This document shows positions 1 to 64,000 of a stretch of DNA of 64,000 bases, one piece after another; the first letter of the stretch is position 1; each line of letters opens with the position of its first letter. The notes under the pieces are model-generated. The model made no database searches. It had not been told where the DNA came from and saw nothing but the letters and a program-made list of their open reading frames with translations. Source of the stretch: Candidatus Latescibacterota bacterium (GTDB lineage Bacteria > Krumholzibacteriota > Krumholzibacteriia > WVZY01). The stretch is taken from NCBI GenBank assembly GCA_963791045.1, contig CAWBQK010000005.1, forward strand, positions 17,484-81,483, in the 5' to 3' direction. The translations under genes were made by a program, and so were the position numbers.

Positions 1-262
1 CCGCCACGGCGGCGTCTACAGCATTCCCACCACGGCGAAGAACATCGGCGCCGACCGCCGATGCAATCGAGTCGGCCGACACGACGACAGCGTTGTCTAT
101 GACGGCGGTTTTGCCCGGCGCGCTAACTTCGACGGACGACGCCACGGGCTCTTCCTGCCGGACGTCCGAACATCCCGGCGCGAGGGTTCCCGCAAAAACA
201 AAAATCGCCACGGCAAGAACGGCCGCGGCGAGAGACATGGGGTTTATGTGTTTGTTTCTCAT
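1..262 (-). CDS. ggt: gamma-glutamyltransferase, N-terminal part (runs off window)
   Basis: Manual translation MRNKHINPMSLAAAVLAVAIFVFAGTLAPGC...AVVVSADSIASAVGADVLRRGGNAVDAAVA; GGNAVDAAVA is the GGT N-terminal motif; signal/lipoprotein-like leader. Confidence 0.85.
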   Translation of the reverse strand, partial: MRNKHINPMSLAAAVLAVAIFVFAGTLAPGCSDVRQEEPVASSVEVSAPGKTAVIDNAVVVSADSIASAVGADVLRRGGNAVDAAVA

Positions 263-268
263 AGTCAG

Positions 269-297
269 AGCCTATCAGTTATTGAAGGAGTTCTCAA
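269..297 (-). promoter_or_regulatory. sigma70-like promoter of ggt, probably leaderless
   Basis: TTGAGA-17bp-TAGGCT with extended TGn; -10 ends 6 nt before the ATG at 262. Confidence 0.5.
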
Positions 298-325
298 GAC
301 CGGCCGGGTGGCGCCCCAAAACAAC

Positions 326-360
326 AAAAAAACGGCGAGTGACACATGGCCACTCGCCGT
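326..360 (-). terminator. intrinsic terminator closing the ArsR/selenoprotein unit
   Basis: ACGGCGAGTG-loop-CACTCGCCGT 10-bp stem followed by a T-run on the minus strand. Confidence 0.85.
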
Positions 361-385
361 ACCCCTGAGCCAACAGGGCTCTATC

Positions 386-413
386 AAACTCTCGGCGGAC
401 ACGCCGCCGGTTT
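386..413 (-). promoter_or_regulatory. candidate bacterial SECIS element (FmdB-like gene)
   Basis: AAAC-CGGCGG-CGUGU-CCGCCG-AGA-GUUU; loop begins 20 nt after UGA with G at loop position 2. Confidence 0.6.
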
Positions 414-621
414 ACCAGATGCCTCAGGTGGAGCCGGCGCACTGCGGGCCGGCCGACGGACAACTCGCCTCGGACTGTCCACCCTTGGCGAACGTACTGA
501 ACATAATCTTGCCTTCTCCCCCGCAATCGGGGCACGCGATCGGTTCTTCGCGATCGGCCATGTTGCGAAGTTCAAAAAACTCACCTTCGCATTTTTCACA
601 TTTGTATTCGTACAACGGCAT
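412..621 (-). CDS. FmdB-family zinc-ribbon protein, probable selenoprotein (TGA 426-424 read as Sec; stops at 424 otherwise)
   Basis: MPLYEYKCEKC...CPDCG is the FmdB signature; C-terminus CAGST-TGA-GIW-TAA; SECIS-like hairpin follows the TGA. Confidence 0.8.
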
Positions 622-647
622 GGTTACCTTCCCTGTTTTTCTTTTGA

Positions 648-1010
648 TCAGCACATCCCGTTCGCGCGTCTCGCTCGTTCGAGATTCGCGATCTCTTCCC
701 ATGTATATCGATTGTCGGTTGTCACGTTTTCTTTTGCGCATAACGAATCCATAATCTGCGTAAGCGCCGGGTCGGACAGCGAGAAAACGACTTCGACGCC
801 GTTTCGCTCGGCCCTGACCAGTCCTTCGGAACGAAGCACCTTGAGGTGCTGCGCCACCGATGACTGGGGAACCCCCAACGTCTCCGCTATAAATGTCTGG
901 GTGCACGGCTGGTTGCGAAGCCCGCACACCATCTCGAGCCGAAGCGGGTGCGACAGCGCCTTGAGCACGCCGGCCGCACGTTGGAATTTATCTTTCAATG
1001 AATCGCTCAT
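648..1010 (-). CDS. ArsR/SmtB-family transcriptional regulator (BigR/SqrR-like Cys pair)
   Basis: LKALSHPLRLEMVC...QSSVAQHLKVLRSEGLVRAERNG HTH signature; Cys29 and Cys91. Confidence 0.9.
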   Translation of the reverse strand: MSDSLKDKFQRAAGVLKALSHPLRLEMVCGLRNQPCTQTFIAETLGVPQSSVAQHLKVLRSEGLVRAERNGVEVVFSLSDPALTQIMDSLCAKENVTTDNRYTWEEIANLERARRANGMC

Positions 1011-1177
1011 CGCGAGTCCTCTTCCCGCTTTTTTGTTTTCTCATCCGGCCCGACCGGCCGGTCACATGAAGCCGTTGCTCAGGTCGGGACGCCGAGCCGC
1101 GGGAGAACCCATACAATGAGGATCATGTATACGGCGATGCCCACGGCGGCGAAGCCAAACGTTTTTAGCGCTTCCAT
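1007..1177 (-). CDS. small single-TM membrane protein, probable selenoprotein (56 aa, Sec33)
   Basis: MEALKTFGFAAVGIAVYMILIVWVLPRLGVPT-TGA-ATASCDRPVGPDEKTKKREEDSR*; the read-through frame ends in an ATGA overlap with the ArsR start; not in the ORF track. Confidence 0.7.
1041..1069 (-). promoter_or_regulatory. candidate bacterial SECIS element (small membrane protein)
   Basis: UCAU-GUGA-CCGGCC-GGUCG-GGCCGG-AUGA; loop starts 23 nt after UGA and begins with GG. Confidence 0.65.
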
Positions 1178-1223
1178 CTCGTCAACCACATCCCTAACTT
1201 GTTAAAAATCAAACATAATTACT

Positions 1224-1265
1224 TTATCGTTGTATTATGATAATACAAACCAGCGAATCTGTCAA
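1224..1265 (-). promoter_or_regulatory. sigma70 promoter with overlapping palindromic operator
   Basis: TTGACA(1265-1260)-17bp-TATCAT(1242-1237); perfect 9-1-9 inverted repeat TTGTATTAT-G-ATAATACAA at 1230-1248 covers the -10. Confidence 0.8.
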
Positions 1266-1306
1266 GGGGAGGCTCACATATTTTTGAAAGAGTTGAACGG
1301 GGGGGG

Positions 1307-2548
1307 CTATTCTTCCTCGGCGCCGAAAAACACACGCTCGAGGAACTGCACCGAATAGGGCTGTTTCTCCAGCTCATTGTAGGAGAATAGCGAGTAACCT
1401 ATTACATTTTCGTGCCTTAGGAGTGACACCGAATATCCGAGATATCGATCGCGGCCGTCGTATACGGGGAGCCCCAGGATATACCGTGCGGGGCTGATCA
1501 TTCGGCTAATCCGGGTCGTGAGCGCCACCAATTCGCCGGGTTCGTAGGTATAGGCCATCGGAACGACAAAATCGACCAGGTCGTCCTGGATCCATTTGAC
1601 CCAGTTCTGCCCCTTCTCTACCCGGGCGCGTTCCGCCTCGGGCACAACGGCGGCCGAAAGCGCAACATCCCCGATCGCAGCCCGTATCGAGCGGATGAGG
1701 GAATCGACCTGCGCGGACCGCCACTCGACGAACACACTGTCGAGAAACGCCGCCGTCCCAGGCTTCTCGAGCCACGCGCCCGCCGGATCGCCGGCAACAG
1801 CGGGGGTGGACGGCAAGAACTCGAACGGGTCGACGCCGTAACGCAGGGCAAAGGCCGTCCTCTGGTCCTCGCTGTAGTCGAAGCGGTTGTTGGGGTAACG
1901 GACGTAGTCGAGATGGATTCCATCGACGGGGTAGCGTTCGACGATCTCGGCGATGACGGCGGTCGTATGAGCGCGGACCCCTGCGAAGCCCGGCGACACA
2001 AAGTAGCCCGCCATGTTCTCACCGAGCCACGCGCTGAGCGGCTTCTCATCCATGCGAACACCATCGCGGTCCGCCATGAGCCACTCGGGATGCTCGCTGA
2101 CAATGTGATTCGGCGGCGGAGACGCTTTGGGATCCGACCACACGTAGTACGTGTTGATCCACGCGTGGACGGCAATCCCCGCCTGGTGGCATCGCCGGAG
2201 CATATAATCAAACGGATCGAAATCATCGATCGGCCGTCCGAGCTTCTGCCCTTCCGGCTCGAGCGACGACCGGTAGTACGCATCACCTCGCCCCCGCACC
2301 TGGACGAACAGGAGATGAAACCGCGCCCGCGTCGCATAGTCGACGGCAAGGTCTACATCTTCCTTTGAACTAAGCGAGTATCGAACAACCCACGCGGCTC
2401 GTATCTCGTCCTTCGGCACGACGGGCGAGTTAAGGAGGAATGTCTCCAGATACGCCCCCCGCCCCTGTGCTTTCGACAAGCAAGGGAGCGTCAATAGGAC
2501 CAATGTTACGATGATGCAGGTTCTCGACAACATATGATTAGTATGCAT
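1307..2548 (-). CDS. secreted glycoside hydrolase-like family 10 protein (DUF187/YddW-like)
   Basis: Signal peptide; EIRAAWV, FVQVRGRGDAYY, VHAWIN, YPVDGIHLDYVRYP motifs. Confidence 0.85.
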   Translation of the reverse strand: MHTNHMLSRTCIIVTLVLLTLPCLSKAQGRGAYLETFLLNSPVVPKDEIRAAWVVRYSLSSKEDVDLAVDYATRARFHLLFVQVRGRGDAYYRSSLEPEGQKLGRPIDDFDPFDYMLRRCHQAGIAVHAWINTYYVWSDPKASPPPNHIVSEHPEWLMADRDGVRMDEKPLSAWLGENMAGYFVSPGFAGVRAHTTAVIAEIVERYPVDGIHLDYVRYPNNRFDYSEDQRTAFALRYGVDPFEFLPSTPAVAGDPAGAWLEKPGTAAFLDSVFVEWRSAQVDSLIRSIRAAIGDVALSAAVVPEAERARVEKGQNWVKWIQDDLVDFVVPMAYTYEPGELVALTTRISRMISPARYILGLPVYDGRDRYLGYSVSLLRHENVIGYSLFSYNELEKQPYSVQFLERVFFGAEEE

Positions 2549-2552
2549 AGAA

Positions 2553-2634
2553 AACGGGCCCGTTACAATCTCTGATGCGATTCCCGCGGCGCGCGGCCTG
2601 CGGCATAAACATAGAAGATTGTAACGGGCCCGTT
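2553..2634. repeat. 19-bp perfect inverted repeat downstream of rplQ
   Basis: AACGGGCCCGTTACAATCT (2553-2571) / AGATTGTAACGGGCCCGTT (2616-2634). Confidence 0.85.
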
Positions 2635-2647
2635 ATTTGACGACTAA

Positions 2648-3268
2648 CTACTTGCTTTTATCAGAAGCTTTCCTCGGTTTCGCCGTCTTGGGGGCTTTCT
2701 GAGGCTTCGCTTCCTTCTTAGCGACCTTTTCCTTGGCCGTTTTCTTGGCTTTGTCTTTTGCCTTCTTTTCAGTCTTCTCCGCGTCCGCGGCAAGTTCGGC
2801 CGCCTGGCGTTTCTTCATCATCGGCTTCATGGTCTTTTCTGTCTCGACGAGTTCGAGCATGACGGTCTGAGCGTTGTCACCCAGACGAACACCGAGCCTG
2901 AGGATCCGTGTATAGCCACCCTCGCGCTCCATGTAGTGCGGTGCGATCTCGTCAAACAGCTTCTTGAGCACTGATTTCTTCTGAACGACGCGCGCGGCCT
3001 GGCGCCAGTGCGCCAGCGCGTTGGCCTGCATCTGCTTGGCCTCGACGGCGTTGCCCGCGTCTCTCAGTGACTCGTATTCCTTGTAAGCCGTGTAGCCTTT
3101 TTTCGCCCGCGTAATCAAACGCTCCGCGGCGCGGCGTGCTTCTTTTGCCTTTGCGTCAGTCGTCTGGATACGTTCTTTGTCGAACAACGACGTGACCATG
3201 TTGGCGAGCATCGCCTTGCGATGGGCCCGCGTGCGTCCTAGTTTTCTGTGATCAACTCGGTGTCTCAT
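2648..3268 (-). CDS. rplQ: 50S ribosomal protein L17 (internal insertion, Lys/Ala-rich tail)
   Basis: MRHRVDHRKLGRTRAHRKAMLANM; REGGYTRILRLG. Confidence 0.97.
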   Translation of the reverse strand: MRHRVDHRKLGRTRAHRKAMLANMVTSLFDKERIQTTDAKAKEARRAAERLITRAKKGYTAYKEYESLRDAGNAVEAKQMQANALAHWRQAARVVQKKSVLKKLFDEIAPHYMEREGGYTRILRLGVRLGDNAQTVMLELVETEKTMKPMMKKRQAAELAADAEKTEKKAKDKAKKTAKEKVAKKEAKPQKAPKTAKPRKASDKSK

Positions 3269-3283
3269 CTCGATTCCTTACAA

Positions 3284-4357
3284 TTAGACGGCTTCGGCCG
3301 GTTTTTCCGCCTCGTCCGTATTTTCCGGAGTGTCTATTACTTCCGTTGTCTCTGTTTTTGGCTCCTCAGGCTTATCCTTCCCGGCGCCGCCGAGAATTCC
3401 TTCCACATCCATGCCAAGATGCAGACCCATGCCGTTGAGGATCTCACCGATTTCTTTCAAACTCTGCTTGCCAAAATTCCTGTACTTGAGCATGTCCTGC
3501 TCACTGCGGCGAACGAGTTCACCGAGAAACTTAATGTTGGCGCGACGCAGACAGTTGCTGGAACGAACCGAAAGTTCGAGTTCTTCGACACTGCGGCTGA
3601 GAAGCTCTTTGAGTTTTTCGAGTTCTTCATCAACTACTTCGTCGACTTCTTCCATCGGCTCTTCATCAAAGTGGATAAAGAGAATCATGTGGTCCTTGAC
3701 AATTTTTGCCGCGAACCCAAGAGCGTCTTCCGGTGTTACGCTTCCGTCGGTCCCGATATCGAGAACGAGCTTGTCGTAGTCGGTACGCTGACCGACACGT
3801 GTGTTCTCGACTCTGTACGACACCTTGCGGATCGGCGAGAAGTTCGAGTCCACAGGGATGAGACCTATGTCGAAATCATCCAGATTGTGGGCTTCGGCCG
3901 GCACATACCCGCGGCCATGACCGATCAGGATCTGCATTTCGACCTTCGTTTTTTCCGTGGCCGTGCAAATCACAAGATCCTTGTTCTTGATTTCGATATC
4001 GCTGATCTCTTCGATATCAGCCGCCGTGATCTCGCCTTCCTTCTCTACGTTGAGAGTAAGGAACATCGGCTCATCGGTGTGCATGACGACAACGAGCTGC
4101 TTGAGATTGAGGATAATGTCGGTAACATCCTCGAAAACTCCCGGGATGTTGCTGAGCTCGTGAAGCACACCTGTCATGCGGACGGCCGTTACCCCGGCGC
4201 CCTGGATCGACGACAATAACGTCCGGCGCAGAGCGTTTCCGATCGTTTGCCCGAAGCCTCTTTCGAGAGGTTCAATGACAAAGCTACCGCCAGAGACGGT
4301 AGCCGCCTGTGCGTCCTTGGTTATTTCCTTTGGCATCAATAAATTACGCCACTTCAT
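3284..4357 (-). CDS. rpoA: RNA polymerase subunit alpha
   Basis: EPLERGFGQTIGNALRRTLLSS; LELSVRSSNCL; RNFGKQSL. Confidence 0.98.
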   Translation of the reverse strand: MKWRNLLMPKEITKDAQAATVSGGSFVIEPLERGFGQTIGNALRRTLLSSIQGAGVTAVRMTGVLHELSNIPGVFEDVTDIILNLKQLVVVMHTDEPMFLTLNVEKEGEITAADIEEISDIEIKNKDLVICTATEKTKVEMQILIGHGRGYVPAEAHNLDDFDIGLIPVDSNFSPIRKVSYRVENTRVGQRTDYDKLVLDIGTDGSVTPEDALGFAAKIVKDHMILFIHFDEEPMEEVDEVVDEELEKLKELLSRSVEELELSVRSSNCLRRANIKFLGELVRRSEQDMLKYRNFGKQSLKEIGEILNGMGLHLGMDVEGILGGAGKDKPEEPKTETTEVIDTPENTDEAEKPAEAV

Positions 4358-4391
4358 CTTATACGCGCCTCCTCATGGAGCTACTTTGCGA

Positions 4392-5021
4392 CTATTTCGA
4401 GTAAAGCTCGACGACCATCTGTTCGTCCATCGGGACGGGTATCGCTTCTCTGGATGGAATCTCGAGTAATTCGCCTACCATCTTATTCGCGTCGATATCC
4501 AGGTAAGGAACCACCGACCGGCTGTCGAGATTCTTCATGCTTTCCTGAATCATAAAGAGCTGCTTGCTCTTGTCGCGCGGACCGATTCGGTCGCCAGGCG
4601 AAACCAGGAAACTCGGGATGTTTACCTTGGTTCCGTTGACCTGGAAATGACTGTGGCGAATGAGCTGGCGTGCCATGGCACGCGATGCACAGAAACCCAT
4701 CCGATAAACGATGTTGTCAAGCCTGCGCTCGAGCAGCTGAAGCAAGTTGGTACCAGTGATACCTTTCTGCTGGGCCGCTTTCACGAAATAGTTGTGGAAC
4801 TGTGCTTCCAGAAGTCCGTACATCCGCCGGATCTTCTGCTTTTCCCGCAACTGGATGTTGTATTTTGACGGTTTACCTCTACGCCGGCGGCCGTGCTGTC
4901 CGGGAGGATAATCGCGTTTTTCGATGGCACATTTGTTCGAAAAACAGCGGTCTCCCTTGAGAAAGAGCTTGGTGCCTTCGCGCCGGCAAAGCTTACATTT
5001 TGCGTCTCTATATCTCGCCAT
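4392..5021 (-). CDS. rpsD: 30S ribosomal protein S4
   Basis: [27 protein letters not shown]. Confidence 0.98.
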
Positions 5022-5053
5022 TCGTTTCTCCCAATCCCAAGAAGGGGTCTGGA

Positions 5054-5446
5054 TTATACTCTACGCCTTTTCTTCTGACGGACGCCGTTGTGAGGGACAG
5101 GGGTGACGTCCTTGACACCCGTCACTTCGAGACCCGCCGACTTGAGCGAGCGGATCGCGGCCTCACGACCGGCACCGGGGCCTTTTATCCAGGCTTCGAC
5201 TTTTCTCATGCCCATATCCATAACTTCGCGGGCACAACGGTCGGCGGCCTGCTGCGCGGCAAACGGGGTGCTCTTCCGCGAGCCCTTGAAACCCATGGTT
5301 CCCGGACTGGCCCAAGAAACGACGTTGCCGTTCAAATCCGTGATCGTAATGATCGTGTTATTAAACGTCGACTTGATGTGGGCTACGCCCGCGACGTCTA
5401 CCTTTCTTGCTTTCTTCTTCTTTGGTGTTCTTTTGGGTTTAGCCAA
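5054..5446 (-). CDS. rpsK: 30S ribosomal protein S11
   Basis: [29 protein letters not shown] start after AGGAGG. Confidence 0.97.
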
Positions 5447-5506
5447 AATACCCTCCTGATTCACTCCATGCGACTAGCGCACGTTGTGTACGTCAACAGC
5501 CCGTCA

Positions 5507-5881
5507 CTATTTCTTCTTCTTACCCGCGCCCGGACGTGCCTTCGGACCTTTACGCGTACGCGCATTGGTGCTCGTCCTCTGCCCCCTGCACGGGAGACCT
5601 CTTTTGTGACGCTGTCCCCTGTAGCAATTGATCTCCATCAAACGTTTGATGTTATCCCGCACCTCACCACGCAGCGACCCTTCAACCTTATAATCATTCT
5701 CGAGAATGTTACGAATCTTGATCGTATCTTCCTCGGTGAGATCTTTCACCCGCCGAGTCGGATCGAGACCCGTCTTCTCGCAGATATTCCGGGCGGACGT
5801 ACGCCCGACCCCGAAGATATACGTGAGGCTGATCTCAAGACACTTGTCGTTTGGAATATCAACACCTGCGATACGTGCCAC
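5507..5881 (-). CDS. rpsM: 30S ribosomal protein S13
   Basis: [24 protein letters not shown]. Confidence 0.98.
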
Positions 5882-5912
5882 CGATCATTCTCCTTTCAAA
5901 ACCGTCCGGCTC

Positions 5913-6026
5913 TTAACCCTGACGTTGTTTGTGCCGTTTGTTCTTACAAATTACGCGTACGACACCCTTGCGCCGGACTATCTTGCAATGTGAACACATT
6001 TTTTTGACTGAGCTTCTTACTTTCAT
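5913..6026 (-). CDS. rpmJ: 50S ribosomal protein L36
   Basis: Manual translation [37 protein letters not shown] (below ORF-track cutoff). Confidence 0.97.
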
Positions 6027-6050
6027 AGGAATCTTCCTTTAACGGATTCT

Positions 6051-6269
6051 CTACTTGTACCTGTAAACGATCCGTCCCTTTGTCAAATCATATGGGGACA
6101 GTTCAATGGTCACGCGATCACCGGGGAGAATCTTGATAAAATGCATTCTCATCTTTCCCGAAACGTGAGCCAGCACGACATGCTTGTTTTCCAGTTCAAC
6201 ACGAAACATCGTGTTGGGTAGTGCTTCGAGGACCGTGCCTTCGACTGATATCCCTTGTTCCTTGGCCAC
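6051..6269 (-). CDS. infA: translation initiation factor IF-1
   Basis: [37 protein letters not shown] start. Confidence 0.97.
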
Positions 6270-6302
6270 CAGGTTGCGCCAATCCTTTCTCTTGATACTC
6301 AC

Positions 6303-7046
6303 TCAGCGAGTGAGGATCTCGGGTCCGTCTTTTGTGATCGCTATCGTATCCTCGAAATGAGCCGAATATTCTTTGTCCGCCGTCACAACCGTCCACCCAT
6401 CCGAGAGCGTAAAGACATCGCTCCGTCCAACATTGACCATCGGCTCGATCGCTATAACAAGTCCTTCTCTAAGCTCCGGGCCTTGCGCCGGAGGACCGAA
6501 ATTCGGCACCTGCGGCTCCTCGTGCATCCTCTGCCCAATCCCATGCCCGACAAGCGATTTCACTACCGAGAATCCGTGATCGAGAACAAAACTCTCGACG
6601 GCGTGTGAAATGTCACTCAGCCGGTTTCCCACCCGGGCCTTATCTATCGCTTTTTCCAGCGACGAACGGGTGACATCGAGAAGGGTTTCGGTCCCTTCAG
6701 TGATCTTTCCGACGGGATACGTTCGCGCCGCATCGGCGTAATAAGAGTTCTTGAAAACCCCTATGTCGATCCCGCAGATATCTCCGTCTTCCAGAACACG
6801 CTCATTCGGTATCCCGTGGACGACTTCTTCGTTAACCGAGATACATGTCGCGGCCGGATACCCGTGAAATCCTTTAAAAGCCGCTTTTGCTCCGGCCTTC
6901 TCAATGATTTTCTCTACCGCGGCGTCGATGTCTTTCTTTATTACTCCGGGCTTCACGAACTCGGAGAGCATTTCAAAACAGTTTTTGAGAATCGCCCCGT
7001 TTCGCTTCATGATCGCAATTTCGGAGGGCGATTTCAGATAAATCAT
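6303..7046 (-). CDS. map: methionine aminopeptidase type I
   Basis: CISVNEEVVHGIP; GHGIG..HEEP; SAHFEDT. Confidence 0.97.
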   Translation of the reverse strand: MIYLKSPSEIAIMKRNGAILKNCFEMLSEFVKPGVIKKDIDAAVEKIIEKAGAKAAFKGFHGYPAATCISVNEEVVHGIPNERVLEDGDICGIDIGVFKNSYYADAARTYPVGKITEGTETLLDVTRSSLEKAIDKARVGNRLSDISHAVESFVLDHGFSVVKSLVGHGIGQRMHEEPQVPNFGPPAQGPELREGLVIAIEPMVNVGRSDVFTLSDGWTVVTADKEYSAHFEDTIAITKDGPEILTR

Positions 7047-7696
7047 AAGTCGATCAATCCCGATAAAGCGGCGGTCACATCGTCGATCGGCTTTGAACCA
7101 TCCACACGATGGACGCTGTACCTGCCGTCATAGAGCCCCAAAATCGGCAGCGTTTCGCTGTCGTAAACATCGAGTCGTTTTTTTATCGTCTCCGGCTTGT
7201 CGTCATCACGAAGAATCAACTCGCCGCCACAGGCGTCACATTTACCTTCCGTTGCCGGCGGCTTGCTCACCAGGTGATAAACCGCTTTGCAAGACAAGCA
7301 CGTACGACGGTTCGACAAACGTTTGACGATTGCCTCGGGGTCGATCTCGATATAAATAACCGCGTCTATCTTTTCGCCGGCCTCCGAAAGCACCTCTTCG
7401 AGCGCCTCGGCCTGGGCGAGGTTCCGCGGGTACCCATCGAGTATCCAACCGTTGTACTGGGACCGCTTGTCGGTGTCGGTGAGCGTCTCTTTCAACAGAG
7501 CGAGAACGATTTCATCCGACACAAGCTGGCCCGACGCCATAATGCTTTCAACCTGCTCGCCGATCGGTGACTTGCTCGCAACGGCGTCACGAAGCAGATC
7601 GCCGGTTGAAACGTGCTGAACATTGGACTTCTCGGCGATTAAAGACGCCTGTGTTCCCTTGCCCGAGCCGGGAGCACCAAGAATCACAAAGTTCAT
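7043..7696 (-). CDS. adk: adenylate kinase
   Basis: GAPGSGKGTQA; LDGYPR; zinc LID cysteines. Confidence 0.97.
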   Translation of the reverse strand: MNFVILGAPGSGKGTQASLIAEKSNVQHVSTGDLLRDAVASKSPIGEQVESIMASGQLVSDEIVLALLKETLTDTDKRSQYNGWILDGYPRNLAQAEALEEVLSEAGEKIDAVIYIEIDPEAIVKRLSNRRTCLSCKAVYHLVSKPPATEGKCDACGGELILRDDDKPETIKKRLDVYDSETLPILGLYDGRYSVHRVDGSKPIDDVTAALSGLIDL

Positions 7697-9007
7697 CTAA
7701 CGTCGCCCCCGCAGCTTGCCGTGTTTCGTAAAGCCATCGTAGTGCCGCATTAACAAGTGCGACTCGAGCTGGCGAAGCGTATCGAGAACAACACCGACAA
7801 CGATCAGGAGACCCGTTCCACCAAAATAGAACGGTGCGTTTGCTTTCGAAATCAGAACGTCGGGCAGAACCGCGATAAACGCGAGGAAGCAAGCTCCCGG
7901 AAACGTAATTCGCGTCAAAACCCGATCGATAAACTCGGCGGTTCTCTTGCCCGGTCGAATGCCGGGAATAAACCCGCCTGATTTCTTCATATTGTCGGCG
8001 ACATCAACCGGGTTGAAGACGATCGCCGTATAGAAGTACGTAAAGAATATAATGATAACCGAATACAAGACCATGTGCACCACGTGCCCCGGTGTCAGAA
8101 TCATCGCGATGCTCTGCATAAACGACAGATCTTTGAAAAACGCTGCGATCGTTCCGGGGAACATGATGATCGACTGCGCGAAAATGATCGGGATAACGCC
8201 GGCGATATTGACGCCGAGAGGAATGTGGCTCGCCTGGCCACCGTAGATCTTGCGACCCACGACTCGCTTGGCATATTGGACAGGGATCCTCCGCTGCCCC
8301 TGCGTTACGAGAATAATCCCCGCAATAACACCGACCATTATGATCATTAGAATCAAGAGCTTGAACGGGGAGAGCTGTCCGATCGACACGGCCCTGTACG
8401 TGTTGAGCGCGTCAATCGGGTAACGGGCGATAATCCCGATTGTAATAATGAGCGAGATCCCGTTACCAATTCCCCGTTCGGAAATTTGTTCGCCAAGCCA
8501 CATCACAAACACGGTACCCGCGGTAAGTGTCAGAATCGTAATGATCCGGAATCCCCACCCGGGAGCGGTGACGGCAAGATCTCCACCCGGACCGCGAAGG
8601 CTCTCGAGGAAGATCGCGATACCCGTCGCCTGGACACCGGCGAGAACCACCGTGCCGTAACGCGTGTACTGGGTGATCTTCTTCCGGCCTTCTTCGCCTT
8701 CCTTCGCGAGCTTCTCGAAATAAGGCATAACAGCCTGGAAGAGCTGAAGGATAATCGATGCACTAATGTACGGCATGATACCGAGCGCAAAGATCGTCGC
8801 CTTCTCGAGGTTACCGCCCGCAAAAAGGTCGTAAAGACCGAGGATCGTACCCTGTTTTCCCTGGAAGAACGCCGTCAACACCGACGGATCCACGCCAGGA
8901 GTTGTGATATGCCCACCGACTCGGTAGACCACAAGAAGCGCCAGCGTGAAAAGAACCCGCCGCTTCAGTTCGGGAATACTAAAAATTTCCTGAATTTTTG
9001 AAATCAT
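7697..9007 (-). CDS. secY: preprotein translocase SecY
   Basis: IFALGIMPYISASII; GIGNGISLII; GGFIPGIRPG. Confidence 0.98.
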   Translation of the reverse strand: MISKIQEIFSIPELKRRVLFTLALLVVYRVGGHITTPGVDPSVLTAFFQGKQGTILGLYDLFAGGNLEKATIFALGIMPYISASIILQLFQAVMPYFEKLAKEGEEGRKKITQYTRYGTVVLAGVQATGIAIFLESLRGPGGDLAVTAPGWGFRIITILTLTAGTVFVMWLGEQISERGIGNGISLIITIGIIARYPIDALNTYRAVSIGQLSPFKLLILMIIMVGVIAGIILVTQGQRRIPVQYAKRVVGRKIYGGQASHIPLGVNIAGVIPIIFAQSIIMFPGTIAAFFKDLSFMQSIAMILTPGHVVHMVLYSVIIIFFTYFYTAIVFNPVDVADNMKKSGGFIPGIRPGKRTAEFIDRVLTRITFPGACFLAFIAVLPDVLISKANAPFYFGGTGLLIVVGVVLDTLRQLESHLLMRHYDGFTKHGKLRGRR

Positions 9008-9022
9008 TTGTCAAAGAACGAA

Positions 9023-9471
9023 TCACGATCCAATGATTCGGATCTCGCCTCCTGCCTTTTCCACGAGTTCCCTTGCCTTCTTCGTGCACGCGTGAACTTC
9101 GATCTTGAGCGGCTCGATTGATCTCGCCCGATCCAAGAAGTTTCACCGGCATCCCTTTTTTGTTGATCAGACCCGCCTCACGAAGACCGTCCACACCCAC
9201 ACCCGCGTCGGCAGGGAAACGCTCAAGGTCCTTCACATTCACAATCTGGTACTCAACCCGGAAAATATTGTGAAATCCACGCTTGGGAACACGCCTCTGG
9301 AGCGGCATCTGTCCGCCTTCGAACCACGGACGCCTGGTGCTGCCCGAGCGGCATCGCTGTCCCTTGTGGCCTTTACAAGCGGTTTTACCGTGTCCGGAGC
9401 CGGCGCCGCAGCCAATCCGTTTTCTTTTTTTCTTCGCCCCTGTTGCCGGGCTTCAGGTCGCCGAGTTTCAT
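9023..9471 (-). CDS. rplO: 50S ribosomal protein L15 (frameshifted in assembly)
   Basis: MKLGDLKP..., FEGGQMPLQRRVPKRGF, VKLLGSGEI spread over several frames. Confidence 0.93.
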
Positions 9472-9666
9472 TCGTCGGCCGCCTTTGCTTCCTCCACCTT
9501 CACGAGATGATGTACCTGCGTGAAGCATCCCACGAAGTTGCGGTGTGTCCTCTTTAATCAACGATTGTTGGTTGCGCTGAAATCCGATCGCCTTCATCGT
9601 CCGCTTATGCTTCGGAAGACTGCCGATCAGACTCCTCACTTGCGTTACTTTGAGCTTCTTTGCCAT
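9468..9666 (-). CDS. rpmD: 50S ribosomal protein L30 (frameshift near 9530)
   Basis: [15 protein letters not shown]...DTPQLRGML + VHHLVKVEE. Confidence 0.93.
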
Positions 9667-10217
9667 GGTCCTTATCCTCGATACTGAACAGTTTGTTTAC
9701 TGAAATTCCTCTTCTTTTGGCGACATCCTTCGCGCTCTCGAGCTGTCTCAAGCCCTCCATCGTCGCCTTCACCACGTTGTGCGGGTTGTTAGACCCGAGC
9801 GACTTGGCGAGGATGTCACGTATGCCCGCCGATTCCATAATCGCGCGGACCGGGCCACCGGCAATAACTCCAGTACCCGGCGAGGCGGGCTTGAGAATCA
9901 CGTGACCCGCGCCGTACTTGCCTCTGACCGTAAAGGGGATGGTGCCCCCGAGTAAGGGGAAGCTTGACCATCGAACGTCTTGCGGTTTCCGTCGCCTTAC
10001 GGATGGCATCGATGATTTCGTTGGCTTTACCCAGACCGACACCAACACGGCCCTTTCCATCACCGGCTGCAACGATTGCGTTGAAGCTGAACCGCCGTCC
10101 ACCCTTGACAACCTTCGCAACGCGGTTGATGTGAATGGTCTGTTCGATAAATTCCGGTTCGTTCGATTTGCCGTCGAACCTTCGGTCCTGCCGTCTCCCT
10201 TGCGAACTGTGAGCCAT
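9605..10217 (-). CDS. rpsE: 30S ribosomal protein S5 (frameshift near 9958)
   Basis: [16 protein letters not shown] + [16 protein letters not shown]. Confidence 0.95.
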
Positions 10218-10306
10218 GGGTTACTAACCTCTCTCTTTCGGAACACCGATCGAACTCGTCGCCGTCGATCAAAGTCCCGAGTTCTGACGATATCGTTTAA
10301 TGCTAC

Positions 10307-10780
10307 TTAGAACTCCAGACCGTTTTTACGCGCCTCTTCGGCCAGGACAGCCACACGGCCGTGGTACTGATAGCCACCACGGTCGAATGCAACCTTGCTA
10401 ACGCCCTTCTGCTTCGCAGCTTCGGCGATCAGGCGACCGACCTCACGCGCTCCGGCTGTTTTTTTACCGCCGGTCCAGGTCTTCTTTTTCTTCTTATCTT
10501 TCTTCTGCGACTTGCCCTTCTCCTTCGCTTCGGGAGCTTCGGCGGCTTCCGCCGGCTTCTCCGAGACGGGAGCGAGTTTGAGCGTCGAGACTGCCGCGAT
10601 AGTCTTGCTGCACTTCTCGCCCTTCTCGTTGATGAACGTGTCATCGACGATCTGAGCATAGATGTGGTTCAAGCTCTTGAAGACACAAAGCCGCGGCCGC
10701 TCGCTGGTTCCAACGACGCGGTTCCGTACACGACGGTGGCGTCTGATTCTTTTGTAAACTTTTTTATTTGCGATCTTCAT
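10307..10780 (-). CDS. rplR: 50S ribosomal protein L18 (charged insertion)
   Basis: [32 protein letters not shown]. Confidence 0.96.
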
Positions 10781-10830
10781 TCTAGTTTCCTCTGATACCG
10801 GTTGAAAGCCTCATGCGCTCGCGACGAGCG

Positions 10831-11373
10831 CTAGGCACCAGCCGCCGTTTTTCCGGCCTTTCTCTGAATATGTTCGCCGACGTACTTGACGCCTTTACCC
10901 TTATACGGTTCGGGCGGTCTGTACTTCCGAATATCCGCCGCGACCTGTCCCACTTGCTCTTTGACGATTCCCATCACCTTGATCTGAGTGGGAGCGGGGG
11001 TCTCGATCTGAATTCCCTCGGGCACGGCGAAATTGATCGGATGCGAAAAACCAAGCGTCAGAACAAGTTCTTTGCCCTTGGCTTCCGCCTTGTAACCGAC
11101 ACCGACGATTTCGAGCTCTTTGATAAACCCGTCGGTCACACCGACGACCATGTTGAAAAGAAGCGTGCGCGCAAGTCCGTGCATCGATCTCGTCGTCTTG
11201 TCGTCGGAATCCCTCGTGACCTTGATGACGCCGTCTTCCTGGCTGTAATTACAGACCGCGGGAAGCGTCCTCTTGATTTCACCCTTGGGACCCTTGACCG
11301 TGGCCGTTGAGCCATCGAGGGTCACGGTAACTCCCTTGGGCACTTCTATAGGTAGCAGTCCTACTCTTGACAT
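10831..11373 (-). CDS. rplF: 50S ribosomal protein L6
   Basis: MSRVGLLPI; RPPEPYKGKG. Confidence 0.98.
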   Translation of the reverse strand: MSRVGLLPIEVPKGVTVTLDGSTATVKGPKGEIKRTLPAVCNYSQEDGVIKVTRDSDDKTTRSMHGLARTLLFNMVVGVTDGFIKELEIVGVGYKAEAKGKELVLTLGFSHPINFAVPEGIQIETPAPTQIKVMGIVKEQVGQVAADIRKYRPPEPYKGKGVKYVGEHIQRKAGKTAAGA

Positions 11374-11771
11374 TACCAAACCTCACAGATAACTTCGCCG
11401 CCGATGCCGCGACTGCGACACTCCGCATCAGGGAGGACGCCCTGCGATGTCGACAGAATCGCCAGGCCATAGCCGCCGAGCACGCGCGGGATCTTGTCCG
11501 AAGGGACATAGACGCGCAGGCTGGGCTTGCTAATCCTCTTCAATCCGTTGATCGCGGATGAATTGTCTTTTCCGTATTTGATGTAGATGCGCAGGAAACC
11601 CTGCTTGTCGTCATCAATATACTTCACGCCTTTGATGAATCCCGCGTCGATCAGAATCTTGCTGAGTTCGGCTTTGAGCCGCGACGCTGGAATGTCCGTG
11701 TATGTGTGGTTCGCTCGAATCGCATTGCGAATCCGCGTCAGATAGTCAGAAATTGGATCGGTCATACTCAC
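11373..11771 (-). CDS. rpsH: 30S ribosomal protein S8
   Basis: MTDPISDYLTRIRNA; RISKPSLRVY. Confidence 0.98.
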   Translation of the reverse strand: MSMTDPISDYLTRIRNAIRANHTYTDIPASRLKAELSKILIDAGFIKGVKYIDDDKQGFLRIYIKYGKDNSSAINGLKRISKPSLRVYVPSDKIPRVLGGYGLAILSTSQGVLPDAECRSRGIGGEVICEVW

Positions 11772-11817
11772 TTTTGCTGTCTCCCGTTCGAGAACATGGA
11801 TATAAACAGTATTCGGC

Positions 11818-12003
11818 TTACCAGCTTGCTTTCACGACTCCGGGAATCTTGCCCTGGAGCGAAAGTTCACGGAAACAGATCCGGCAAATCCCAAACCTTC
11901 TCAAATACGCTCGCGAACGGCCGCAGCGGTTGCAGCGGCTGTAAGCTCGCACCTTGAATTTCGGAGGTCTATTCGCCTTTGCTATCCAGGATTTCTTGGC
12001 CAC
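11818..12003 (-). CDS. rpsN: 30S ribosomal protein S14, zinc-binding type Z
   Basis: RCNRCGR...CRICFRE; 61 aa. Confidence 0.97.
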
Positions 12004-12019
12004 GCTTCCCCCTACGTTC

Positions 12020-12563
12020 CTACTGTGTTTTGAACGGCATGTTCATTTGTTTGAGCAGTTTAAAACCCTGCTCGTCATTTGCTGCCGACGTCACGATTGT
12101 GATGTCCATCCCGATGATCTGTTCGACTTTGTCGTAATCGATCTCCGGAAAAATGATGTGCTCTTTGATACCGAGCGTGTAATTGCCGCGCCCGTCAAAG
12201 CTCTTTGTGGGCACGCCTCTGAAAGTCCCTGATACGCGGGAGCGCCACATTGACGAGTCTGTCGTAGAACTCGTACATCATGTCGCCACGAAGCGTCACC
12301 TTACAGCCAATTGACATTCCCTGCCGGAGCTTAAACGCCGCAACGGAAAGCCGGGCTTTGTTGAGCTTCGGCTTTTGCCCCGTGATCGTCGCGATGTCGG
12401 CCATCGCCGCGTCAAGCAGCTTGGCGTTGGTGATCGCCTCGCCAACACCACAGTTGACGACGATCTTCTCCAACTTCGGAACCTGCATCACGTTCTTGAA
12501 GCCAAATTCCTTCTTCAGCGCGGGAATGACTTCCTTCTCGTATTTCTCTCTTAGTCTAGCCAC
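12020..12563 (-). CDS. rplE: 50S ribosomal protein L5 (frameshift near 12222)
   Basis: [22 protein letters not shown] + [10 protein letters not shown]. Confidence 0.95.
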
Positions 12564-12580
12564 GGTTTCTTCCCTCTTAA

Positions 12581-12905
12581 TTATTCATTCGTAACGAGCA
12601 TCTCGTTACACGACTTGCAAACCCGAACCTTCTTGCCGTCCGATAGCAGGCCTACGCCCGTTCGCGTCGGCTTCGAACATTTCGGGCAAATCAGAAGCAC
12701 ATTAGAGACATGGATGGGGGCTTCTTTTTCGATGATGCCGCCCTGATCCTGCTGCGAGCGCGGTTTCTGTATGACGTTTGACGAGATGGACTTTTTCGAC
12801 AATGATACGGTTCGTCTTGGGATAAACCTTGAGAACCTTGCCGATTTTGCCCTTGTTGTTGCCGGCGATTACTTTGACGGTGTCATTCTTGATTATCTTT
12901 ATCAT
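12581..12905 (-). CDS. rplX: 50S ribosomal protein L24 (frameshift near 12768)
   Basis: [13 protein letters not shown] + [15 protein letters not shown]. Confidence 0.95.
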
Positions 12906-12952
12906 GACGCTTCTCCGACCGTTTCAGATCTGTCCCGTGAGCCTTGTCTCTA

Positions 12953-13321
12953 CTAGAGAACTTCCGGCGCAAGGGAGATGATTTTCATAAATCGCTTTTC
13001 CCTGAGTTCACGAGCCACCGGGCCAAAAATACGGGTTCCGACCGGCTCCTTGTTATCGTTGATGACAACCGCCGCATTCTCGTCAAAACGGATATAGCTC
13101 CCGTCAGCCCGGCGAATTTCCTTCTTTGTCCTCACGACGACTGCCTTGGTAACCTGGCCCTTCTTGACCAGCCCCCCGGGCATGGCGACTTTTACGGACA
13201 CAGAGATGATGTCTCCCACTCTCGCGTACCGGCGTCCCGTGCCGCCGTGCACACGGATGCAGAGCAGGCTTTTTGCGCCCGAATTGTCCGCAACATGTAA
13301 CATTGTTTCCGGTTTAATCAT
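12953..13321 (-). CDS. rplN: 50S ribosomal protein L14
   Basis: [20 protein letters not shown]. Confidence 0.98.
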
Positions 13322-13371
13322 CGCTCTTCTTCACCTTCGGGTTTCAAAAGTCCAACGACCTGACCACTACC

Positions 13372-13626
13372 CTACTTGGCTTTCTCAAGGACCTCGACCA
13401 GTCTCCAACGCTTCATCTTACTGAGCGGGCTTGTCGCCATGATCTTGACTTTGTCGCCGATACCACACGCATTCTCCGGATCATGGGCGTGGAGCTTCGT
13501 TGTTCTCTTGATGTACTTGCTATAAACCTTGTGCTTGACAAGCCTGTCTACACGCACCGTAATAGTCTTTTCCATCTTGTTGCTCTCAACAACACCGACA
13601 AACGTTTTTCTCTGAATTCGTTCCAC
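13372..13626 (-). CDS. rpsQ: 30S ribosomal protein S17
   Basis: [27 protein letters not shown] start after GAGGGAG. Confidence 0.96.
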
Positions 13627-13665
13627 TGTCAGCTCCCTCATGAAGCTCAAAATTTTCTATATGAC

Positions 13666-13896
13666 CTATGACTTGTCTTTTGCCGCGGACAATTCCCCCG
13701 GCTTCGCGCCGAGATTCTTGTCGCGGAGGACCGTTTTGGCCCGGGCGAGTTCTCTCTTTACCTCTCGAACACGGAGAGGATTGTCGAGCTGCTTGACGGA
13801 CAGCTTGATCTTCAAGTTCACCAGCTCTCCCACGAGCGTGTCGTGATGCTGCTGGAGTTCTTCGAGTGTCATTTCTCGCATGTCATGTGGCTTCAT
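13666..13896 (-). CDS. rpmC: 50S ribosomal protein L29
   Basis: [20 protein letters not shown]; position in S10 operon. Confidence 0.95.
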
Positions 13897-13899
13897 CGA

Positions 13900-14319
13900 T
13901 TACACTTCCTCGAAACTACGCGTTACGAATTTGGTTTTCATGGGTAGCTTGGCCATCGCCAGTTTCATGGCTTCGCGCGCGAGCTCAGGGGGAACACCGT
14001 CGAGTTCAAAAAGAACCCGGCCCGGTTTGACGACACAGACCCAGAACTCGGGAGCGCCTTTACCCTTGCCCATGCGGGTTTCCGCCGGCTTCTTCGAGAC
14101 GGGCTTGTCGGGGAACACGCGGATCCACACCTTGCCCATTCTCTTGACGTGACGCGTTATCGCGATACGAGCCGCTTCGATCTGCTTATTGGTAACCCAG
14201 CTTGGTTCCATCGCCTTCAGCCCGTACTCACCAAATGAGATCTTCGATCCCTTTGTTGCATGGCCTGTCATCCTGCCACGGTGCTGGCGACGAAACTTTA
14301 CTCGTTTCGGCATCAACAT
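13900..14319 (-). CDS. rplP: 50S ribosomal protein L16
   Basis: [25 protein letters not shown]. Confidence 0.98.
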
Positions 14320-14321
14320 GA

Positions 14322-14995
14322 TTAACTAGACCCCTCTCCAGCTTGCGCCAAGGATTTCTTGAATTCTTTTGGAAAGATCTCACCCTTGTAGATCCAGACC
14401 TTGACGCCGACACAACCGAAGGTCGTGTGCGCCGTCGCGGTGGCATAATCAATATTCGCCCGAAGCGTGTGCAAAGGCACCCGGCCTTCGTGATATCCCT
14501 CGCGGCGCGACATCTCCGCGCCACCGAGGCGGCCCGGACGTCTGAACCTTGATTCCCTCGGCCCCCATTCGCATCGCCGAAGCAAGCGTTTTCTTCATCG
14601 CGCGCCGGAACGACACGCGCTGTTCGAGCTGCATCGCAATGTGCTCGGCAACGAGCTGGGCATTGAGCTCGGGCTTTTTGACGTCTTTGATATTGATCTG
14701 AATATCCTTGCCCGCGAGGTGCTTGAGCTCGTCGCGAAGCATGTCGACCTCTGCGCCTTTTCGTCCCGATCACCATTCCCGGCCTGGCGGTATAGATATT
14801 GACGGTGGCTTTGCCGCTCGATCGTTCGATCTCGATCTTGGCCACGCCCGCCTTATAGAGCCGTTTCTTGATATATCGTCTGATCTTGATATCTTCATTC
14901 AACCACTGTGCGTATTCTTTCGTTGAGAACCAGCGCGAATCCCACGTGCGATTGATACCAAGCCTAAGTCCGACGGGGTTGGTTTTTTGCCCCAC
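14322..14995 (-). CDS. rpsC: 30S ribosomal protein S3 (two frameshifts)
   Basis: [36 protein letters not shown] in three frames. Confidence 0.95.
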
Positions 14996-15365
14996 GTTCT
15001 AGCCTCCCTGCGGTTGTCTCTTCTTCCACCGGAAGCGAGACCACGACTTTAATGTGGCTGCTGCGCTTCCGGATCCTGTATGCCCGACCCTGCGCGCGAG
15101 GCCTGAATCCGGTACAGTGTGCGACCTTCGTCAACCTGGATCGATTTAACAACCATATCTTCCGCTTCGACGGTTCCGCCCTTTTTGTTCACCATGTTGT
15201 GCATGGCGGAACGGATCGTTTTGCCCATCGGAGCTGCTGCCGCCTGCGGGGTGAACTTCAAAATCTCGAGCGCTTCTTCGACATTTCTTCCGCGTACGAG
15301 ATCGGCAACCTGCCGGACTTTTCGCGCCGGATAACCAATATGACGGGCGCGAGCATTGCTTCCAT
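14964..15365 (-). CDS. rplV: 50S ribosomal protein L22 (frameshifted)
   Basis: [30 protein letters not shown]. Confidence 0.93.
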
Positions 15366-15422
15366 CTTGTTTCTCCAGATATAAGATAAACCGCCGGCGA
15401 ACCGCCAGTTTACTTTTTGCCT

Positions 15423-15695
15423 TTACCTTGCCGTCTTGCTTGTGTGTCCTCTGTATGTTCTGGTCAGCGGAAACTCGCCGAGCTTGTGTCCCACCATATT
15501 TTCGTTGATATAGACCGGGATGAACTGTTTGCCATTATGAACGGCGACGCGTGTGCCCAACAAATTCCGGGGAAATCGTCGAACGCCGCGCCCAGGTCTT
15601 GATGACCCTTTTCGTTGCCGCCCCGGTTCATCTCCAGTGATCTTCTTCAGAAGCTTCTGGTCGATAAACGGACCTTTTTTGAGACTTCGACCCAT
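15423..15695 (-). CDS. rpsS: 30S ribosomal protein S19 (compensating indels)
   Basis: [28 protein letters not shown]. Confidence 0.95.
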
Positions 15696-15702
15696 AGCCG
15701 TC

Positions 15703-16551
15703 CTACCGTTTGTTACTTTCTTTCTTTGCACGACGCCGAACGATGTATTTATCGCTGGGCTTTTTCTTCCGTGTCTTGTAACCCTTGGTCGGCTTGTCCC
15801 CACGGGGTCACCGGGTGCCTGCCACCGCTGGACTTGCCTTCGCCGCCACCCAACGGGTGGTCGACCGGGTTCATGGCCACACCGCGAACCGTGGGGCCGA
15901 AACCCAACCAGCGCGTACCGGCCGGCCTTGCCAGAAACGATGTTTTCGTGATCGAGATTGCCAACCTGTCCGACCGTCGCATAACACTCTTTGCGGACGG
16001 CTCTCACTTCACCGGAGGGCAGCTTCAACTGAACGTAGTTGCCGTCCTTGGCCATGATCTGGGCGTACCCTCCGGCCGAGCTGACGATCTGGCCGCCTTT
16101 TCCGTGAGTTAACTCGATGTTGTGCACATCGAAGTACCCAGAGGAATCTTCTCCAGAGGAAGGGCGTTGCCCGGCTTGATATCCGCCGCTATCCCCGCCA
16201 CGACGGCGTCTCCGACCTTCAGACCGTGGGGAGAAAGAATGTAGCGCTTTTCTCCATCCACATAGTGGAGAAGCGCGATCCGCGCGGAACGGTTGGGGTC
16301 GTACTCAATGGCAGCCACTTTTGACGGGATGTCCAGTTTATCGCGCTTGAAATCGATCCTGCGGTACATCCGCTTGTGACCGCCACCACGGTGTCTCGCG
16401 GTAACGCGGCCCCGATTGTTCCGGCCGCCCGTCTTCTTGAGCGGCTCGAGTAGCGATTTTTCCGGCTCTTTCTTGGTGAGCCAGGAAAAATCGGATACCG
16501 TGCGGTACCTCGAAGCGTCGGTGTAGTCGGTTTAAATTTCTTAATCGGCAT
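15703..16551 (-). CDS. rplB: 50S ribosomal protein L2 (several frameshifts)
   Basis: [36 protein letters not shown]. Confidence 0.95.
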
Positions 16552-16571
16552 AAATTTCCAACCTGTCGTTT

Positions 16572-16877
16572 TTATACGACGTCAAATACGTCGATCGAGT
16601 CCCCATCGGCCAAGGTCACGTATGCTTTCTTCCAGTTTGTCGTCCTACCGGTAAACCGACCGGCACGGTTCATAACTACTCTGGGTTTGCCGCGATAAAC
16701 AGCGGTGCTCACGTCCTTGACATGAACCTCGAAGATCTCTTCGATGGCCTGCTTGATCTGCCGTTTGTTCGCTCTCGGGTCAACCCTGAAGACGTAACGA
16801 TTGCACGTTTCCTTGAGCATCGCGCCCTTTTCGGTCACGAGCGGCTTCTCGATAAAAAGTCTAATGTCACTACTCAT
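16572..16877 (-). CDS. rplW: 50S ribosomal protein L23
   Basis: PLVTEK; ANKRQIKQAIE; WKKAYVTL. Confidence 0.97.
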   Translation of the reverse strand: MSSDIRLFIEKPLVTEKGAMLKETCNRYVFRVDPRANKRQIKQAIEEIFEVHVKDVSTAVYRGKPRVVMNRAGRFTGRTTNWKKAYVTLADGDSIDVFDVV

Positions 16878-17503
16878 TCTTGAACACCTCTTCCATCGCC
16901 TTGAGAGCGCCCTGGGTGAGGATGATCTTGTCCGCCCAAACAACCTCGTAAGTACTCAACATATTGCCGAGCGTCATCTTGAGCCCCGGGATGTTCCGCG
17001 CGGATTTGATGACGACGGGATCGGATTTGCCGAGAACAAAGAGGACTTTCTTGTGATAACTATCCATGCCCTTGAGAAGCTCGGCAAACTGCCCGGTTTT
17101 GGGCTCGTTGAAATTGAGATCATCAACAACAACGATATCTCCATCCTTCGCCCGGCTCGAAAGCGCGGAGCGCAGGGCCAGCCGCTTGACTTTCTTGGGC
17201 AGAGCCTGACGATAATCCCGCGGATGGGGACCAAAGACCACACCGCCGCCACGGAAGATAGGCGAACGGGTCGTACCGGCACGCGCCCGGCCTGTCCCTT
17301 TCTGCCGGTAAGGCTTCCTGCCGCCGCCGCGAACATTCGGAGCGACCCTTGGTCTTCGCCGTGCCCTGCCGCTGATTGGCAAGATACGCGACTACCGCCT
17401 GGTGAATGACGGGAGCGTTGACCTCACACTCGAACATATCGCTGGGCAGGTTCTGCGTGCCCTTTTCTGTTCCATCCTGTTGGTAATGTTTTGCCGTTAT
17501 CAT
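16870..17503 (-). CDS. rplD: 50S ribosomal protein L4 (frameshift near 17340)
   Basis: RQGTAKTKGRSE + GGGRKPYRQKGTGRAR. Confidence 0.95.
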
Positions 17504-17533
17504 CGTTCTTTCTCGCGTCTCGAGTTTTGTTTC

Positions 17534-18151
17534 TTAGCCTTTGCGGATGAACACGATGCCGTTGGTGGCACCCGGCACGGCGCCCTTGACAAAGATCAGG
17601 TTGTTCTCCGCATCGATCTGGACAATTTTGAGATTTCGAACGGTCGTGCGTTTGCCACCCATCCGCCCCGGGAGCTTCTTGCCCTTGTAAATCCGTGACG
17701 GTGTCGCGCACGCGCCAACTGACCCGGGCTCACGGATATTCTTGGAGCCATGAGACTTAGGACCGCTGGTAAAACCGTGACGCTTGATTGTGCCGGCAAA
17801 ACCCCGACCCTTCGAAGTCCCGATGACGCTGACATGCTCGGCGCCCTCGAAAACTTTCACATCAAGTACGTCGCCGACCTTAAACTCGGCGGGATCATCG
17901 ACACGGACCTCTTTGAGAACCCGCGCAGGGTTGGCCCCCGACCGTTTGAAATGACCTTCAAGCGGCTTTTTTAAACGGCTCTTTTTCGTTTCGCCGTAAC
18001 CGATTTGAATCGCCGAGTAACCATCGGTGTCCAGTGTCTTGATCTGAACGATCGGACACGGACCCGCCTGGATCACGGAGACAGGCGTCGCCGCTCCGGA
18101 TTCCTCGAAGATTTGCGTCATTCCCAGTTTTTTTCCTATGAGGAGTTGCAT
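17534..18151 (-). CDS. rplC: 50S ribosomal protein L3
   Basis: GKKLGMTQIF; GTSKGRGFAG. Confidence 0.98.
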   Translation of the reverse strand: MQLLIGKKLGMTQIFEESGAATPVSVIQAGPCPIVQIKTLDTDGYSAIQIGYGETKKSRLKKPLEGHFKRSGANPARVLKEVRVDDPAEFKVGDVLDVKVFEGAEHVSVIGTSKGRGFAGTIKRHGFTSGPKSHGSKNIREPGSVGACATPSRIYKGKKLPGRMGGKRTTVRNLKIVQIDAENNLIFVKGAVPGATNGIVFIRKG

Positions 18152-18282
18152 CTGAATCCTCTCACCTTTTCCCGGTCTCTGCCGGTGTTATGCTCTTCTC
18201 GTTTTGCCCCGGATCTCTTCACGCTTGCCGTTTCGAGACCTTCAACGCTCGAGAGTCGAGCACGCACCGCAAGACTCATTCG

Positions 18283-18591
18283 CTACGTTCTAATTTCTAT
18301 GTCAACGCCCGCAGGAAGCACGAGCTTGGTCAAATCATCGATCGTCTGCTGTGTCGTATGCGTGAGATCGATCAGACGCTTGTGAATACGGATTTCGAAC
18401 TGTTCGCGTGACTTTTTGTTCACGTGAGGCGATCGAAGCACCGTGTACACGGAGCGTCTCGTCGGCAATGGGATCGGACCCTTAACTCTTGCGCCGGTGC
18501 GCTTTGCCGTTTTGACAATCTCATCCGTCGTACGATCGAGTGTCGAGTGCTCGTACGCTTTAAGCTTTATTCGGATTTTCTGATAATTCAC
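18283..18591 (-). CDS. rpsJ: 30S ribosomal protein S10
   Basis: [30 protein letters not shown]. Confidence 0.98.
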
Positions 18592-18654
18592 ACCGACGGC
18601 CCTCCTGCCGTGCATTCAACTCTTTCAAAGAACTATTTACCGTTCGTATCTTGC

Positions 18655-19848
<1,194 letters not shown>

Positions 19849-19857
19849 CTTTCCTCC

Positions 19858-21954
19858 TTAACTATTCACGGCTTTCCCGTGAAAACTACTCACAAGCTGA
19901 TCCGAGACATCTTTCGGGAGTTTTTCATAACGTGAGAACTGCATTGTATAAACCGCGCGGCCCTGCGTGAGGGATCTCAGCGTGGTCGCATAACCAAACA
20001 TTTCCGCGAGTGGAACTCGCGCCGCGATAACTTGTGCGTCGGAACGTCTAAACATGCCCCCGACCCTCCCTCTCCGCGAGCTCAGATCGGCCATGACGTC
20101 CCCCATGTATTCTTCAGGAACAACAACTTCGACATCCATGATCGGTTCGAGCATGACCGGCCCCGCCTTGCGCATCGCTTCGCTTGACCGCCATGGAAGC
20201 CGCCATCCGGAACGCGATCTCGCTCGAATCGACATCGTGCGAACGACCCGTCGAGAAGCGTGGCCTTGACGCCAACCACCGGGTATCCGGCGAGGACCCC
20301 CGAGGTCAGAGCGTCTTTGATCCCCTTCTCGACCGCCGAGATGTATTCTCTGGGAACCGTGCCGCCGACGACACGATTCTCAAAAATAAATTCGTCGCCT
20401 TCCGGGTTCGGTTCAATTTCGAGAACAACGTGGCCGTACTGACCGTGCCCGCCGGTCTGCTTGACGAACTTGTGCTCGGCTTCGGTCAGCTTCTGGATCG
20501 ATTCCTTGTACGCAACCTGCGGCCGGCCGACATTGGCGCCGACCTTAAATTCTCTGAGCATCCGGTCGACAAGGATCTCGAGATGGAGCTCGCCCATCCC
20601 CGAAATAATTGTCTGTCCGGTCTCTTCATCCACATGGACCTGAAAAGTCGGATCCTCTTCGCTCAATTTCTCGAGCGCCTGTGAGAGCTTTTCCTGGTCG
20701 GCCTTGGTCTTTGGCTCGATCGCCACCGTGATGACCGGCTCCGGGAAGTGCATCTCTTCGAGCAGGATCGGATGCTTGATGTCGCAAATCGTATCTCCCG
20801 TACTCGCCTTCCTCAACCCAACGACCGCGGCAATATCACCTGAATAAATCGCGTCGCGCTCTTCGCGCTTGTTGGCGTGCATCTGAACGAGACGGCCAAT
20901 CCGTTCCTTCTTGTTGGTCGTCACGTTGATGATCGTGCCTCCCGTCTTCGCGACACCGCTGTACACCCGGATGTAAGTTAGCTTGCCGATGTACGGATCG
21001 GTCATAATTTTGAAAACAATCGCGGAGAAAGGCTCGTCGTCGCCCACTTTTCTAACTTCTTCTTTTTTGGTGTAAGGATTGATCCCGACAACAGGAGGAA
21101 CATCCAGAGGGGAAGGCAAATACGCGAGCACGGCATCGAGGAGTTTCTGAACGCCCTTGTTTTTGAAAGCGGCGCCACAGAGAACCGGGACAAACTCGAC
21201 ACTGATTGTCGCCTTGCGGATCGCGTCCACAATGCGCTCGCTCGACGTGTCGTCGCGTCTCGACAAAATCGTGCATTACATCGTCGTCGAATTCGGCGAG
21301 TGATTCCACGAGGTGCTCGCGGTATTCCTGCGCCTGCGGGAGAAGATCCTTCGGAATCTCCTCTTCCTGGTATGTAGCGCCTTGCGTCTCTTCGTTGTAG
21401 AAGTAGGCTTTCATCTTGACCAGATCGATGATACCGGTAAACAGGTCACCGCTACCGATCGGAAGCTGGATCGGCACCGCGTTGGCGCCAAGCCGTTCGC
21501 GCATCATCGAAACGACGTTGTAAAAATCGGCCCCCATACGGTCCATCTTGTTGACAAAAGCGATACGCGGGACCTGATACTTGTCTGCCTGCCGCCAGAC
21601 CGTCTCCGACTGGGGCTCAACACCACCCACCGAACAAAAAACACCAACGGCGCCGTCGAGAACCCGAAGGCTCCGTTCGACTTCAACGGTGAAGTCAACG
21701 TGTCCCGGCGTGTCGATGATGTTCACTCGATGGTCGTTCCAGAAAGCAGTCGTCGCGGCCGAGGTAATCGTAATCCCCCGCTCCTTCTCCTGCTCCATCC
21801 AGTCCATAATGGCCGCGCCATCGTGCACTTCGCCCATGCGATGCGTCTTGCCGGTATAGAACAGCATCCGCTCAGTGAGCGTTGTTTTACCCGCATCGAT
21901 GTGGGCCATGATGCCGATGTTGCGAACTTTATCGAGTGGTACCAATCGTGCCAT
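19858..21954 (-). CDS. fusA: elongation factor G (several frameshifts)
   Basis: [34 protein letters not shown]. Confidence 0.96.
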
Positions 21955-22166
21955 TTTATTCTTTGCCCGACCAGTCCCGCGACCAATCGAGCAAGCCGGC
22001 TCGATTGATCAGCGAATGACCGTGGGGCTATTGATGGTTATTACATTTAGGTGCTCTAAACACCCGCTCACAAACACTATGGTCGTCCTTACTGCTTAAC
22101 CTTGGAAGTCTTAAGAACCCTATGTTTGTGCAAAACAAATATTTGGGACACTGCACAGGCCGTTTG

Positions 22167-22638
<472 letters not shown>

Positions 22639-22656
22639 ATCTAATTCCGCTTCGTG

Positions 22657-23033
22657 TTATGCCGACTTCGGCTTTTTCACGCCGTACTTCGATCGCGCGT
22701 TATGTCTGCCTTCCACACCTGAAGTATCCAGGACACCACGGATAACGTGGTAACGCACACCCGGCAAGTCTTTTACACGTCCGCCGCGAATCAACACGAT
22801 TGAGTGCTCTTGCAAGTTGTGACCTTCACCTGGAATGTAGGCGGTGACTTCAAACCCGTTGGTGAGCCGCACACGTGCGACTTTCCGCATCGCCGAATTC
22901 GGTTTCTTTGGTGTCAGCGTGTAAACACGCGTGCACACGCCCCGTTTTTGCGGACAAGCCGTCATCGCCGGGGTCTTTGATTTGGACTTCTGGGGTCACG
23001 CCCCGTTCTTATCAATTGGTTAACAGTAGGCAC
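22657..23033 (-). CDS. rpsL: 30S ribosomal protein S12 (frameshift near 22992)
   Basis: [38 protein letters not shown]. Confidence 0.96.
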
Positions 23034-23191
23034 AAACTATCCCTCTGACTAGGTCGTACAAACTACCCGTTCGGATTTGCAGAATTGTGGATAACCTCCA
23101 CAACTGCAAATCTTGCAACAAATTAGCTCTATTTTCGATGTAGATGGGCCAGGACATTTCCAGGCAAGAAAAGTAGAGCAAGCGAAGTACG

Positions 23192-23220
23192 AATTTAGCC
23201 CTAAGTCTATAATTTGTCAA
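23192..23220 (-). promoter_or_regulatory. sigma70 promoter of str operon
   Basis: TTGACA-17bp-TAAATT in AT-rich intergenic region. Confidence 0.7.
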
Positions 23221-23308
23221 GAGATTTCCACTTTGGAAAATATCTTTTTTGCCACAGGCGTAAGGGCTCAACCCCTGAAAAAAATCAATTTTTCTGGGGA
23301 AAATTCGA

Positions 23309-31334
<8,026 letters not shown>

Positions 31335-31425
31335 GTCGAACCTCGATGATCTCGTTAAGACTCACGCGATCAGTGCAAAAACGAATGCGGTCCTGCCTCA
31401 AGCACAGGCCGGAGTGGAACGCCCA

Positions 31426-31827
31426 CTACTTGATTTCGATTGAACCGCCGACTTCTTCGACCTGTTTCTTGATCGATTCGGCTTCTTCCTTCGCAATCGC
31501 TTCTTTGATCGGGCTCGGAGCGGCTTCAACGAGATCCTTCGCCTCTTTGAGTCCGAGGCTCGTGATCGCGCGAACGACCTTGATGACTTTGATCTTCTCG
31601 GAACCGATGGCCGAGAGGATTACGTCAAATTCGGTCTTTTCTTCCTCGGCTTCGGCCGGGGCACCGGCAGCCATCATCGGCATCGCAGCCATCGGCGCGG
31701 CAGCGGTGACACCAAATTTTTCTTCGAGATTCGTCACGAGCTCGGACATTTCGAGCAACGTGAGGCCTTCGATGATCTCCATCGCTTGTTCGACGTTGTT
31801 TTTCTTAGCAGCCTTTGCTGTAGCCAT
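31426..31827 (-). CDS. rplL: 50S ribosomal protein L7/L12
   Basis: [21 protein letters not shown]. Confidence 0.98.
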
Positions 31828-31851
31828 CTCTCTGACTCCTTGCTTACAGGG

Positions 31852-32415
31852 TTATTCACTACCTTCGCCCGTTTGCGGCGCGTCTCCACTCGCGGGCTCC
31901 GACTCTTTTTTCTCGATTATTGCGTTTATCGCATAGAGAAGATTTCTCAATGTCCCTTCGAGGACGGATACGAGATTGTTCCCGGGGCCCTTGAGCCCAC
32001 CAAGAAGCTGGGACAGAAGTTCGTCTTTCGACGGGAGCTTCGAGAGCGCCAGCACCTGGGTCGCGTCGATAACATCTCCCGCGACGACTCCCGCTTTGAA
32101 AACGGGGGCCTCGTGTTCTTTGGCAAAATCGGACAGGATCTTGGCCGGAATATTCTCGCTCTCGCGACTGATCGCAAGCGCCGTCGGCCCCTCGAAATGC
32201 TCTTCGAGGCCCTCTCCTGTCGTGCCTTTGATACTCCGTTTGGCCAGCCTGTTTTTGACGACGATATACTCGACGTTATTTTCGCGGCAGACCTTGCGAA
32301 GCCGGGAAATCTTTTCAACGTTCAGTCCCGTAAAATCATTGAGAACAACGGAAGTCGCCTCGTTGAAGGCTTCCGTCAGTTCTTCGACTCTCTTTACTTT
32401 TTCCGGGCGCGGCAT
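31852..32415 (-). CDS. rplJ: 50S ribosomal protein L10
   Basis: VVKNRLAK; EGPTA; LSKLPSKDELL. Confidence 0.97.
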   Translation of the reverse strand: MPRPEKVKRVEELTEAFNEATSVVLNDFTGLNVEKISRLRKVCRENNVEYIVVKNRLAKRSIKGTTGEGLEEHFEGPTALAISRESENIPAKILSDFAKEHEAPVFKAGVVAGDVIDATQVLALSKLPSKDELLSQLLGGLKGPGNNLVSVLEGTLRNLLYAINAIIEKKESEPASGDAPQTGEGSE

Positions 32416-32439
32416 CCCCGCTCACCTCCTGGACTAGGA

Positions 32440-33141
32440 CTATCTGACTAGATTGATAATTTGCTGGGCGTCGAGTTTGATCGACGGCCCCATCGTCGAA
32501 GCAACGGAGATGCTTTTCAGATAGCGTCCCTTTGCCGATGAGGGTTTTGCCCGAAGCAATTCGGTGACAATCACCTTGATATTTTCGAAAAGCTGCTGCT
32601 CTTCGAATGATTTCTTGCCGACGGGAACGTGTATATTCGAACCCTTATCGACGCGGTACTCGATTTTACCGGCCTTTACTTCTTTCACGGCCCTGCCGAC
32701 ATCGAACGTGACCGTACCGCTCTTCGGGTTCGGCATGAGTCCCTTGGGACCAAGCACCCGCCCGAGCTTTCCAACCTCGCCCATGAGGTCGGGCGTAGCG
32801 ATGATGACGTCGATATCCATCCAGCCTTCTTGCAGCTTTGGAAGATATTCATCGGCGCCGACATGATCGGCTCCCGCCTCGGTTGCTTCCTTTTCCTTTT
32901 CGCCGCGGGCGATCACCAGAACGCGGACCGTCTGGCCGGTTCCATGCGGAAGCACGACAGTGCCACGTACCTGCTGATCGGCGTGTCTCGGGTCGACACC
33001 GAGGTTCGCCGACAGTTCGATGGTCTCATCGAACTTGGCCTTTGCCGATTGCTTGACGAGCGGCACCGCTTCTTCAAGCGAGTACTGCTTGAGCCGGTCG
33101 ACATTCTCGACCGACGCCTTGTAATTCTTGCCTCGTTTCAT
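32440..33141 (-). CDS. rplA: 50S ribosomal protein L1
   Basis: [30 protein letters not shown]. Confidence 0.98.
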
Positions 33142-33647
33142 CCTTCGCTCCTTGAATCACTTTCGTCCGCCTGTGCATCCGTCAATTTCACGTCACTCGC
33201 ACCGCTTTGGGATTCGTCTTCCACTATGATTCCCATGCTCCGAGCCGTTCCCTTGATCATCAAAACGGCCGTCTCGAGCGACGAAGCATTCAGGTCGGTC
33301 ATCTTCGTCTTTGCAATCTCTTCGACCTGGGCCAGGGTGACGTTGCCCACCTTGTTTTTGTTGGGCTCACCCGAGGCTTTTGCAAGTCCGGCGGCCTGCT
33401 TGAGAAGAATGGCGGCCGGCGGGGTCTTGGTGATGAAAGTGAACGAACGGTCCGCATAAACGGTGAGCACGACCGGAATGATCACACCCGCCTGCTTTTG
33501 CGTCTTGGAGTTGAATGCTTTGCAGAACTCCATAATGTTGACACCGTGCTGACCGAGCGCGGGTCCAACAGGCGGCGCTGGTGTCGCGTTACCGCCGGGG
33601 ATCTGCAGCTTGATGTTCGTCATCACTTTCTTTTTGGGTCTTGCCAT
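33138..33647 (-). CDS. rplK: 50S ribosomal protein L11 (acidic C-terminal extension)
   Basis: [23 protein letters not shown]. Confidence 0.97.
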
Positions 33648-33735
33648 CGTTGTCTCCTGTTCCCTCGTACCATCAATAAATAAATACTGCCGTCGCGCCC
33701 ATTCACACGGCGACCGAACATATCAGTCTTATTGC

Positions 33736-34581
33736 TTAGACGGGTTCGACCTGCAGAAAGTCGAGCTCAACCGGGGTTTCCCTGCCAAAAATACTCACGA
33801 GGACACGAAGCTTTCCCTTCTCCGAATTGATCTCGTCGATTACACCGGTGAAATCACTAAACGGACCGTCCTTGATCCGAATGTGTTCGCCGAGAGTGAA
33901 GGGAATCTCGGGAATGATCGTTTCTCTTTCCTTGTCCATCCGGCCGAGAATACGTTCGACTTCAGGCCCTGACAGCGGCTGCGGCTTTGCGCCCGTGCCG
34001 ACGAAACTCGTCACGCCGGGAATGGCATTGACGAGATGCCAGGACTCATCGCTCATGAACATCTCGATAAGGATGTAACTCGGAAAAAATTTCCTGGTCG
34101 TAACGGTCTTCTTACCCTTCTTCATCTCCGCCACCTCTTCGGTGGGGACGATCAACCGGCCGAATTCGGGGCCGATGTTCGAGGTGTTGACCATTTTCAG
34201 AATATTCTCTTTAACTTTGTTTTCGTGCCCCGAGTACGTGTGGATGACGTACCACTTCATCGGGAGTTTGTTTTCTTCTTCCACGGCTTCCGTGTCCGGC
34301 GTGTCGGCGCCCGCTTTTTCCTTTTTACCCTTTTTGGCTTTTTTATCGGTGGGCTCCGGCGCGTCTTCGGCAGCTTCAACCTCGACAGGAGCTTCGGCGG
34401 CGCTTTCGGCTTCCTCTGTCGCTTCTGTTTCCTGGACGTCGGAACTCTCGCCAGCTTCAGCCTCAACCGGAACGTCGACGGATTCCTCGGCAACTTCGGC
34501 CGTTTCGGCCGTTTCGACGTCGGGGGTTTCTACTTCTTCGGGCTCGGTGGCCGCGGTATTCTTCTTTTCTTCGGTAGCCAT
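33736..34581 (-). CDS. nusG: transcription termination/antitermination factor NusG with long acidic N-terminal extension
   Basis: WYVIHTYSGHENKV; VSIFGRETPVEL. Confidence 0.96.
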   Translation of the reverse strand: MATEEKKNTAATEPEEVETPDVETAETAEVAEESVDVPVEAEAGESSDVQETEATEEAESAAEAPVEVEAAEDAPEPTDKKAKKGKKEKAGADTPDTEAVEEENKLPMKWYVIHTYSGHENKVKENILKMVNTSNIGPEFGRLIVPTEEVAEMKKGKKTVTTRKFFPSYILIEMFMSDESWHLVNAIPGVTSFVGTGAKPQPLSGPEVERILGRMDKERETIIPEIPFTLGEHIRIKDGPFSDFTGVIDEINSEKGKLRVLVSIFGRETPVELDFLQVEPV

Positions 34582-34638
34582 GTCTTTTCAGTTCCTCAAG
34601 GGACGTATGAATGTCGGATTATTTGTATATGTTTCGGC

Positions 34639-34824
34639 TTATCTAAATACAAACTTGATGATTGTGCTCAGAACCTGATCGACCAGCCCGATAAAAATCG
34701 TCAGCAGAATCGACGCAACAACGACGACGCGTGTCGCTTCTTTGAGCTCTTCTTTGTTCGGCCACGTAACCTTCTTGAGTTCAATCCGAGTTTCCGCCAG
34801 GTAATTTTTTAGTCTCTCCCACAT
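34639..34824 (-). CDS. secE: preprotein translocase SecE
   Basis: ELKKVTWP motif plus TM helix; upstream of nusG. Confidence 0.95.
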   Translation of the reverse strand: MWERLKNYLAETRIELKKVTWPNKEELKEATRVVVVASILLTIFIGLVDQVLSTIIKFVFR

Positions 34825-34946
34825 CGACGTGCCTTACCGTTTCGTTTTATGTGTTGGTTCGCGGGACTCCGGTTGAAGAGATCTCTCTCGAGCAAAACGT
34901 CGATAACTCCGTCGTTGGCTCCGAAGACCGCTTTTTCAAAAAGGGA

Positions 34947-35023
34947 TGGCAGGCCCGGCAGGAATCGAACCTGCAACCCCCGGTTTTGGAGACCGGTGCT
35001 CTGCCTAATTGAGCTACGGACCT
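34947..35023 (-). tRNA. tRNA-Trp(CCA)
   Basis: AGGTCCGTAGCTCAA...CT-CCA-AA...GGTTCGATTCC...CCA. Confidence 0.96.
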
Positions 35024-35142
35024 GCGGATGCTGCCTAACGAGAGCCGATCGTCCCAGCTCCGCAAAAAATGTGTCCACCGTTGTCGGCCTTGCCCTCATC
35101 CCGCGAGGCGAAGAGTCGAGCTCAGCCAACTTTTTCTTCTAC

Positions 35143-36337
<1,195 letters not shown>

Positions 36338-36361
36338 GTGCCTCCCTCCGGAGATTGACGC

Positions 36362-36437
36362 TGGAGCCCTCGACCGGAATCGAACCGGTGACCTTTTGCT
36401 TACCATGCAAATGCTCTACCGACTGAGCTACGAGGGC
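36362..36437 (-). tRNA. tRNA-Thr(GGT)
   Basis: GCCCTCGTAGCTCAG...AT-GGT-AA...GGTTCGATTCC...CCA. Confidence 0.96.
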
Positions 36438-36492
36438 GAAACACAGTATTTCGAATGAGTAACACTTACAACAAACCAACTAACAAAAAAAA

Positions 36493-36569
36493 TGGAGCGG
36501 GAAACGGGATTCGAACCCGCGACTCTCAGCTTGGAAGGCTGATGCTCTAGCCAGCTGAGCTATTCCCGC
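36493..36569 (-). tRNA. tRNA-Gly(TCC)
   Basis: GCGGGAATAGCTCAG...CT-TCC-AA...GGTTCGAATCC...CCA. Confidence 0.96.
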
Positions 36570-36589
36570 CCACCGTAATTGCAAAAAAG

Positions 36590-36674
36590 TGGTGGGGAGG
36601 GGAGGATTTGAACCTCCGAAGGCTTCGCCGACAGATTTACAGTCTGTTCCCTTTGACCACTCGGGAACCTCCCC
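36590..36674 (-). tRNA. tRNA-Tyr(GTA)
   Basis: GGGGAGGTTCCCGAG...CT-GTA-AA, long variable arm, CCA. Confidence 0.96.
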
Positions 36675-36847
36675 GGCACTTGTCTACCGCAATCCAATCA
36701 AACGGAAAGAGACACAAAAACCCAGCGACTTTAAAGCCGTGGGGTATCGTATCCCTCCACTTACAATTTGGTGCTTTTAAACTAATTGAAGAGAGATTAT
36801 AAAAACAGCCCGCTCGGTTTTTATATCAGGCTCTATCGCTCAAATTT

Positions 36848-36922
36848 TGGAGCTGGCGAAGGGACTTGAACCCCCAACATCCTCATTACAAATGAGGTGC
36901 TCTACCATTGAGCTACGCCAGC
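36848..36922 (-). tRNA. tRNA-Thr(TGT)
   Basis: GCTGGCGTAGCTCAA...TT-TGT-AA...GGTTCAAGTCC...CCA. Confidence 0.96.
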
Positions 36923-36963
36923 CTACACTGCGCCCACCCGAAAATTCGGGACGCAGAAGCGTA

Positions 36964-36992
36964 AATATAGACGGGCGAGGGATATCTGTCAA
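36964..36992 (-). promoter_or_regulatory. sigma70 promoter of tRNA-tuf operon
   Basis: TTGACA-17bp-TATATT. Confidence 0.75.
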
Positions 36993-37145
36993 GTGCAAAA
37001 ATAACAGAATCAGGGAGATAAAGTCAACGGGCAATTTATAAACAGTCACCAAGAATTATGTGGATAACTTTATTTTTTTTATTTTATGAAATCAGGGGGC
37101 GCCGCCGGGCGCCCCCAATTTCCGGTTCGAAAAATCGCTTTTTGG

Positions 37146-38153
37146 TTACTCCGCCGTCTCCGGTGGAGCCGATTTTTTCTTGGTCTCACACGAAGTCGCC
37201 ACTCCGGACGCCGCCATTCCCGCGCCCGGCGCGCCGGGCGCGCCGATCTTCTCCTTCAGGAGCTCACCGATACCGGCAATACTCCCCAGAACACCACTCG
37301 TTTCGAGCGGAAGGAAGACCTTGGTCGCCTTGCCATCGGCAATCTGTTGCAGGGCCTCAAGATACTTGATCGCGATAAGATCGTTGGTTGGATTGCCGCG
37401 GTGAATCGCCCCGTACACATTCTCAATCGCCTCGGCCTCGCCCGCCGCCACCGTAAGCTTCTCAAACTTAGTGGCTTCCGCAACTTTTTGAATGGCCTGA
37501 GCCCTGCCCTCCGCTTCGAGGATCGCGGCCTGCCGGACACCCTCGGCCTCGAGGATCGCCGATCTTTTCGCGCCCTCGGCCTCAAGAATCATCGCACGCC
37601 GTTCACGCTCGGCCTTCATCTGGCGATGCATGGCGTTGGTGACGTCCTGCGGGGGCTCGATTTTCTGAAGTTCGACACGGGTGACCTTGGTCCCCCACTT
37701 ATCGGTGGCGTCATCGAGAATCTCGCGAAGACGGGTGTTGATGAGTTCTCGCGACGTGAGAGATTCATCCAACGCCAAGTCACCAATCAGGTTACGGAGG
37801 TTGGTCTGGGCGAGCTTGGTCGCCGCGATGTAGAAGTTCTCCACATTATATGTGTTTTTTATGGGGTCGGTGACCTCGTAGTAGACGACAGCGTCGACCT
37901 CAACCGCAACGTTATCTTTTGTAATAACTTGCTGGGGAGGAACGTCAACGACCTGTTCGCGCATATCGACTTTCATGATTCGCTCGATGAACGGGATGAT
38001 GATCGTGAGCCCGCTGTCCGCCGTCCGCTGGTACTTTCCCAGGCGCTCGATCAGACCCTTCTCCCACGGGCGGACGATCTTTAACCCGGTCGCCGCCATA
38101 ATAAATACGACAAAAGCTATTGCAAACAATACAACTATAAAACCTGCATCCAT
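37146..38153 (-). CDS. SPFH/band-7 (stomatin/QmcA-like) membrane protein
   Basis: ERLGKY, QVITKDNV, AMHRQMKAERERRA, ILEAEG repeats. Confidence 0.95.
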   Translation of the reverse strand: MDAGFIVVLFAIAFVVFIMAATGLKIVRPWEKGLIERLGKYQRTADSGLTIIIPFIERIMKVDMREQVVDVPPQQVITKDNVAVEVDAVVYYEVTDPIKNTYNVENFYIAATKLAQTNLRNLIGDLALDESLTSRELINTRLREILDDATDKWGTKVTRVELQKIEPPQDVTNAMHRQMKAERERRAMILEAEGAKRSAILEAEGVRQAAILEAEGRAQAIQKVAEATKFEKLTVAAGEAEAIENVYGAIHRGNPTNDLIAIKYLEALQQIADGKATKVFLPLETSGVLGSIAGIGELLKEKIGAPGAPGAGMAASGVATSCETKKKSAPPETAE

Positions 38154-38155
38154 CG

Positions 38156-38620
38156 CTATGCTCCTTCCTCAGACGAGCTGGCTTGCCCGGCGTCGGCGAC
38201 GACGAGATGCGTACCGCTAATCCGGGTGACAACGACCCTGGTCCCCACAGTGATAACCTTTCCGGATTCGCTTTCGGCCCGCCATTCCTCGCGGTCCATC
38301 CGAACACGGCCGGTGTTCTTGTCGTTGTCGATTTCTTCCAATACTATGCACGGCTCACCGATAAACCGGTCGGCCCCGATTCCCGGGGGCTGCTGCTTCG
38401 TAAAGCGATCGGCGAACTTCCTCGATACGGCGAAGAGCGTGAATGAAACCACGATAAAGGCCCCGAGCTGAGAGGCCATACTCGCGCCGAGAAGCGCGAG
38501 GACGCCCGCCACGGCGGCCCCAACTCCAAACCAGAGAAGGAAAAACGCCGCGGTGAAGATCTCGCCGACGACGAAGACCGCCGCAAGAATGATCCAAATC
38601 CACCAGATATTTGTCGACAT
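38156..38620 (-). CDS. NfeD-like membrane partner of SPFH protein
   Basis: TM helices then OB fold (GRVRMDREEWRA); canonical pairing with SPFH gene. Confidence 0.9.
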   Translation of the reverse strand: MSTNIWWIWIILAAVFVVGEIFTAAFFLLWFGVGAAVAGVLALLGASMASQLGAFIVVSFTLFAVSRKFADRFTKQQPPGIGADRFIGEPCIVLEEIDNDKNTGRVRMDREEWRAESESGKVITVGTRVVVTRISGTHLVVADAGQASSSEEGA

Positions 38621-38731
38621 TTTGGCTGCCTCCCGTCTGTAACTCAGTGATTCGTTACTAGAACTACCTCGCGCCACCCGATTTATTCAAGACGGGAGAG
38701 GCTTATCATGACGAAATCGACCGTAGCCACG

Positions 38732-38776
38732 AAAAAACGGCCGGGACGCCCCGCGCATGCGGGATGTTCCGGCCGT
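38732..38776 (-). terminator. intrinsic terminator after cysS
   Basis: ACGGCCGGAAC...GTCCCGGCCGT stem followed by T-run. Confidence 0.8.
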
Positions 38777-38806
38777 CAAATTAAACGATCGGAGGACTCT
38801 CCTGGG

Positions 38807-40241
38807 TTACTTCTTTCTAACCCTCGACCCCTCCGCTGAATCCTCGATGATATAGCCCTTTGCGTCGAGCTCATCTCGTATCTCGTCTGCCCTCTGAAAG
38901 TTACGGTCCTTCCTCGCCTGCTGACGCTCCTCGGCCAGCGCGAGGATTTCGGGGGGCGCCTCATCGACCCCGGACGGGAATCCATCGGGGAAGATCCCGA
39001 GAACCTCGTCAAAGACGATGATCGCATCCTTCAATGCCTGGAGGGCCTCACGATCCTCGGTCACCGTCGCGCCCTTCTTGTCGACGAGTTTGTAATACGT
39101 TTTTACCAGGTCGAACACCGCGCCGAGCGCGCCGGCGCTATTGAAATCATCATCCATCGCTTCGAAGAAACTCGTCCTGGTCTCCTCGATGGCTTCTTTG
39201 AGGCTGGTTCCCGCCGGGCTCGAAATCCCGTCCGAGTCACCAAGTTTCTTGAGATTGTCTTCGATCGAAATACAGGCGAGCTGCATCCGCTCGAACCCGC
39301 GCTTGGCCTCTTCGAGCCGCTCGCGCGAGTACTCTGTTTGTTTGCGGAAGTGCGACGAGAGAAAGTAGAAACGGACGACATCGCCGGAGAATTCGGCGAG
39401 CACATCCTCCATCGCGAAGAAGTGCCCGGTAGATTTCGACATCTTCTCGCCCTTGAGATTCAGCAGGCCGTTGTGGAGCCAAAAGTGAACGAATGGCTTC
39501 TCGGTCGCCGCCTCCGACTGTGCGAGTTCGTTTTCGTGATGCGGGAAGATGAGATCTTCGCCGCCGCCGTGAAAGTCGAGCGTCTCGCCGAGGTATTTCA
39601 TCGACATCGCCGAGCACTCGATATGCCATCCGGGACGGCCTCGGCCCCACGGACTGTCCCAGCCGGGCTCGCCCGGCTTCGCACCCTTCCAAAGCGCAAA
39701 GTCGAGCGGATCTTCCTTATGCTCGCCGACGGCAATCCGCGCACCCGACATCAGATCGTCCACGCGGCGCTTCGAGAGCTTGCCGTACTCCTCGAATGTC
39801 CGCACACGAAAGTACACATCGCCGCCCGCCGGCATACGCGTGGTCCTTGTCGACAAGCTGTTGAATCAGATCGAGGATCTCTTTTATATGCTCGGTCGCC
39901 TTCGGATATTCCGTCGCCTTGCGGATGTGAAGCTTGTTGGCCGCGTCGAAGTACGCGTCGATATTTCGCTGGGCGACTTCTTTGAAGTCGAGCCCCTCGT
40001 CGTTCGCCTTGTCGATGATCTTATCGTCGACATCGGTGAAGTTCTGGACGTACGAGACCTCATACCCTTTGAACTCGAGGTAGCGGCGGATCATGTCACC
40101 CGCGACGAAGGCCAGCATGTGACCCATGTGCGGCTTGTCCTGAACGGTCATTCCGCAGAAATACATCCCGACCTTGCCGTCTGTGACCGGCTGGAATTCG
40201 ATTTTCTTTGCGCGTTGTGTGTCGTAAACCTTGAGTGACAT
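38807..40241 (-). CDS. cysS: cysteine--tRNA ligase (frameshift near 39830)
   Basis: CGMTVQDKPHMGH; DFALWK; GRPGWHIECSAM; KMSKS. Confidence 0.96.
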
Positions 40242-40324
40242 CTCGTCCCTCCGCTGGGTTCCTTGTTGTCTGTTGTAATTATCGTGCTTCGTCGCGTGTG
40301 TTGATTTCTATCCATGCTCTGAAT

Positions 40325-41377
40325 TTATAACGTGTTGTCCGGCATCGCCAACTGCAAAATCCTGGAGATCAGATCCGGAAACTCGACCCCCACCGCTTTG
40401 GCCGCTTTTGGAACGAGACTGTTCGACGTCATCCCGGGAAGCGTGTTGACTTCGAGAAAGCAGTGGTCGCCCTCGGGGGTCAGCCTGAAGTCGACGCGCG
40501 AGTACCCTTTGCATCCGAGTGCGTGGTAGGCGGCCCTGGCCGAGCGCGCGATTGCGTCGGCCACATGCTCGTCGAGCGGAGCCGGCACCAGGTATTCGCA
40601 GGCGCCCGATGTGTACTTGTTCGCGTAGTCGTAGAACCCGTCTTTCGGGCGGATTTCGAGGAGCGGAAGCTCCGCCCCATCGAGCATTGCCGCCGTGACT
40701 TCGGTTCCCTCGATAAATTCCTCGATAAGATAGCCGCCGCCGTACGACTTCGCCGCTTCAATCGCTTCGGCGAGCTGCTCCCTCGTGTGGACTATCGATA
40801 TTCCCACGCTGGAGCCTTCCTGGTTTGGCTTGACGACCGCGGGGAGCGAGGGCATCTCCATGACACGGCTCTCGATGTCATTGTGGTTGTCGTACGGAGG
40901 CTCGACAAAAAGCTGTTTCGCGATCGGCACGCCATCCCGCGCGACGATCCTCTTCGAGAGATCCTTGTTCATCGCGATCGCTGACGCGAGGGCGCCGCTT
41001 CCCGTGTACGGAATCCCCAGATAATCGAGCACCGCCTGGAACGTCCCGTCCTCACCGGCACCGCCGTGGAGACAGTTGAACACCAGGTCACACCCGAGAA
41101 GCTCGTACTCTTTGAGGTAGGTCAAAAAGTTCTGGCGGGCCTTGTACTTCTCCGCGCCGTGGCGCGGCGGGGCGTTTGTGATCTGCGCGTTTTCGAAAAA
41201 AGCCGCCGGGTCTTCCGTCGGCGGAACATCCGGATGGAGCGGGTCGGCAACAACCACCCGATGGCCGAGGCCTTTTATCGCCTCGAAGACACTCTTCCCG
41301 CTCTCGAGCGACACGTCCCTCTCGGCCGAGTCTCCGCCGACAATCAGCATCACGTTCAGTTTTTTTAGAATCTCCAT
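40325..41377 (-). CDS. ddl: D-alanine--D-alanine ligase
   Basis: GGDSAERDVSLESG; LHGGAGEDG; FYDYANKY; LEVNTLPGMT. Confidence 0.95.
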   Translation of the reverse strand: MEILKKLNVMLIVGGDSAERDVSLESGKSVFEAIKGLGHRVVVADPLHPDVPPTEDPAAFFENAQITNAPPRHGAEKYKARQNFLTYLKEYELLGCDLVFNCLHGGAGEDGTFQAVLDYLGIPYTGSGALASAIAMNKDLSKRIVARDGVPIAKQLFVEPPYDNHNDIESRVMEMPSLPAVVKPNQEGSSVGISIVHTREQLAEAIEAAKSYGGGYLIEEFIEGTEVTAAMLDGAELPLLEIRPKDGFYDYANKYTSGACEYLVPAPLDEHVADAIARSARAAYHALGCKGYSRVDFRLTPEGDHCFLEVNTLPGMTSNSLVPKAAKAVGVEFPDLISRILQLAMPDNTL

Positions 41378-41453
41378 CCTCGGGTGCTCCTCTTCGATCG
41401 TCTATCGTCCATGCTGTATAATGTATTAGGAGAATTAACTGCCGCCGTACGGA

Positions 41454-42011
41454 TCATTCTCGACTGATGCTCTGTCTCCATGTGCGTTTCTCTATTTGTC
41501 GTACGTCCGATGCTTCCGCAAGTGACGGGAGATACTTTGACAACGCTTCGAGTTCGATGTCATCCAGGCCGCCCGAATACGGGGCGATCCTTATCAGGTT
41601 ACCATAATTGCGCCTCAGAGCGCCCGCGTCATCATCAATCATCAGCACCCGGCCCAGATCGTATCCCTGGCGGGCGACCTTCCGTAAATCTTTAATATAT
41701 TCCAGTTCACGCGTCTCATGGTTATTGTGGGCCGTGCAGCGCTCGCGCGACCACACGAATTCGAGCGGATAATCCGCGCCGAAGATCTTCTCGACGATGC
41801 ACGCGACATAATCCGCGGTCGCCGAACTCCACACGGCGACGTCGAACAATTCTTGGATAACCTTGACGAAATCATAAACGCCCGGCCGGGTGTAAATCGA
41901 GTACGGCCCGCAGGTGAAGTCCGCGGTTCGCTCGAGCCCTTCTTCCGTGCCATAAATCAACGTCTCGTCGAGGTCGAGTATAAGAAGGATTCGCGGTATC
42001 GATTCCGTTAC
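41454..42011 (-). CDS. NIF/FCP1-like HAD-superfamily phosphatase (start uncertain)
   Basis: In-frame LLILDLDETL upstream of the ORF-track start; RPG, YIKDL, IDD motifs. Confidence 0.8.
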   Translation of the reverse strand, partial: VTESIPRILLILDLDETLIYGTEEGLERTADFTCGPYSIYTRPGVYDFVKVIQELFDVAVWSSATADYVACIVEKIFGADYPLEFVWSRERCTAHNNHETRELEYIKDLRKVARQGYDLGRVLMIDDDAGALRRNYGNLIRIAPYSGGLDDIELEALSKYLPSLAEASDVRQIEKRTWRQSISRE

Positions 42012-42459
42012 GAGTTCTCCAGGTCCGGGTTGCCGTCGATGAATTTTAGATTGAACTTAACGTGTCGATCTTCCACCGGCCACGCTCATACATAAAGCCG
42101 AAGTTGTAACTTCCAACAAATGTTCGAACGTTGCGACCCGTCTCATTCGGAAGATAGTGCGAAGCCCGCCCGTAACAGAACACCTTCGCTTTGGGGCTCT
42201 CGACGTCGATCAGAAAATTCCCCGACTGATGGTGCACAGCCTCGAGATGTTTGAGTCCTTCCTCCCACCCCGCGACGATTTCCTTTGCCGGAATTACTTT
42301 TGGTTCGTCGCCCGTCATCGACGACACATCAAAATGAACATTCTCCGCGAAGCATTCGAGAACCGTCGGCCAGTCACCCTTGTCGGTCCCGACAAACAGA
42401 CGGTTCACGACATCCTTGATGTCCGACTTCTTGATCAGTTCGGTGGTAATTGAATCCAT
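42008..42459 (-). CDS. SnoaL/NTF2-like protein (frameshift near 42058)
   Basis: DKGDW..CFAENV, HHQSGN, TFVGSY, RWKID; C-terminus KFNLKFIDGNPDLENS in another frame. Confidence 0.8.
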
Positions 42460-42543
42460 TCAGATTCTCTCCTTTTTGCGATTATTCGTCCGGCAACCGT
42501 TCCGCGCGTCTGTGTTGGGTGGTCTGGTTATCAAATCGCGAGA

Positions 42544-42981
42544 CTAACAGAAAGCGTCTTTTTTCTTGTCGTCGGATGCGTTCTGGTTGGCGCCCGACAG
42601 CTCTTCGAGTTCTCTTATTGTAGTGTCGAGTTTGGACAGGTCATGTTCAAGAAGGATCGGCATCATCTTCTGATAGATAGCCCAGTGCGGGCCCCGGGTC
42701 TTTGGGCTGAGAGCGATACAATCCCTGTACTTGTCCATATCGCCGCCCAGATGCCAGATTTCTTTGTCCCGCTGGCTGGTGTCACCTCGCGTGTCGGCGT
42801 TTTTTATTTTGAGGAGGCGATCAAGACAAACGAAACCCTTCGCCTTCAGATCGCAATAAGCTTTTCGTCGGCCGCTTAGAACGTTGGTCGTCTGGCCGAG
42901 CCCCCACGCGATCACGCCACCCGCTATCGTGCCGATTACTCCGATCCATGCTTCCACGTGTTGAGCGCTCCTTTTGTCCAT
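42544..42981 (-). CDS. hypothetical protein with N-terminal hydrophobic helix
   Basis: 145-aa ORF co-oriented with neighbours; no family recognised. Confidence 0.6.
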   Translation of the reverse strand: MDKRSAQHVEAWIGVIGTIAGGVIAWGLGQTTNVLSGRRKAYCDLKAKGFVCLDRLLKIKNADTRGDTSQRDKEIWHLGGDMDKYRDCIALSPKTRGPHWAIYQKMMPILLEHDLSKLDTTIRELEELSGANQNASDDKKKDAFC

Positions 42982-43024
42982 TGCGATTCTGCCGTGCCAA
43001 AGGGAATCGTCGCGTGGTTCAAAC

Positions 43025-43225
43025 TCATTCGTGCGGACCGGGCATCATGAACCAAAGAACCAGGTATACCAGGATCCCGGGAAACGCCGCGCTGAAGATT
43101 GAAAGGATCACGTATCCGATTCTCACTCGGGTTGGTTTCCATCCAAGGCGCTCCGCGATTCCCGCGCAGACACCCGCGATCATCTGATCTCTTGATCTCC
43201 GCCACTTTCCGTCGTCTGTTGTCAT
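43025..43225 (-). CDS. PspC domain protein
   Basis: RSRDQMIAGVCAGIAERLGW...YLVLWFMMP. Confidence 0.9.
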   Translation of the reverse strand: MTTDDGKWRRSRDQMIAGVCAGIAERLGWKPTRVRIGYVILSIFSAAFPGILVYLVLWFMMPGPHE

Positions 43226-43249
43226 GTCGTTACCTTTGTCGTCGATCGG

Positions 43250-43927
43250 TCAATTGTACCTTGTTCTGATAAACACATACCCACCGGTGCGGGCGCCCCA
43301 CACTTGCTCGTCTTTTTCGTCAAACCCGCGGTCCCAACTCACGATTCTATCGTACGTGACCATGACTTCCGATGTTGCGTAACTCGCGCCGCGGAGGGTG
43401 CTCTCGCAGTCGTTTCCTCTCGTGCCGCCGGAGAATGAGCCGTCCGGTTGCCTTTTCAAATAGACCGTGCAACCGTCTCTGAACATCAGTTGGGCGGGGG
43501 CGAGATCGGATAGGGCATCTTTGTTGCGACCTTCACCGACATAACGCGTCGGGTCGGGGATCGTGTAAACATCGCTCGAGTACACACTGTCCACGGGACC
43601 AGTGAGATGATAGACCCTCTGGCGGTACGGGCGGCCCAGTGAGTTCGCAGCCGCCTGTTCCACATAGATCCAGTACCCGTCGGCTCTGTCGCTCCAGATT
43701 CGGACCATTTCCAGGCGGATGTCGAAAAAGTTCGTGTCGGCATCGGCCTGTTGGGCGCTCGAGAACGTGCCCGTCATCCACTTGGCGAGGAGATCGATCT
43801 CCCCGGCCTGGGCCCGCGGGCTCCCAGCGAAACTCGTAATCAAAACCGCCGCGATGCCGGCGGCACAAAATAATCTTTTAAACAAAACTACTCTCCTCTT
43901 GCTCGTGAGTTCTCGTCGTCCGATCAT
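43250..43927 (-). CDS. CpcT/CpeT-family chromophore lyase-like secreted protein
   Basis: WMTGTFSSAQQA, YVEQA, PYRQRVY, SWDRGFD..QVWG; signal peptide. Confidence 0.85.
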   Translation of the reverse strand: MIGRRELTSKRRVVLFKRLFCAAGIAAVLITSFAGSPRAQAGEIDLLAKWMTGTFSSAQQADADTNFFDIRLEMVRIWSDRADGYWIYVEQAAANSLGRPYRQRVYHLTGPVDSVYSSDVYTIPDPTRYVGEGRNKDALSDLAPAQLMFRDGCTVYLKRQPDGSFSGGTRGNDCESTLRGASYATSEVMVTYDRIVSWDRGFDEKDEQVWGARTGGYVFIRTRYN

Positions 43928-45372
43928 CGTGTGTCGGCCAAGACCTCCAAAACCCCATCCTTCCCCTTCAGCTCCGCAATACCCGCCAGGTCCGGACCAT
44001 GCACGGAGCCGGTGAGCGCCGCACGCACGGGAAAAAAGAGCGCCTTGCCCTTCTGCCCCGTTTCCTTGCCGACTTGTTTGACGAGTGACTTGAAGAGCGC
44101 GCCGGTAAACTCCTCGGCCGAAGCGTTCAAAGCATCGGCGAGAGCCTTCAACACGGTGTGCGCTTCGGGTGTCGCGAGCACCTCGCGCGCTTCGTCGTCG
44201 ACAACGGGCGGCGAACGGAACGGCGCGGATTTCTCATCCAACTCGGCAAGCGTCTCAATCTTCTCGTGCAACAGGCCAAGGATTTTCAAACGCGCGGCAT
44301 TGTCATACGCCTCGCGGACATATTCCGGGAAGAACGGATCGGCCACGCCAAACAAATCGGCCACATCGGCGGCACGAATGTACTGCCCGTTCATCCATTT
44401 TAGTTTTTCACGATCGTAAACCGACGGGCTCTTGGACACCCGGTCCAACGAAAACGCCGCCGACAACTCACCCACACACAAAACTTCTTTCTCCTCGGGA
44501 TGCGACCACCCGAGCAGCGCCAGGTAGTTAATAACCGCACCGGGCAGATACCCGGTCGACCGAAGCTCACCGACGGAGCTCGCCCCATGGCGCTTGGACA
44601 ACTTCGACTTGTCCTCGGCATGTATCAACGAAAAATGCCCGAACCGGGGCAACTCAAACCCGCACGCCTTGTAGACCAACACCTGCCGTAACGTATTGGG
44701 CAAGTGTTCCTCCCCACGCAACACATGCGATATACGCATAAGATGGTCGTCTATGGCGGCCGCAAAGTTGTATGTGGGAATCCCGTTGGACCGCATGATG
44801 ACGAAGTCGCCCACCATGTTCGTCTCGAGACGAATATCCCCGCGAATCAAATCCGGAAACTGAACATCCCCCGGCGGAACCACAAACCGTACGACCTCGG
44901 GCGTCCCCTCCGCGCGCCGTGCGGCCACGTCCGAAACGGACAACGACCGGCACGTGCCGTCGTACTGCGGCGGCTTGCCCGCGGCCATAGCGGCCTCGCG
45001 TTTGGCAGTCAACACGTCGTCCGCACAAAAACACGGATACGCCTTACCCTCGTCAACAAGACGCGCGGTATGCTCACGATAGATATCGAGACGCTCGGAC
45101 TGCCGGTAGGGCTCGCACCCTCCACCAATCCCCGGTCCCTCATCCCAGTCCAGGCCGAGCCAGCGAAGGTCTTCAATCAAAGACGCTTCGCTCAGAGCGG
45201 TACTACGCTCGACATCGGTGTCTTCGATACGAAGAACAAAGGCACCGTTGTGGTGCCTTGCGTACAGCCAGTTGAAAATCGCGGTCCGCGCCCCACCCAC
45301 ATGGAGGTACCCGGTGGGGCTGGGAGCAAAACGAACGCGCACATCGGATCCGCTCATAAATCTCGCTTTCAT
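43924..45372 (-). CDS. gltX: glutamate--tRNA ligase
   Basis: RFAPSPTGYLHVGGARTA; LRIEDTD; KLSKR. Confidence 0.97.
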   Translation of the reverse strand: MKARFMSGSDVRVRFAPSPTGYLHVGGARTAIFNWLYARHHNGAFVLRIEDTDVERSTALSEASLIEDLRWLGLDWDEGPGIGGGCEPYRQSERLDIYREHTARLVDEGKAYPCFCADDVLTAKREAAMAAGKPPQYDGTCRSLSVSDVAARRAEGTPEVVRFVVPPGDVQFPDLIRGDIRLETNMVGDFVIMRSNGIPTYNFAAAIDDHLMRISHVLRGEEHLPNTLRQVLVYKACGFELPRFGHFSLIHAEDKSKLSKRHGASSVGELRSTGYLPGAVINYLALLGWSHPEEKEVLCVGELSAAFSLDRVSKSPSVYDREKLKWMNGQYIRAADVADLFGVADPFFPEYVREAYDNAARLKILGLLHEKIETLAELDEKSAPFRSPPVVDDEAREVLATPEAHTVLKALADALNASAEEFTGALFKSLVKQVGKETGQKGKALFFPVRAALTGSVHGPDLAGIAELKGKDGVLEVLADTR

Positions 45373-45397
45373 GGTTGTGATCGGTGCAGAGTATGGA

Positions 45398-45883
45398 TCA
45401 CTGGTTCTTTGTCACAACGGTCGCCACGGCCTGGGCGGCGACAACCTCGCCGCGGCCGACGGCTCCAAATCCTTCCCATGTGGTCGCCTTGACGCACACC
45501 TGGTCGGGTTCGAGTCCAAGGTGCGCGGCCATGATAATCTGCATTTCTTTTTTTCTATCTCCGAGACGGACGGCGTCACTCATAACGACACAGTCGATGT
45601 TGCCGATCGAATATCCATTCGCATGGACCATGTCGCGGACGATGGACAGAAACTTTTCCCCGGCCATTCCCTTGTACGCGTCATCGGACGGCGGAAAGTG
45701 GTCGCCGATATCGCCGAGACCAACCGCGCCGAGAAGTGCGTCGCATATGGCGTGGCTCACGACGTCGGCGTCGGAGTGTCCGTCGAGCCCGCGCGGCGCA
45801 TCGTCAAAACGAACGCAGCCGAGCCAGAGTTCGCGGCCTTCGACGAGCGGATGAACATCCCAACCAATACCCGTCCTGTACAT
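45398..45883 (-). CDS. ispF: 2-C-methyl-D-erythritol 2,4-cyclodiphosphate synthase
   Basis: GIGWDVH; GHSDADV.HA.CDALLGA; DIGDHFP. Confidence 0.95.
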   Translation of the reverse strand: MYRTGIGWDVHPLVEGRELWLGCVRFDDAPRGLDGHSDADVVSHAICDALLGAVGLGDIGDHFPPSDDAYKGMAGEKFLSIVRDMVHANGYSIGNIDCVVMSDAVRLGDRKKEMQIIMAAHLGLEPDQVCVKATTWEGFGAVGRGEVVAAQAVATVVTKNQ

Positions 45884-45935
45884 GTCGATCTCCTTTTATA
45901 CGGCGTCCGCTAGAACCCAACGCGCCACAAGAAAC

Positions 45936-46629
45936 TCACCATCTCTGTTTGCTCAAGATCGCTTCGGCGATTACCGTGTCCTCTATGTAAGTAATCTTAA
46001 TGTTCGTTCCCTCTCCGGGGATCGTCCGCACCTCTTCGCCCAAAGCCAGAACGAGCGACCCGTCGTCACTCACCACAGCTCCGCGCTCGAGAGCATCCGC
46101 GTGCGCCCGCACGATGAGTTTCCGATGAAAACCCTGCGGCGTCTGCACGCCCGCCACCCGCGACCGGTCGATCACCACTTTGACACGATCGCCATCGCCC
46201 ACACGCACCAGCGTATCAACAGAAGGCACAACCGGGATGACGGCCGAGTGTGATTTCAACATGTCGAGTGTTCGATCGATAAGGAGCGGAGTCAAACACG
46301 GTCGCGCCGCGTCATGGATAAGAACGATCTCCACCGACGACGACAGGGACTCGAGCCCGAGACGGACCGACTCCTGGCGCGTCTCGCCCCCGGCTACAAC
46401 GGAGACCTCTCCCGGCACGCCATACTGGTCGAACGTAGACGCAACCTGGGATTCCTCTCCCGGCGTCACGACGACCACGACCGAGTCGACACGCGAATGA
46501 ATGACAAAACGCTCGACCGTCCACACAATCATGGGACGATCGAGAAGCGGGTAGAATTTTTTGGGGGTCTTTGCTCTCGAACCGTTCACCGGTTCCCGCG
46601 GCCATTATGAGGGCGGACGTTTTTGACAT
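45936..46629 (-). CDS. ispD: 2-C-methyl-D-erythritol 4-phosphate cytidylyltransferase (frameshift near 46585)
   Basis: AAGTGERF + GGETRQESV, HDAARP, QTPQGF, NIKIT. Confidence 0.93.
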
Positions 46630-46712
46630 AGTATTTGCAGCAGCTCAAGGCGGTTCAGGGCGGCGTCACACAACAGCGCCGCACGGCGGCGACAACGCGT
46701 CGGCACGGCACA

Positions 46713-48061
46713 CTAGTCGCGCGCCAACCTCTCGAAACGCGTGTACTCCCTTACAAACGCGAGCTTGACGGTCCCCGTGGGTCCATTTCGCTGTTTGGCG
46801 ATGATGACTTCGGCGATTCCCGCGTTCTCGGAGTCTTCTCCTTCATAGAAGTCGGGCCGGTAAAGCATGAGAACCGTATCAGCATCCTGCTCGATGGCGC
46901 CACTCTCACGAAGGTCGGAAAGCATCGGGCGGCGGTCGCCGCCGCGCGATTCGACGGCGCGCGATAGCTGTGACAGAACGAGTACCGGAATGTCGAGCTC
47001 CTTGGCGAGCCCCTTCAAGTTCCGCGATATAGTTGAGATTTGCTGCTGGCGGCTTTCGACAAAATCGCGGCTCGTGATGAGCTGAAGGTAGTCGATGACG
47101 ATGCACCCGATATTGGCCTCGGCCTTCAGCCGACGCGCCTTCGCGCGAAGCTCCATCATGGAGAGCCCCGCCGTATCATCGATATAGAGCGGCGCTTCAG
47201 CTCAGATACCCGGCGACCATAGCAAGCTCGGCAAATTCCGAGTGTTTGATGTGGCCCATGCGTAGCCGGTGCGAATCAACCCGCGCCTCGCTGCAGAGCA
47301 AGCGCATCACAAGCTGCTCCGAGGACATTTCGAGACTGAACACACCGACCGGAACTTTGTCTTTGATCGCCAGGTTCTGAGCGACGTTCAGCGCAAAACT
47401 CGTCTTCCCCATCGACGGACGGCCCGCGATGATCACCATCTCCGCCTTCTGAAAACCTGATGTGTACGCGTCGAGTTCATCAAACGGGGACGCGAGTCCC
47501 GACACCCCACCGCGCTCGGAGAGTTCCTCGAGATTGCCGAACTTGTCTTTTATGATCTTGCCGATCGGCTCGAATCCTTTTCGGATTCCGCGTTCAGACA
47601 CCTCAAAGATCAACCGCTCCGCCTCGTCGAGAACCGCGCGCGCATCCTCGCCTGCCAAGGAGCGCCTCGGTCGAGATCTCACCCGAGATCGTCACGAGCC
47701 GCCTGAGAAGATACTTGTCGAACACCACGCGCGCGTAGTGTTCCACGTTGGCCGATGTGTAAACGTTGTCCGTGATCTCTGTCAGATACGTCGCCCCGCC
47801 CATCTTCTCGAACTCGCCCATTCGCTTGAGCTCTTCTGAGAGCGTGAGGACGTCGACCGCCTCACCCTTCTGGCTCAGTTTTTCCATCGCCTCGAAAATC
47901 TTGCGATGCGCATGCTTGTAGAACGAGTCTTCGCTGAGATGCTCGGTAACAATCGAGTACGCCTGGTTGTCTATGAGGACGGAGCCCAGTACCGCCATCT
48001 CCGCCTCGAGCGAATGCGGAGGTATCTTGTCTCTGCCTTGTGTTGGTCTCGAATCGGCCAC
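46713..48061 (-). CDS. dnaB: replicative DNA helicase (two frameshifts)
   Basis: PPHSLEAE; GRPSMGKT; IDYLQL; DLRESGAIEQDAD. Confidence 0.96.
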
Positions 48062-48143
48062 GCAAAAACTCCCTTGGTGTCACCTCACCACACGTCACAC
48101 ATAAAACAGCGGCGGCACAACAGCACGCGGCGCCGCAAAAGAA

Positions 48144-48866
48144 CTAGTCGTCGGAAATAATTTCCCTGAGTTTTTTGAAATCATCCCACGCGCCGCGTTT
48201 AAAATTCGGGTTGCGAAGGAGCGCCGCGGGGTGATACGTCACCAGCACCGGTGTGCCGTGGTACGAATTGTCGGCATTGCGAAGCGCTCCGAGCGGCTCG
48301 TTAGTCTGGAGAAGCCAATGCGCCGACACGCGCCCCAGCGCGCAGATGATCCGCGGCTTGATAATGGCAATCTGATCGATGAGGTACTTCTCGCAGCACC
48401 GCACTTCGGGCTCCTGGGGATCGCGGTTGTTGGGCGGCCGGCACTTGACGATGTTCGTGATGTAAACGTCGTCGCGGGTGAGATCGATCGCCGCTATCAT
48501 CTTGGTCAAGAGCTGCCCCGACCGGCCGACAAACGGCACACCCTGGAGATCTTCTTCGCGTCCCGGCCCCTCACCGATAAACATGACGCGCGTGTTCGGA
48601 TCGCCCTTCCCAAAAACAGTCTTTGTCCGTCCCTCGTGCAGCCCGCACTCGGTGCACTTGCTCACAACGGCTTCGAGTTCTTTCAACTGGTCTGCAACGG
48701 CGGCCTTGGGCACGTCGGTCTCCTTCAGAGATATCTCAATGGGTTCGTCGGCGGCAAGACTCGTCCTCCGGTATATAGCGTTTATACCTTTTTGTTCGAG
48801 GCGTTTTAAGTACGAAATCAGCTCGGGGCGGATTTCCTGTGGACAATTGTGGAGAGTCTTCTTCAT
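48144..48866 (-). CDS. uracil-DNA glycosylase family 4 (Fe-S)
   Basis: CTECGL; GEGPG; PFVG; KCRPPNNRDP; YHPAALLR. Confidence 0.92.
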   Translation of the reverse strand: MKKTLHNCPQEIRPELISYLKRLEQKGINAIYRRTSLAADEPIEISLKETDVPKAAVADQLKELEAVVSKCTECGLHEGRTKTVFGKGDPNTRVMFIGEGPGREEDLQGVPFVGRSGQLLTKMIAAIDLTRDDVYITNIVKCRPPNNRDPQEPEVRCCEKYLIDQIAIIKPRIICALGRVSAHWLLQTNEPLGALRNADNSYHGTPVLVTYHPAALLRNPNFKRGAWDDFKKLREIISDD

Positions 48867-48869
48867 CTA

Positions 48870-50087
48870 TCAGAGGATCTTCTGGAATGCCTTTTCCTTA
48901 CGGGCCGTTTCAAGAATGATGTCGGCGATCTCGTGCTTGCTCTTCAAACCAGTCGAGAGCACCTCGCCACCGTCGTTATAGACCGTTACCGCGTTGGTTT
49001 CATGGTCGAAAGCCGCCCCGGGCTCGAGCGGGTTATTGACCACCATAAGATCGCAGTTTTTCTTCACACGCTTCTCTTGCGAGTTCTCCTCGATGTTCTC
49101 CGTCTCGAGCGCAAAGCCGATGATGAACTGGTTCTGCTTCACCTTACCCAGCGATTCGAGAATATCTTCGGTTTTCGAGAGCGTAAGCGTCCACTCGTCG
49201 CCCTTCTTCTTGTTTTCCATGGGCGTGTCGAGTTTGAAATCCGATACCGCCGCGGCCATGATGAGCAAGTCGCAGTCGTCGAAACGCTCCTTCAACGCGG
49301 CCGACATCTCCGCCGCGGTCCGGACCCGCACCACGCGCGTCCCCACGGGGGGCGGCACGGCCACACGCGCCACGACAACCGTTACGTCCGCGCCGTGGTT
49401 CCTCGCGGCCTCCGCAAGCGCGAACCCCATCTTGCCCGACGAGCGGTTCGAGATGACGCGCACCGGATCGAGGTCTTCCTCGGTGCCCCCGGCGCTCACA
49501 AGAACGCGGAGACGGGCGAACGCGGAGCTGCAAACTGATTTCACAAAGGCGAGAATATCATCAGGCTCGGCCATCCGGCCCTCGGACTCGTACCCGCACG
49601 CAAGCTCTCCGCTGCCCGGCGGAACCACGCGGTAGCCGCGCGCGGAGAGAGACTGCATATTCATCTGTGTTGCGTCGTTTCGCCACATGATGTCGTTCAT
49701 CGCGGGCGCGAGCACAACCGGGCCGTCGTAAGCGGAAACCACAGTGCTCAAGAGATCGTCCGCCGCACCGCCGGCAAGCTTTGCGATTGTGTTTGCCGTC
49801 AGGGGCGCGATCACGACCAGGTGGGGCCACTTGGCGAGATCGATGTGCTCGACGGGTGACACCGTTCCCGGTTTACCGCCGGTGTCGAACAGTCTGATGT
49901 GAACTGTGTTTTCGGAAAGCGACTCGAAGGTAAGCGGCGCAACAAACTCACACGCCGCCTCGGTCATGATGACCTTGACCTCCGCGCCCTCGGCGCGAAG
50001 AAGTCTCAGGAGAAACACGGACTTGTATACAGCGATGCCCCCGGTGACACCGAGAAGAATCTTTTTGCCCGTGAGCTCTCCCATCAT
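48870..50087 (-). CDS. coaBC: phosphopantothenoylcysteine decarboxylase/ligase
   Basis: GVTGGIAVYK; APAMN; LACG; DPVRVISNRSSGKMG. Confidence 0.97.
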   Translation of the reverse strand: MMGELTGKKILLGVTGGIAVYKSVFLLRLLRAEGAEVKVIMTEAACEFVAPLTFESLSENTVHIRLFDTGGKPGTVSPVEHIDLAKWPHLVVIAPLTANTIAKLAGGAADDLLSTVVSAYDGPVVLAPAMNDIMWRNDATQMNMQSLSARGYRVVPPGSGELACGYESEGRMAEPDDILAFVKSVCSSAFARLRVLVSAGGTEEDLDPVRVISNRSSGKMGFALAEAARNHGADVTVVVARVAVPPPVGTRVVRVRTAAEMSAALKERFDDCDLLIMAAAVSDFKLDTPMENKKKGDEWTLTLSKTEDILESLGKVKQNQFIIGFALETENIEENSQEKRVKKNCDLMVVNNPLEPGAAFDHETNAVTVYNDGGEVLSTGLKSKHEIADIILETARKEKAFQKIL

Positions 50088-50170
50088 CTGTCCTCTTCCC
50101 CGGGATCAAGCAGCGATTGGTTACGGAAGAAATGTGCCGGAAGCCAGGGGGCTCCGGTCGGGAGCGGTTG

Positions 50171-50410
50171 TTATTCTTCGTCCTTGAACGCCGCCTCGTG
50201 GGTTTCTTCGTCGATGAACTTGTATTTGACCTTCGCGTCCATCATGCGGTAGAGCGCCATCACTGTGGGTTTCTCATCGACATCCCCTTGTCCGCCACGA
50301 ATAAGAACCGAGTTGATCCGCCGCGCTTCTTTGGCGACGACCCTTATGGCCTCATATTTGTTAGCGGTTACTTTGGTCAGCTTGTCGATCAGAATGACTT
50401 CTTTCATCAT
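50171..50410 (-). CDS. rpoZ: RNA polymerase subunit omega
   Basis: NKYEAIRVVAKEARRI; KPTVMAL; located between gmk and coaBC. Confidence 0.85.
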   Translation of the reverse strand: MMKEVILIDKLTKVTANKYEAIRVVAKEARRINSVLIRGGQGDVDEKPTVMALYRMMDAKVKYKFIDEETHEAAFKDEE

Positions 50411-50488
50411 CGGACTTTTCTCCCAATCTGTTGGACTCGCGGTGAGGACGATGGATTCGTTACGTGCAATTTGTTCGGCTTCGCTGTT

Positions 50489-51109
50489 CTACTCGGCCGT
50501 CCCACCGCTAAACTTTTCTACGAGATCATCGGGGTACCGGGTTCGCCGGCAGCGCTCCGACAGGATAATCGCGCGAAGCGCCGCAATCGCCTGGTCGAGT
50601 TTGTCGTTCATGACGACGAACTCGTAGTCGGGCAATGCCCGGATCTCTTCGCGTGCGTTTTCCAGACGTGTTTGTATGTCTTCCGCGGGGTCTGTGGCCC
50701 GTTCCCTGATCCGCTGCTCAAGTACTTCGAATGATGGTGGTAAAATAAATATTGTCAACGCCTCAGGAAAGCACTTTCTCACATCGCGGCCGCCCTGGAC
50801 GTCGATATTGAGGACCACGTCGAGCCCTTTTTCGAGGTTTTTTTCGACAAATCCCCGGGGGGTGCCGTAAGAGGCCTTGTGGACCGTCGCCCACTCGATC
50901 AGCTCGGTTTCTTTGAGGCCCTCGAATTCCTCCTCGGACACAAAAAAGTACGCGTCGCCCTCGATTTCGCCGGTTCGCGGCGGACGGGTCGTCGCCGACA
51001 CCGAGCGTTTGAGCATCGATATCGATTCAAGGATCCCGTCAACGAGCGTGGTTTTGCCCACGCCCGATGGGCCCGAAATCACTATCGGAAAAGCCTTTGT
51101 GTCTCTCAA
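50489..51109 (-). CDS. gmk: guanylate kinase
   Basis: SGPSGVGKTT; SATTRPPR; YGTP; IDVQG; TTG start. Confidence 0.96.
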   Translation of the reverse strand: MRDTKAFPIVISGPSGVGKTTLVDGILESISMLKRSVSATTRPPRTGEIEGDAYFFVSEEEFEGLKETELIEWATVHKASYGTPRGFVEKNLEKGLDVVLNIDVQGGRDVRKCFPEALTIFILPPSFEVLEQRIRERATDPAEDIQTRLENAREEIRALPDYEFVVMNDKLDQAIAALRAIILSERCRRTRYPDDLVEKFSGGTAE

Positions 51110-51134
51110 CCGCTTCCCCCCAACAATTGCCGGA

Positions 51135-52010
51135 TTATTCGAGGTTTTGAACCTGCTCGCGCAGCTTCTCGGTTTCCTCTTTGAGCGAAACCATGATTTC
51201 GCCCACCTTGGCGTCCGATGCTTTCGACGAAATAGTGGAAACCTCGCGGTGCATTTCCTGGAGTAGATAGGTGAGCTTCTTGGCCACCGCACCGCCTTCG
51301 TCGAGGCACTTTCCGAACTGATCGAGATGGCTGTGGAGCCGGATGATTTCCTCGGTGAAATCAAGCCGGTCCGACAGAAGCGCGATCTCGGTCATCCACC
51401 GGTCCCTGTCGATCCGCCCGCCCTCCATCATTTTCGTCACACGCTCTTTGAGCATCTTGCTGTGGGCGGCGACGACCCTTGGGGCGAGTTTTTCCGTCTT
51501 CTTGACGAGCTTGGCAAAAAGGGTGATCCGGGTCCGAACGTCCGTCTCGAGCGCCTTTCCTTCGTCCTCCCGCATCTTCACACACTGCGCAACGGCTTGC
51601 TTCATCGCCTTCTTGACGAGCGGCCAGAACACCTCGGTGTCGCTCTCGGTCTCGTGCACGCTGAACACCTCGGGCAGACCGGCGAGTGTTTTAACATCGA
51701 GGTCGGTCGCAAGTTTGTGTTTGTTCCCGAACGCCCGGAGCTGTTCCATGTACTGTTCCATCAATTCGATGTTCATGCTCACATTGTATCTGGGTCCTTC
51801 GGTCTCCGCGGTGATCGACACCGACACCCGCCCGCGCGCCATGTGAGCTTTGAGAATTTCTTTGATCTCGGGCTCGCGCGACAGAAGCGCCTTGGGCAGC
51901 TTTAGGGAAACGTCGAGGAAGCGGTGGTTGACAGTACGAATCTCCACTGATACTTTTGCGGTTCGATTGGAGACTTCCGCCTGGCCAAACCCTGTCATAC
52001 TGACGAGCAT
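51135..52010 (-). CDS. YicC/YloC-family endoribonuclease
   Basis: SMTGFG; RTVNHRFLD; EEIIRLHSH; KLREQVQNLE. Confidence 0.95.
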   Translation of the reverse strand: MLVSMTGFGQAEVSNRTAKVSVEIRTVNHRFLDVSLKLPKALLSREPEIKEILKAHMARGRVSVSITAETEGPRYNVSMNIELMEQYMEQLRAFGNKHKLATDLDVKTLAGLPEVFSVHETESDTEVFWPLVKKAMKQAVAQCVKMREDEGKALETDVRTRITLFAKLVKKTEKLAPRVVAAHSKMLKERVTKMMEGGRIDRDRWMTEIALLSDRLDFTEEIIRLHSHLDQFGKCLDEGGAVAKKLTYLLQEMHREVSTISSKASDAKVGEIMVSLKEETEKLREQVQNLE

Positions 52011-52053
52011 TACTTTCGCTCCTTATAAAAAGATCTAGTGTTCGAGACGCCAT

Positions 52054-52082
52054 ATATTAAGTTGACTCGGCCTGTCTGTCAA
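52054..52082 (-). promoter_or_regulatory. sigma70 promoter of yicC operon (overlaps a possible divergent promoter)
   Basis: TTGACA-17bp-TAATAT on minus; TTGACT...TAAATC on plus. Confidence 0.6.
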
Positions 52083-52139
52083 TGGTAAATCCTAAAATCA
52101 TAAGGACTTAATACTTTTTGCCCGTTGGCGAGTTCGTCT

Positions 52140-53651
52140 ATGAACCATTTGCTCCTCTACCTTTTCGTCCAATCGATCGCCTCCCGGATTGCCGGGCGGC
52201 GGATTGGCGGCGTGCGTCTGCTCCAGCCCGTTCTCTCGATTGAGCTTGCCGGCGGGGGGCCGCCGGACTATCTGGTCGTAATCCTCTCCTCCCCCGGGCC
52301 CTTCTGTTTTTTGGAAAGCAATGACCCGCTTGCCGGTATCGGCGCCGAAGCGTTCAAGAGGATCGTGGGCCTCCAGGTCGGCCGAGTCCCGGGGGCGGCC
52401 GACGACCGCATCCTGCGTATGGATCTCACCGGCGGCCGGGAACCCGACTCACTCGCGATTTATCTTTTTGGAAGCACCGCGAAGGTCCGTGTCGAACGGG
52501 GCGAGGCCATCATCGAATCGCTCGACATACGAGAAACCGGTCAGGCGCTCCGCCCGGGACGTGCCCCCGGCGCGCCCGTCTTCACCGTGGACGGAAGCGC
52601 TATCGAGAACGACGCCTTGAGGGAATTTCACGAGGGGCTCATCGATGGACGCGTGCCCTTCGGGCTCGCCGCCGCGAAAAGAGTCGGCGGGGCCGCTCCC
52701 GTTCCCGCTGTTGCCGGCGATTTCATGTTCGGACCATTCGATGATGCCACGACCGCGTGCCGTGAAGTAGGGGCGGCGATTGTCGCATCCCTCTACGACG
52801 ACATTGTCGCCCACGCGACGGCAACCTTGAGAAAGCATCTCGCGGCCCGGGAGCAGCTTCTCGTCAAACTCGAAGGGGAACGCGAGGGAGCCGAATCCTT
52901 CGAGGATCTCCGGAACCAGGCCAACACGCTCGCTGCGTATCAATCGCAGATTGCGCCCGGGGCATCCGAGGCGACTCTCCCGGCCCTTTACGGGGACGGC
53001 GCCGAGGTCGTGATCGAACTTGATCCGGCGCACTCTATCCGCGAACAGATCGACAAACGTTTCAAGCGGGCGGCAAAGCTCGAAAGAAGCCGCGAGGCGC
53101 TCGACAACCGGATACATTCAATCGCGACCGAGATCGCCGGACTCAGCGCCGACATGGCCACAATCGATGAACAGACGACACTGCGCGGGGCCGTCGAGTC
53201 CGCCGAACGGGCCGAGCGGAAGTATGACTTCGGGGCGCGAAAACGCCGGACGGTGAAACGCGTCCAGCAGGTCAAAGAGTATCGGCGGTTTGACCTCGAC
53301 GATCAGTGGTTCGCGCTCGTCGGACGTAACGACCGCGAGAACGATGAAATCACATTCAGGGTCGCCGCGCCGGACGATCTCTGGCTCCACGCCCAACAGA
53401 TGCCCGGTTCCCACGTCGTCCTCAAATCCCACGGCTCGCCGGGAAATCCCCCCGACGCGATTCTCGAGAAGGCCGCGGCGATCGCCGCGCACTTTTCGAA
53501 AGCCCGGCACGCTTCTCTCGTCCCCGTCATTTATACCCGCCGGAAATATGTCCGCAAATTCAGAGGCTCGAAGCCCGGGCAGGTGCTGTGCGAGCGGGAG
53601 AAAACCGTCTTCGCCGTCCCCGGCCTTCCCGACTCACCCAAGAAAAACTAG
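52140..53651 (+). CDS. NFACT / RqcH (FbpA)-like ribosome quality-control protein
   Basis: DRIL, coiled coil, VGRNDRENDEIT, DLWLHA..PGSHV, KYVRK..KPGQV. Confidence 0.88.
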   Translation: MNHLLLYLFVQSIASRIAGRRIGGVRLLQPVLSIELAGGGPPDYLVVILSSPGPFCFLESNDPLAGIGAEAFKRIVGLQVGRVPGAADDRILRMDLTGGREPDSLAIYLFGSTAKVRVERGEAIIESLDIRETGQALRPGRAPGAPVFTVDGSAIENDALREFHEGLIDGRVPFGLAAAKRVGGAAPVPAVAGDFMFGPFDDATTACREVGAAIVASLYDDIVAHATATLRKHLAAREQLLVKLEGEREGAESFEDLRNQANTLAAYQSQIAPGASEATLPALYGDGAEVVIELDPAHSIREQIDKRFKRAAKLERSREALDNRIHSIATEIAGLSADMATIDEQTTLRGAVESAERAERKYDFGARKRRTVKRVQQVKEYRRFDLDDQWFALVGRNDRENDEITFRVAAPDDLWLHAQQMPGSHVVLKSHGSPGNPPDAILEKAAAIAAHFSKARHASLVPVIYTRRKYVRKFRGSKPGQVLCEREKTVFAVPGLPDSPKKN

Positions 53652-53699
53652 TTCCGGGCCGTCGCGGGCGCCGGCGCCGCGGCTAAACACTTCGGGGCA

Positions 53700-53730
53700 C
53701 AAAAAAGAACCGCCCCTGTTGGGGCGGTCC
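53700..53730 (-). terminator. intrinsic terminator (minus strand)
   Basis: GGACCGCCCC-AACA-GGGGCGGTTC-TTTTTT. Confidence 0.85.
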
Positions 53731-54040
53731 AGCAATCCGATTCCCGGTCAGAGACTCGGCGGACACAAGAAGAGGCACGCTGCAACCCGCGCCCCTTCTC
53801 GTGTCAAGGAGGGCAATACACCAGCGGAATCAAGCTAAGGGCAAGGGCTATGATTCACTGGCCTGACGAGCCACTCAGGGGAAGGCGTCAAACACACGGG
53901 GTGCCTGATGACCTATTCGATAGAGCCTTGGCGTAGCCAGATGCATTACCCCCTCTTTGCCACCGAGTGTTCCCTCTTCCTGTGATCCGAAAACTCTCGG
54001 AGCACATACCACTCCAGGGCAAAGCCCAGGGAATGACAAT
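53700..54040 (-). ncRNA. putative sigma54-dependent structured small RNA (or small-peptide mRNA)
   Basis: Bounded by -24/-12 promoter and terminator; 18-bp stem with three G-U pairs at 53762-53805; only 23-39 codon ORFs inside. Confidence 0.5.
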
Positions 54041-54050
54041 CCCTGTACGC

Positions 54051-54066
54051 GCAACTATTATGCCAA
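54051..54066 (-). promoter_or_regulatory. sigma54 (-24/-12) promoter
   Basis: TTGGCATAATAGTTGC matches TGGCA-N6-TTGC spacing. Confidence 0.75.
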
Positions 54067-54090
54067 AAGGGGCGCCTGGTGGCGCCCCTT
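54065..54090 (-). terminator. hairpin/terminator after the 126-aa secreted protein gene
   Basis: AAGGGGCGCC-ACCA-GGCGCCCCTT-TT. Confidence 0.6.
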
Positions 54091-54174
54091 CGGTACTACA
54101 AAACTCTGTAGAAATTAAGCTTAGCAACTGCTGCTAAAAACGGACCGAGAAAATCAGGGGAAACCTCTCGGAGC

Positions 54175-54193
54175 GCGTAAAATAATTTTACGC
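54175..54193. promoter_or_regulatory. palindromic candidate upstream activator site
   Basis: GCGTAAAAT-A-ATTTTACGC perfect 9-1-9, ~140 bp upstream of predicted sigma54 TSS. Confidence 0.55.
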
Positions 54194-54206
54194 TTGTTAA
54201 TAATTC

Positions 54207-54587
54207 TTACTTCTCGGTGAATCCACCTTCGGTCAGCACGATCCCTGTCCACTCTTCGGCCGGCGGATCTCCCTCATAAATGATCTCGTCTCCTTCTTCC
54301 CAATAGATCTGGAGAGTCTGACCGGGAGCGGGCGACACGCCGGTTCGATGAGACGGGCCCGTTTTTACGGTGATTTTGATCTCGGTCCAGCTGATCGTCT
54401 CAAACTTAACCGACAGCTTGACCGGTGTCGTGATTACGAAGGTCTGCCCCGCGTAGTCGACGTTCATCACACCGGGAAATACGGCAACCGTTTTTGGTAC
54501 AGGTAGTTGCTGAGCTGTGAGGATGCCTGGAAGAACCAGGGCTACCACCAGAAGCAAGGCAAGCATATTTCTAGAAACAGGTCTCAT
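54207..54587 (-). CDS. hypothetical secreted protein
   Basis: Strong SD (GAGGGGG), Sec signal peptide (LTA|QQ), beta-rich mature region. Confidence 0.75.
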   Translation of the reverse strand: MRPVSRNMLALLLVVALVLPGILTAQQLPVPKTVAVFPGVMNVDYAGQTFVITTPVKLSVKFETISWTEIKITVKTGPSHRTGVSPAPGQTLQIYWEEGDEIIYEGDPPAEEWTGIVLTEGGFTEK

Positions 54588-54798
54588 TGCTTCCCCCTCT
54601 CAGCTGAAGGGTAGCCGAGCGCCATGGTCGGCAAGTCTCGGGTTTCCATTTCGTACAGCGAGAGTGCTACTGCCCAACGCAAATGACTAGCTCGAATTGT
54701 CCGAAGCTAATATAGCACAATGTCAGGCTTGCGTGAACCCGTAATTTCGCCCGCCGGAAGGGCGATCAACCGAGATTGTCGGCGGCGCGTGCCCGTGG

Positions 54799-56691
54799 TT
54801 ATCCAAGAAAATCGTCGAAACGGGGGCCCTTGCGACGGACATTTCCGTCGCGGACGGTGGCTTTCGCTTGGTCCAGGTGCTCGAGCAGCGGGATGGCGTG
54901 CTTGCGGGTGATCCCGAACATGTCTTTGAAATCACCCACCGTGAGATCGGAATTGTTTTCATACCAAGCGGTTAACTTTTCTAGGCACGAGACGAGAACA
55001 TCATGATGGACGTAGCCCTCGCCCCCGATTTTGACGATTCTGCGGTCTTCGATCAGAAGACCCAGCGCGTCGGAAAGAGCGCTCTTTGCCCGCCAGGCCC
55101 GTTCGAGCTCGGCCGGTTTTGAAAAAAGCAGCCCCAGTTTTTTTATCTCGATCTCGAGGTTTTTCAGATCCGCGGCCGCGTCTTCGGGGAGTGCGACGTC
55201 TTTCGAACCCGTTCTCACGCGGTTGTCCTTTATGAAAACGGGGCGTGACCTGGCGATGGTATCGAGGACGCTGTTAAAGAGCGGAGTTGTTTGTGGGAAC
55301 CGGACTTTTTGTTTGAGTTCCTCTTTGTCGATCCCGTATCTCAACGGGTGCTTTTTGACATACTCGGAGGCAAGCGATTCGACGCTGCCCGCCAGGTCCG
55401 CGAGAACCCTCGCGTGAAAAAGAACTCCGTCGACGACGGCAATGCGTTCATCGTCGACAAGCGCCTGGACGATGTCGGCTTCCTGGCCTTTTTTGTTCAA
55501 GCCGCGCAGGCCCGCCGCTTCGACCGCCTGGAGAAGCTGATCTTTGGGATCGCCTTTTTCGAGAAGCCGGAGGCGCTCGATGACCGCCGCGTCCCGCCGC
55601 CGGTGACGTTTCGCGGCGGGGTCAATGATGCGGCCGCCGCCGAGCACCATCGTCGGAGAATATTTTCTAACGACAAAGAAATCGCCGCGGCTGCCGACGA
55701 TAGGCGCTTCGAGTTGAAGCTGGACAAAAGCGTTCTCGCCCGAGCGCAGTTCGCTGCTCTCGAGGAGCTGGACCCGGCCCATGACTTCCCGCGCGCCGTG
55801 ATGGATGCGGACACGCTCGCGGTGTTTGACTTCGAACGCCGCGTAGTCAGCAACGTGCATGCGCGCGTCGAAAAGATAACTGACAATAAATGCCGACGGA
55901 GTGACGAGCATGTCGCCGCGCGAGACTCCGTCAAGTTTGGCGCCCTGGAGCGCTATGGCGAGCCGCTCGCCCGCGTAGCCTTCGTTGCGCTTTCCGCCAA
56001 AACTCTGAACTTCGCGGACACGCACGGACTTCTTTGCGGGAAGCAGTTCGAGGGAGTCGCCGACGGTGACGGTCCCTGAATACCCGCTTCCCGTTACGAC
56101 CACGCCGATTCCCTGTATGTGAAACACGCGATCGACGGCGAGACGAAAGGGCCCGGTGGTGTCGCGCTCTTTGACCTCGAGCGCGAGCGCAAGGAGTGTC
56201 TTTTTGAGTTCTTCAATTCCGTCGCCGGTTTTGGCGGACGTTTCAACGATGGGAGCGCCATCGAGAAAGGTGCCCTTAACAAGATCTACTGCTTCATCTT
56301 TGACAATCTCGATCATGTCTTCGCTGGCAATATCTGTTTTTGTAACGGCGATGATACCGGACGCGATATCGAGCGAGGCGAGGACTTCGAGGTGTTCTTT
56401 GGTTTGCGGCATGACACCCTCGTCCGCGGCGATAACGAGCATGGCGAGATCGATACCGCCGGCGCCGGCGACCATGTGTTTGACGAACTTCTCGTGGCCG
56501 GGAACGTCGACGACACCGATCATGGTGCCATCGTCGAGATTCAATGGCGCGAACCCGAGCTCGATGGAGATACCGCGCTCTTTTTCTTCTTTGAGCCGAT
56601 CGGTATCCACACCGGTCAATCGACCGACGAGCTCCGTCTTGCCATGATCCACATGACCGGCAGTCCCAAGTATCAATCGTCGTTTTGGCAT
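54799..56691 (-). CDS. selB: selenocysteine-specific elongation factor SelB
   Basis: [36 protein letters not shown]-terminal winged helix ITRKHAIPLLEHLD. Confidence 0.96.
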   Translation of the reverse strand: MPKRRLILGTAGHVDHGKTELVGRLTGVDTDRLKEEKERGISIELGFAPLNLDDGTMIGVVDVPGHEKFVKHMVAGAGGIDLAMLVIAADEGVMPQTKEHLEVLASLDIASGIIAVTKTDIASEDMIEIVKDEAVDLVKGTFLDGAPIVETSAKTGDGIEELKKTLLALALEVKERDTTGPFRLAVDRVFHIQGIGVVVTGSGYSGTVTVGDSLELLPAKKSVRVREVQSFGGKRNEGYAGERLAIALQGAKLDGVSRGDMLVTPSAFIVSYLFDARMHVADYAAFEVKHRERVRIHHGAREVMGRVQLLESSELRSGENAFVQLQLEAPIVGSRGDFFVVRKYSPTMVLGGGRIIDPAAKRHRRRDAAVIERLRLLEKGDPKDQLLQAVEAAGLRGLNKKGQEADIVQALVDDERIAVVDGVLFHARVLADLAGSVESLASEYVKKHPLRYGIDKEELKQKVRFPQTTPLFNSVLDTIARSRPVFIKDNRVRTGSKDVALPEDAAADLKNLEIEIKKLGLLFSKPAELERAWRAKSALSDALGLLIEDRRIVKIGGEGYVHHDVLVSCLEKLTAWYENNSDLTVGDFKDMFGITRKHAIPLLEHLDQAKATVRDGNVRRKGPRFDDFLG

Positions 56692-56752
56692 TTTTCTTTC
56701 TGATCGAGGCGCGGGTGGCGGCGCAGGTTCATTATCGAGACGGTTTGTCTTA

Positions 56753-57002
56753 CTCTGGCCCTCGCTCCGCTGGCACGGCACGGGTCCTGTCATCGGTCAC
56801 CCGGAGCGAAGCGACGTGTGGGATGCTTGGCTCAGAAGTTTCAACAACCCTTACCGTGAACGGCCACCCGCGCCTACTCACATAGAGGGCGGTGCGGTCT
56901 TTCGAAAGGCCCTTTCGCGGGAGCGAGCGAGAATCCACCGTCGGCGCAGCCGGCGGTTAGTCGAGCGAAGCGGAGCGAGGGCCAGAGAAAGATCGCACCG
57001 CT
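56753..57002. repeat. intergenic palindromic repeat, copy 1 (murA-selB)
   Basis: Shares 27-bp and ~120-bp blocks with 59318-59627; 19-bp IR 56753-56771/56969-56987. Confidence 0.85.
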
Positions 57003-57013
57003 CCCACCAAAGA

Positions 57014-58268
<1,255 letters not shown>

Positions 58269-58399
58269 TGTCTGATCCCCGATCGGTGATCGAAGTTGGG
58301 GTTGTCGGATGTCGCGAATCCCACCAGGCCGGAATGCCGGCCCCACCAGTTTCGTACACATATACTAAGGAATTTCGCCCCCACCTTCGAGGGGAAAAC

Positions 58400-59283
58400 T
58401 CAAACTCGCCGCGCTGTAACGACACGATCGAGTTCTTTATAGTCGCGGTGGGTCTCAATCCGGTCAAAAGCGGACTCCGCAAGAATCGCCTCAACCGCCT
58501 TGCCCTGCGTGTCGCCGATTTCGAACGCGACCACGGCCCCGAGTGTGAGAATCCGCGGGATGAGCGGTACAACCTCGGCGTAAAAATCGAGGCCCTCCTC
58601 ACCGGCCTCGAGACTCCGGCGTGGCTCGTGGTCTTTCACCTCGGGCGGGAGCCCCGGCATATCGCCGGACCGAATGTACGGCGGGTTGCATACAAGAATG
58701 TCGAACCGCTCCTTTGTCTCACGAACAAAATCGCCCGCATCGGAAAGGACGACCCGCATTTTGTCCGCAATCTGGTTGGCCGCCGCGTTTTCTTGTGAAA
58801 GCAAAACAGCGCCCTCGTCGATGTCAACCGCGATCCCGTCAACCGACCCAAGCCGCCGCACCAGCGATATCCCGATGACACCGGATCCGCAGCAAAGATC
58901 GAGAAGCTTCCCCGTCTTCGCCCCTGCATCCTCGCCTCCGAATGGCATCATTGAGCGAACCAGTTCTTCGACCTTCTCAACAAGAATTTCGGTATCTGGC
59001 CGCGGGATAAAAACGCCCGGCTTCGCAACAAAGGAAAGCGACATAAAATCAGTTGTACCAAGGATATACTGAAGTGGCTCGCGCTCTCCCCTGCGGCGGA
59101 CAAGCGCTTCGAACGCATCGCGAACATCGCGATCGAGAACTTTGAATGGAGTGAGATAGAGGTCGGGCGCGCGGCACCCAAGAACGTGCGCGAGAAGCCA
59201 CTCGGCATTGCGTCTCGCATTCGGAACACCGTGCGAGACGAGATACGCCTCGGCATCCCTCACAACCCCGGCACGTCTGTCAT
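58400..59283 (-). CDS. prmC: release-factor glutamine methyltransferase (probable indel near N-terminus)
   Basis: EPLQYILG; IPRPDTE; LDLCCGSG; NPPY. Confidence 0.93.
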
Positions 59284-59317
59284 ATCAGCAAGCATGTGGG
59301 TCTTTTCTCGTTTGGCC

Positions 59318-59627
59318 CGGCACGGGTCCTGTCATCGGTCACCCCAGGCGTGCTCGCTTACGCTTCGTGCGGTTGGCCATTCGCCGACAAGATCAATTTG
59401 CACGGCCCCTGCAGATGCGCCTGTAGGAGCGCTGAGGTAGCTCCCGCACTCCGCGACGCTGCGCCGCCTCGGGGGCCCCACCGATGCCACCCGTGCCTAC
59501 TCTTTAAGAGGTCGGAGCGGTCTTTCGAAAGGCCCTTCCGCGGGAGCGAGCGAGAATCCACCGTCGGCGCAGCCGGCGGTTAGTCGAGCGAAGCGGAGCG
59601 AGGGCCTTACGAAAGACTGCGCCGACC
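59318..59627. repeat. intergenic palindromic repeat, copy 2 (prfA-prmC)
   Basis: CGGCACGGGTCCTGTCATCGGTCACCC and ...GCGGTCTTTCGAAAGGCCC...GAGCGAAGCGGAGCGAGGGCC shared with copy 1. Confidence 0.85.
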
Positions 59628-59630
59628 ACC

Positions 59631-60692
59631 TCACCCGTTGATCTTTTCGACGACGGCGGCACGGGCAAGCGCTTCGATAAGCTCGTTCAAGTCGCCATCG
59701 AGGATTTCGTTCAATCGGTGGAGTGTCAGGCTGATCCGGTGATCCGTCACGCGCTGCTGCGGGAAGTTGTACGTTCGTATCTTCGCGCTTCGATCCCCCG
59801 AGCCGATCTGTATCTTGCGTTCTTTTGAGAGCTTTTCTTCCTGCTCCTTCTGCGCCGCCTCGAGCAACCGAGCGCGCAGTACCTTAAGCGCCTTGTCCTT
59901 GTTCTTGTGCTGGGACTTTTCATCCTGGCACGTCACAACGAGCCCCGTGGGAATATGCGTGACCCTCACCGCGCTGTCGGTGGTATTCACACTCTGGCCG
60001 CCGGGGCCGCTCGCGCGGAATACATCGATGCGCAGCTCGTTCGGATCGACCTGGATATCGACGGCGTCGGCCTCCGGGAGAACCGCCACCGACACGGCCG
60101 ACGTATGAATCCGCCCGCTCGACTCTGTCACCGGCACACGCTGAACGCGGTGAACACCGCTCTCGTATTTCAACGTACCAAAGGCGGCCGGCCCTTCGAC
60201 CAGAAAAATGATTTCTTTGAACCCGCCGATGCCCGTCGGGTTGCTCGACAAAACTTCGATCTTCCAGTTCTTTTCTTCCGCGAAACGTGTGTACATTCTC
60301 ACCAGATCGGCCACGAAGAGGTTGGCTTCGTCGCCACCGGTCCCCGCGCGGATCTCGAGAATCGTGTTTTTCGAATCACTCGGATCTTTGGGAACGAGTA
60401 GCAACTTGAACTTTTGCTCGAGTTCGTCGCGCTCGGGCTTGAGTTCCTCGACTTCGAGCTTGGCCATCTCCACGAGTTCCGCGTCCTCCCCCGCTTTGAT
60501 CACCGCCGTGTCATCTTCGATGGTTCGATAAACTTCACCCAGGCGTTCGGCGACTTCGACAAGCTTTTCCAGGTCGGAACGTTCCTTGGCAAGCGTCTGG
60601 TACCTTTTCGGGTCCGAAAAAATGGCCTCGTCGGTCAGCTGTTTGTTGATTTCTTCAAATTTTGACAGAATCTGGTCTATCTGGTCTTGCAT
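59631..60692 (-). CDS. prfA: peptide chain release factor 1
   Basis: [12 protein letters not shown] (PxT motif), GPGGQSVN. Confidence 0.97.
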
Positions 60693-60726
60693 GAATGACC
60701 TACCTGTGGCGTTGAGTGAACGCCAG

Positions 60727-61635
60727 CTAATTTGTTGGCAGTTGGAGTTTGACCGCCTGGCGGTCAAGACATGCCTCGAGCGCGGCAATAGCCACTTCGA
60801 GCATATCATTGGTGGGTGGTTTGGTCGTGATCCGCTGCAGCGCCAGGCCCGGCCAGATCGCCGGCTTGAAAACCTTGGCAAAACCCCTTCGCGCCGACAA
60901 CTTGATGAACTCGAACGAGATTCCGCCAATCAAGGGAATCATGGCGAAGCGAAGAAACCGGTCGCCCCAGGTCTCCGGTTTGCCGAGAAAAACAAACACG
61001 ACGATGCTCACGAGCATCACTACGATGAGAAAGCTCGTTCCGCAGCGAGGGTGAAATGTCGAGTACTTCTGGACGTTCTCGGGTGTGAGATCATCACCGG
61101 ATTCGAAGGCGTAAATCGTCTTGTGCTCGGCCCCGTGGTACTGGAAAACCCGGCGCATTTCCTTCCACCGCGAAATCGCATAGATGTAAGCAAGAAAAAA
61201 CACCAGTCGGAACACGCCGTCAATGAGATTAAAAAGGATCCCGTTGTCCACACCAAGAAGTTCGGTGAGCAAGAGCGGCAGATAGAAAAAAAGCAAAAAT
61301 CCAAGTCCGAGCGCCATAACGATCGAGCCGGCAAGCGCCAGAGACGTGCCGAGTTTGTTCGGCTTTTTCTGGGGTTGTTCGTCCTCGACCGCCTGCGATG
61401 CGGAATAGGTGAGCGACTGGATGCCGATATAGAGTGTTTCCACCAGCATGAACGCTCCGCGGATAATCGGGACGTTGAGGATCTTCACCCGGCGGACAAA
61501 GCTTTTGAAGGGGGTCTTCTGGATGACGATCCGGCCCTGTGGCGTACGCACAGCAGTGGCGTAATGCGTCGGAGAACGCATCATGACGCCTTCGATTACC
61601 GCCTGGCCACCGATGCTGGATCGATTACTGGACAT
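60727..61635 (-). CDS. DUF1385 (YqhQ-like) membrane protein
   Basis: [28 protein letters not shown]. Confidence 0.93.
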
Positions 61636-61662
61636 AATTCAGGGGAATGCTCGAGTACCTGA

Positions 61663-61872
61663 TTAGTCTGTATCTTTATAATTGTACTTGTTCCGGAATC
61701 TTTCAACCCGACCCGTGGAGTCGACGAGCTTCTGCTTACCCGTGAAGAACGGATGACAGCTCGAGCAGATTTCGACGTGGAGGTCATCGACCGTGGCACG
61801 TGTCTCAATCACGTTTCCACAGTGACAAGTAATTTTTGTCGCCTTGTAGTCCGGATGTGTCTTCTTCTTCAT
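61663..61872 (-). CDS. rpmE: 50S ribosomal protein L31 (zinc-binding)
   Basis: [18 protein letters not shown]. Confidence 0.97.
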
Positions 61873-61978
61873 GTCGCCTTCCTCTTTTCGCCGGGCTCCG
61901 TCCCATCATCCCTCGCACACAAAATCGGTGAGGTTCATTGGGGAGTCCACAGCGATCGGTCTTTCGATTAACCGAGCA

Positions 61979-62011
61979 AGTATAATGAGTTATTGCCCTG
62001 GAAGCAATAAC
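61979..62011 (-). promoter_or_regulatory. sigma70 promoter of rpmE with overlapping 8-7-8 inverted repeat
   Basis: TTGCTT-17bp-TATACT; GTTATTGC-N7-GCAATAAC at 61989-62011. Confidence 0.6.
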
Positions 62012-62101
62012 CTTTTTGTCCACCGCCGGTTCGGGGCGTCAGCGCCTTCCCCCCTCGGATTCAGGGCCAAAGCGCCCCGGTTCGGGGCGTAAACGACCCG
62101 G

Positions 62102-63370
62102 CTAGGCGTTCATCGATTTCAGGAACTCCGCGTTTGTTTTGGCCTTAGCGAGCTTCTCAAGAAGGAAATCCATCGCTTCGACGAGCGGTCTCTCGTTGAG
62201 GAACTTCGTCAGAATCCAGATCTTATCGAGATCCTTCTTGGCCAGATCAGCAGCTCTTCCTTCCGCGTGCCCGACCGGAAAATATCCACCGACGGGAAAA
62301 TGCGTTTGTCGCTCAAGCGACGATCGAGGACGAGTTCCATGTTACCGGTGCCCTTGAACTCCTCAAAAATAACCTCGTCCATCCGGCTGCCCGTTTCGAT
62401 GAGAGCGGTGGCAATAATGGTCAGACTGCCGTTGCCCTCGATGTTACGGGCGGCGCCAAAGAACCGCTTGGGCCGCTGCAGCGCGTTGGAGTCGACACCG
62501 CCGGAGAGGATCTTGCCGCTGTGCGGGACGACCGAGTTATGGGCCCTGGCGAGACGAGTGATACTATCGAGAAGAATCACAACGTCCTTGCCGTGCTCGA
62601 CCAGCCGTTTTGCTTTCTCAATAACCATGTCCGCGACCTGGACGTGCCTCTCGGCCGGCTCGTCAAAGGTCGAGCTGATGACTTCGCCATCCACGGAGCG
62701 TTCCATATCGGTAACTTCCTCCGGGCGTTCGTCAATGAGAAGCACGATAAGGTAGACTTCTTTGTTGTTCGCCGTGATCGCGTTGGCGATCTTCTGCAGA
62801 AGAATCGTTTTACCGGTTCGCGGAGGCGCGACGATCAGTCCACGCTGGCCCTTGCCGATCGGCGTGAGCAGATTGATCAGGCGGGTCGACAGGTCTCCGG
62901 TCGAGTGCTCGACATTGAGCATTTCTTCCGGATAGAGCGGCGTCAGGTTGTCGAAAAACGGCTTTGTCTTGGCGACATCCGGGTGCTCGAAGTTCACCGC
63001 TTCGACTCGAAGCAGGGCAAAATACCTCTCCGAGTCCTTGGGCGAACGGATCTGGCCGGATATCGTATCACCCGTCCTCAGATCGAATTTCTTGATCTGG
63101 GACGGCGACACATAAATGTCGTCCGGCCCTGGCAGATAGTTGTAGTCCGGTGACCGCAGGAACCCGTATCCCTCCGGGAGAACCTGAAGCACACCCTCGG
63201 CGAAGATCAGCCCGTTTTGCTGGGTCTGAGCTTCCAGGATCTTGAAGATCAATTCCTGTTTGCGCATGCTGCTCGTTCCCTCAATCTTGAGGTTCGGCAA
63301 CATCCATCAACTCCGCAATCGTTTTGCCTTTGAGTTCGGCAATGTCCAGTGATTCACTCAGGGTAGTAAT
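62102..63370 (-). CDS. rho: transcription termination factor Rho (frameshifts near 63295 and 62245; start uncertain)
   Basis: [48 protein letters not shown]. Confidence 0.95.
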
Positions 63371-63644
63371 AGCAATCCTCCTCTTCAATCGTCCGACGCA
63401 CGGTCAACAGAATTGACCTCGAAAATTAGCTGAATGATGTTCCTTGTTGGATGGTCTCCCGCGAAACCGTTTTTTCAATATTAGTGTTATGAGGTGCAGA
63501 TCGAGTCCACGAGACCTGTATGTCAGTGAAGGGCTAACCTCGCGGGCCGAGGGCTCTTGGAGTCGTCTGCTTCTATATGGTCCAAACTGGGTCAAACTTC
63601 CACCGATTTGGTGGCTCCTCACAGGCAGGCCGCACCCGATATAG

Positions 63645-63660
63645 TGCAATTTCTGTTCCA
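63645..63660 (-). promoter_or_regulatory. possible sigma54 promoter upstream of rho
   Basis: TGGAACAGAAATTGCA, correct GG-N10-GC spacing. Confidence 0.45.
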
Positions 63661-64000
63661 GGAACCGGAGCTGCCCCGGCGCTCATCAGGGAAAGAGCCT
63701 GTGTGGATGCAATAATGATGGTCCGGTGTTAAGTGCCCCGGGGAATCCCTTGCCCGGGTAGCGACAGTCAGCTGGGGTCTGCTGGAGTCCGCGCCCGCCC
63801 GAACGAGTCGAACGGGCGTAGACCAAATCCATTTCAAAGCCGCACGTTCGGGAAAAGCGCTATTCCGTGCTGCTCCCACGCTGCCGCAGTTCATCGTACC
63901 TGAGCTCACACCGGCGAGCTTTTTCTTTATCACCTAATCGGTTATAACACCGCGTCAACAACCGCCACCCATCGGGTTGGTCCGGGGAAACCCCTTAGTA

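Follow-up and report, generated by a model that had tools for sequence, protein, structure and literature searches.

A small operon on the minus strand of a Candidatus Latescibacterota genome (positions 322-1265 of the window, the whole stretch of 64,000 nucleotides that we analysed) carries an ArsR/SmtB-family repressor gene between two genes that are almost certainly hidden selenoprotein genes, since in both the TGA and the coding sequence beyond it are kept among relatives, homologues of the first carry cysteine in place of selenocysteine (Sec), SECIS-like hairpins follow the TGAs, and the genome holds the Sec machinery. An earlier note on this DNA, made from the letters alone, had taken the two TGAs for Sec codons, and the comparisons described below bear it out. 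The explanation of the whole that we favour, and consider on balance probable, is a Sec-decoded three-gene operon in which a thiol-sensing ArsR controls a selenol/thiol redox module at the membrane. All the elements of the layout claimed before (a promoter, a palindrome over the -10, three co-oriented genes and a terminator) were found, and they are listed here with selB, which had also been placed in the window and is indeed present.

1260..1265, minus strand: -35 hexamer TTGACA (promoter scan; 11 of 12 consensus matches together with the -10)
1237..1242, minus strand: -10 hexamer TATCAT (promoter scan; 17-nt spacer to the -35)
1230..1248, no strand assigned: perfect 9+1+9 palindrome TTGTATTAT-C-ATAATACAA, overlapping the -10; candidate ArsR operator
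1007..1177, minus strand: gene 1, predicted small single-helix membrane selenoprotein (homologue loci and profile search)
1079..1081, minus strand: predicted Sec TGA of gene 1 (aligned TGA in relatives, Cys forms, RNA-library contig)
1045..1061, minus strand: SECIS-like hairpin 1 (folding, relatives, covariation)
648..1010, minus strand: ArsR/SmtB-family repressor, 120 aa (NCBIfam and Pfam models, orthologues)
412..621, minus strand: gene 3, FmdB-type zinc ribbon (TIGR02605 and Pfam models, relatives)
424..426, minus strand: predicted Sec TGA of gene 3 (near-C-terminal TGA in FmdB relatives, RNA-library contig)
393..409, minus strand: SECIS-like hairpin 2, in the 3' untranslated region (folding, relatives)
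322..360, minus strand: intrinsic terminator with a 12-bp stem (8 G-C pairs), a loop of 5 and a T run (z -4.86)
about 54835..56673, minus strand: selB, Sec-specific elongation factor (373.7 bits, cut-off 242.25)

A scan of positions 250-1400 gave 2 promoter-like sites against 0.6 expected. A -35 of the TTGAC type was also present upstream in seven of the eight same-family loci inspected, none being obvious in the remaining one (L040). The arms of the palindrome lie at 1230-1238 (TTGTATTAT) and 1240-1248 (ATAATACAA), and AT-rich dyads of the type TATTAT(C/T)AT are found at this position in the 8 inspected loci that have an ArsR gene and not in 4 inspected loci of other families. We infer that the palindrome over the -10 is the operator of ArsR, which would then regulate its own operon. 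The final TGA of gene 1 (1009-1007) overlaps the ATG of the ArsR gene (1010-1008) as ATGA, an overlap by which the two genes would be translationally coupled. At the other end, the terminator stem spans 360-332 and is followed by the T run. The operon is flanked by a GHL10 gene and a gamma-glutamyltranspeptidase gene, and a search of positions 280-1320 against Rfam gave no score near any gathering threshold.

The genome in which we searched for the Sec machinery, 81% complete, encodes selA (460.5 bits), selB (373.7), selD (373) and tRNA-Sec (66.1), all above the curated cut-offs, so that selA, selD and tRNA-Sec, which had been put forward as a check, are found besides selB; selD itself carries one TGA. 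Behind the first UGA, starting 20 nt after it, stands a hairpin with a 6-bp stem (CCGGCC-GGUCG-GGCCGG) and a loop that begins at about 26 nt, and a second hairpin with a stem of the same length (CGGCGG-CGUGU-CCGCCG) starts 17 nt after the second UGA. The SECIS-like hairpins of the earlier note are thus present; folded alone they are not significant (z -1.06 and -0.98), and their significance comes from the comparison with relatives. A stem of at least 5 bp follows the UGA in all 29 homologues of gene 1 and all 28 of gene 3, and each of these hairpins outscores the average of 200 dinucleotide shuffles of its own sequence. When 73 gene 1 sequences are aligned without gaps and anchored on the codons, 77.6% of the cells of hairpin 1 pair as against 63.8% in shuffles (0 of 500 shuffles reach 77.6%), only 25-48% pair when the partner is slid, and all 8 pairs have changed on both sides.

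bSECISearch asks for a hairpin shortly behind the UGA whose apical loop begins with G. In 29/29 homologues of gene 1 the distance from the UGA to the loop is 21-29 nt, and in 22 of the 28 homologues of gene 3 it is 17-26 nt; in the other 6 the loop begins at 37-42 nt and the best hairpin there is the terminator. G is the first base of the loop in 62 of 74 gene 1 loci from other phyla. RNA-library contigs from two studies bridge each TGA without a listed difference, in agreement with a check over the TGAs suggested earlier, the longest contig having 34 differences of which 5 are not itemised. That both TGAs encode Sec is, on these comparisons, highly probable.

Gene 1 encodes 56 amino acids from the ATG at 1177 (an alternative start is the GTG at 1189), with one predicted membrane helix followed by the motif LPRLGVPT-U-ATAS-C (U-x4-C) and a charged tail; the codons around the Sec position are ACC-TGA (1084-1079). 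The 31 best matches in 101 related genomes carry exactly one TGA each, and in the related gene 1 loci that we fetched the TGA follows ...PT in 30 of 30 and a Cys stands 3-5 residues past it in 28 of 30. The Thr before the Sec, which the earlier note had pointed out in both genes, is conserved in gene 1; it is not conserved in gene 3. A word-index protein search with gene 1 gave no candidate and the family became visible only by profile search, in which 1.84 billion representatives yielded 1009 matches (clusters) at E<=0.001. Among the best 150 of these 1009, the position aligned with the Sec holds Cys in 117, 97 of which have the spacing C-x4-C, and the alignment of TGA with Cys that had been proposed as a check thus holds for gene 1. 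The same position holds Trp in 16 and Gly in 2 of the best 150, 18 proteins that we read as TGA translated under another code, and 5 stop exactly there, after ...GVPT; these cut and altered forms bear out the claim that gene callers miss or truncate the small genes of the operon. One Cys form is fused to thioredoxin.

A scan of genomes with the pattern W[VI]LPRLGVP gave 205 confirmed gene 1 loci, and in the 80 of them outside the class that we kept, from at least eight other phyla, the TGA is present in all 80. The frame and a Cys codon five codons past the TGA are kept in 72 of 74 such loci while the nucleotides vary. Sec forms occur in Acidobacteriota, Myxococcota, Rokubacteria, Planctomycetota and others; most hits of the scan are MAGs, but some of the records bear the genus names Paludibaculum, Acidipila and Geothermobacter. 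Against Pfam and NCBIfam at E<=1, neither gene 1 nor any of six homologues and seven Cys forms was assigned a family, only chance-level rows being returned, and the ESM Atlas offered for a Cys form nothing but an unnamed 'hypothetical protein' cluster (0.88). Should this picture of gene 1 hold, it would represent a large bacterial family of single-pass membrane (seleno)proteins, with the motif GVPT-[Sec/Cys]-x4-Cys at the membrane face, that is absent from the catalogues we searched. A crude count of Lys and Arg on both sides of the helix left the topology undecided. The neighbours of gene 1 in other phyla are heterogeneous; among 62 ORFs, domains that hint at redox functions, and so speak for the favoured reading, are DUF302 (8 ORFs), Usp (4), OsmC (1) and DsbD_N (1), and acetate kinase is also among the neighbours.

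Gene 3 starts at the ATG at 621 and ends C-AGST-TGA(426-424)-GIW-TAA(414-412), that is C-x4-U, to give a predicted 69 amino acids with two CxxC motifs and then a Gly/Ser/Pro-rich tail ending in C-AGST-U-GIW. It matches TIGR02605 with 57 bits (cut-off 31.3) and PF09723 (Zn_ribbon_8) with 48.6 bits (cut-off 34.4), and C8, C11, C30 and C33 of the zinc ribbon are invariant in 28 sequences. A TGA stands one to five codons before the stop in all 29 FmdB genes adjoining gene 1, and near the C-terminus in 10 further FmdB genes of the class. Opposite this Sec, relatives offer generally Cys-rich tails but no cleanly aligned Cys column. The earlier note had described the Sec and Cys of the two proteins as standing in mirror order (U-x4-C and C-x4-U). 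The first motif is conserved, but the Cys-to-Sec spacing in relatives of gene 3 varies from 4 to 11 residues, and we rejected a conserved mirror motif because this spacing is not constant.

Gene 1 and an FmdB gene are adjacent in 29 of the 30 related loci. The pairs come from five of the nine coded families, and wherever an ArsR gene does not separate the two genes, the gap between them is 0-117 nt. The synteny with the ArsR gene that had been claimed recurs in 19 of the 30 loci: the gene is between the pair in 8 and directly upstream in 11, of which 7 were confirmed by Pfam HTH_5. In other phyla an FmdB gene follows gene 1 in only 7 of 80 loci, in records titled Fibrobacteraceae, and none is found on the same strand within 1.5 kb downstream in the other 73. 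At least 8 genomes of the class carry a Sec-tailed FmdB gene that stands without gene 1, and in a Bryobacteraceae genome such a gene shares a contig with gene 1 at a distance of about 500 kb. The partnership of gene 1 and FmdB is not obligatory; the combination noted earlier does recur within the class, but it is not confined to this layout, and each of the two genes also occurs apart from the other.

The regulator matches NF033788 with 74.9 bits (cut-off 55) and PF01022 with 42.2 (cut-off 22), and its Cys29, Cys36 and Cys91 are kept in 7 of 7 orthologues. It resembles BigR, SqrR and YgaV in belonging to the winged-helix ArsR fold family, the BigR structure 3pqj being among its matches, and in Cys29, which lies in helix 2 and aligns, within ...MC.L..., with the sensing Cys of SqrR (6o8l group) and with that of YgaV. 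In the BigR/SqrR type the cysteines that form the di- or tetrasulfide lie in helix 2 and in the last helix. Our protein has a second conserved Cys in its last helix, and Cys36 is an extra conserved Cys; Cys91 falls beyond the aligned region and about three residues off the SqrR position by count. The score against the BigR equivalog NF040642 is 49.6 bits, below the cut-off of 155, and that against TsoR (NF045707) 41.5 bits, below the cut-off of 115. Of the persulfide-sensor-like ArsR of the earlier note, the helix-2 Cys position common to SqrR and YgaV thus stands and membership of the BigR equivalog does not, and we keep the persulfide sensor as a hypothesis because only the helix-2 position is shared and the BigR score is far below its cut-off.

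We propose the following mechanism. Gene 1 would give a peptide of ~56 amino acids with one helix, then LPxxGVPT-Sec-x4-Cys and a charged tail, and gene 3 a cytosolic FmdB-type zinc ribbon with a flexible, Gly-rich tail in which a Cys is followed by a Sec that stands one to four residues before the end. ArsR would most likely sit on the palindrome over the -10 and be released once its conserved cysteines are modified, so that thiol sensing would switch the module on. Redox couples of the selenenylsulfide type may then be formed by the Sec/Cys pair beside the membrane and by that on the 'swinging arm' of the zinc ribbon; such couples would capture or reduce oxidants and reactive species of sulfur or selenium at the membrane's inner face. 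The operon may thus have a redox, sulfur or metalloid role; the redox-relay chemistry is put forward tentatively.

The same Sec decoding would also serve a module that binds thiophilic metals or metalloids instead of doing redox chemistry: the Sec/Cys pairs would chelate a soft metal(loid) ion, for example Hg(II), As(III), Cd(II) or Cu(I), at the membrane and pass it on, with ArsR as a classical metal(loid) sensor. The three conserved cysteines of ArsR fit an As(III) site of three sulfurs and would equally suit a metal site. Among solved structures ArsR comes closest to the Ni/Co sensor NmtR (E 3.6e-13), the E-values to SqrR and BigR (1e-10) being no better; the alignment with NmtR shows no Cys opposite Cys29 and Cys36. 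Among the 62 ORFs that neighbour gene 1 in other phyla there are cation ATPases (3), RND pumps (2) and ABC ATPases (4), but the ATPases carry Cation_ATPase_N and Cation_ATPase_C and not heavy-metal-associated domains, and at the window locus neither the operon nor its GHL10 and gamma-glutamyltranspeptidase flanks include a metal-resistance gene. Selenoprotein forms of mercury transport and metal-binding proteins have been published (PMC13188914, Table 1), and those of mercury transport (PF02411) are, like gene 1, small membrane proteins with a Cys/Sec motif; gene 1 and its Cys homologues gave no Pfam match at E<=1 to PF02411 or any other family, chance-level rows aside. We regard metal binding as rather unlikely, and as the most serious of the alternatives.

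Some of the same neighbours would suit a gene 1 product that, as a small protein, assists or regulates a transporter or complex in the membrane, with the adjacency of FmdB a lineage-specific arrangement that involves no direct interaction. Outside the class, gene 1 immediately precedes a P-type ATPase gene in 3 loci and stands between ABC or RND parts in several, and 73 of the 80 loci from other phyla have no FmdB gene after it. No single transporter family, on the other hand, occurs in more than 4 of the 62 neighbouring ORFs, and adjacency of the pair in 29 of 30 class loci across five of nine families, at gaps of 0-117 nt, speaks against such a role, which we consider improbable. It is very improbable that the FmdB tail is a ribosomal peptide precursor, with gene 1 as its export or immunity peptide. 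In its favour, the description of TIGR02605 likens the low-complexity tails of the family to bacteriocin precursors. A 'selenobacteriocin' with an SGUG motif also figures in a 2026 catalogue (PMC13188914); against both stand the N-terminal zinc ribbon, conserved as a folded domain, and the absence of a modifying enzyme, protease or exporter from the operon and flanks of 30 loci. Least credible of all is that the TGAs are ordinary stops, ending a 32-36-aa membrane peptide and a 65-aa zinc ribbon ahead of purely regulatory hairpins, for although each hairpin could act as an attenuator, that after the gene 3 TGA doubles as a terminator in one family, and gene callers do end there (the 5 truncated forms among the best 150), the frame and Cys codon kept past the TGA in 72/74 loci while the nucleotides vary, the Cys forms that continue with the x4-C motif (117 of the best 150) and the full Sec machinery of the genome all speak for decoding.

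We then compared the favoured reading, a Sec-decoded operon with a thiol-sensing ArsR, with selenoproteins already described. An FmdB-family selenoprotein was predicted from Global Ocean Sampling data (PMC2398784) and appears also in two reviews (PMC9312934, PMC13188914), its Sec motif being given as CxxU in 2008 (PMC2398784), U/CxxU in 2022 (PMC9312934) and UxxU with two Sec in 2026 (PMC13188914). Gene 3 resembles that protein in being a predicted small selenoprotein of TIGR02605 / Zn_ribbon_8 with many Cys-only relatives, but, judged by the stated motif, would differ from it in keeping both CxxC motifs, and with them the four knuckle Cys, intact and in carrying a single Sec in the tail, four residues from the end. 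Some overlap of the two types may exist because some relatives of gene 3 end ...U-x-x-TGA. Neither gene 1 nor gene 3 matches a Pfam or NCBIfam selenoprotein model, and their Sec motifs are absent from the 119 families of the 2026 catalogue (PMC13188914). NF041211 (gluta_UXX_star_2) matched only another contig, with 43.3 bits against a cut-off of 100, nothing on the contig of the window matched NF041197 (CxxC_Se_CxxC), and neither model was listed for 7 homologues of gene 3 against NCBIfam at E<=1. The families of Haft and Tolstoy (2025) were compared through NCBIfam models and the review table. The Tso and Sao systems are alike in having several selenoprotein genes per operon and an ArsR/SmtB-type regulator linked to small, motif-defined selenoproteins, but their motifs (LULAxC, NEPxGxxU and others) differ from the GVPT-U-x4-C of gene 1, and the gene 1 and gene 3 proteins gave no match to the Tso and Sao models at E<=1. 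A Campylobacter Ribo-seq paper mentions only SelW and Cj0916c.

A looser analogy may be drawn with proteins to which we expect no sequence relationship. The eukaryotic SELENOK and SELENOS have a single-pass membrane anchor and a disordered, Gly-rich tail with Sec near the C-terminus, and thioredoxin reductase has a C-terminal Gly-Cys-Sec-Gly arm, in which a Cys stands before the Sec as its partner. As a working analogy, the operon would hold the anchor and the Sec-tailed arm as separate proteins, unlike SELENOK and SELENOS, and the anchored gene 1 protein would have its own Sec beside the helix. It is possible, and to us somewhat doubtful, that the gene 1 family (at least 8 phyla, hundreds of Sec forms), the Sec-armed zinc ribbon and a thiol-sensing ArsR make up, in this lineage, a new membrane-anchored selenol relay for the sensing or detoxification of reactive sulfur or selenium species, a functional counterpart in bacteria of SELENOK and SELENOS.

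Because UGA is taken for a stop, annotation systematically loses selenoprotein genes, and gene 1 has been left in protein collections only as fragments or mistranslated forms. If this reading of gene 1 holds, small membrane proteins of a very common family have so far had no name, and the constant Sec/Cys-x4-Cys beside the membrane would be a concrete, testable redox or metal-binding site. In the FmdB zinc-ribbon family, which has lacked an assigned function ever since it received its name, the tail of gene 3 would be a second place for Sec. The three-gene operon packs promoter, candidate operator, regulator and two predicted Sec targets into about 950 bases, a compact system in which these proposals can be tested.

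The operon has, on the minus strand, the promoter, the palindrome over the -10 box, the three co-oriented genes and the intrinsic terminator that had been described in the earlier note, and its features and surroundings are as follows.

1265-1260, minus strand: -35 box TTGACA, from a promoter scan
1242-1237, minus strand: -10 box TATCAT, from the same scan, 17 nt from the -35
1230-1238 and 1240-1248: arms TTGTATTAT and ATAATACAA of a perfect inverted repeat across the -10
1177, minus strand: ATG start of gene 1, with an alternative in-frame GTG at 1189
1010-648, minus strand: ArsR gene, its ATG overlapping the stop codon TGA that ends gene 1 (ATGA)
621-412, minus strand: gene 3, with the ribosome-binding site GGGAAGG upstream
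360-332, minus strand: terminator, a 12-bp stem plus T run (z -4.86)
2-262, minus strand: start of a gamma-glutamyltranspeptidase (GGT) gene, the downstream flank
1307-2548, minus strand: glycosyl hydrolase-like 10 (GHL10) gene, the upstream flank
About 54835-56673: selB, inside the window (373.7 bits, above the curated cut-off)

The promoter matches the consensus at 11 of 12 positions, and 250-1400 holds 2 promoter-like sites against 0.6 expected from shuffles. We favour ATG 1177 as the start of gene 1 because orthologues begin at the equivalent M-E-x-L-K. Gene 1 reads MEALKTFGFAAVGIAVYMILIVWVLPRLGVPT-TGA-ATASCDRPVGPDEKTKKREEDSR-TGA and gene 3 reads MPLYEYKCEKCEGEFFELRNMADREEPIACPDCGGEGKIMFSTFAKGGQSEASCPSAGPQCAGST-TGA-GIW-TAA, so that the Thr before each TGA, the U-x4-C and C-x4-U spacings, a hairpin after each TGA and the presence of selB were all found in the sequence as previously noted. 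The flanks are probably inherited synteny; of the same-family loci, 3 have GGT downstream and 5 have GHL10 upstream. GGT handles glutathione.

We searched for gene 1 in six-frame translations, reading through stops, of 100 related genomes and of the genome that holds the window. Each of the 31 best matches contained exactly one TGA, which in all 30 loci fetched directly follows ...(V/I)PT or a close variant. A Cys lies 3-5 residues past it in 28 of these loci (26 as U-x4-C; the exceptions are L040 and L047), and conservation continues beyond the TGA. A profile of 28 gene-1 sequences, run against 1.84 billion cluster representatives, matched 1009 proteins at E≤0.001 (36 at E≤1e-10). In a motif parse of the best 150 of these 1009, the residue aligned with the TGA was Cys in 117, and 97 of those Cys forms have the next Cys four residues on. 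The remainder had Trp (16), Gly (2) or one of Ser, Lys, Leu and Arg (5), stopped exactly at ...GVPT (5), or were missed by the parse (5; by eye, 3 Cys and 2 Trp). Judged from these alignments, the pattern is the classical Cys/Sec pairing, in agreement with the TGA/Cys alignment that the earlier note had proposed to check. Trp and Gly apparently mean that the gene caller translated TGA with code 4 or 25; the 18 such forms among the best 150 include P0002, P0007, P0021, P0026, P0028, P0031, P0033 and P0058, and it may be that Sec genes lead the assignment of genetic codes to MAGs astray, or the other way round. Separately, the database representative P0078 (208 aa) joins a Cys form of gene 1 and a full thioredoxin (TIGR01068, 105.7 bits) in one open frame, which may be a function-hinting fusion or a gene-calling artefact.

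The family extends to other phyla. Scanning one genome per species for W[VI]LPRLGVP gave 238 matching stretches, of which 205 were confirmed and 80 kept (among them 4 that duplicate loci from the window's class: L082=L028, L088=L026, L125=L029, L126=L030), and all 80 have TGA at the Sec site. By record title the majority are Acidobacteriota; the others are Fibrobacteraceae, Myxococcota, 'delta proteobacteria', Thermodesulfobacteriota, Rokubacteria, Binatia, Armatimonadota, Chloroflexota, Verrucomicrobiia, Isosphaeraceae, Arcobacter and Burkholderiales.

The assembly (21 contigs, 81% complete) has the genes needed to decode these codons as Sec. Besides selB, the remaining components that the earlier note had proposed to check, selA (460.5 bits), selD (373 bits, with a single in-frame TGA of its own) and tRNA-Sec (66.1 bits), were all found above their curated cut-offs. 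TGA has not been reassigned from its use as a stop, since ArsR and many other genes terminate at it. Outside the window, the same genome has a glutaredoxin-like ORF with one in-frame TGA (contig C2, 76036-76233; 43.3 bits to NF041211, gluta_UXX_star_2, below the cut-off of 100), which may be a further selenoprotein gene. On contig C18, where the tRNA-Sec gene occupies 158792-158887, a translation-GTPase-like match with one in-frame TGA (159590-160189) follows some 700 nt downstream.

For 300-1300 we compared Logan contigs from four public runs. Two RNA libraries of one study gave contigs with one difference each: the first, of 361 nt (378-738), runs across the gene-3 TGA, and the second, of 180 nt (937-1116), across the gene-1 TGA. 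The longest contig, 732 nt, comes from a second study's RNA library; it aligns to 470-1168 with 34 differences (about 95% identity), taking in gene 1, ArsR and most of gene 3. Neither TGA is among the listed differences (5 of the 34 in the longest contig are not itemised), which is evidence against the TGAs being assembly errors, the possibility raised in the earlier note. The contigs are also a weak hint that the operon is expressed; RNA libraries can contain DNA, and one contig does not prove one transcript.

Folded alone, the hairpins of the window are unremarkable (z -1.06 for gene 1, -0.98 for gene 3), and it is the relatives that bear out a SECIS-like element after each TGA. All 29 parsed gene-1 homologues have a stem of 5-9 bp with the loop starting 21-29 nt past the UGA, while the stems vary by lineage (CCGGCC/GGCCGG, AUACCGG/CCGGUAU, CUCGAUC/GAUCGGG, UCCGCCC/GGGCGGA). 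In 29 of 29 the score exceeded the mean of the sequence's own 200 dinucleotide shuffles (overall mean 11.4 versus 6.0, with 7.5% of single shuffles reaching the real value), as it did in 73 of 74 loci from other phyla, of which 45 have a loop start at +26 and 62 a loop that opens with G. We then aligned 73 distinct gene-1 sequences from the UGA on, without gaps, so that the alignment is codon-fixed and not fitted to structure. For an 8-bp helix (columns 19-26 with 30-37) taken from the consensus, which favours it somewhat, 77.6% of cells pair versus 63.8% in shuffles, with 0 of 500 shuffles reaching the real value, and only 25-48% pair when the partner is shifted by 1-3 columns. Both sides change in all 8 pairs, and the covariation score is 0.366 versus 0.180. 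The slid and shuffled controls are far below the real helix despite its consensus-derived choice.

For gene 3, a hairpin follows the TGA in 28 of 28 parsed homologues, all of which beat their shuffles (14.1 versus 8.2); the loops are mostly GUC or CGUGA, 17-26 nt past the UGA, and the window's own hairpin lies wholly beyond the TAA stop. One family has six loci (L026, L027, L029, L030, L033 and L036) whose strongest hairpin, at +37 to +42, is also the terminator, with smaller hairpins between. It is a 9-11-bp G+C stem, with a T run in five (not evident in L029), and could serve as terminator and part of the recoding signal at once.

Gene 3 encodes an FmdB-type zinc ribbon (57 bits to TIGR02605, cut-off 31.3; 48.6 bits to PF09723, cut-off 34.4). 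In 29 of 30 loci (exception L047) gene 1 is followed by a co-oriented FmdB gene, and in all 29 a Gly/Ser/Pro-rich linker and a Cys precede a TGA that lies 1-5 codons before the stop, as in ...C-GHAGFG-U-AH, ...C-APSGGFG-U-NPFR and ...C-AGPT-U-GI. The Cys-to-Sec distance varies from 4 to 11, so the C-x4-U mirror of gene 1, taken earlier as a motif, is not a family feature. Ten more of the best-scoring FmdB genes of the class have the Sec tail (L058, L060, L061, L063-L066, L072, L076, L079); for nine, no gene 1 could be recognised within 1.5 kb, and L060 is cut by the contig end. Of five other-phyla genomes, each traced from its gene-1 locus, one, a Bryobacteraceae MAG, has a Sec-tailed FmdB gene (L165:1500-1685, plus strand; ...GSRFS-U-R, that is GSRFS-TGA-R-stop), on the same contig as its gene 1 and about 500 kb away, so the form exists in Acidobacteriota. 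Other FmdB tails in these five genomes are Cys-rich, e.g. ...GGGGCCGGGCSCH.

The ArsR protein matches NF033788 (74.9 bits, cut-off 55) and PF01022. Its previous label as a persulfide sensor of the BigR/SqrR type is not established: it falls far short of the models for BigR (49.6 versus 155 bits), TsoR (41.5 versus 115) and CmtR. Among solved structures the best matches are NmtR (E 3.6e-13), an unnamed ArsR (8qkf), YgaV, SqrR (6o8l group, 1.1e-10) and BigR (1.9e-10), and the Cys of SqrR (IMCYL) and YgaV (ILCML) lies opposite Cys29 (EMVCGL). All 7 orthologues conserve Cys29, Cys36 and Cys91; only 3 keep the C-terminal Cys120.

A profile of the seven orthologues was run against all six-frame ORFs of 110 loci. 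Within the window's family, 8 loci have ArsR between gene 1 and the FmdB gene (190-222 bits), L058 being a ninth with identical three-gene order. In 11 loci of three other families an ArsR lies immediately upstream of gene 1, in the same orientation; these ArsRs are more distant in sequence (33-45 bits; HTH_5 at E≤1e-10 confirmed for 7), with a Cys in helix 2 (LCxGE) and a C-x3-C motif in the final helix. The synteny that the earlier note had proposed to check is present in 19 of 30 class loci, and its two gene orders argue for a functional link and not an inherited neighbourhood. One family with the pair (8 loci) has no ArsR in its 1.5-kb flanks, and just 4 of the 80 other-phyla loci have one. 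Upstream of gene 1, an AT-rich TATTAT(C/T)AT-type dyad region is found in 8 of 8 ArsR-containing loci inspected, a TTGAC-type -35 in 7 (none obvious in L040) and exact palindromes of at least 7 bases in 3; nothing similar was seen in four loci of other families. The two hidden selenoprotein genes proposed to flank ArsR hold, by their conserved TGAs, their SECIS-like hairpins and the complete Sec machinery, and in the class these two Sec-type genes are tightly linked with each other and with ArsR.

Elsewhere gene 1 has other neighbours. Among 62 same-strand ORFs within 150 nt of it in other-phyla loci, the commonest Pfam name was DUF302 (8: L094, L103, L107, L111, L149, L150, L152, L160), and in L043, of the window's class, a DUF302 gene sits between ArsR and gene 1. 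Usp and ABC_tran were found 4 times each, acetate kinase, AcrB and glycogen phosphorylase twice, and OsmC and DsbD_N once. P-type cation ATPases (Cation_ATPase_N and Cation_ATPase_C) account for 3, right downstream of gene 1 in L083, L108 and L110 (gap -3 to 48 nt), an arrangement reminiscent of small single-helix P-type ATPase regulators.

The accessible text of a May 2026 review (PMC13188914) gives 119 prokaryotic selenoprotein families or subfamilies, and a GVPT-U or U-x4-C membrane-peptide motif appears there in none of them. It gives FmdB as 'UxxU, 2 Sec', traced to a 2008 ocean metagenome study whose text has CxxU (PMC2398784), and a 2022 review has 'U/CxxU' (PMC9312934). As matches for the operon, NF041211 was rejected as a glutaredoxin-like family that matches another contig, and NF041197 found nothing on the window's contig. 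The NCBIfam models to which the table of PMC13188914 assigns the deep-Sep 'hypothetical proteins DG, DW and DF' (PMC12013277) do not match gene 1 at E≤1. Full-text literature searches, incomplete in coverage so that an earlier description is possible, returned none of gene 1 or of the Sec-tailed FmdB form.

In the mechanism we propose, ArsR would repress from the palindrome over the -10, a candidate operator, and would be released when its conserved cysteines (Cys29 with Cys91 or Cys36) are modified by persulfide, an oxidant or a soft metalloid. The membrane peptide would then offer its Sec-x4-Cys directly past the helix, where conserved Arg/Lys around LP(R/K) hint at the cytoplasmic face as the candidate side, and the flexible Cys...Sec arm of the zinc-ribbon protein could reach this site. 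Sec/Cys pairs typically cycle through selenenylsulfides, as in thioredoxin reductase and other selenoenzymes, and by this analogy we favour a redox or sulfur/selenium-trapping relay; the main rival is metal or metalloid chelation. Each protein must also be able to work with other partners, since gene 1 occurs without FmdB in other phyla and Sec-tailed FmdB without gene 1. Most valuable, and beyond the original finding, is that gene 1, by its sequence relationships, is a member of a widespread Sec/Cys family of small membrane proteins that is in none of the catalogues searched.

What the first reader, a model, noticed from the sequence alone, without database searches (positions are those of the whole stretch)
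53700..54193. Complete sigma54 transcription unit with no real gene: candidate novel ~340-nt structured RNA
Seen on the minus strand: a palindromic enhancer-like site (54175-54193), an upstream terminator-like hairpin, a -24/-12 element TTGGCATAATAGTTGC (54066-54051), ~340 nt, then a strong terminator. Inside is an 18-bp stem GACACGAGAAGGGGCGCG/CGUGCCUCUUCUUGUGUC whose three imperfect pairs are all G-U only on this strand. There are also smaller hairpins and repeated pyrimidine-rich, anti-SD-like motifs (GCCUUCCCC, GCCCUUGCCCUU, GCCCUCCUU). Only tiny ORFs are present (39 aa MCSESF…, 23 aa MHLATP…, both with SD-like sequences). It does not resemble tRNA, tmRNA, RNase P or SRP RNA. Inference: a sigma54-controlled regulatory sRNA or dual-function RNA.
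Basis: partly seen in the sequence, partly recalled or inferred. Interest (0 to 1): 0.7.

Follow-up and report, generated by a model that had tools for sequence, protein, structure and literature searches.

The report
Sigma-54-driven small RNA of Krumholzibacteria
This is a real, previously unnamed non-coding RNA gene with its own enhancer sites, sigma-54 promoter and terminator, kept in every genome of one order of uncultured bacteria, and it probably lets a giant signal-sensing activator control a secreted protein through RNA pairing.

Summary
On the minus strand, 54210..53701 carries two GTAA-N7-TTAC palindromes, a hairpin, a TGGCAT-N5-TTGC sigma-54 promoter, about 340 nt of structured RNA and a terminator. 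Rfam 15 has no family for it.

- **Distribution:** one copy in 35 of 35 searched genomes of one order of uncultured Krumholzibacteria. A covariance model found it in 0 of 124 other genomes of the phylum.
- **Conservation:** promoter and enhancer sites are kept in 32 of 32 complete loci. Two helices covary strongly. Neither small ORF is conserved.
- **Expression:** metatranscriptome contigs from four studies cover only the RNA.

Two inferences are new.

- **Activator:** the same palindrome sits on the promoter of a 1544-aa TPR enhancer-binding protein in 16 of 16 orthologues. This protein is the likely activator.
- **Target:** the invariant 11-nt loop is complementary to the extreme 5' end of the leader of a secreted ~225-aa protein. 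That site ranks first genome-wide and recurs in four genera.

It is a new RNA family of a known kind, comparable to LuxO-Qrr. The scan found this family before in another genome (e1-2884389).

The parts
54196..54210 (-). Enhancer (UAS) site A, GTAAGAATTATTAAC (GTAA-N7-TTAC type). It overlaps the stop codon of the 126-aa ORF.
   Evidence: A GTNA-N7-TNAC site lies 108-148 nt upstream of the -24 GG in 32 of 32 loci, and two sites 19-20 bp apart in 20 of 32.
54175..54193 (-). Enhancer (UAS) site B, the perfect palindrome GCGTAAAATTATTTTACGC.
   Evidence: The tandem A+B pattern occurs only here in the own genome. The same motif sits on the promoter of the 1544-aa EBP gene in 16 of 16 orthologues.
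54065..54088 (-). G+C-rich hairpin plus T-run directly upstream of the -24 element. Probably the terminator of the 126-aa ORF, insulating the sRNA promoter from read-through.
   Evidence: By eye in the alignment, several relatives have inverted repeats of different sequence at the same place. I did not count them.
54051..54066 (-). Sigma-54 promoter TTGGCATAATAGTTGC (-24 GG at 54064-54063, -12 GC at 54052-54051). The transcription start is inferred near 54040.
   Evidence: GG-N10-GC sits at the homologous place in 32 of 32 complete loci, 30 of them TGGCAY/TGGTAT/TGGAAT types. rpoN is in the genome.
53701..54040 (-). The non-coding RNA, about 340 nt in this genome and about 265-280 nt in most relatives.
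   Evidence: Fold z -5.7. It is conserved in 35 of 35 genomes of the order. RNA-library contigs span 53736-54028, 53778-54005, 53731-53945 and 53749-54024. No Rfam family matches.
53976..53982 (-). CAGGAAG, a motif of invariant and near-invariant positions 3' of the second 5' hairpin. Its role is unknown.
   Evidence: Invariant columns C58 G60 G61 A62 A63 G64, and A59 near-invariant, in alignment A1.
53943..53955 (-). 5' strand of the 13-bp long-range helix (GAGGGGGUAAUGC).
   Evidence: It pairs with 53819..53807. Eleven of 13 pairs change on both sides across 32 sequences.
53874..53886 (-). Conserved pyrimidine-rich motif GCCUUCCCCUGAG. Possibly a second seed.
   Evidence: Near-invariant columns in A1/A2. 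It is not paired in the consensus structure.
53827..53856 (-). Invariant hairpin GAAUCA-U-AGC[CCUUGCCCUUA]GCU-UGAUUC. The 11-nt loop (53846..53836) is the proposed seed.
   Evidence: The 21-mer 53854..53834 is identical in all 35 unique loci that contain it, which were collected partly with it. 99.6% of stem cells are paired. It is complementary to the p227 leader.
53807..53819 (-). 3' strand of the long-range helix (GUAUUGCCCUCCU).
53762..53805 (-). 18-bp hairpin. It is the family's intrinsic terminator in most relatives. Here it lacks a good U-run and is read through.
   Evidence: Nine of 10 scored pairs covary. U-runs follow it in relatives. Contigs cross it in this species.
53701..53730 (-). 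Second intrinsic terminator, GGACCGCCCC-AACA-GGGGCGGUUC plus UUUUUU.
   Evidence: 10 pairs, 8 of them G-C. The weak sub-threshold Rfam hits here are terminator look-alikes.

Best explanation
The interval encodes a stand-alone, structured, trans-acting regulatory RNA made only when a specific enhancer-binding protein (EBP) activates sigma-54 RNA polymerase.

**Shown:**
- The gene has two tandem GTAA-N7-TTAC enhancer sites, a canonical -24/-12 promoter and a terminator.
- It is a single copy, always between the 126-aa ORF and the NFACT gene, in every searched genome of one order of Krumholzibacteria.
- It folds into a covarying multi-helix structure that presents an invariant 11-nt pyrimidine loop, CCUUGCCCUUA.
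- It appears in RNA libraries as a discrete unit.

**Inferred, about 0.65:** the activator is a 1544-aa EBP.
- Its domains are an unknown N-terminal region, a TPR/MalT-like region, a sigma-54 AAA+ domain and a Fis-type HTH.
- Its own promoter carries the same palindrome, overlapping an extended -10. It would therefore repress itself and switch on the sRNA.

**Inferred, about 0.45:** the loop and its flanks pair, with G-U tolerance, with the first ~30 nt of the long leader of a strongly sigma-70-transcribed mRNA.
- That mRNA encodes a secreted ~225-aa beta-sandwich protein ('p227').
- Pairing would change the stability or translation of the mRNA. The direction is unknown.

The invariance of the loop suggests further targets or a protein partner.
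For: **Gene anatomy and conservation**
- Anatomy.
- The promoter is kept in 32 of 32 complete loci. A UAS is kept in 32 of 32, and a tandem UAS in 20 of 32.
- rpoN is present.
- BLAST finds the RNA in 35 of 35 order genomes and 0 of 5 others.
- At phylum scale BLAST finds 35 of 35, against one weak 32-nt hit among 172 others.
- The covariance model finds 26 of 26 sampled order genomes and 0 of 124 others.

**Structure and strand**
- 94.4% of cells are paired, against 39-45% when partners are slid.
- 21 of 35 pairs change on both sides, and 0 of 500 shuffles reach the observed values.
- There are 112 G-U cells against 21 A-C cells, which fixes the minus strand.

**Not a known RNA and not coding**
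- Rfam has no family for it.
- 6S, RNase P, SRP RNA and tmRNA lie elsewhere in the genome.
- The ORFs are not conserved.

**Expression**
- Four whole contigs of 215-294 nt, from RNA libraries of four studies, lie inside 53731-54028.
- None of them covers the NFACT gene. A fifth contig (X18, 484 nt, 51 mismatches) covers the 126-aa ORF from 54170 on and does not join the RNA.

**Activator**
- The tandem UAS is unique in the own genome.
- The best other palindrome lies 50-66 nt upstream of the 1544-aa EBP gene.
- The EBP is present in 33 of 35 order genomes and 0 of 5 others.
- All 16 orthologues with a mapped start have the palindrome 32-122 nt upstream. Ten of them have two.

**Target**
- In a whole-genome duplex scan the p227 leader (-30.8 kcal/mol) ranks first after the RNA's own antisense.
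- The wobble-tolerant 14-mer gives 57 non-self hits in 36 genomes. Four of them lie 145-160 nt upstream of the best p227 homologue, in three genera.
- The sites start within ~25 nt of a TGnTATAAT box.
- Target A-to-G changes keep pairing as G-U. G004 has 18 consecutive pairs.
- 9 of 30 leaders reach -27 kcal/mol or lower, against 1% of 1000 random 360-mers.
Against: - **Strand and ends:** neither is shown by reads. Contigs give no strand.
- **Dependence on sigma-54 and the EBP:** this rests on sequence motifs only. The own genome has 17 strong EBP genes.
- **Target complementarity is strong only in part of the order:** six genomes of four genera in one family (G000, G004, G005, G010, G011, G012).
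- **Weak cases:** in the other family the loop duplexes are mostly -20 to -25 kcal/mol, near the control mean of -19.0, sd 3.0.
- **Full-length duplexes:** against leaders they were no better than shuffled leaders in most genomes of the other family, and in part of family 1.
- **Single-genome hits are not significant:** the reversed control pattern gave as many or more hits.
- **Leader fold:** it is unremarkable (z -0.46) and suggests no switch.
- **Loop invariance:** a loop identical in every species while its proposed target varies argues that this one mRNA is not the only constraint, and perhaps not the main one.
- **Chaperone:** no Hfq was found. The genome is 81% complete.
- **IHF:** a strict IHF-like core is absent in the window and present in only 12 of 32 loci.
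Confidence: 0.6

Rival explanations
1. The RNA is a protein decoy or sponge, working like GlmY or CrcZ. The invariant hairpin and the CAGGAAG and CU-rich motifs would bind and titrate an unknown RNA-binding protein, and the match to the p227 leader would be incidental.
For: - The 21-nt stem-loop is identical in all 35 loci while the proposed mRNA site varies.
- The RNA is long and highly structured for a pairing sRNA.
- Several known sigma-54-dependent sRNAs act on proteins (recalled: GlmY, CrcZ).
Against: - CsrA is not found in 0 of 35 order genomes, and Hfq is not found in the own genome.
- There is one CAGGAAG, not an array of repeats.
- The p227-leader site recurs in three genera by the exact wobble pattern, and in a fourth by duplex energy. 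It lies at the same place and ranks first genome-wide.
Confidence: 0.25
2. It is a dual-function or purely coding transcript whose product is one of the small ORFs (39 aa or 23 aa).
For: Both ORFs exist in the window, with purine-rich stretches upstream.
Against: - Start codons are kept in 13 and 10 of 32 relatives, with lengths from 9 to 83 codons and unrelated peptides.
- The most conserved stretch is identical at all codon positions.
- Conservation follows base pairs instead.
Confidence: 0.03
3. It is not an independent gene. It would be a long 3' UTR or terminator region of the 126-aa ORF, or of the convergent NFACT gene.
For: - It lies between two convergent genes.
- Synteny with both genes is kept in nearly all loci.
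Against: - A terminator-like hairpin stands between the 126-aa ORF and the promoter.
- The sigma-54 promoter and UAS are conserved in 32 of 32 loci.
- The RNA contigs stop at 54005-54028 and do not join the upstream ORF.
- G-U pairs exclude the NFACT strand.
Confidence: 0.04
4. The RNA mimics promoter DNA and binds sigma-54 holoenzyme, as a 6S-like regulator would.
For: - The loop sequence CCCUUGCCCUUAGC is identical to 14 nt spanning the -12 element of another sigma-54 promoter in the own genome, at C11:314741-314757.
- The activator gene lies next to a CT398-like zinc-ribbon gene.
Against: - This is a single coincidence. The 13-mer control pattern is as frequent.
- The hairpin has no -24 GG.
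- The RNA's own promoter does not resemble it.
- Nothing is conserved at the C11 site in relatives.
Confidence: 0.03

Closest known systems
LuxO - Qrr1-5 circuit of Vibrio (Qrr, Rfam RF00378)
   Same: - An EBP whose main output is a sigma-54-transcribed small RNA, which then acts by base pairing on mRNA leaders.
- The activator is autoregulated.
- UAS, -24/-12 promoter and intrinsic terminator are arranged the same way.
- Sources: abstracts and listings of PMC4878744, PMC3730234 and 10.1101/2021.07.01.450815, seen.
   Different: - No sequence or structure match to Qrr.
- This RNA is about 270-340 nt, against about 100 nt for Qrr.
- No Hfq was found.
- The activator is a 1544-aa TPR protein, not a response regulator.
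- The RNA is a single copy per genome.
GlrR(QseF) - GlmY of Enterobacteriaceae
   Different: - GlmY acts as a protein decoy for RapZ, with no pairing.
- There is no Rfam match here.
- The strict IHF-like core is absent in this window.
CbrB - CrcZ of Pseudomonas
   Same: A long (about 400 nt) sigma-54- and EBP-dependent RNA with palindromic UAS half-sites containing GTAAC/GTTAC. The review PMC8871633 was seen only in the listing; the details are recalled.
   Different: - CrcZ titrates Hfq/Crc through A-rich motifs.
- This RNA is pyrimidine- and G-rich, and no Hfq was found.
FasX - ska and RoxS - yflS type regulation (pairing at the extreme 5' end of an mRNA)
   Same: The proposed site lies within the first ~30 nt of a long leader, far from the start codon. 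C-rich seed loops are recalled from RoxS/RsaE.
   Different: - No homology.
- The outcome (stabilising or destabilising) was not tested here.

Membership tests
Sigma-54-dependent transcription unit | -24 GG and -12 GC elements in canonical spacing (TGGCAC-N5-TTGC) | tested here: met
   TGGCAT-AATAG-TTGC at 54065..54051. Kept in 32 of 32 loci.
Sigma-54-dependent transcription unit | rpoN present in the genome | tested here: met
   Sigma54_DBD at 220 bits on contig C15, in a 483-aa open frame.
Sigma-54-dependent transcription unit | Upstream activator sites for an enhancer-binding protein | tested here: met
   Two GTAA-N7-TTAC palindromes lie about 127-146 nt upstream of the -24 GG, conserved in 32 of 32 loci. 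The same motif is on the promoter of a co-distributed EBP gene in 16 of 16 orthologues. Binding itself was not tested.
Sigma-54-dependent transcription unit | Transcription abolished without sigma-54 or the activator | not testable with these tools
   The organisms are uncultured. This needs heterologous reconstitution.
Trans-acting base-pairing sRNA | Own promoter and terminator, no conserved ORF, transcript present | tested here: met
   RNA-library contigs are confined to the unit, but their strand is not given.
Trans-acting base-pairing sRNA | Conserved accessible seed with conserved complementary sites in target mRNAs | tested here: inconclusive
   The invariant 11-nt loop is established. 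The p227 leader ranks first in the own genome and the site recurs in four genera. It is weak in the second family.
Qrr, GlmY/GlmZ, CrcZ and every other Rfam family | Match to the family's covariance model | tested here: not met
   No hit at gathering score in the whole window. At E up to 10 only sub-threshold terminator look-alikes appear (RF02278 at 26.8 bits against a cut-off of 50).
CsrB/RsmZ-type CsrA sponge | Many GGA motifs in loops, and CsrA in the genome | tested here: not met
   There is one CAGGAAG only. CsrA is found in 0 of 35 order genomes and in 4 of 5 outside.
6S RNA, RNase P RNA, SRP RNA, tmRNA (a divergent housekeeping RNA) | The genome would otherwise lack that RNA | tested here: not met
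   All four are found elsewhere above the family cut-offs.

The most novel reading that the evidence does not exclude
An order-specific three-tier circuit.

1. A 1544-aa TPR enhancer-binding protein has essentially one sigma-54 target, this RNA.
2. The RNA uses an invariant pyrimidine loop to seize the extreme 5' end of the leaders of strongly transcribed secreted beta-sandwich proteins, and probably other mRNAs.
3. This forms a post-transcriptional master switch in a lineage where neither CsrA (0 of 35 genomes) nor Hfq (own genome only) was found.
Probability: 0.3. Interest if true: 0.7.

Novelty: new member of a known kind. Interest (0 to 1): 0.6.

Why it matters
Regulatory RNAs are almost unknown outside cultured phyla. 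Here an RNA, its likely activator and a likely target can all be read from genomes alone, in an uncultured phylum of sediments and soils.

This gives a testable circuit of sensor protein, sigma-54 sRNA and secreted protein. It also adds a new RNA family for Rfam, and an example of sRNA control in a lineage where neither Hfq nor CsrA was found.

The 21-nt invariant hairpin is also a precise marker for this order in metagenomes and metatranscriptomes.

Tried and rejected
- **CsrA sponge:** rejected, because the order has no CsrA.
- **Divergent housekeeping RNA:** rejected.
- **Exact 13-mer complement as a target finder:** second sites were no more frequent than the reversed control.
  - The own-genome site at C11:314743 is same-sense identity inside another sigma-54 promoter, not a target.
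  - The G010 site at 2495628 is antisense to a Trm112-like 5' UTR.
- **Wobble-pattern hits in the second family:** eight of the nine fetched lie inside unrelated open frames and one in an intergenic stretch with no homology to the others. I treat them as chance.
- **Full-length RNA against leader duplexes:** uninformative, with z near 0 in most genomes.
- **A third helix (CGGUGG with CCGCUG):** supported only in the closest relatives, so not claimed.
- **IHF site:** the strict core is in 12 of 32 loci and not in the window, so not claimed.
- **Rfam on the genus-g6 leaders:** nothing.
- **p227 function:**
  - No Pfam or NCBIfam family.
  - The model is confident (pLDDT 88.2), but Foldseek against the PDB gave no match at E of 0.001 or better. 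The best were RhoGDI-like beta-sandwiches at TM about 0.25.
  - p227 is not similar to the 126-aa ORF.
- **N-terminal 640 aa of the EBP:** no Pfam domain.
- **Flanks in RNA libraries:** absence of contig cover over the flanks is not evidence of silence.
- **Literature:** three searches found no paper on an sRNA of Krumholzibacteriota or Latescibacteria.
  - 'Krumholzibacteri' + 'RNA'.
  - 'sigma54-dependent' + 'sRNA' + 'enhancer-binding protein'.
  - 'Latescibacter' / 'small RNA' / 'sigma-54'.
  - I saw only listings and abstracts, except for two passages of PMC13443453.

Full report
**What is there**

Read on the minus strand, the 555-nt gap lies between a 126-aa ORF (54587..54207) and the convergent NFACT gene (52125..53651). 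The ORF encodes a secreted protein with no Pfam or NCBIfam family. selB lies one gene further on. The gap holds, in order:

- GTAAGAATTATTAAC (54210..54196)
- the perfect palindrome GCGTAAAATTATTTTACGC (54193..54175)
- a G+C hairpin with a T-run (54088..54065)
- TTGGCATAATAGTTGC (54066..54051), which has the canonical sigma-54 GG/GC spacing
- about 340 nt of RNA
- the terminator at 53730..53707 with its U-run

The minus strand folds at -156.3 kcal/mol (z -5.7; 0 of 100 shuffles as good). The plus strand gives z -2.4.

**It is not a known RNA**

- Rfam 15 gives nothing at gathering score in the window except five tRNAs.
- At E up to 10 it gives only sub-threshold terminator look-alikes.
- The genome has its own 6S, RNase P, SRP RNA and tmRNA elsewhere.
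- rpoN is present.

**Conservation**

- BLAST with the interval found it in 35 of 35 relatives from two families of one order, and in 0 of 5 genomes of other families.
- Across the phylum BLAST found 35 of 35, against one weak 32-nt hit (E 0.0066) among 172 other genomes.
- A covariance model of the core found it in 26 of 26 sampled order genomes and 0 of 124 others. That search used Infernal's stricter filters.
- An exact scan for the invariant 21-mer in species-representative genomes returned 34 loci. All are MAGs titled Candidatus Krumholzibacteriia, Latescibacterota or Latescibacteria, uncultured bacterium, or once Chitinivibrionia.
- After removing duplicates there are 35 unique loci, of which 32 are complete.
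- All 32 complete loci keep a GG-N10-GC element at the same distance.
- All 32 keep at least one GTNA-N7-TNAC palindrome 108-148 nt upstream of it. Twenty keep two such palindromes 19-20 bp apart.
- Synteny (126-aa ORF, RNA, convergent NFACT gene) is kept in nearly all loci.

**Structure**

On the 32-sequence alignment A1, RNAalifold finds four elements:

- a 13-bp long-range helix (53955..53943 with 53819..53807)
- a small hairpin (GGC...GCC)
- the invariant hairpin GAAUCA-U-AGC[CCUUGCCCUUA]GCU-UGAUUC (53856..53827)
- the terminator hairpin

Pair counts:

- 94.4% of 1118 cells are paired, against 39-45% when partners are slid by 1-3 columns.
- 21 of 35 pairs change on both sides.
- 0 of 500 shuffles reach the observed pairing, covariation score or double-change counts.
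- Eleven of 13 pairs of the long helix and 9 of 10 of the terminator covary.

There are 112 G-U cells against 21 A-C cells. The structure therefore belongs to the minus strand, at 94.4% paired against 86.2% on the other strand.

The 5' third holds two hairpins whose sequences differ between families. MAFFT does not align them well, so I did not score them.

In most relatives a U-run follows the 18-bp stem, which makes it the family's terminator. Here that run is poor and a second terminator follows.

**Not coding**

The start codons of the 39-aa and 23-aa ORFs are kept in 13 and 10 of 32 relatives. Lengths range from 9 to 83 codons and the peptides are unrelated.

**Expression**

RNA libraries from several studies hold the stretch. 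I laid four of them.

| Run | Contig length | Span in window | Depth | Note |
|---|---|---|---|---|
| X1 | 294 nt | 53736-54028 | 42 | 1 mismatch |
| X16 | 228 nt | 53778-54005 | 39 | |
| X17 | 215 nt | 53731-53945 | 49 | |
| X18 | 276 nt | 53749-54024 | 14.5 | |

- None of these four contigs reaches beyond 54028 or 53731, and none covers the NFACT gene.
- One further contig (X18, 51 mismatches) covers the 126-aa ORF but does not join the RNA.
- Two smaller pieces (X1 record 2 and X16 record 4) run on into unlike sequence, as relatives would.
- Contigs give neither strand nor true ends. This shows presence in RNA libraries as a discrete unit and read-through of the 18-bp stem in this species, and no more than that.

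**The activator (inference)**

- The tandem palindrome pattern occurs once in the own genome, at the sRNA.
- The stricter single-palindrome pattern has three other hits in the own genome. One of them, GACGCGTAAAAATATTTTACGTC, lies 50-66 nt upstream of the ATG of a 1544-aa protein.
- That protein has a TPR/MalT-like region (about 705-990), a Sigma54_activat domain (1221-1387) and a weak Fis-type HTH (1519-1540).
- The genome has 17 strong EBP genes, so this placement is unlikely to be chance.
- With the first 700 residues as query, the protein is found in 33 of 35 order genomes and 0 of 5 outside. The two misses are 65% and 86% complete.
- In all 16 orthologues whose N-terminus I could map, GTAAAAT-N3-(A)TTTTAC stands 32-122 nt upstream of the start. 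In ten of them it occurs twice, 17-18 bp apart, typically as TGGTAAAAT.
- TGGTAAAAT is also an extended -10 box. That reading is mine.

The simplest interpretation is that this EBP represses its own sigma-70 promoter and activates the sRNA promoter.

**A target (inference)**

- A duplex scan of both strands of the own genome used the 19-nt loop region, 50-nt windows and a prefilter of two GGG. The best site after the RNA's own antisense was C13:106234, at -30.8 kcal/mol.
- That site lies about 15 nt downstream of TATGCTATAAT and about 150 nt upstream of a 223-aa secreted protein ('p227').
- The same place in genus g6 carries a perfect 13-mer complement behind TATGGTATAAT.
- The wobble-tolerant 14-mer YTRRGGGYRRGGGY has 93 hits in the 36 genomes of the order. 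Of these, 36 are the RNA gene itself.
- Of the 57 others, four lie 145-160 nt upstream of the best p227 homologue: G000, G004, G005 and G011, which represent three genera.
- G010 and G012 have imperfect versions at the same place.
- In G004 all four A's of the site are G's, and all 18 pairs are kept through G-U.
- Nine of 30 leaders reach -27 kcal/mol or lower, against 1% of 1000 random 360-mers.
- p227 is found in 33 of 35 order genomes and 1 of 5 outside.

Evidence against the target:

- In the second family the leaders start with a different conserved G-rich sequence and match the loop weakly.
- Single-genome pattern hits are no more frequent than reversed controls.
- The leader's own fold suggests no switch.
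- The loop is invariant while the site varies.

I therefore treat p227 as one probable target among others that are still unseen. The direction of the effect is open.

p227 has no named family. Its confident model is a beta-sandwich without a convincing solved relative.

**Rivals**

- A CsrA sponge is excluded. CsrA is found in 0 of 35 order genomes and in 4 of 5 outside.
- Hfq was not found in the own genome, which is 81% complete.
- A decoy for an unknown protein remains the main rival.

**Comparison**

The unit works like the EBP-sigma-54-sRNA modules LuxO-Qrr, GlrR-GlmY and CbrB-CrcZ. For these I saw listings and abstracts; the details are recalled. It matches none of their RNA families.

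The activator and target proposed here go beyond that note.

Three literature searches found nothing on such an RNA in this phylum.

Noticed in passing
Whole genomes: CsrA is not found in any of the 35 genomes that carry this RNA, but is present in 4 of the 5 searched genomes of other families of the class. The distribution is complementary, but the sample is small and phylogenetically dependent.
   Followed up: partly
L132 (G000:C6:157000-171000), ORFs 9860-10204(-), 5099-9733(-), 3998-4846(-): The 1544-aa EBP gene sits between a CT398-like C4 zinc-ribbon gene and a NIF3/DUF34 gene. The zinc-ribbon gene has a weak, sub-cut-off Pfam match (24.2 bits against 29.1). From memory, CT398/HP0958 proteins bind sigma-54. 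The upstream gene's C-terminus (...CENCGRILYF) is kept next to the EBP in many relatives.
   Followed up: no
G000:C11:314741-314757 (outside the window): A second sigma-54 promoter, TGGCATGCCCCTTGC on the minus strand, lies between an M20-like peptidase gene and a divergent XylR-like EBP gene. It shares 14 identical bases (CCCTTGCCCTTAGC) with the sRNA loop in the same sense. This is probably chance.
   Followed up: partly
L132 about 9735-9750 (minus strand), the EBP translation start: In the own genome the EBP's ribosome-binding region UGAGGGCAA-AUG can form 9 pairs with the sRNA loop UUGCCCUUA. That would give Qrr-LuxO-like feedback. The match is not kept in the orthologues listed.
   Followed up: partly
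Loci L112-L129, leaders of p227 homologues of the second family: These leaders begin with a conserved YGCAACGAGUUGUGGGGGGAAGUGGGCC directly after TGTTATAAT/TGTTATACT. Its meaning is unknown. It may pair with the GCCUUCCCCUGAG motif rather than with the loop.
   Followed up: partly
window 54207-54587 (-): The 126-aa ORF has a signal-peptide-like N-terminus and no Pfam or NCBIfam family. It is always the gene immediately upstream of the RNA, and its stop codon overlaps enhancer site A.
   Followed up: partly
window 34950-36922 (-): A cluster of five tRNA genes.
   Followed up: no
I did not compare it with the EBP described here.
   Followed up: no
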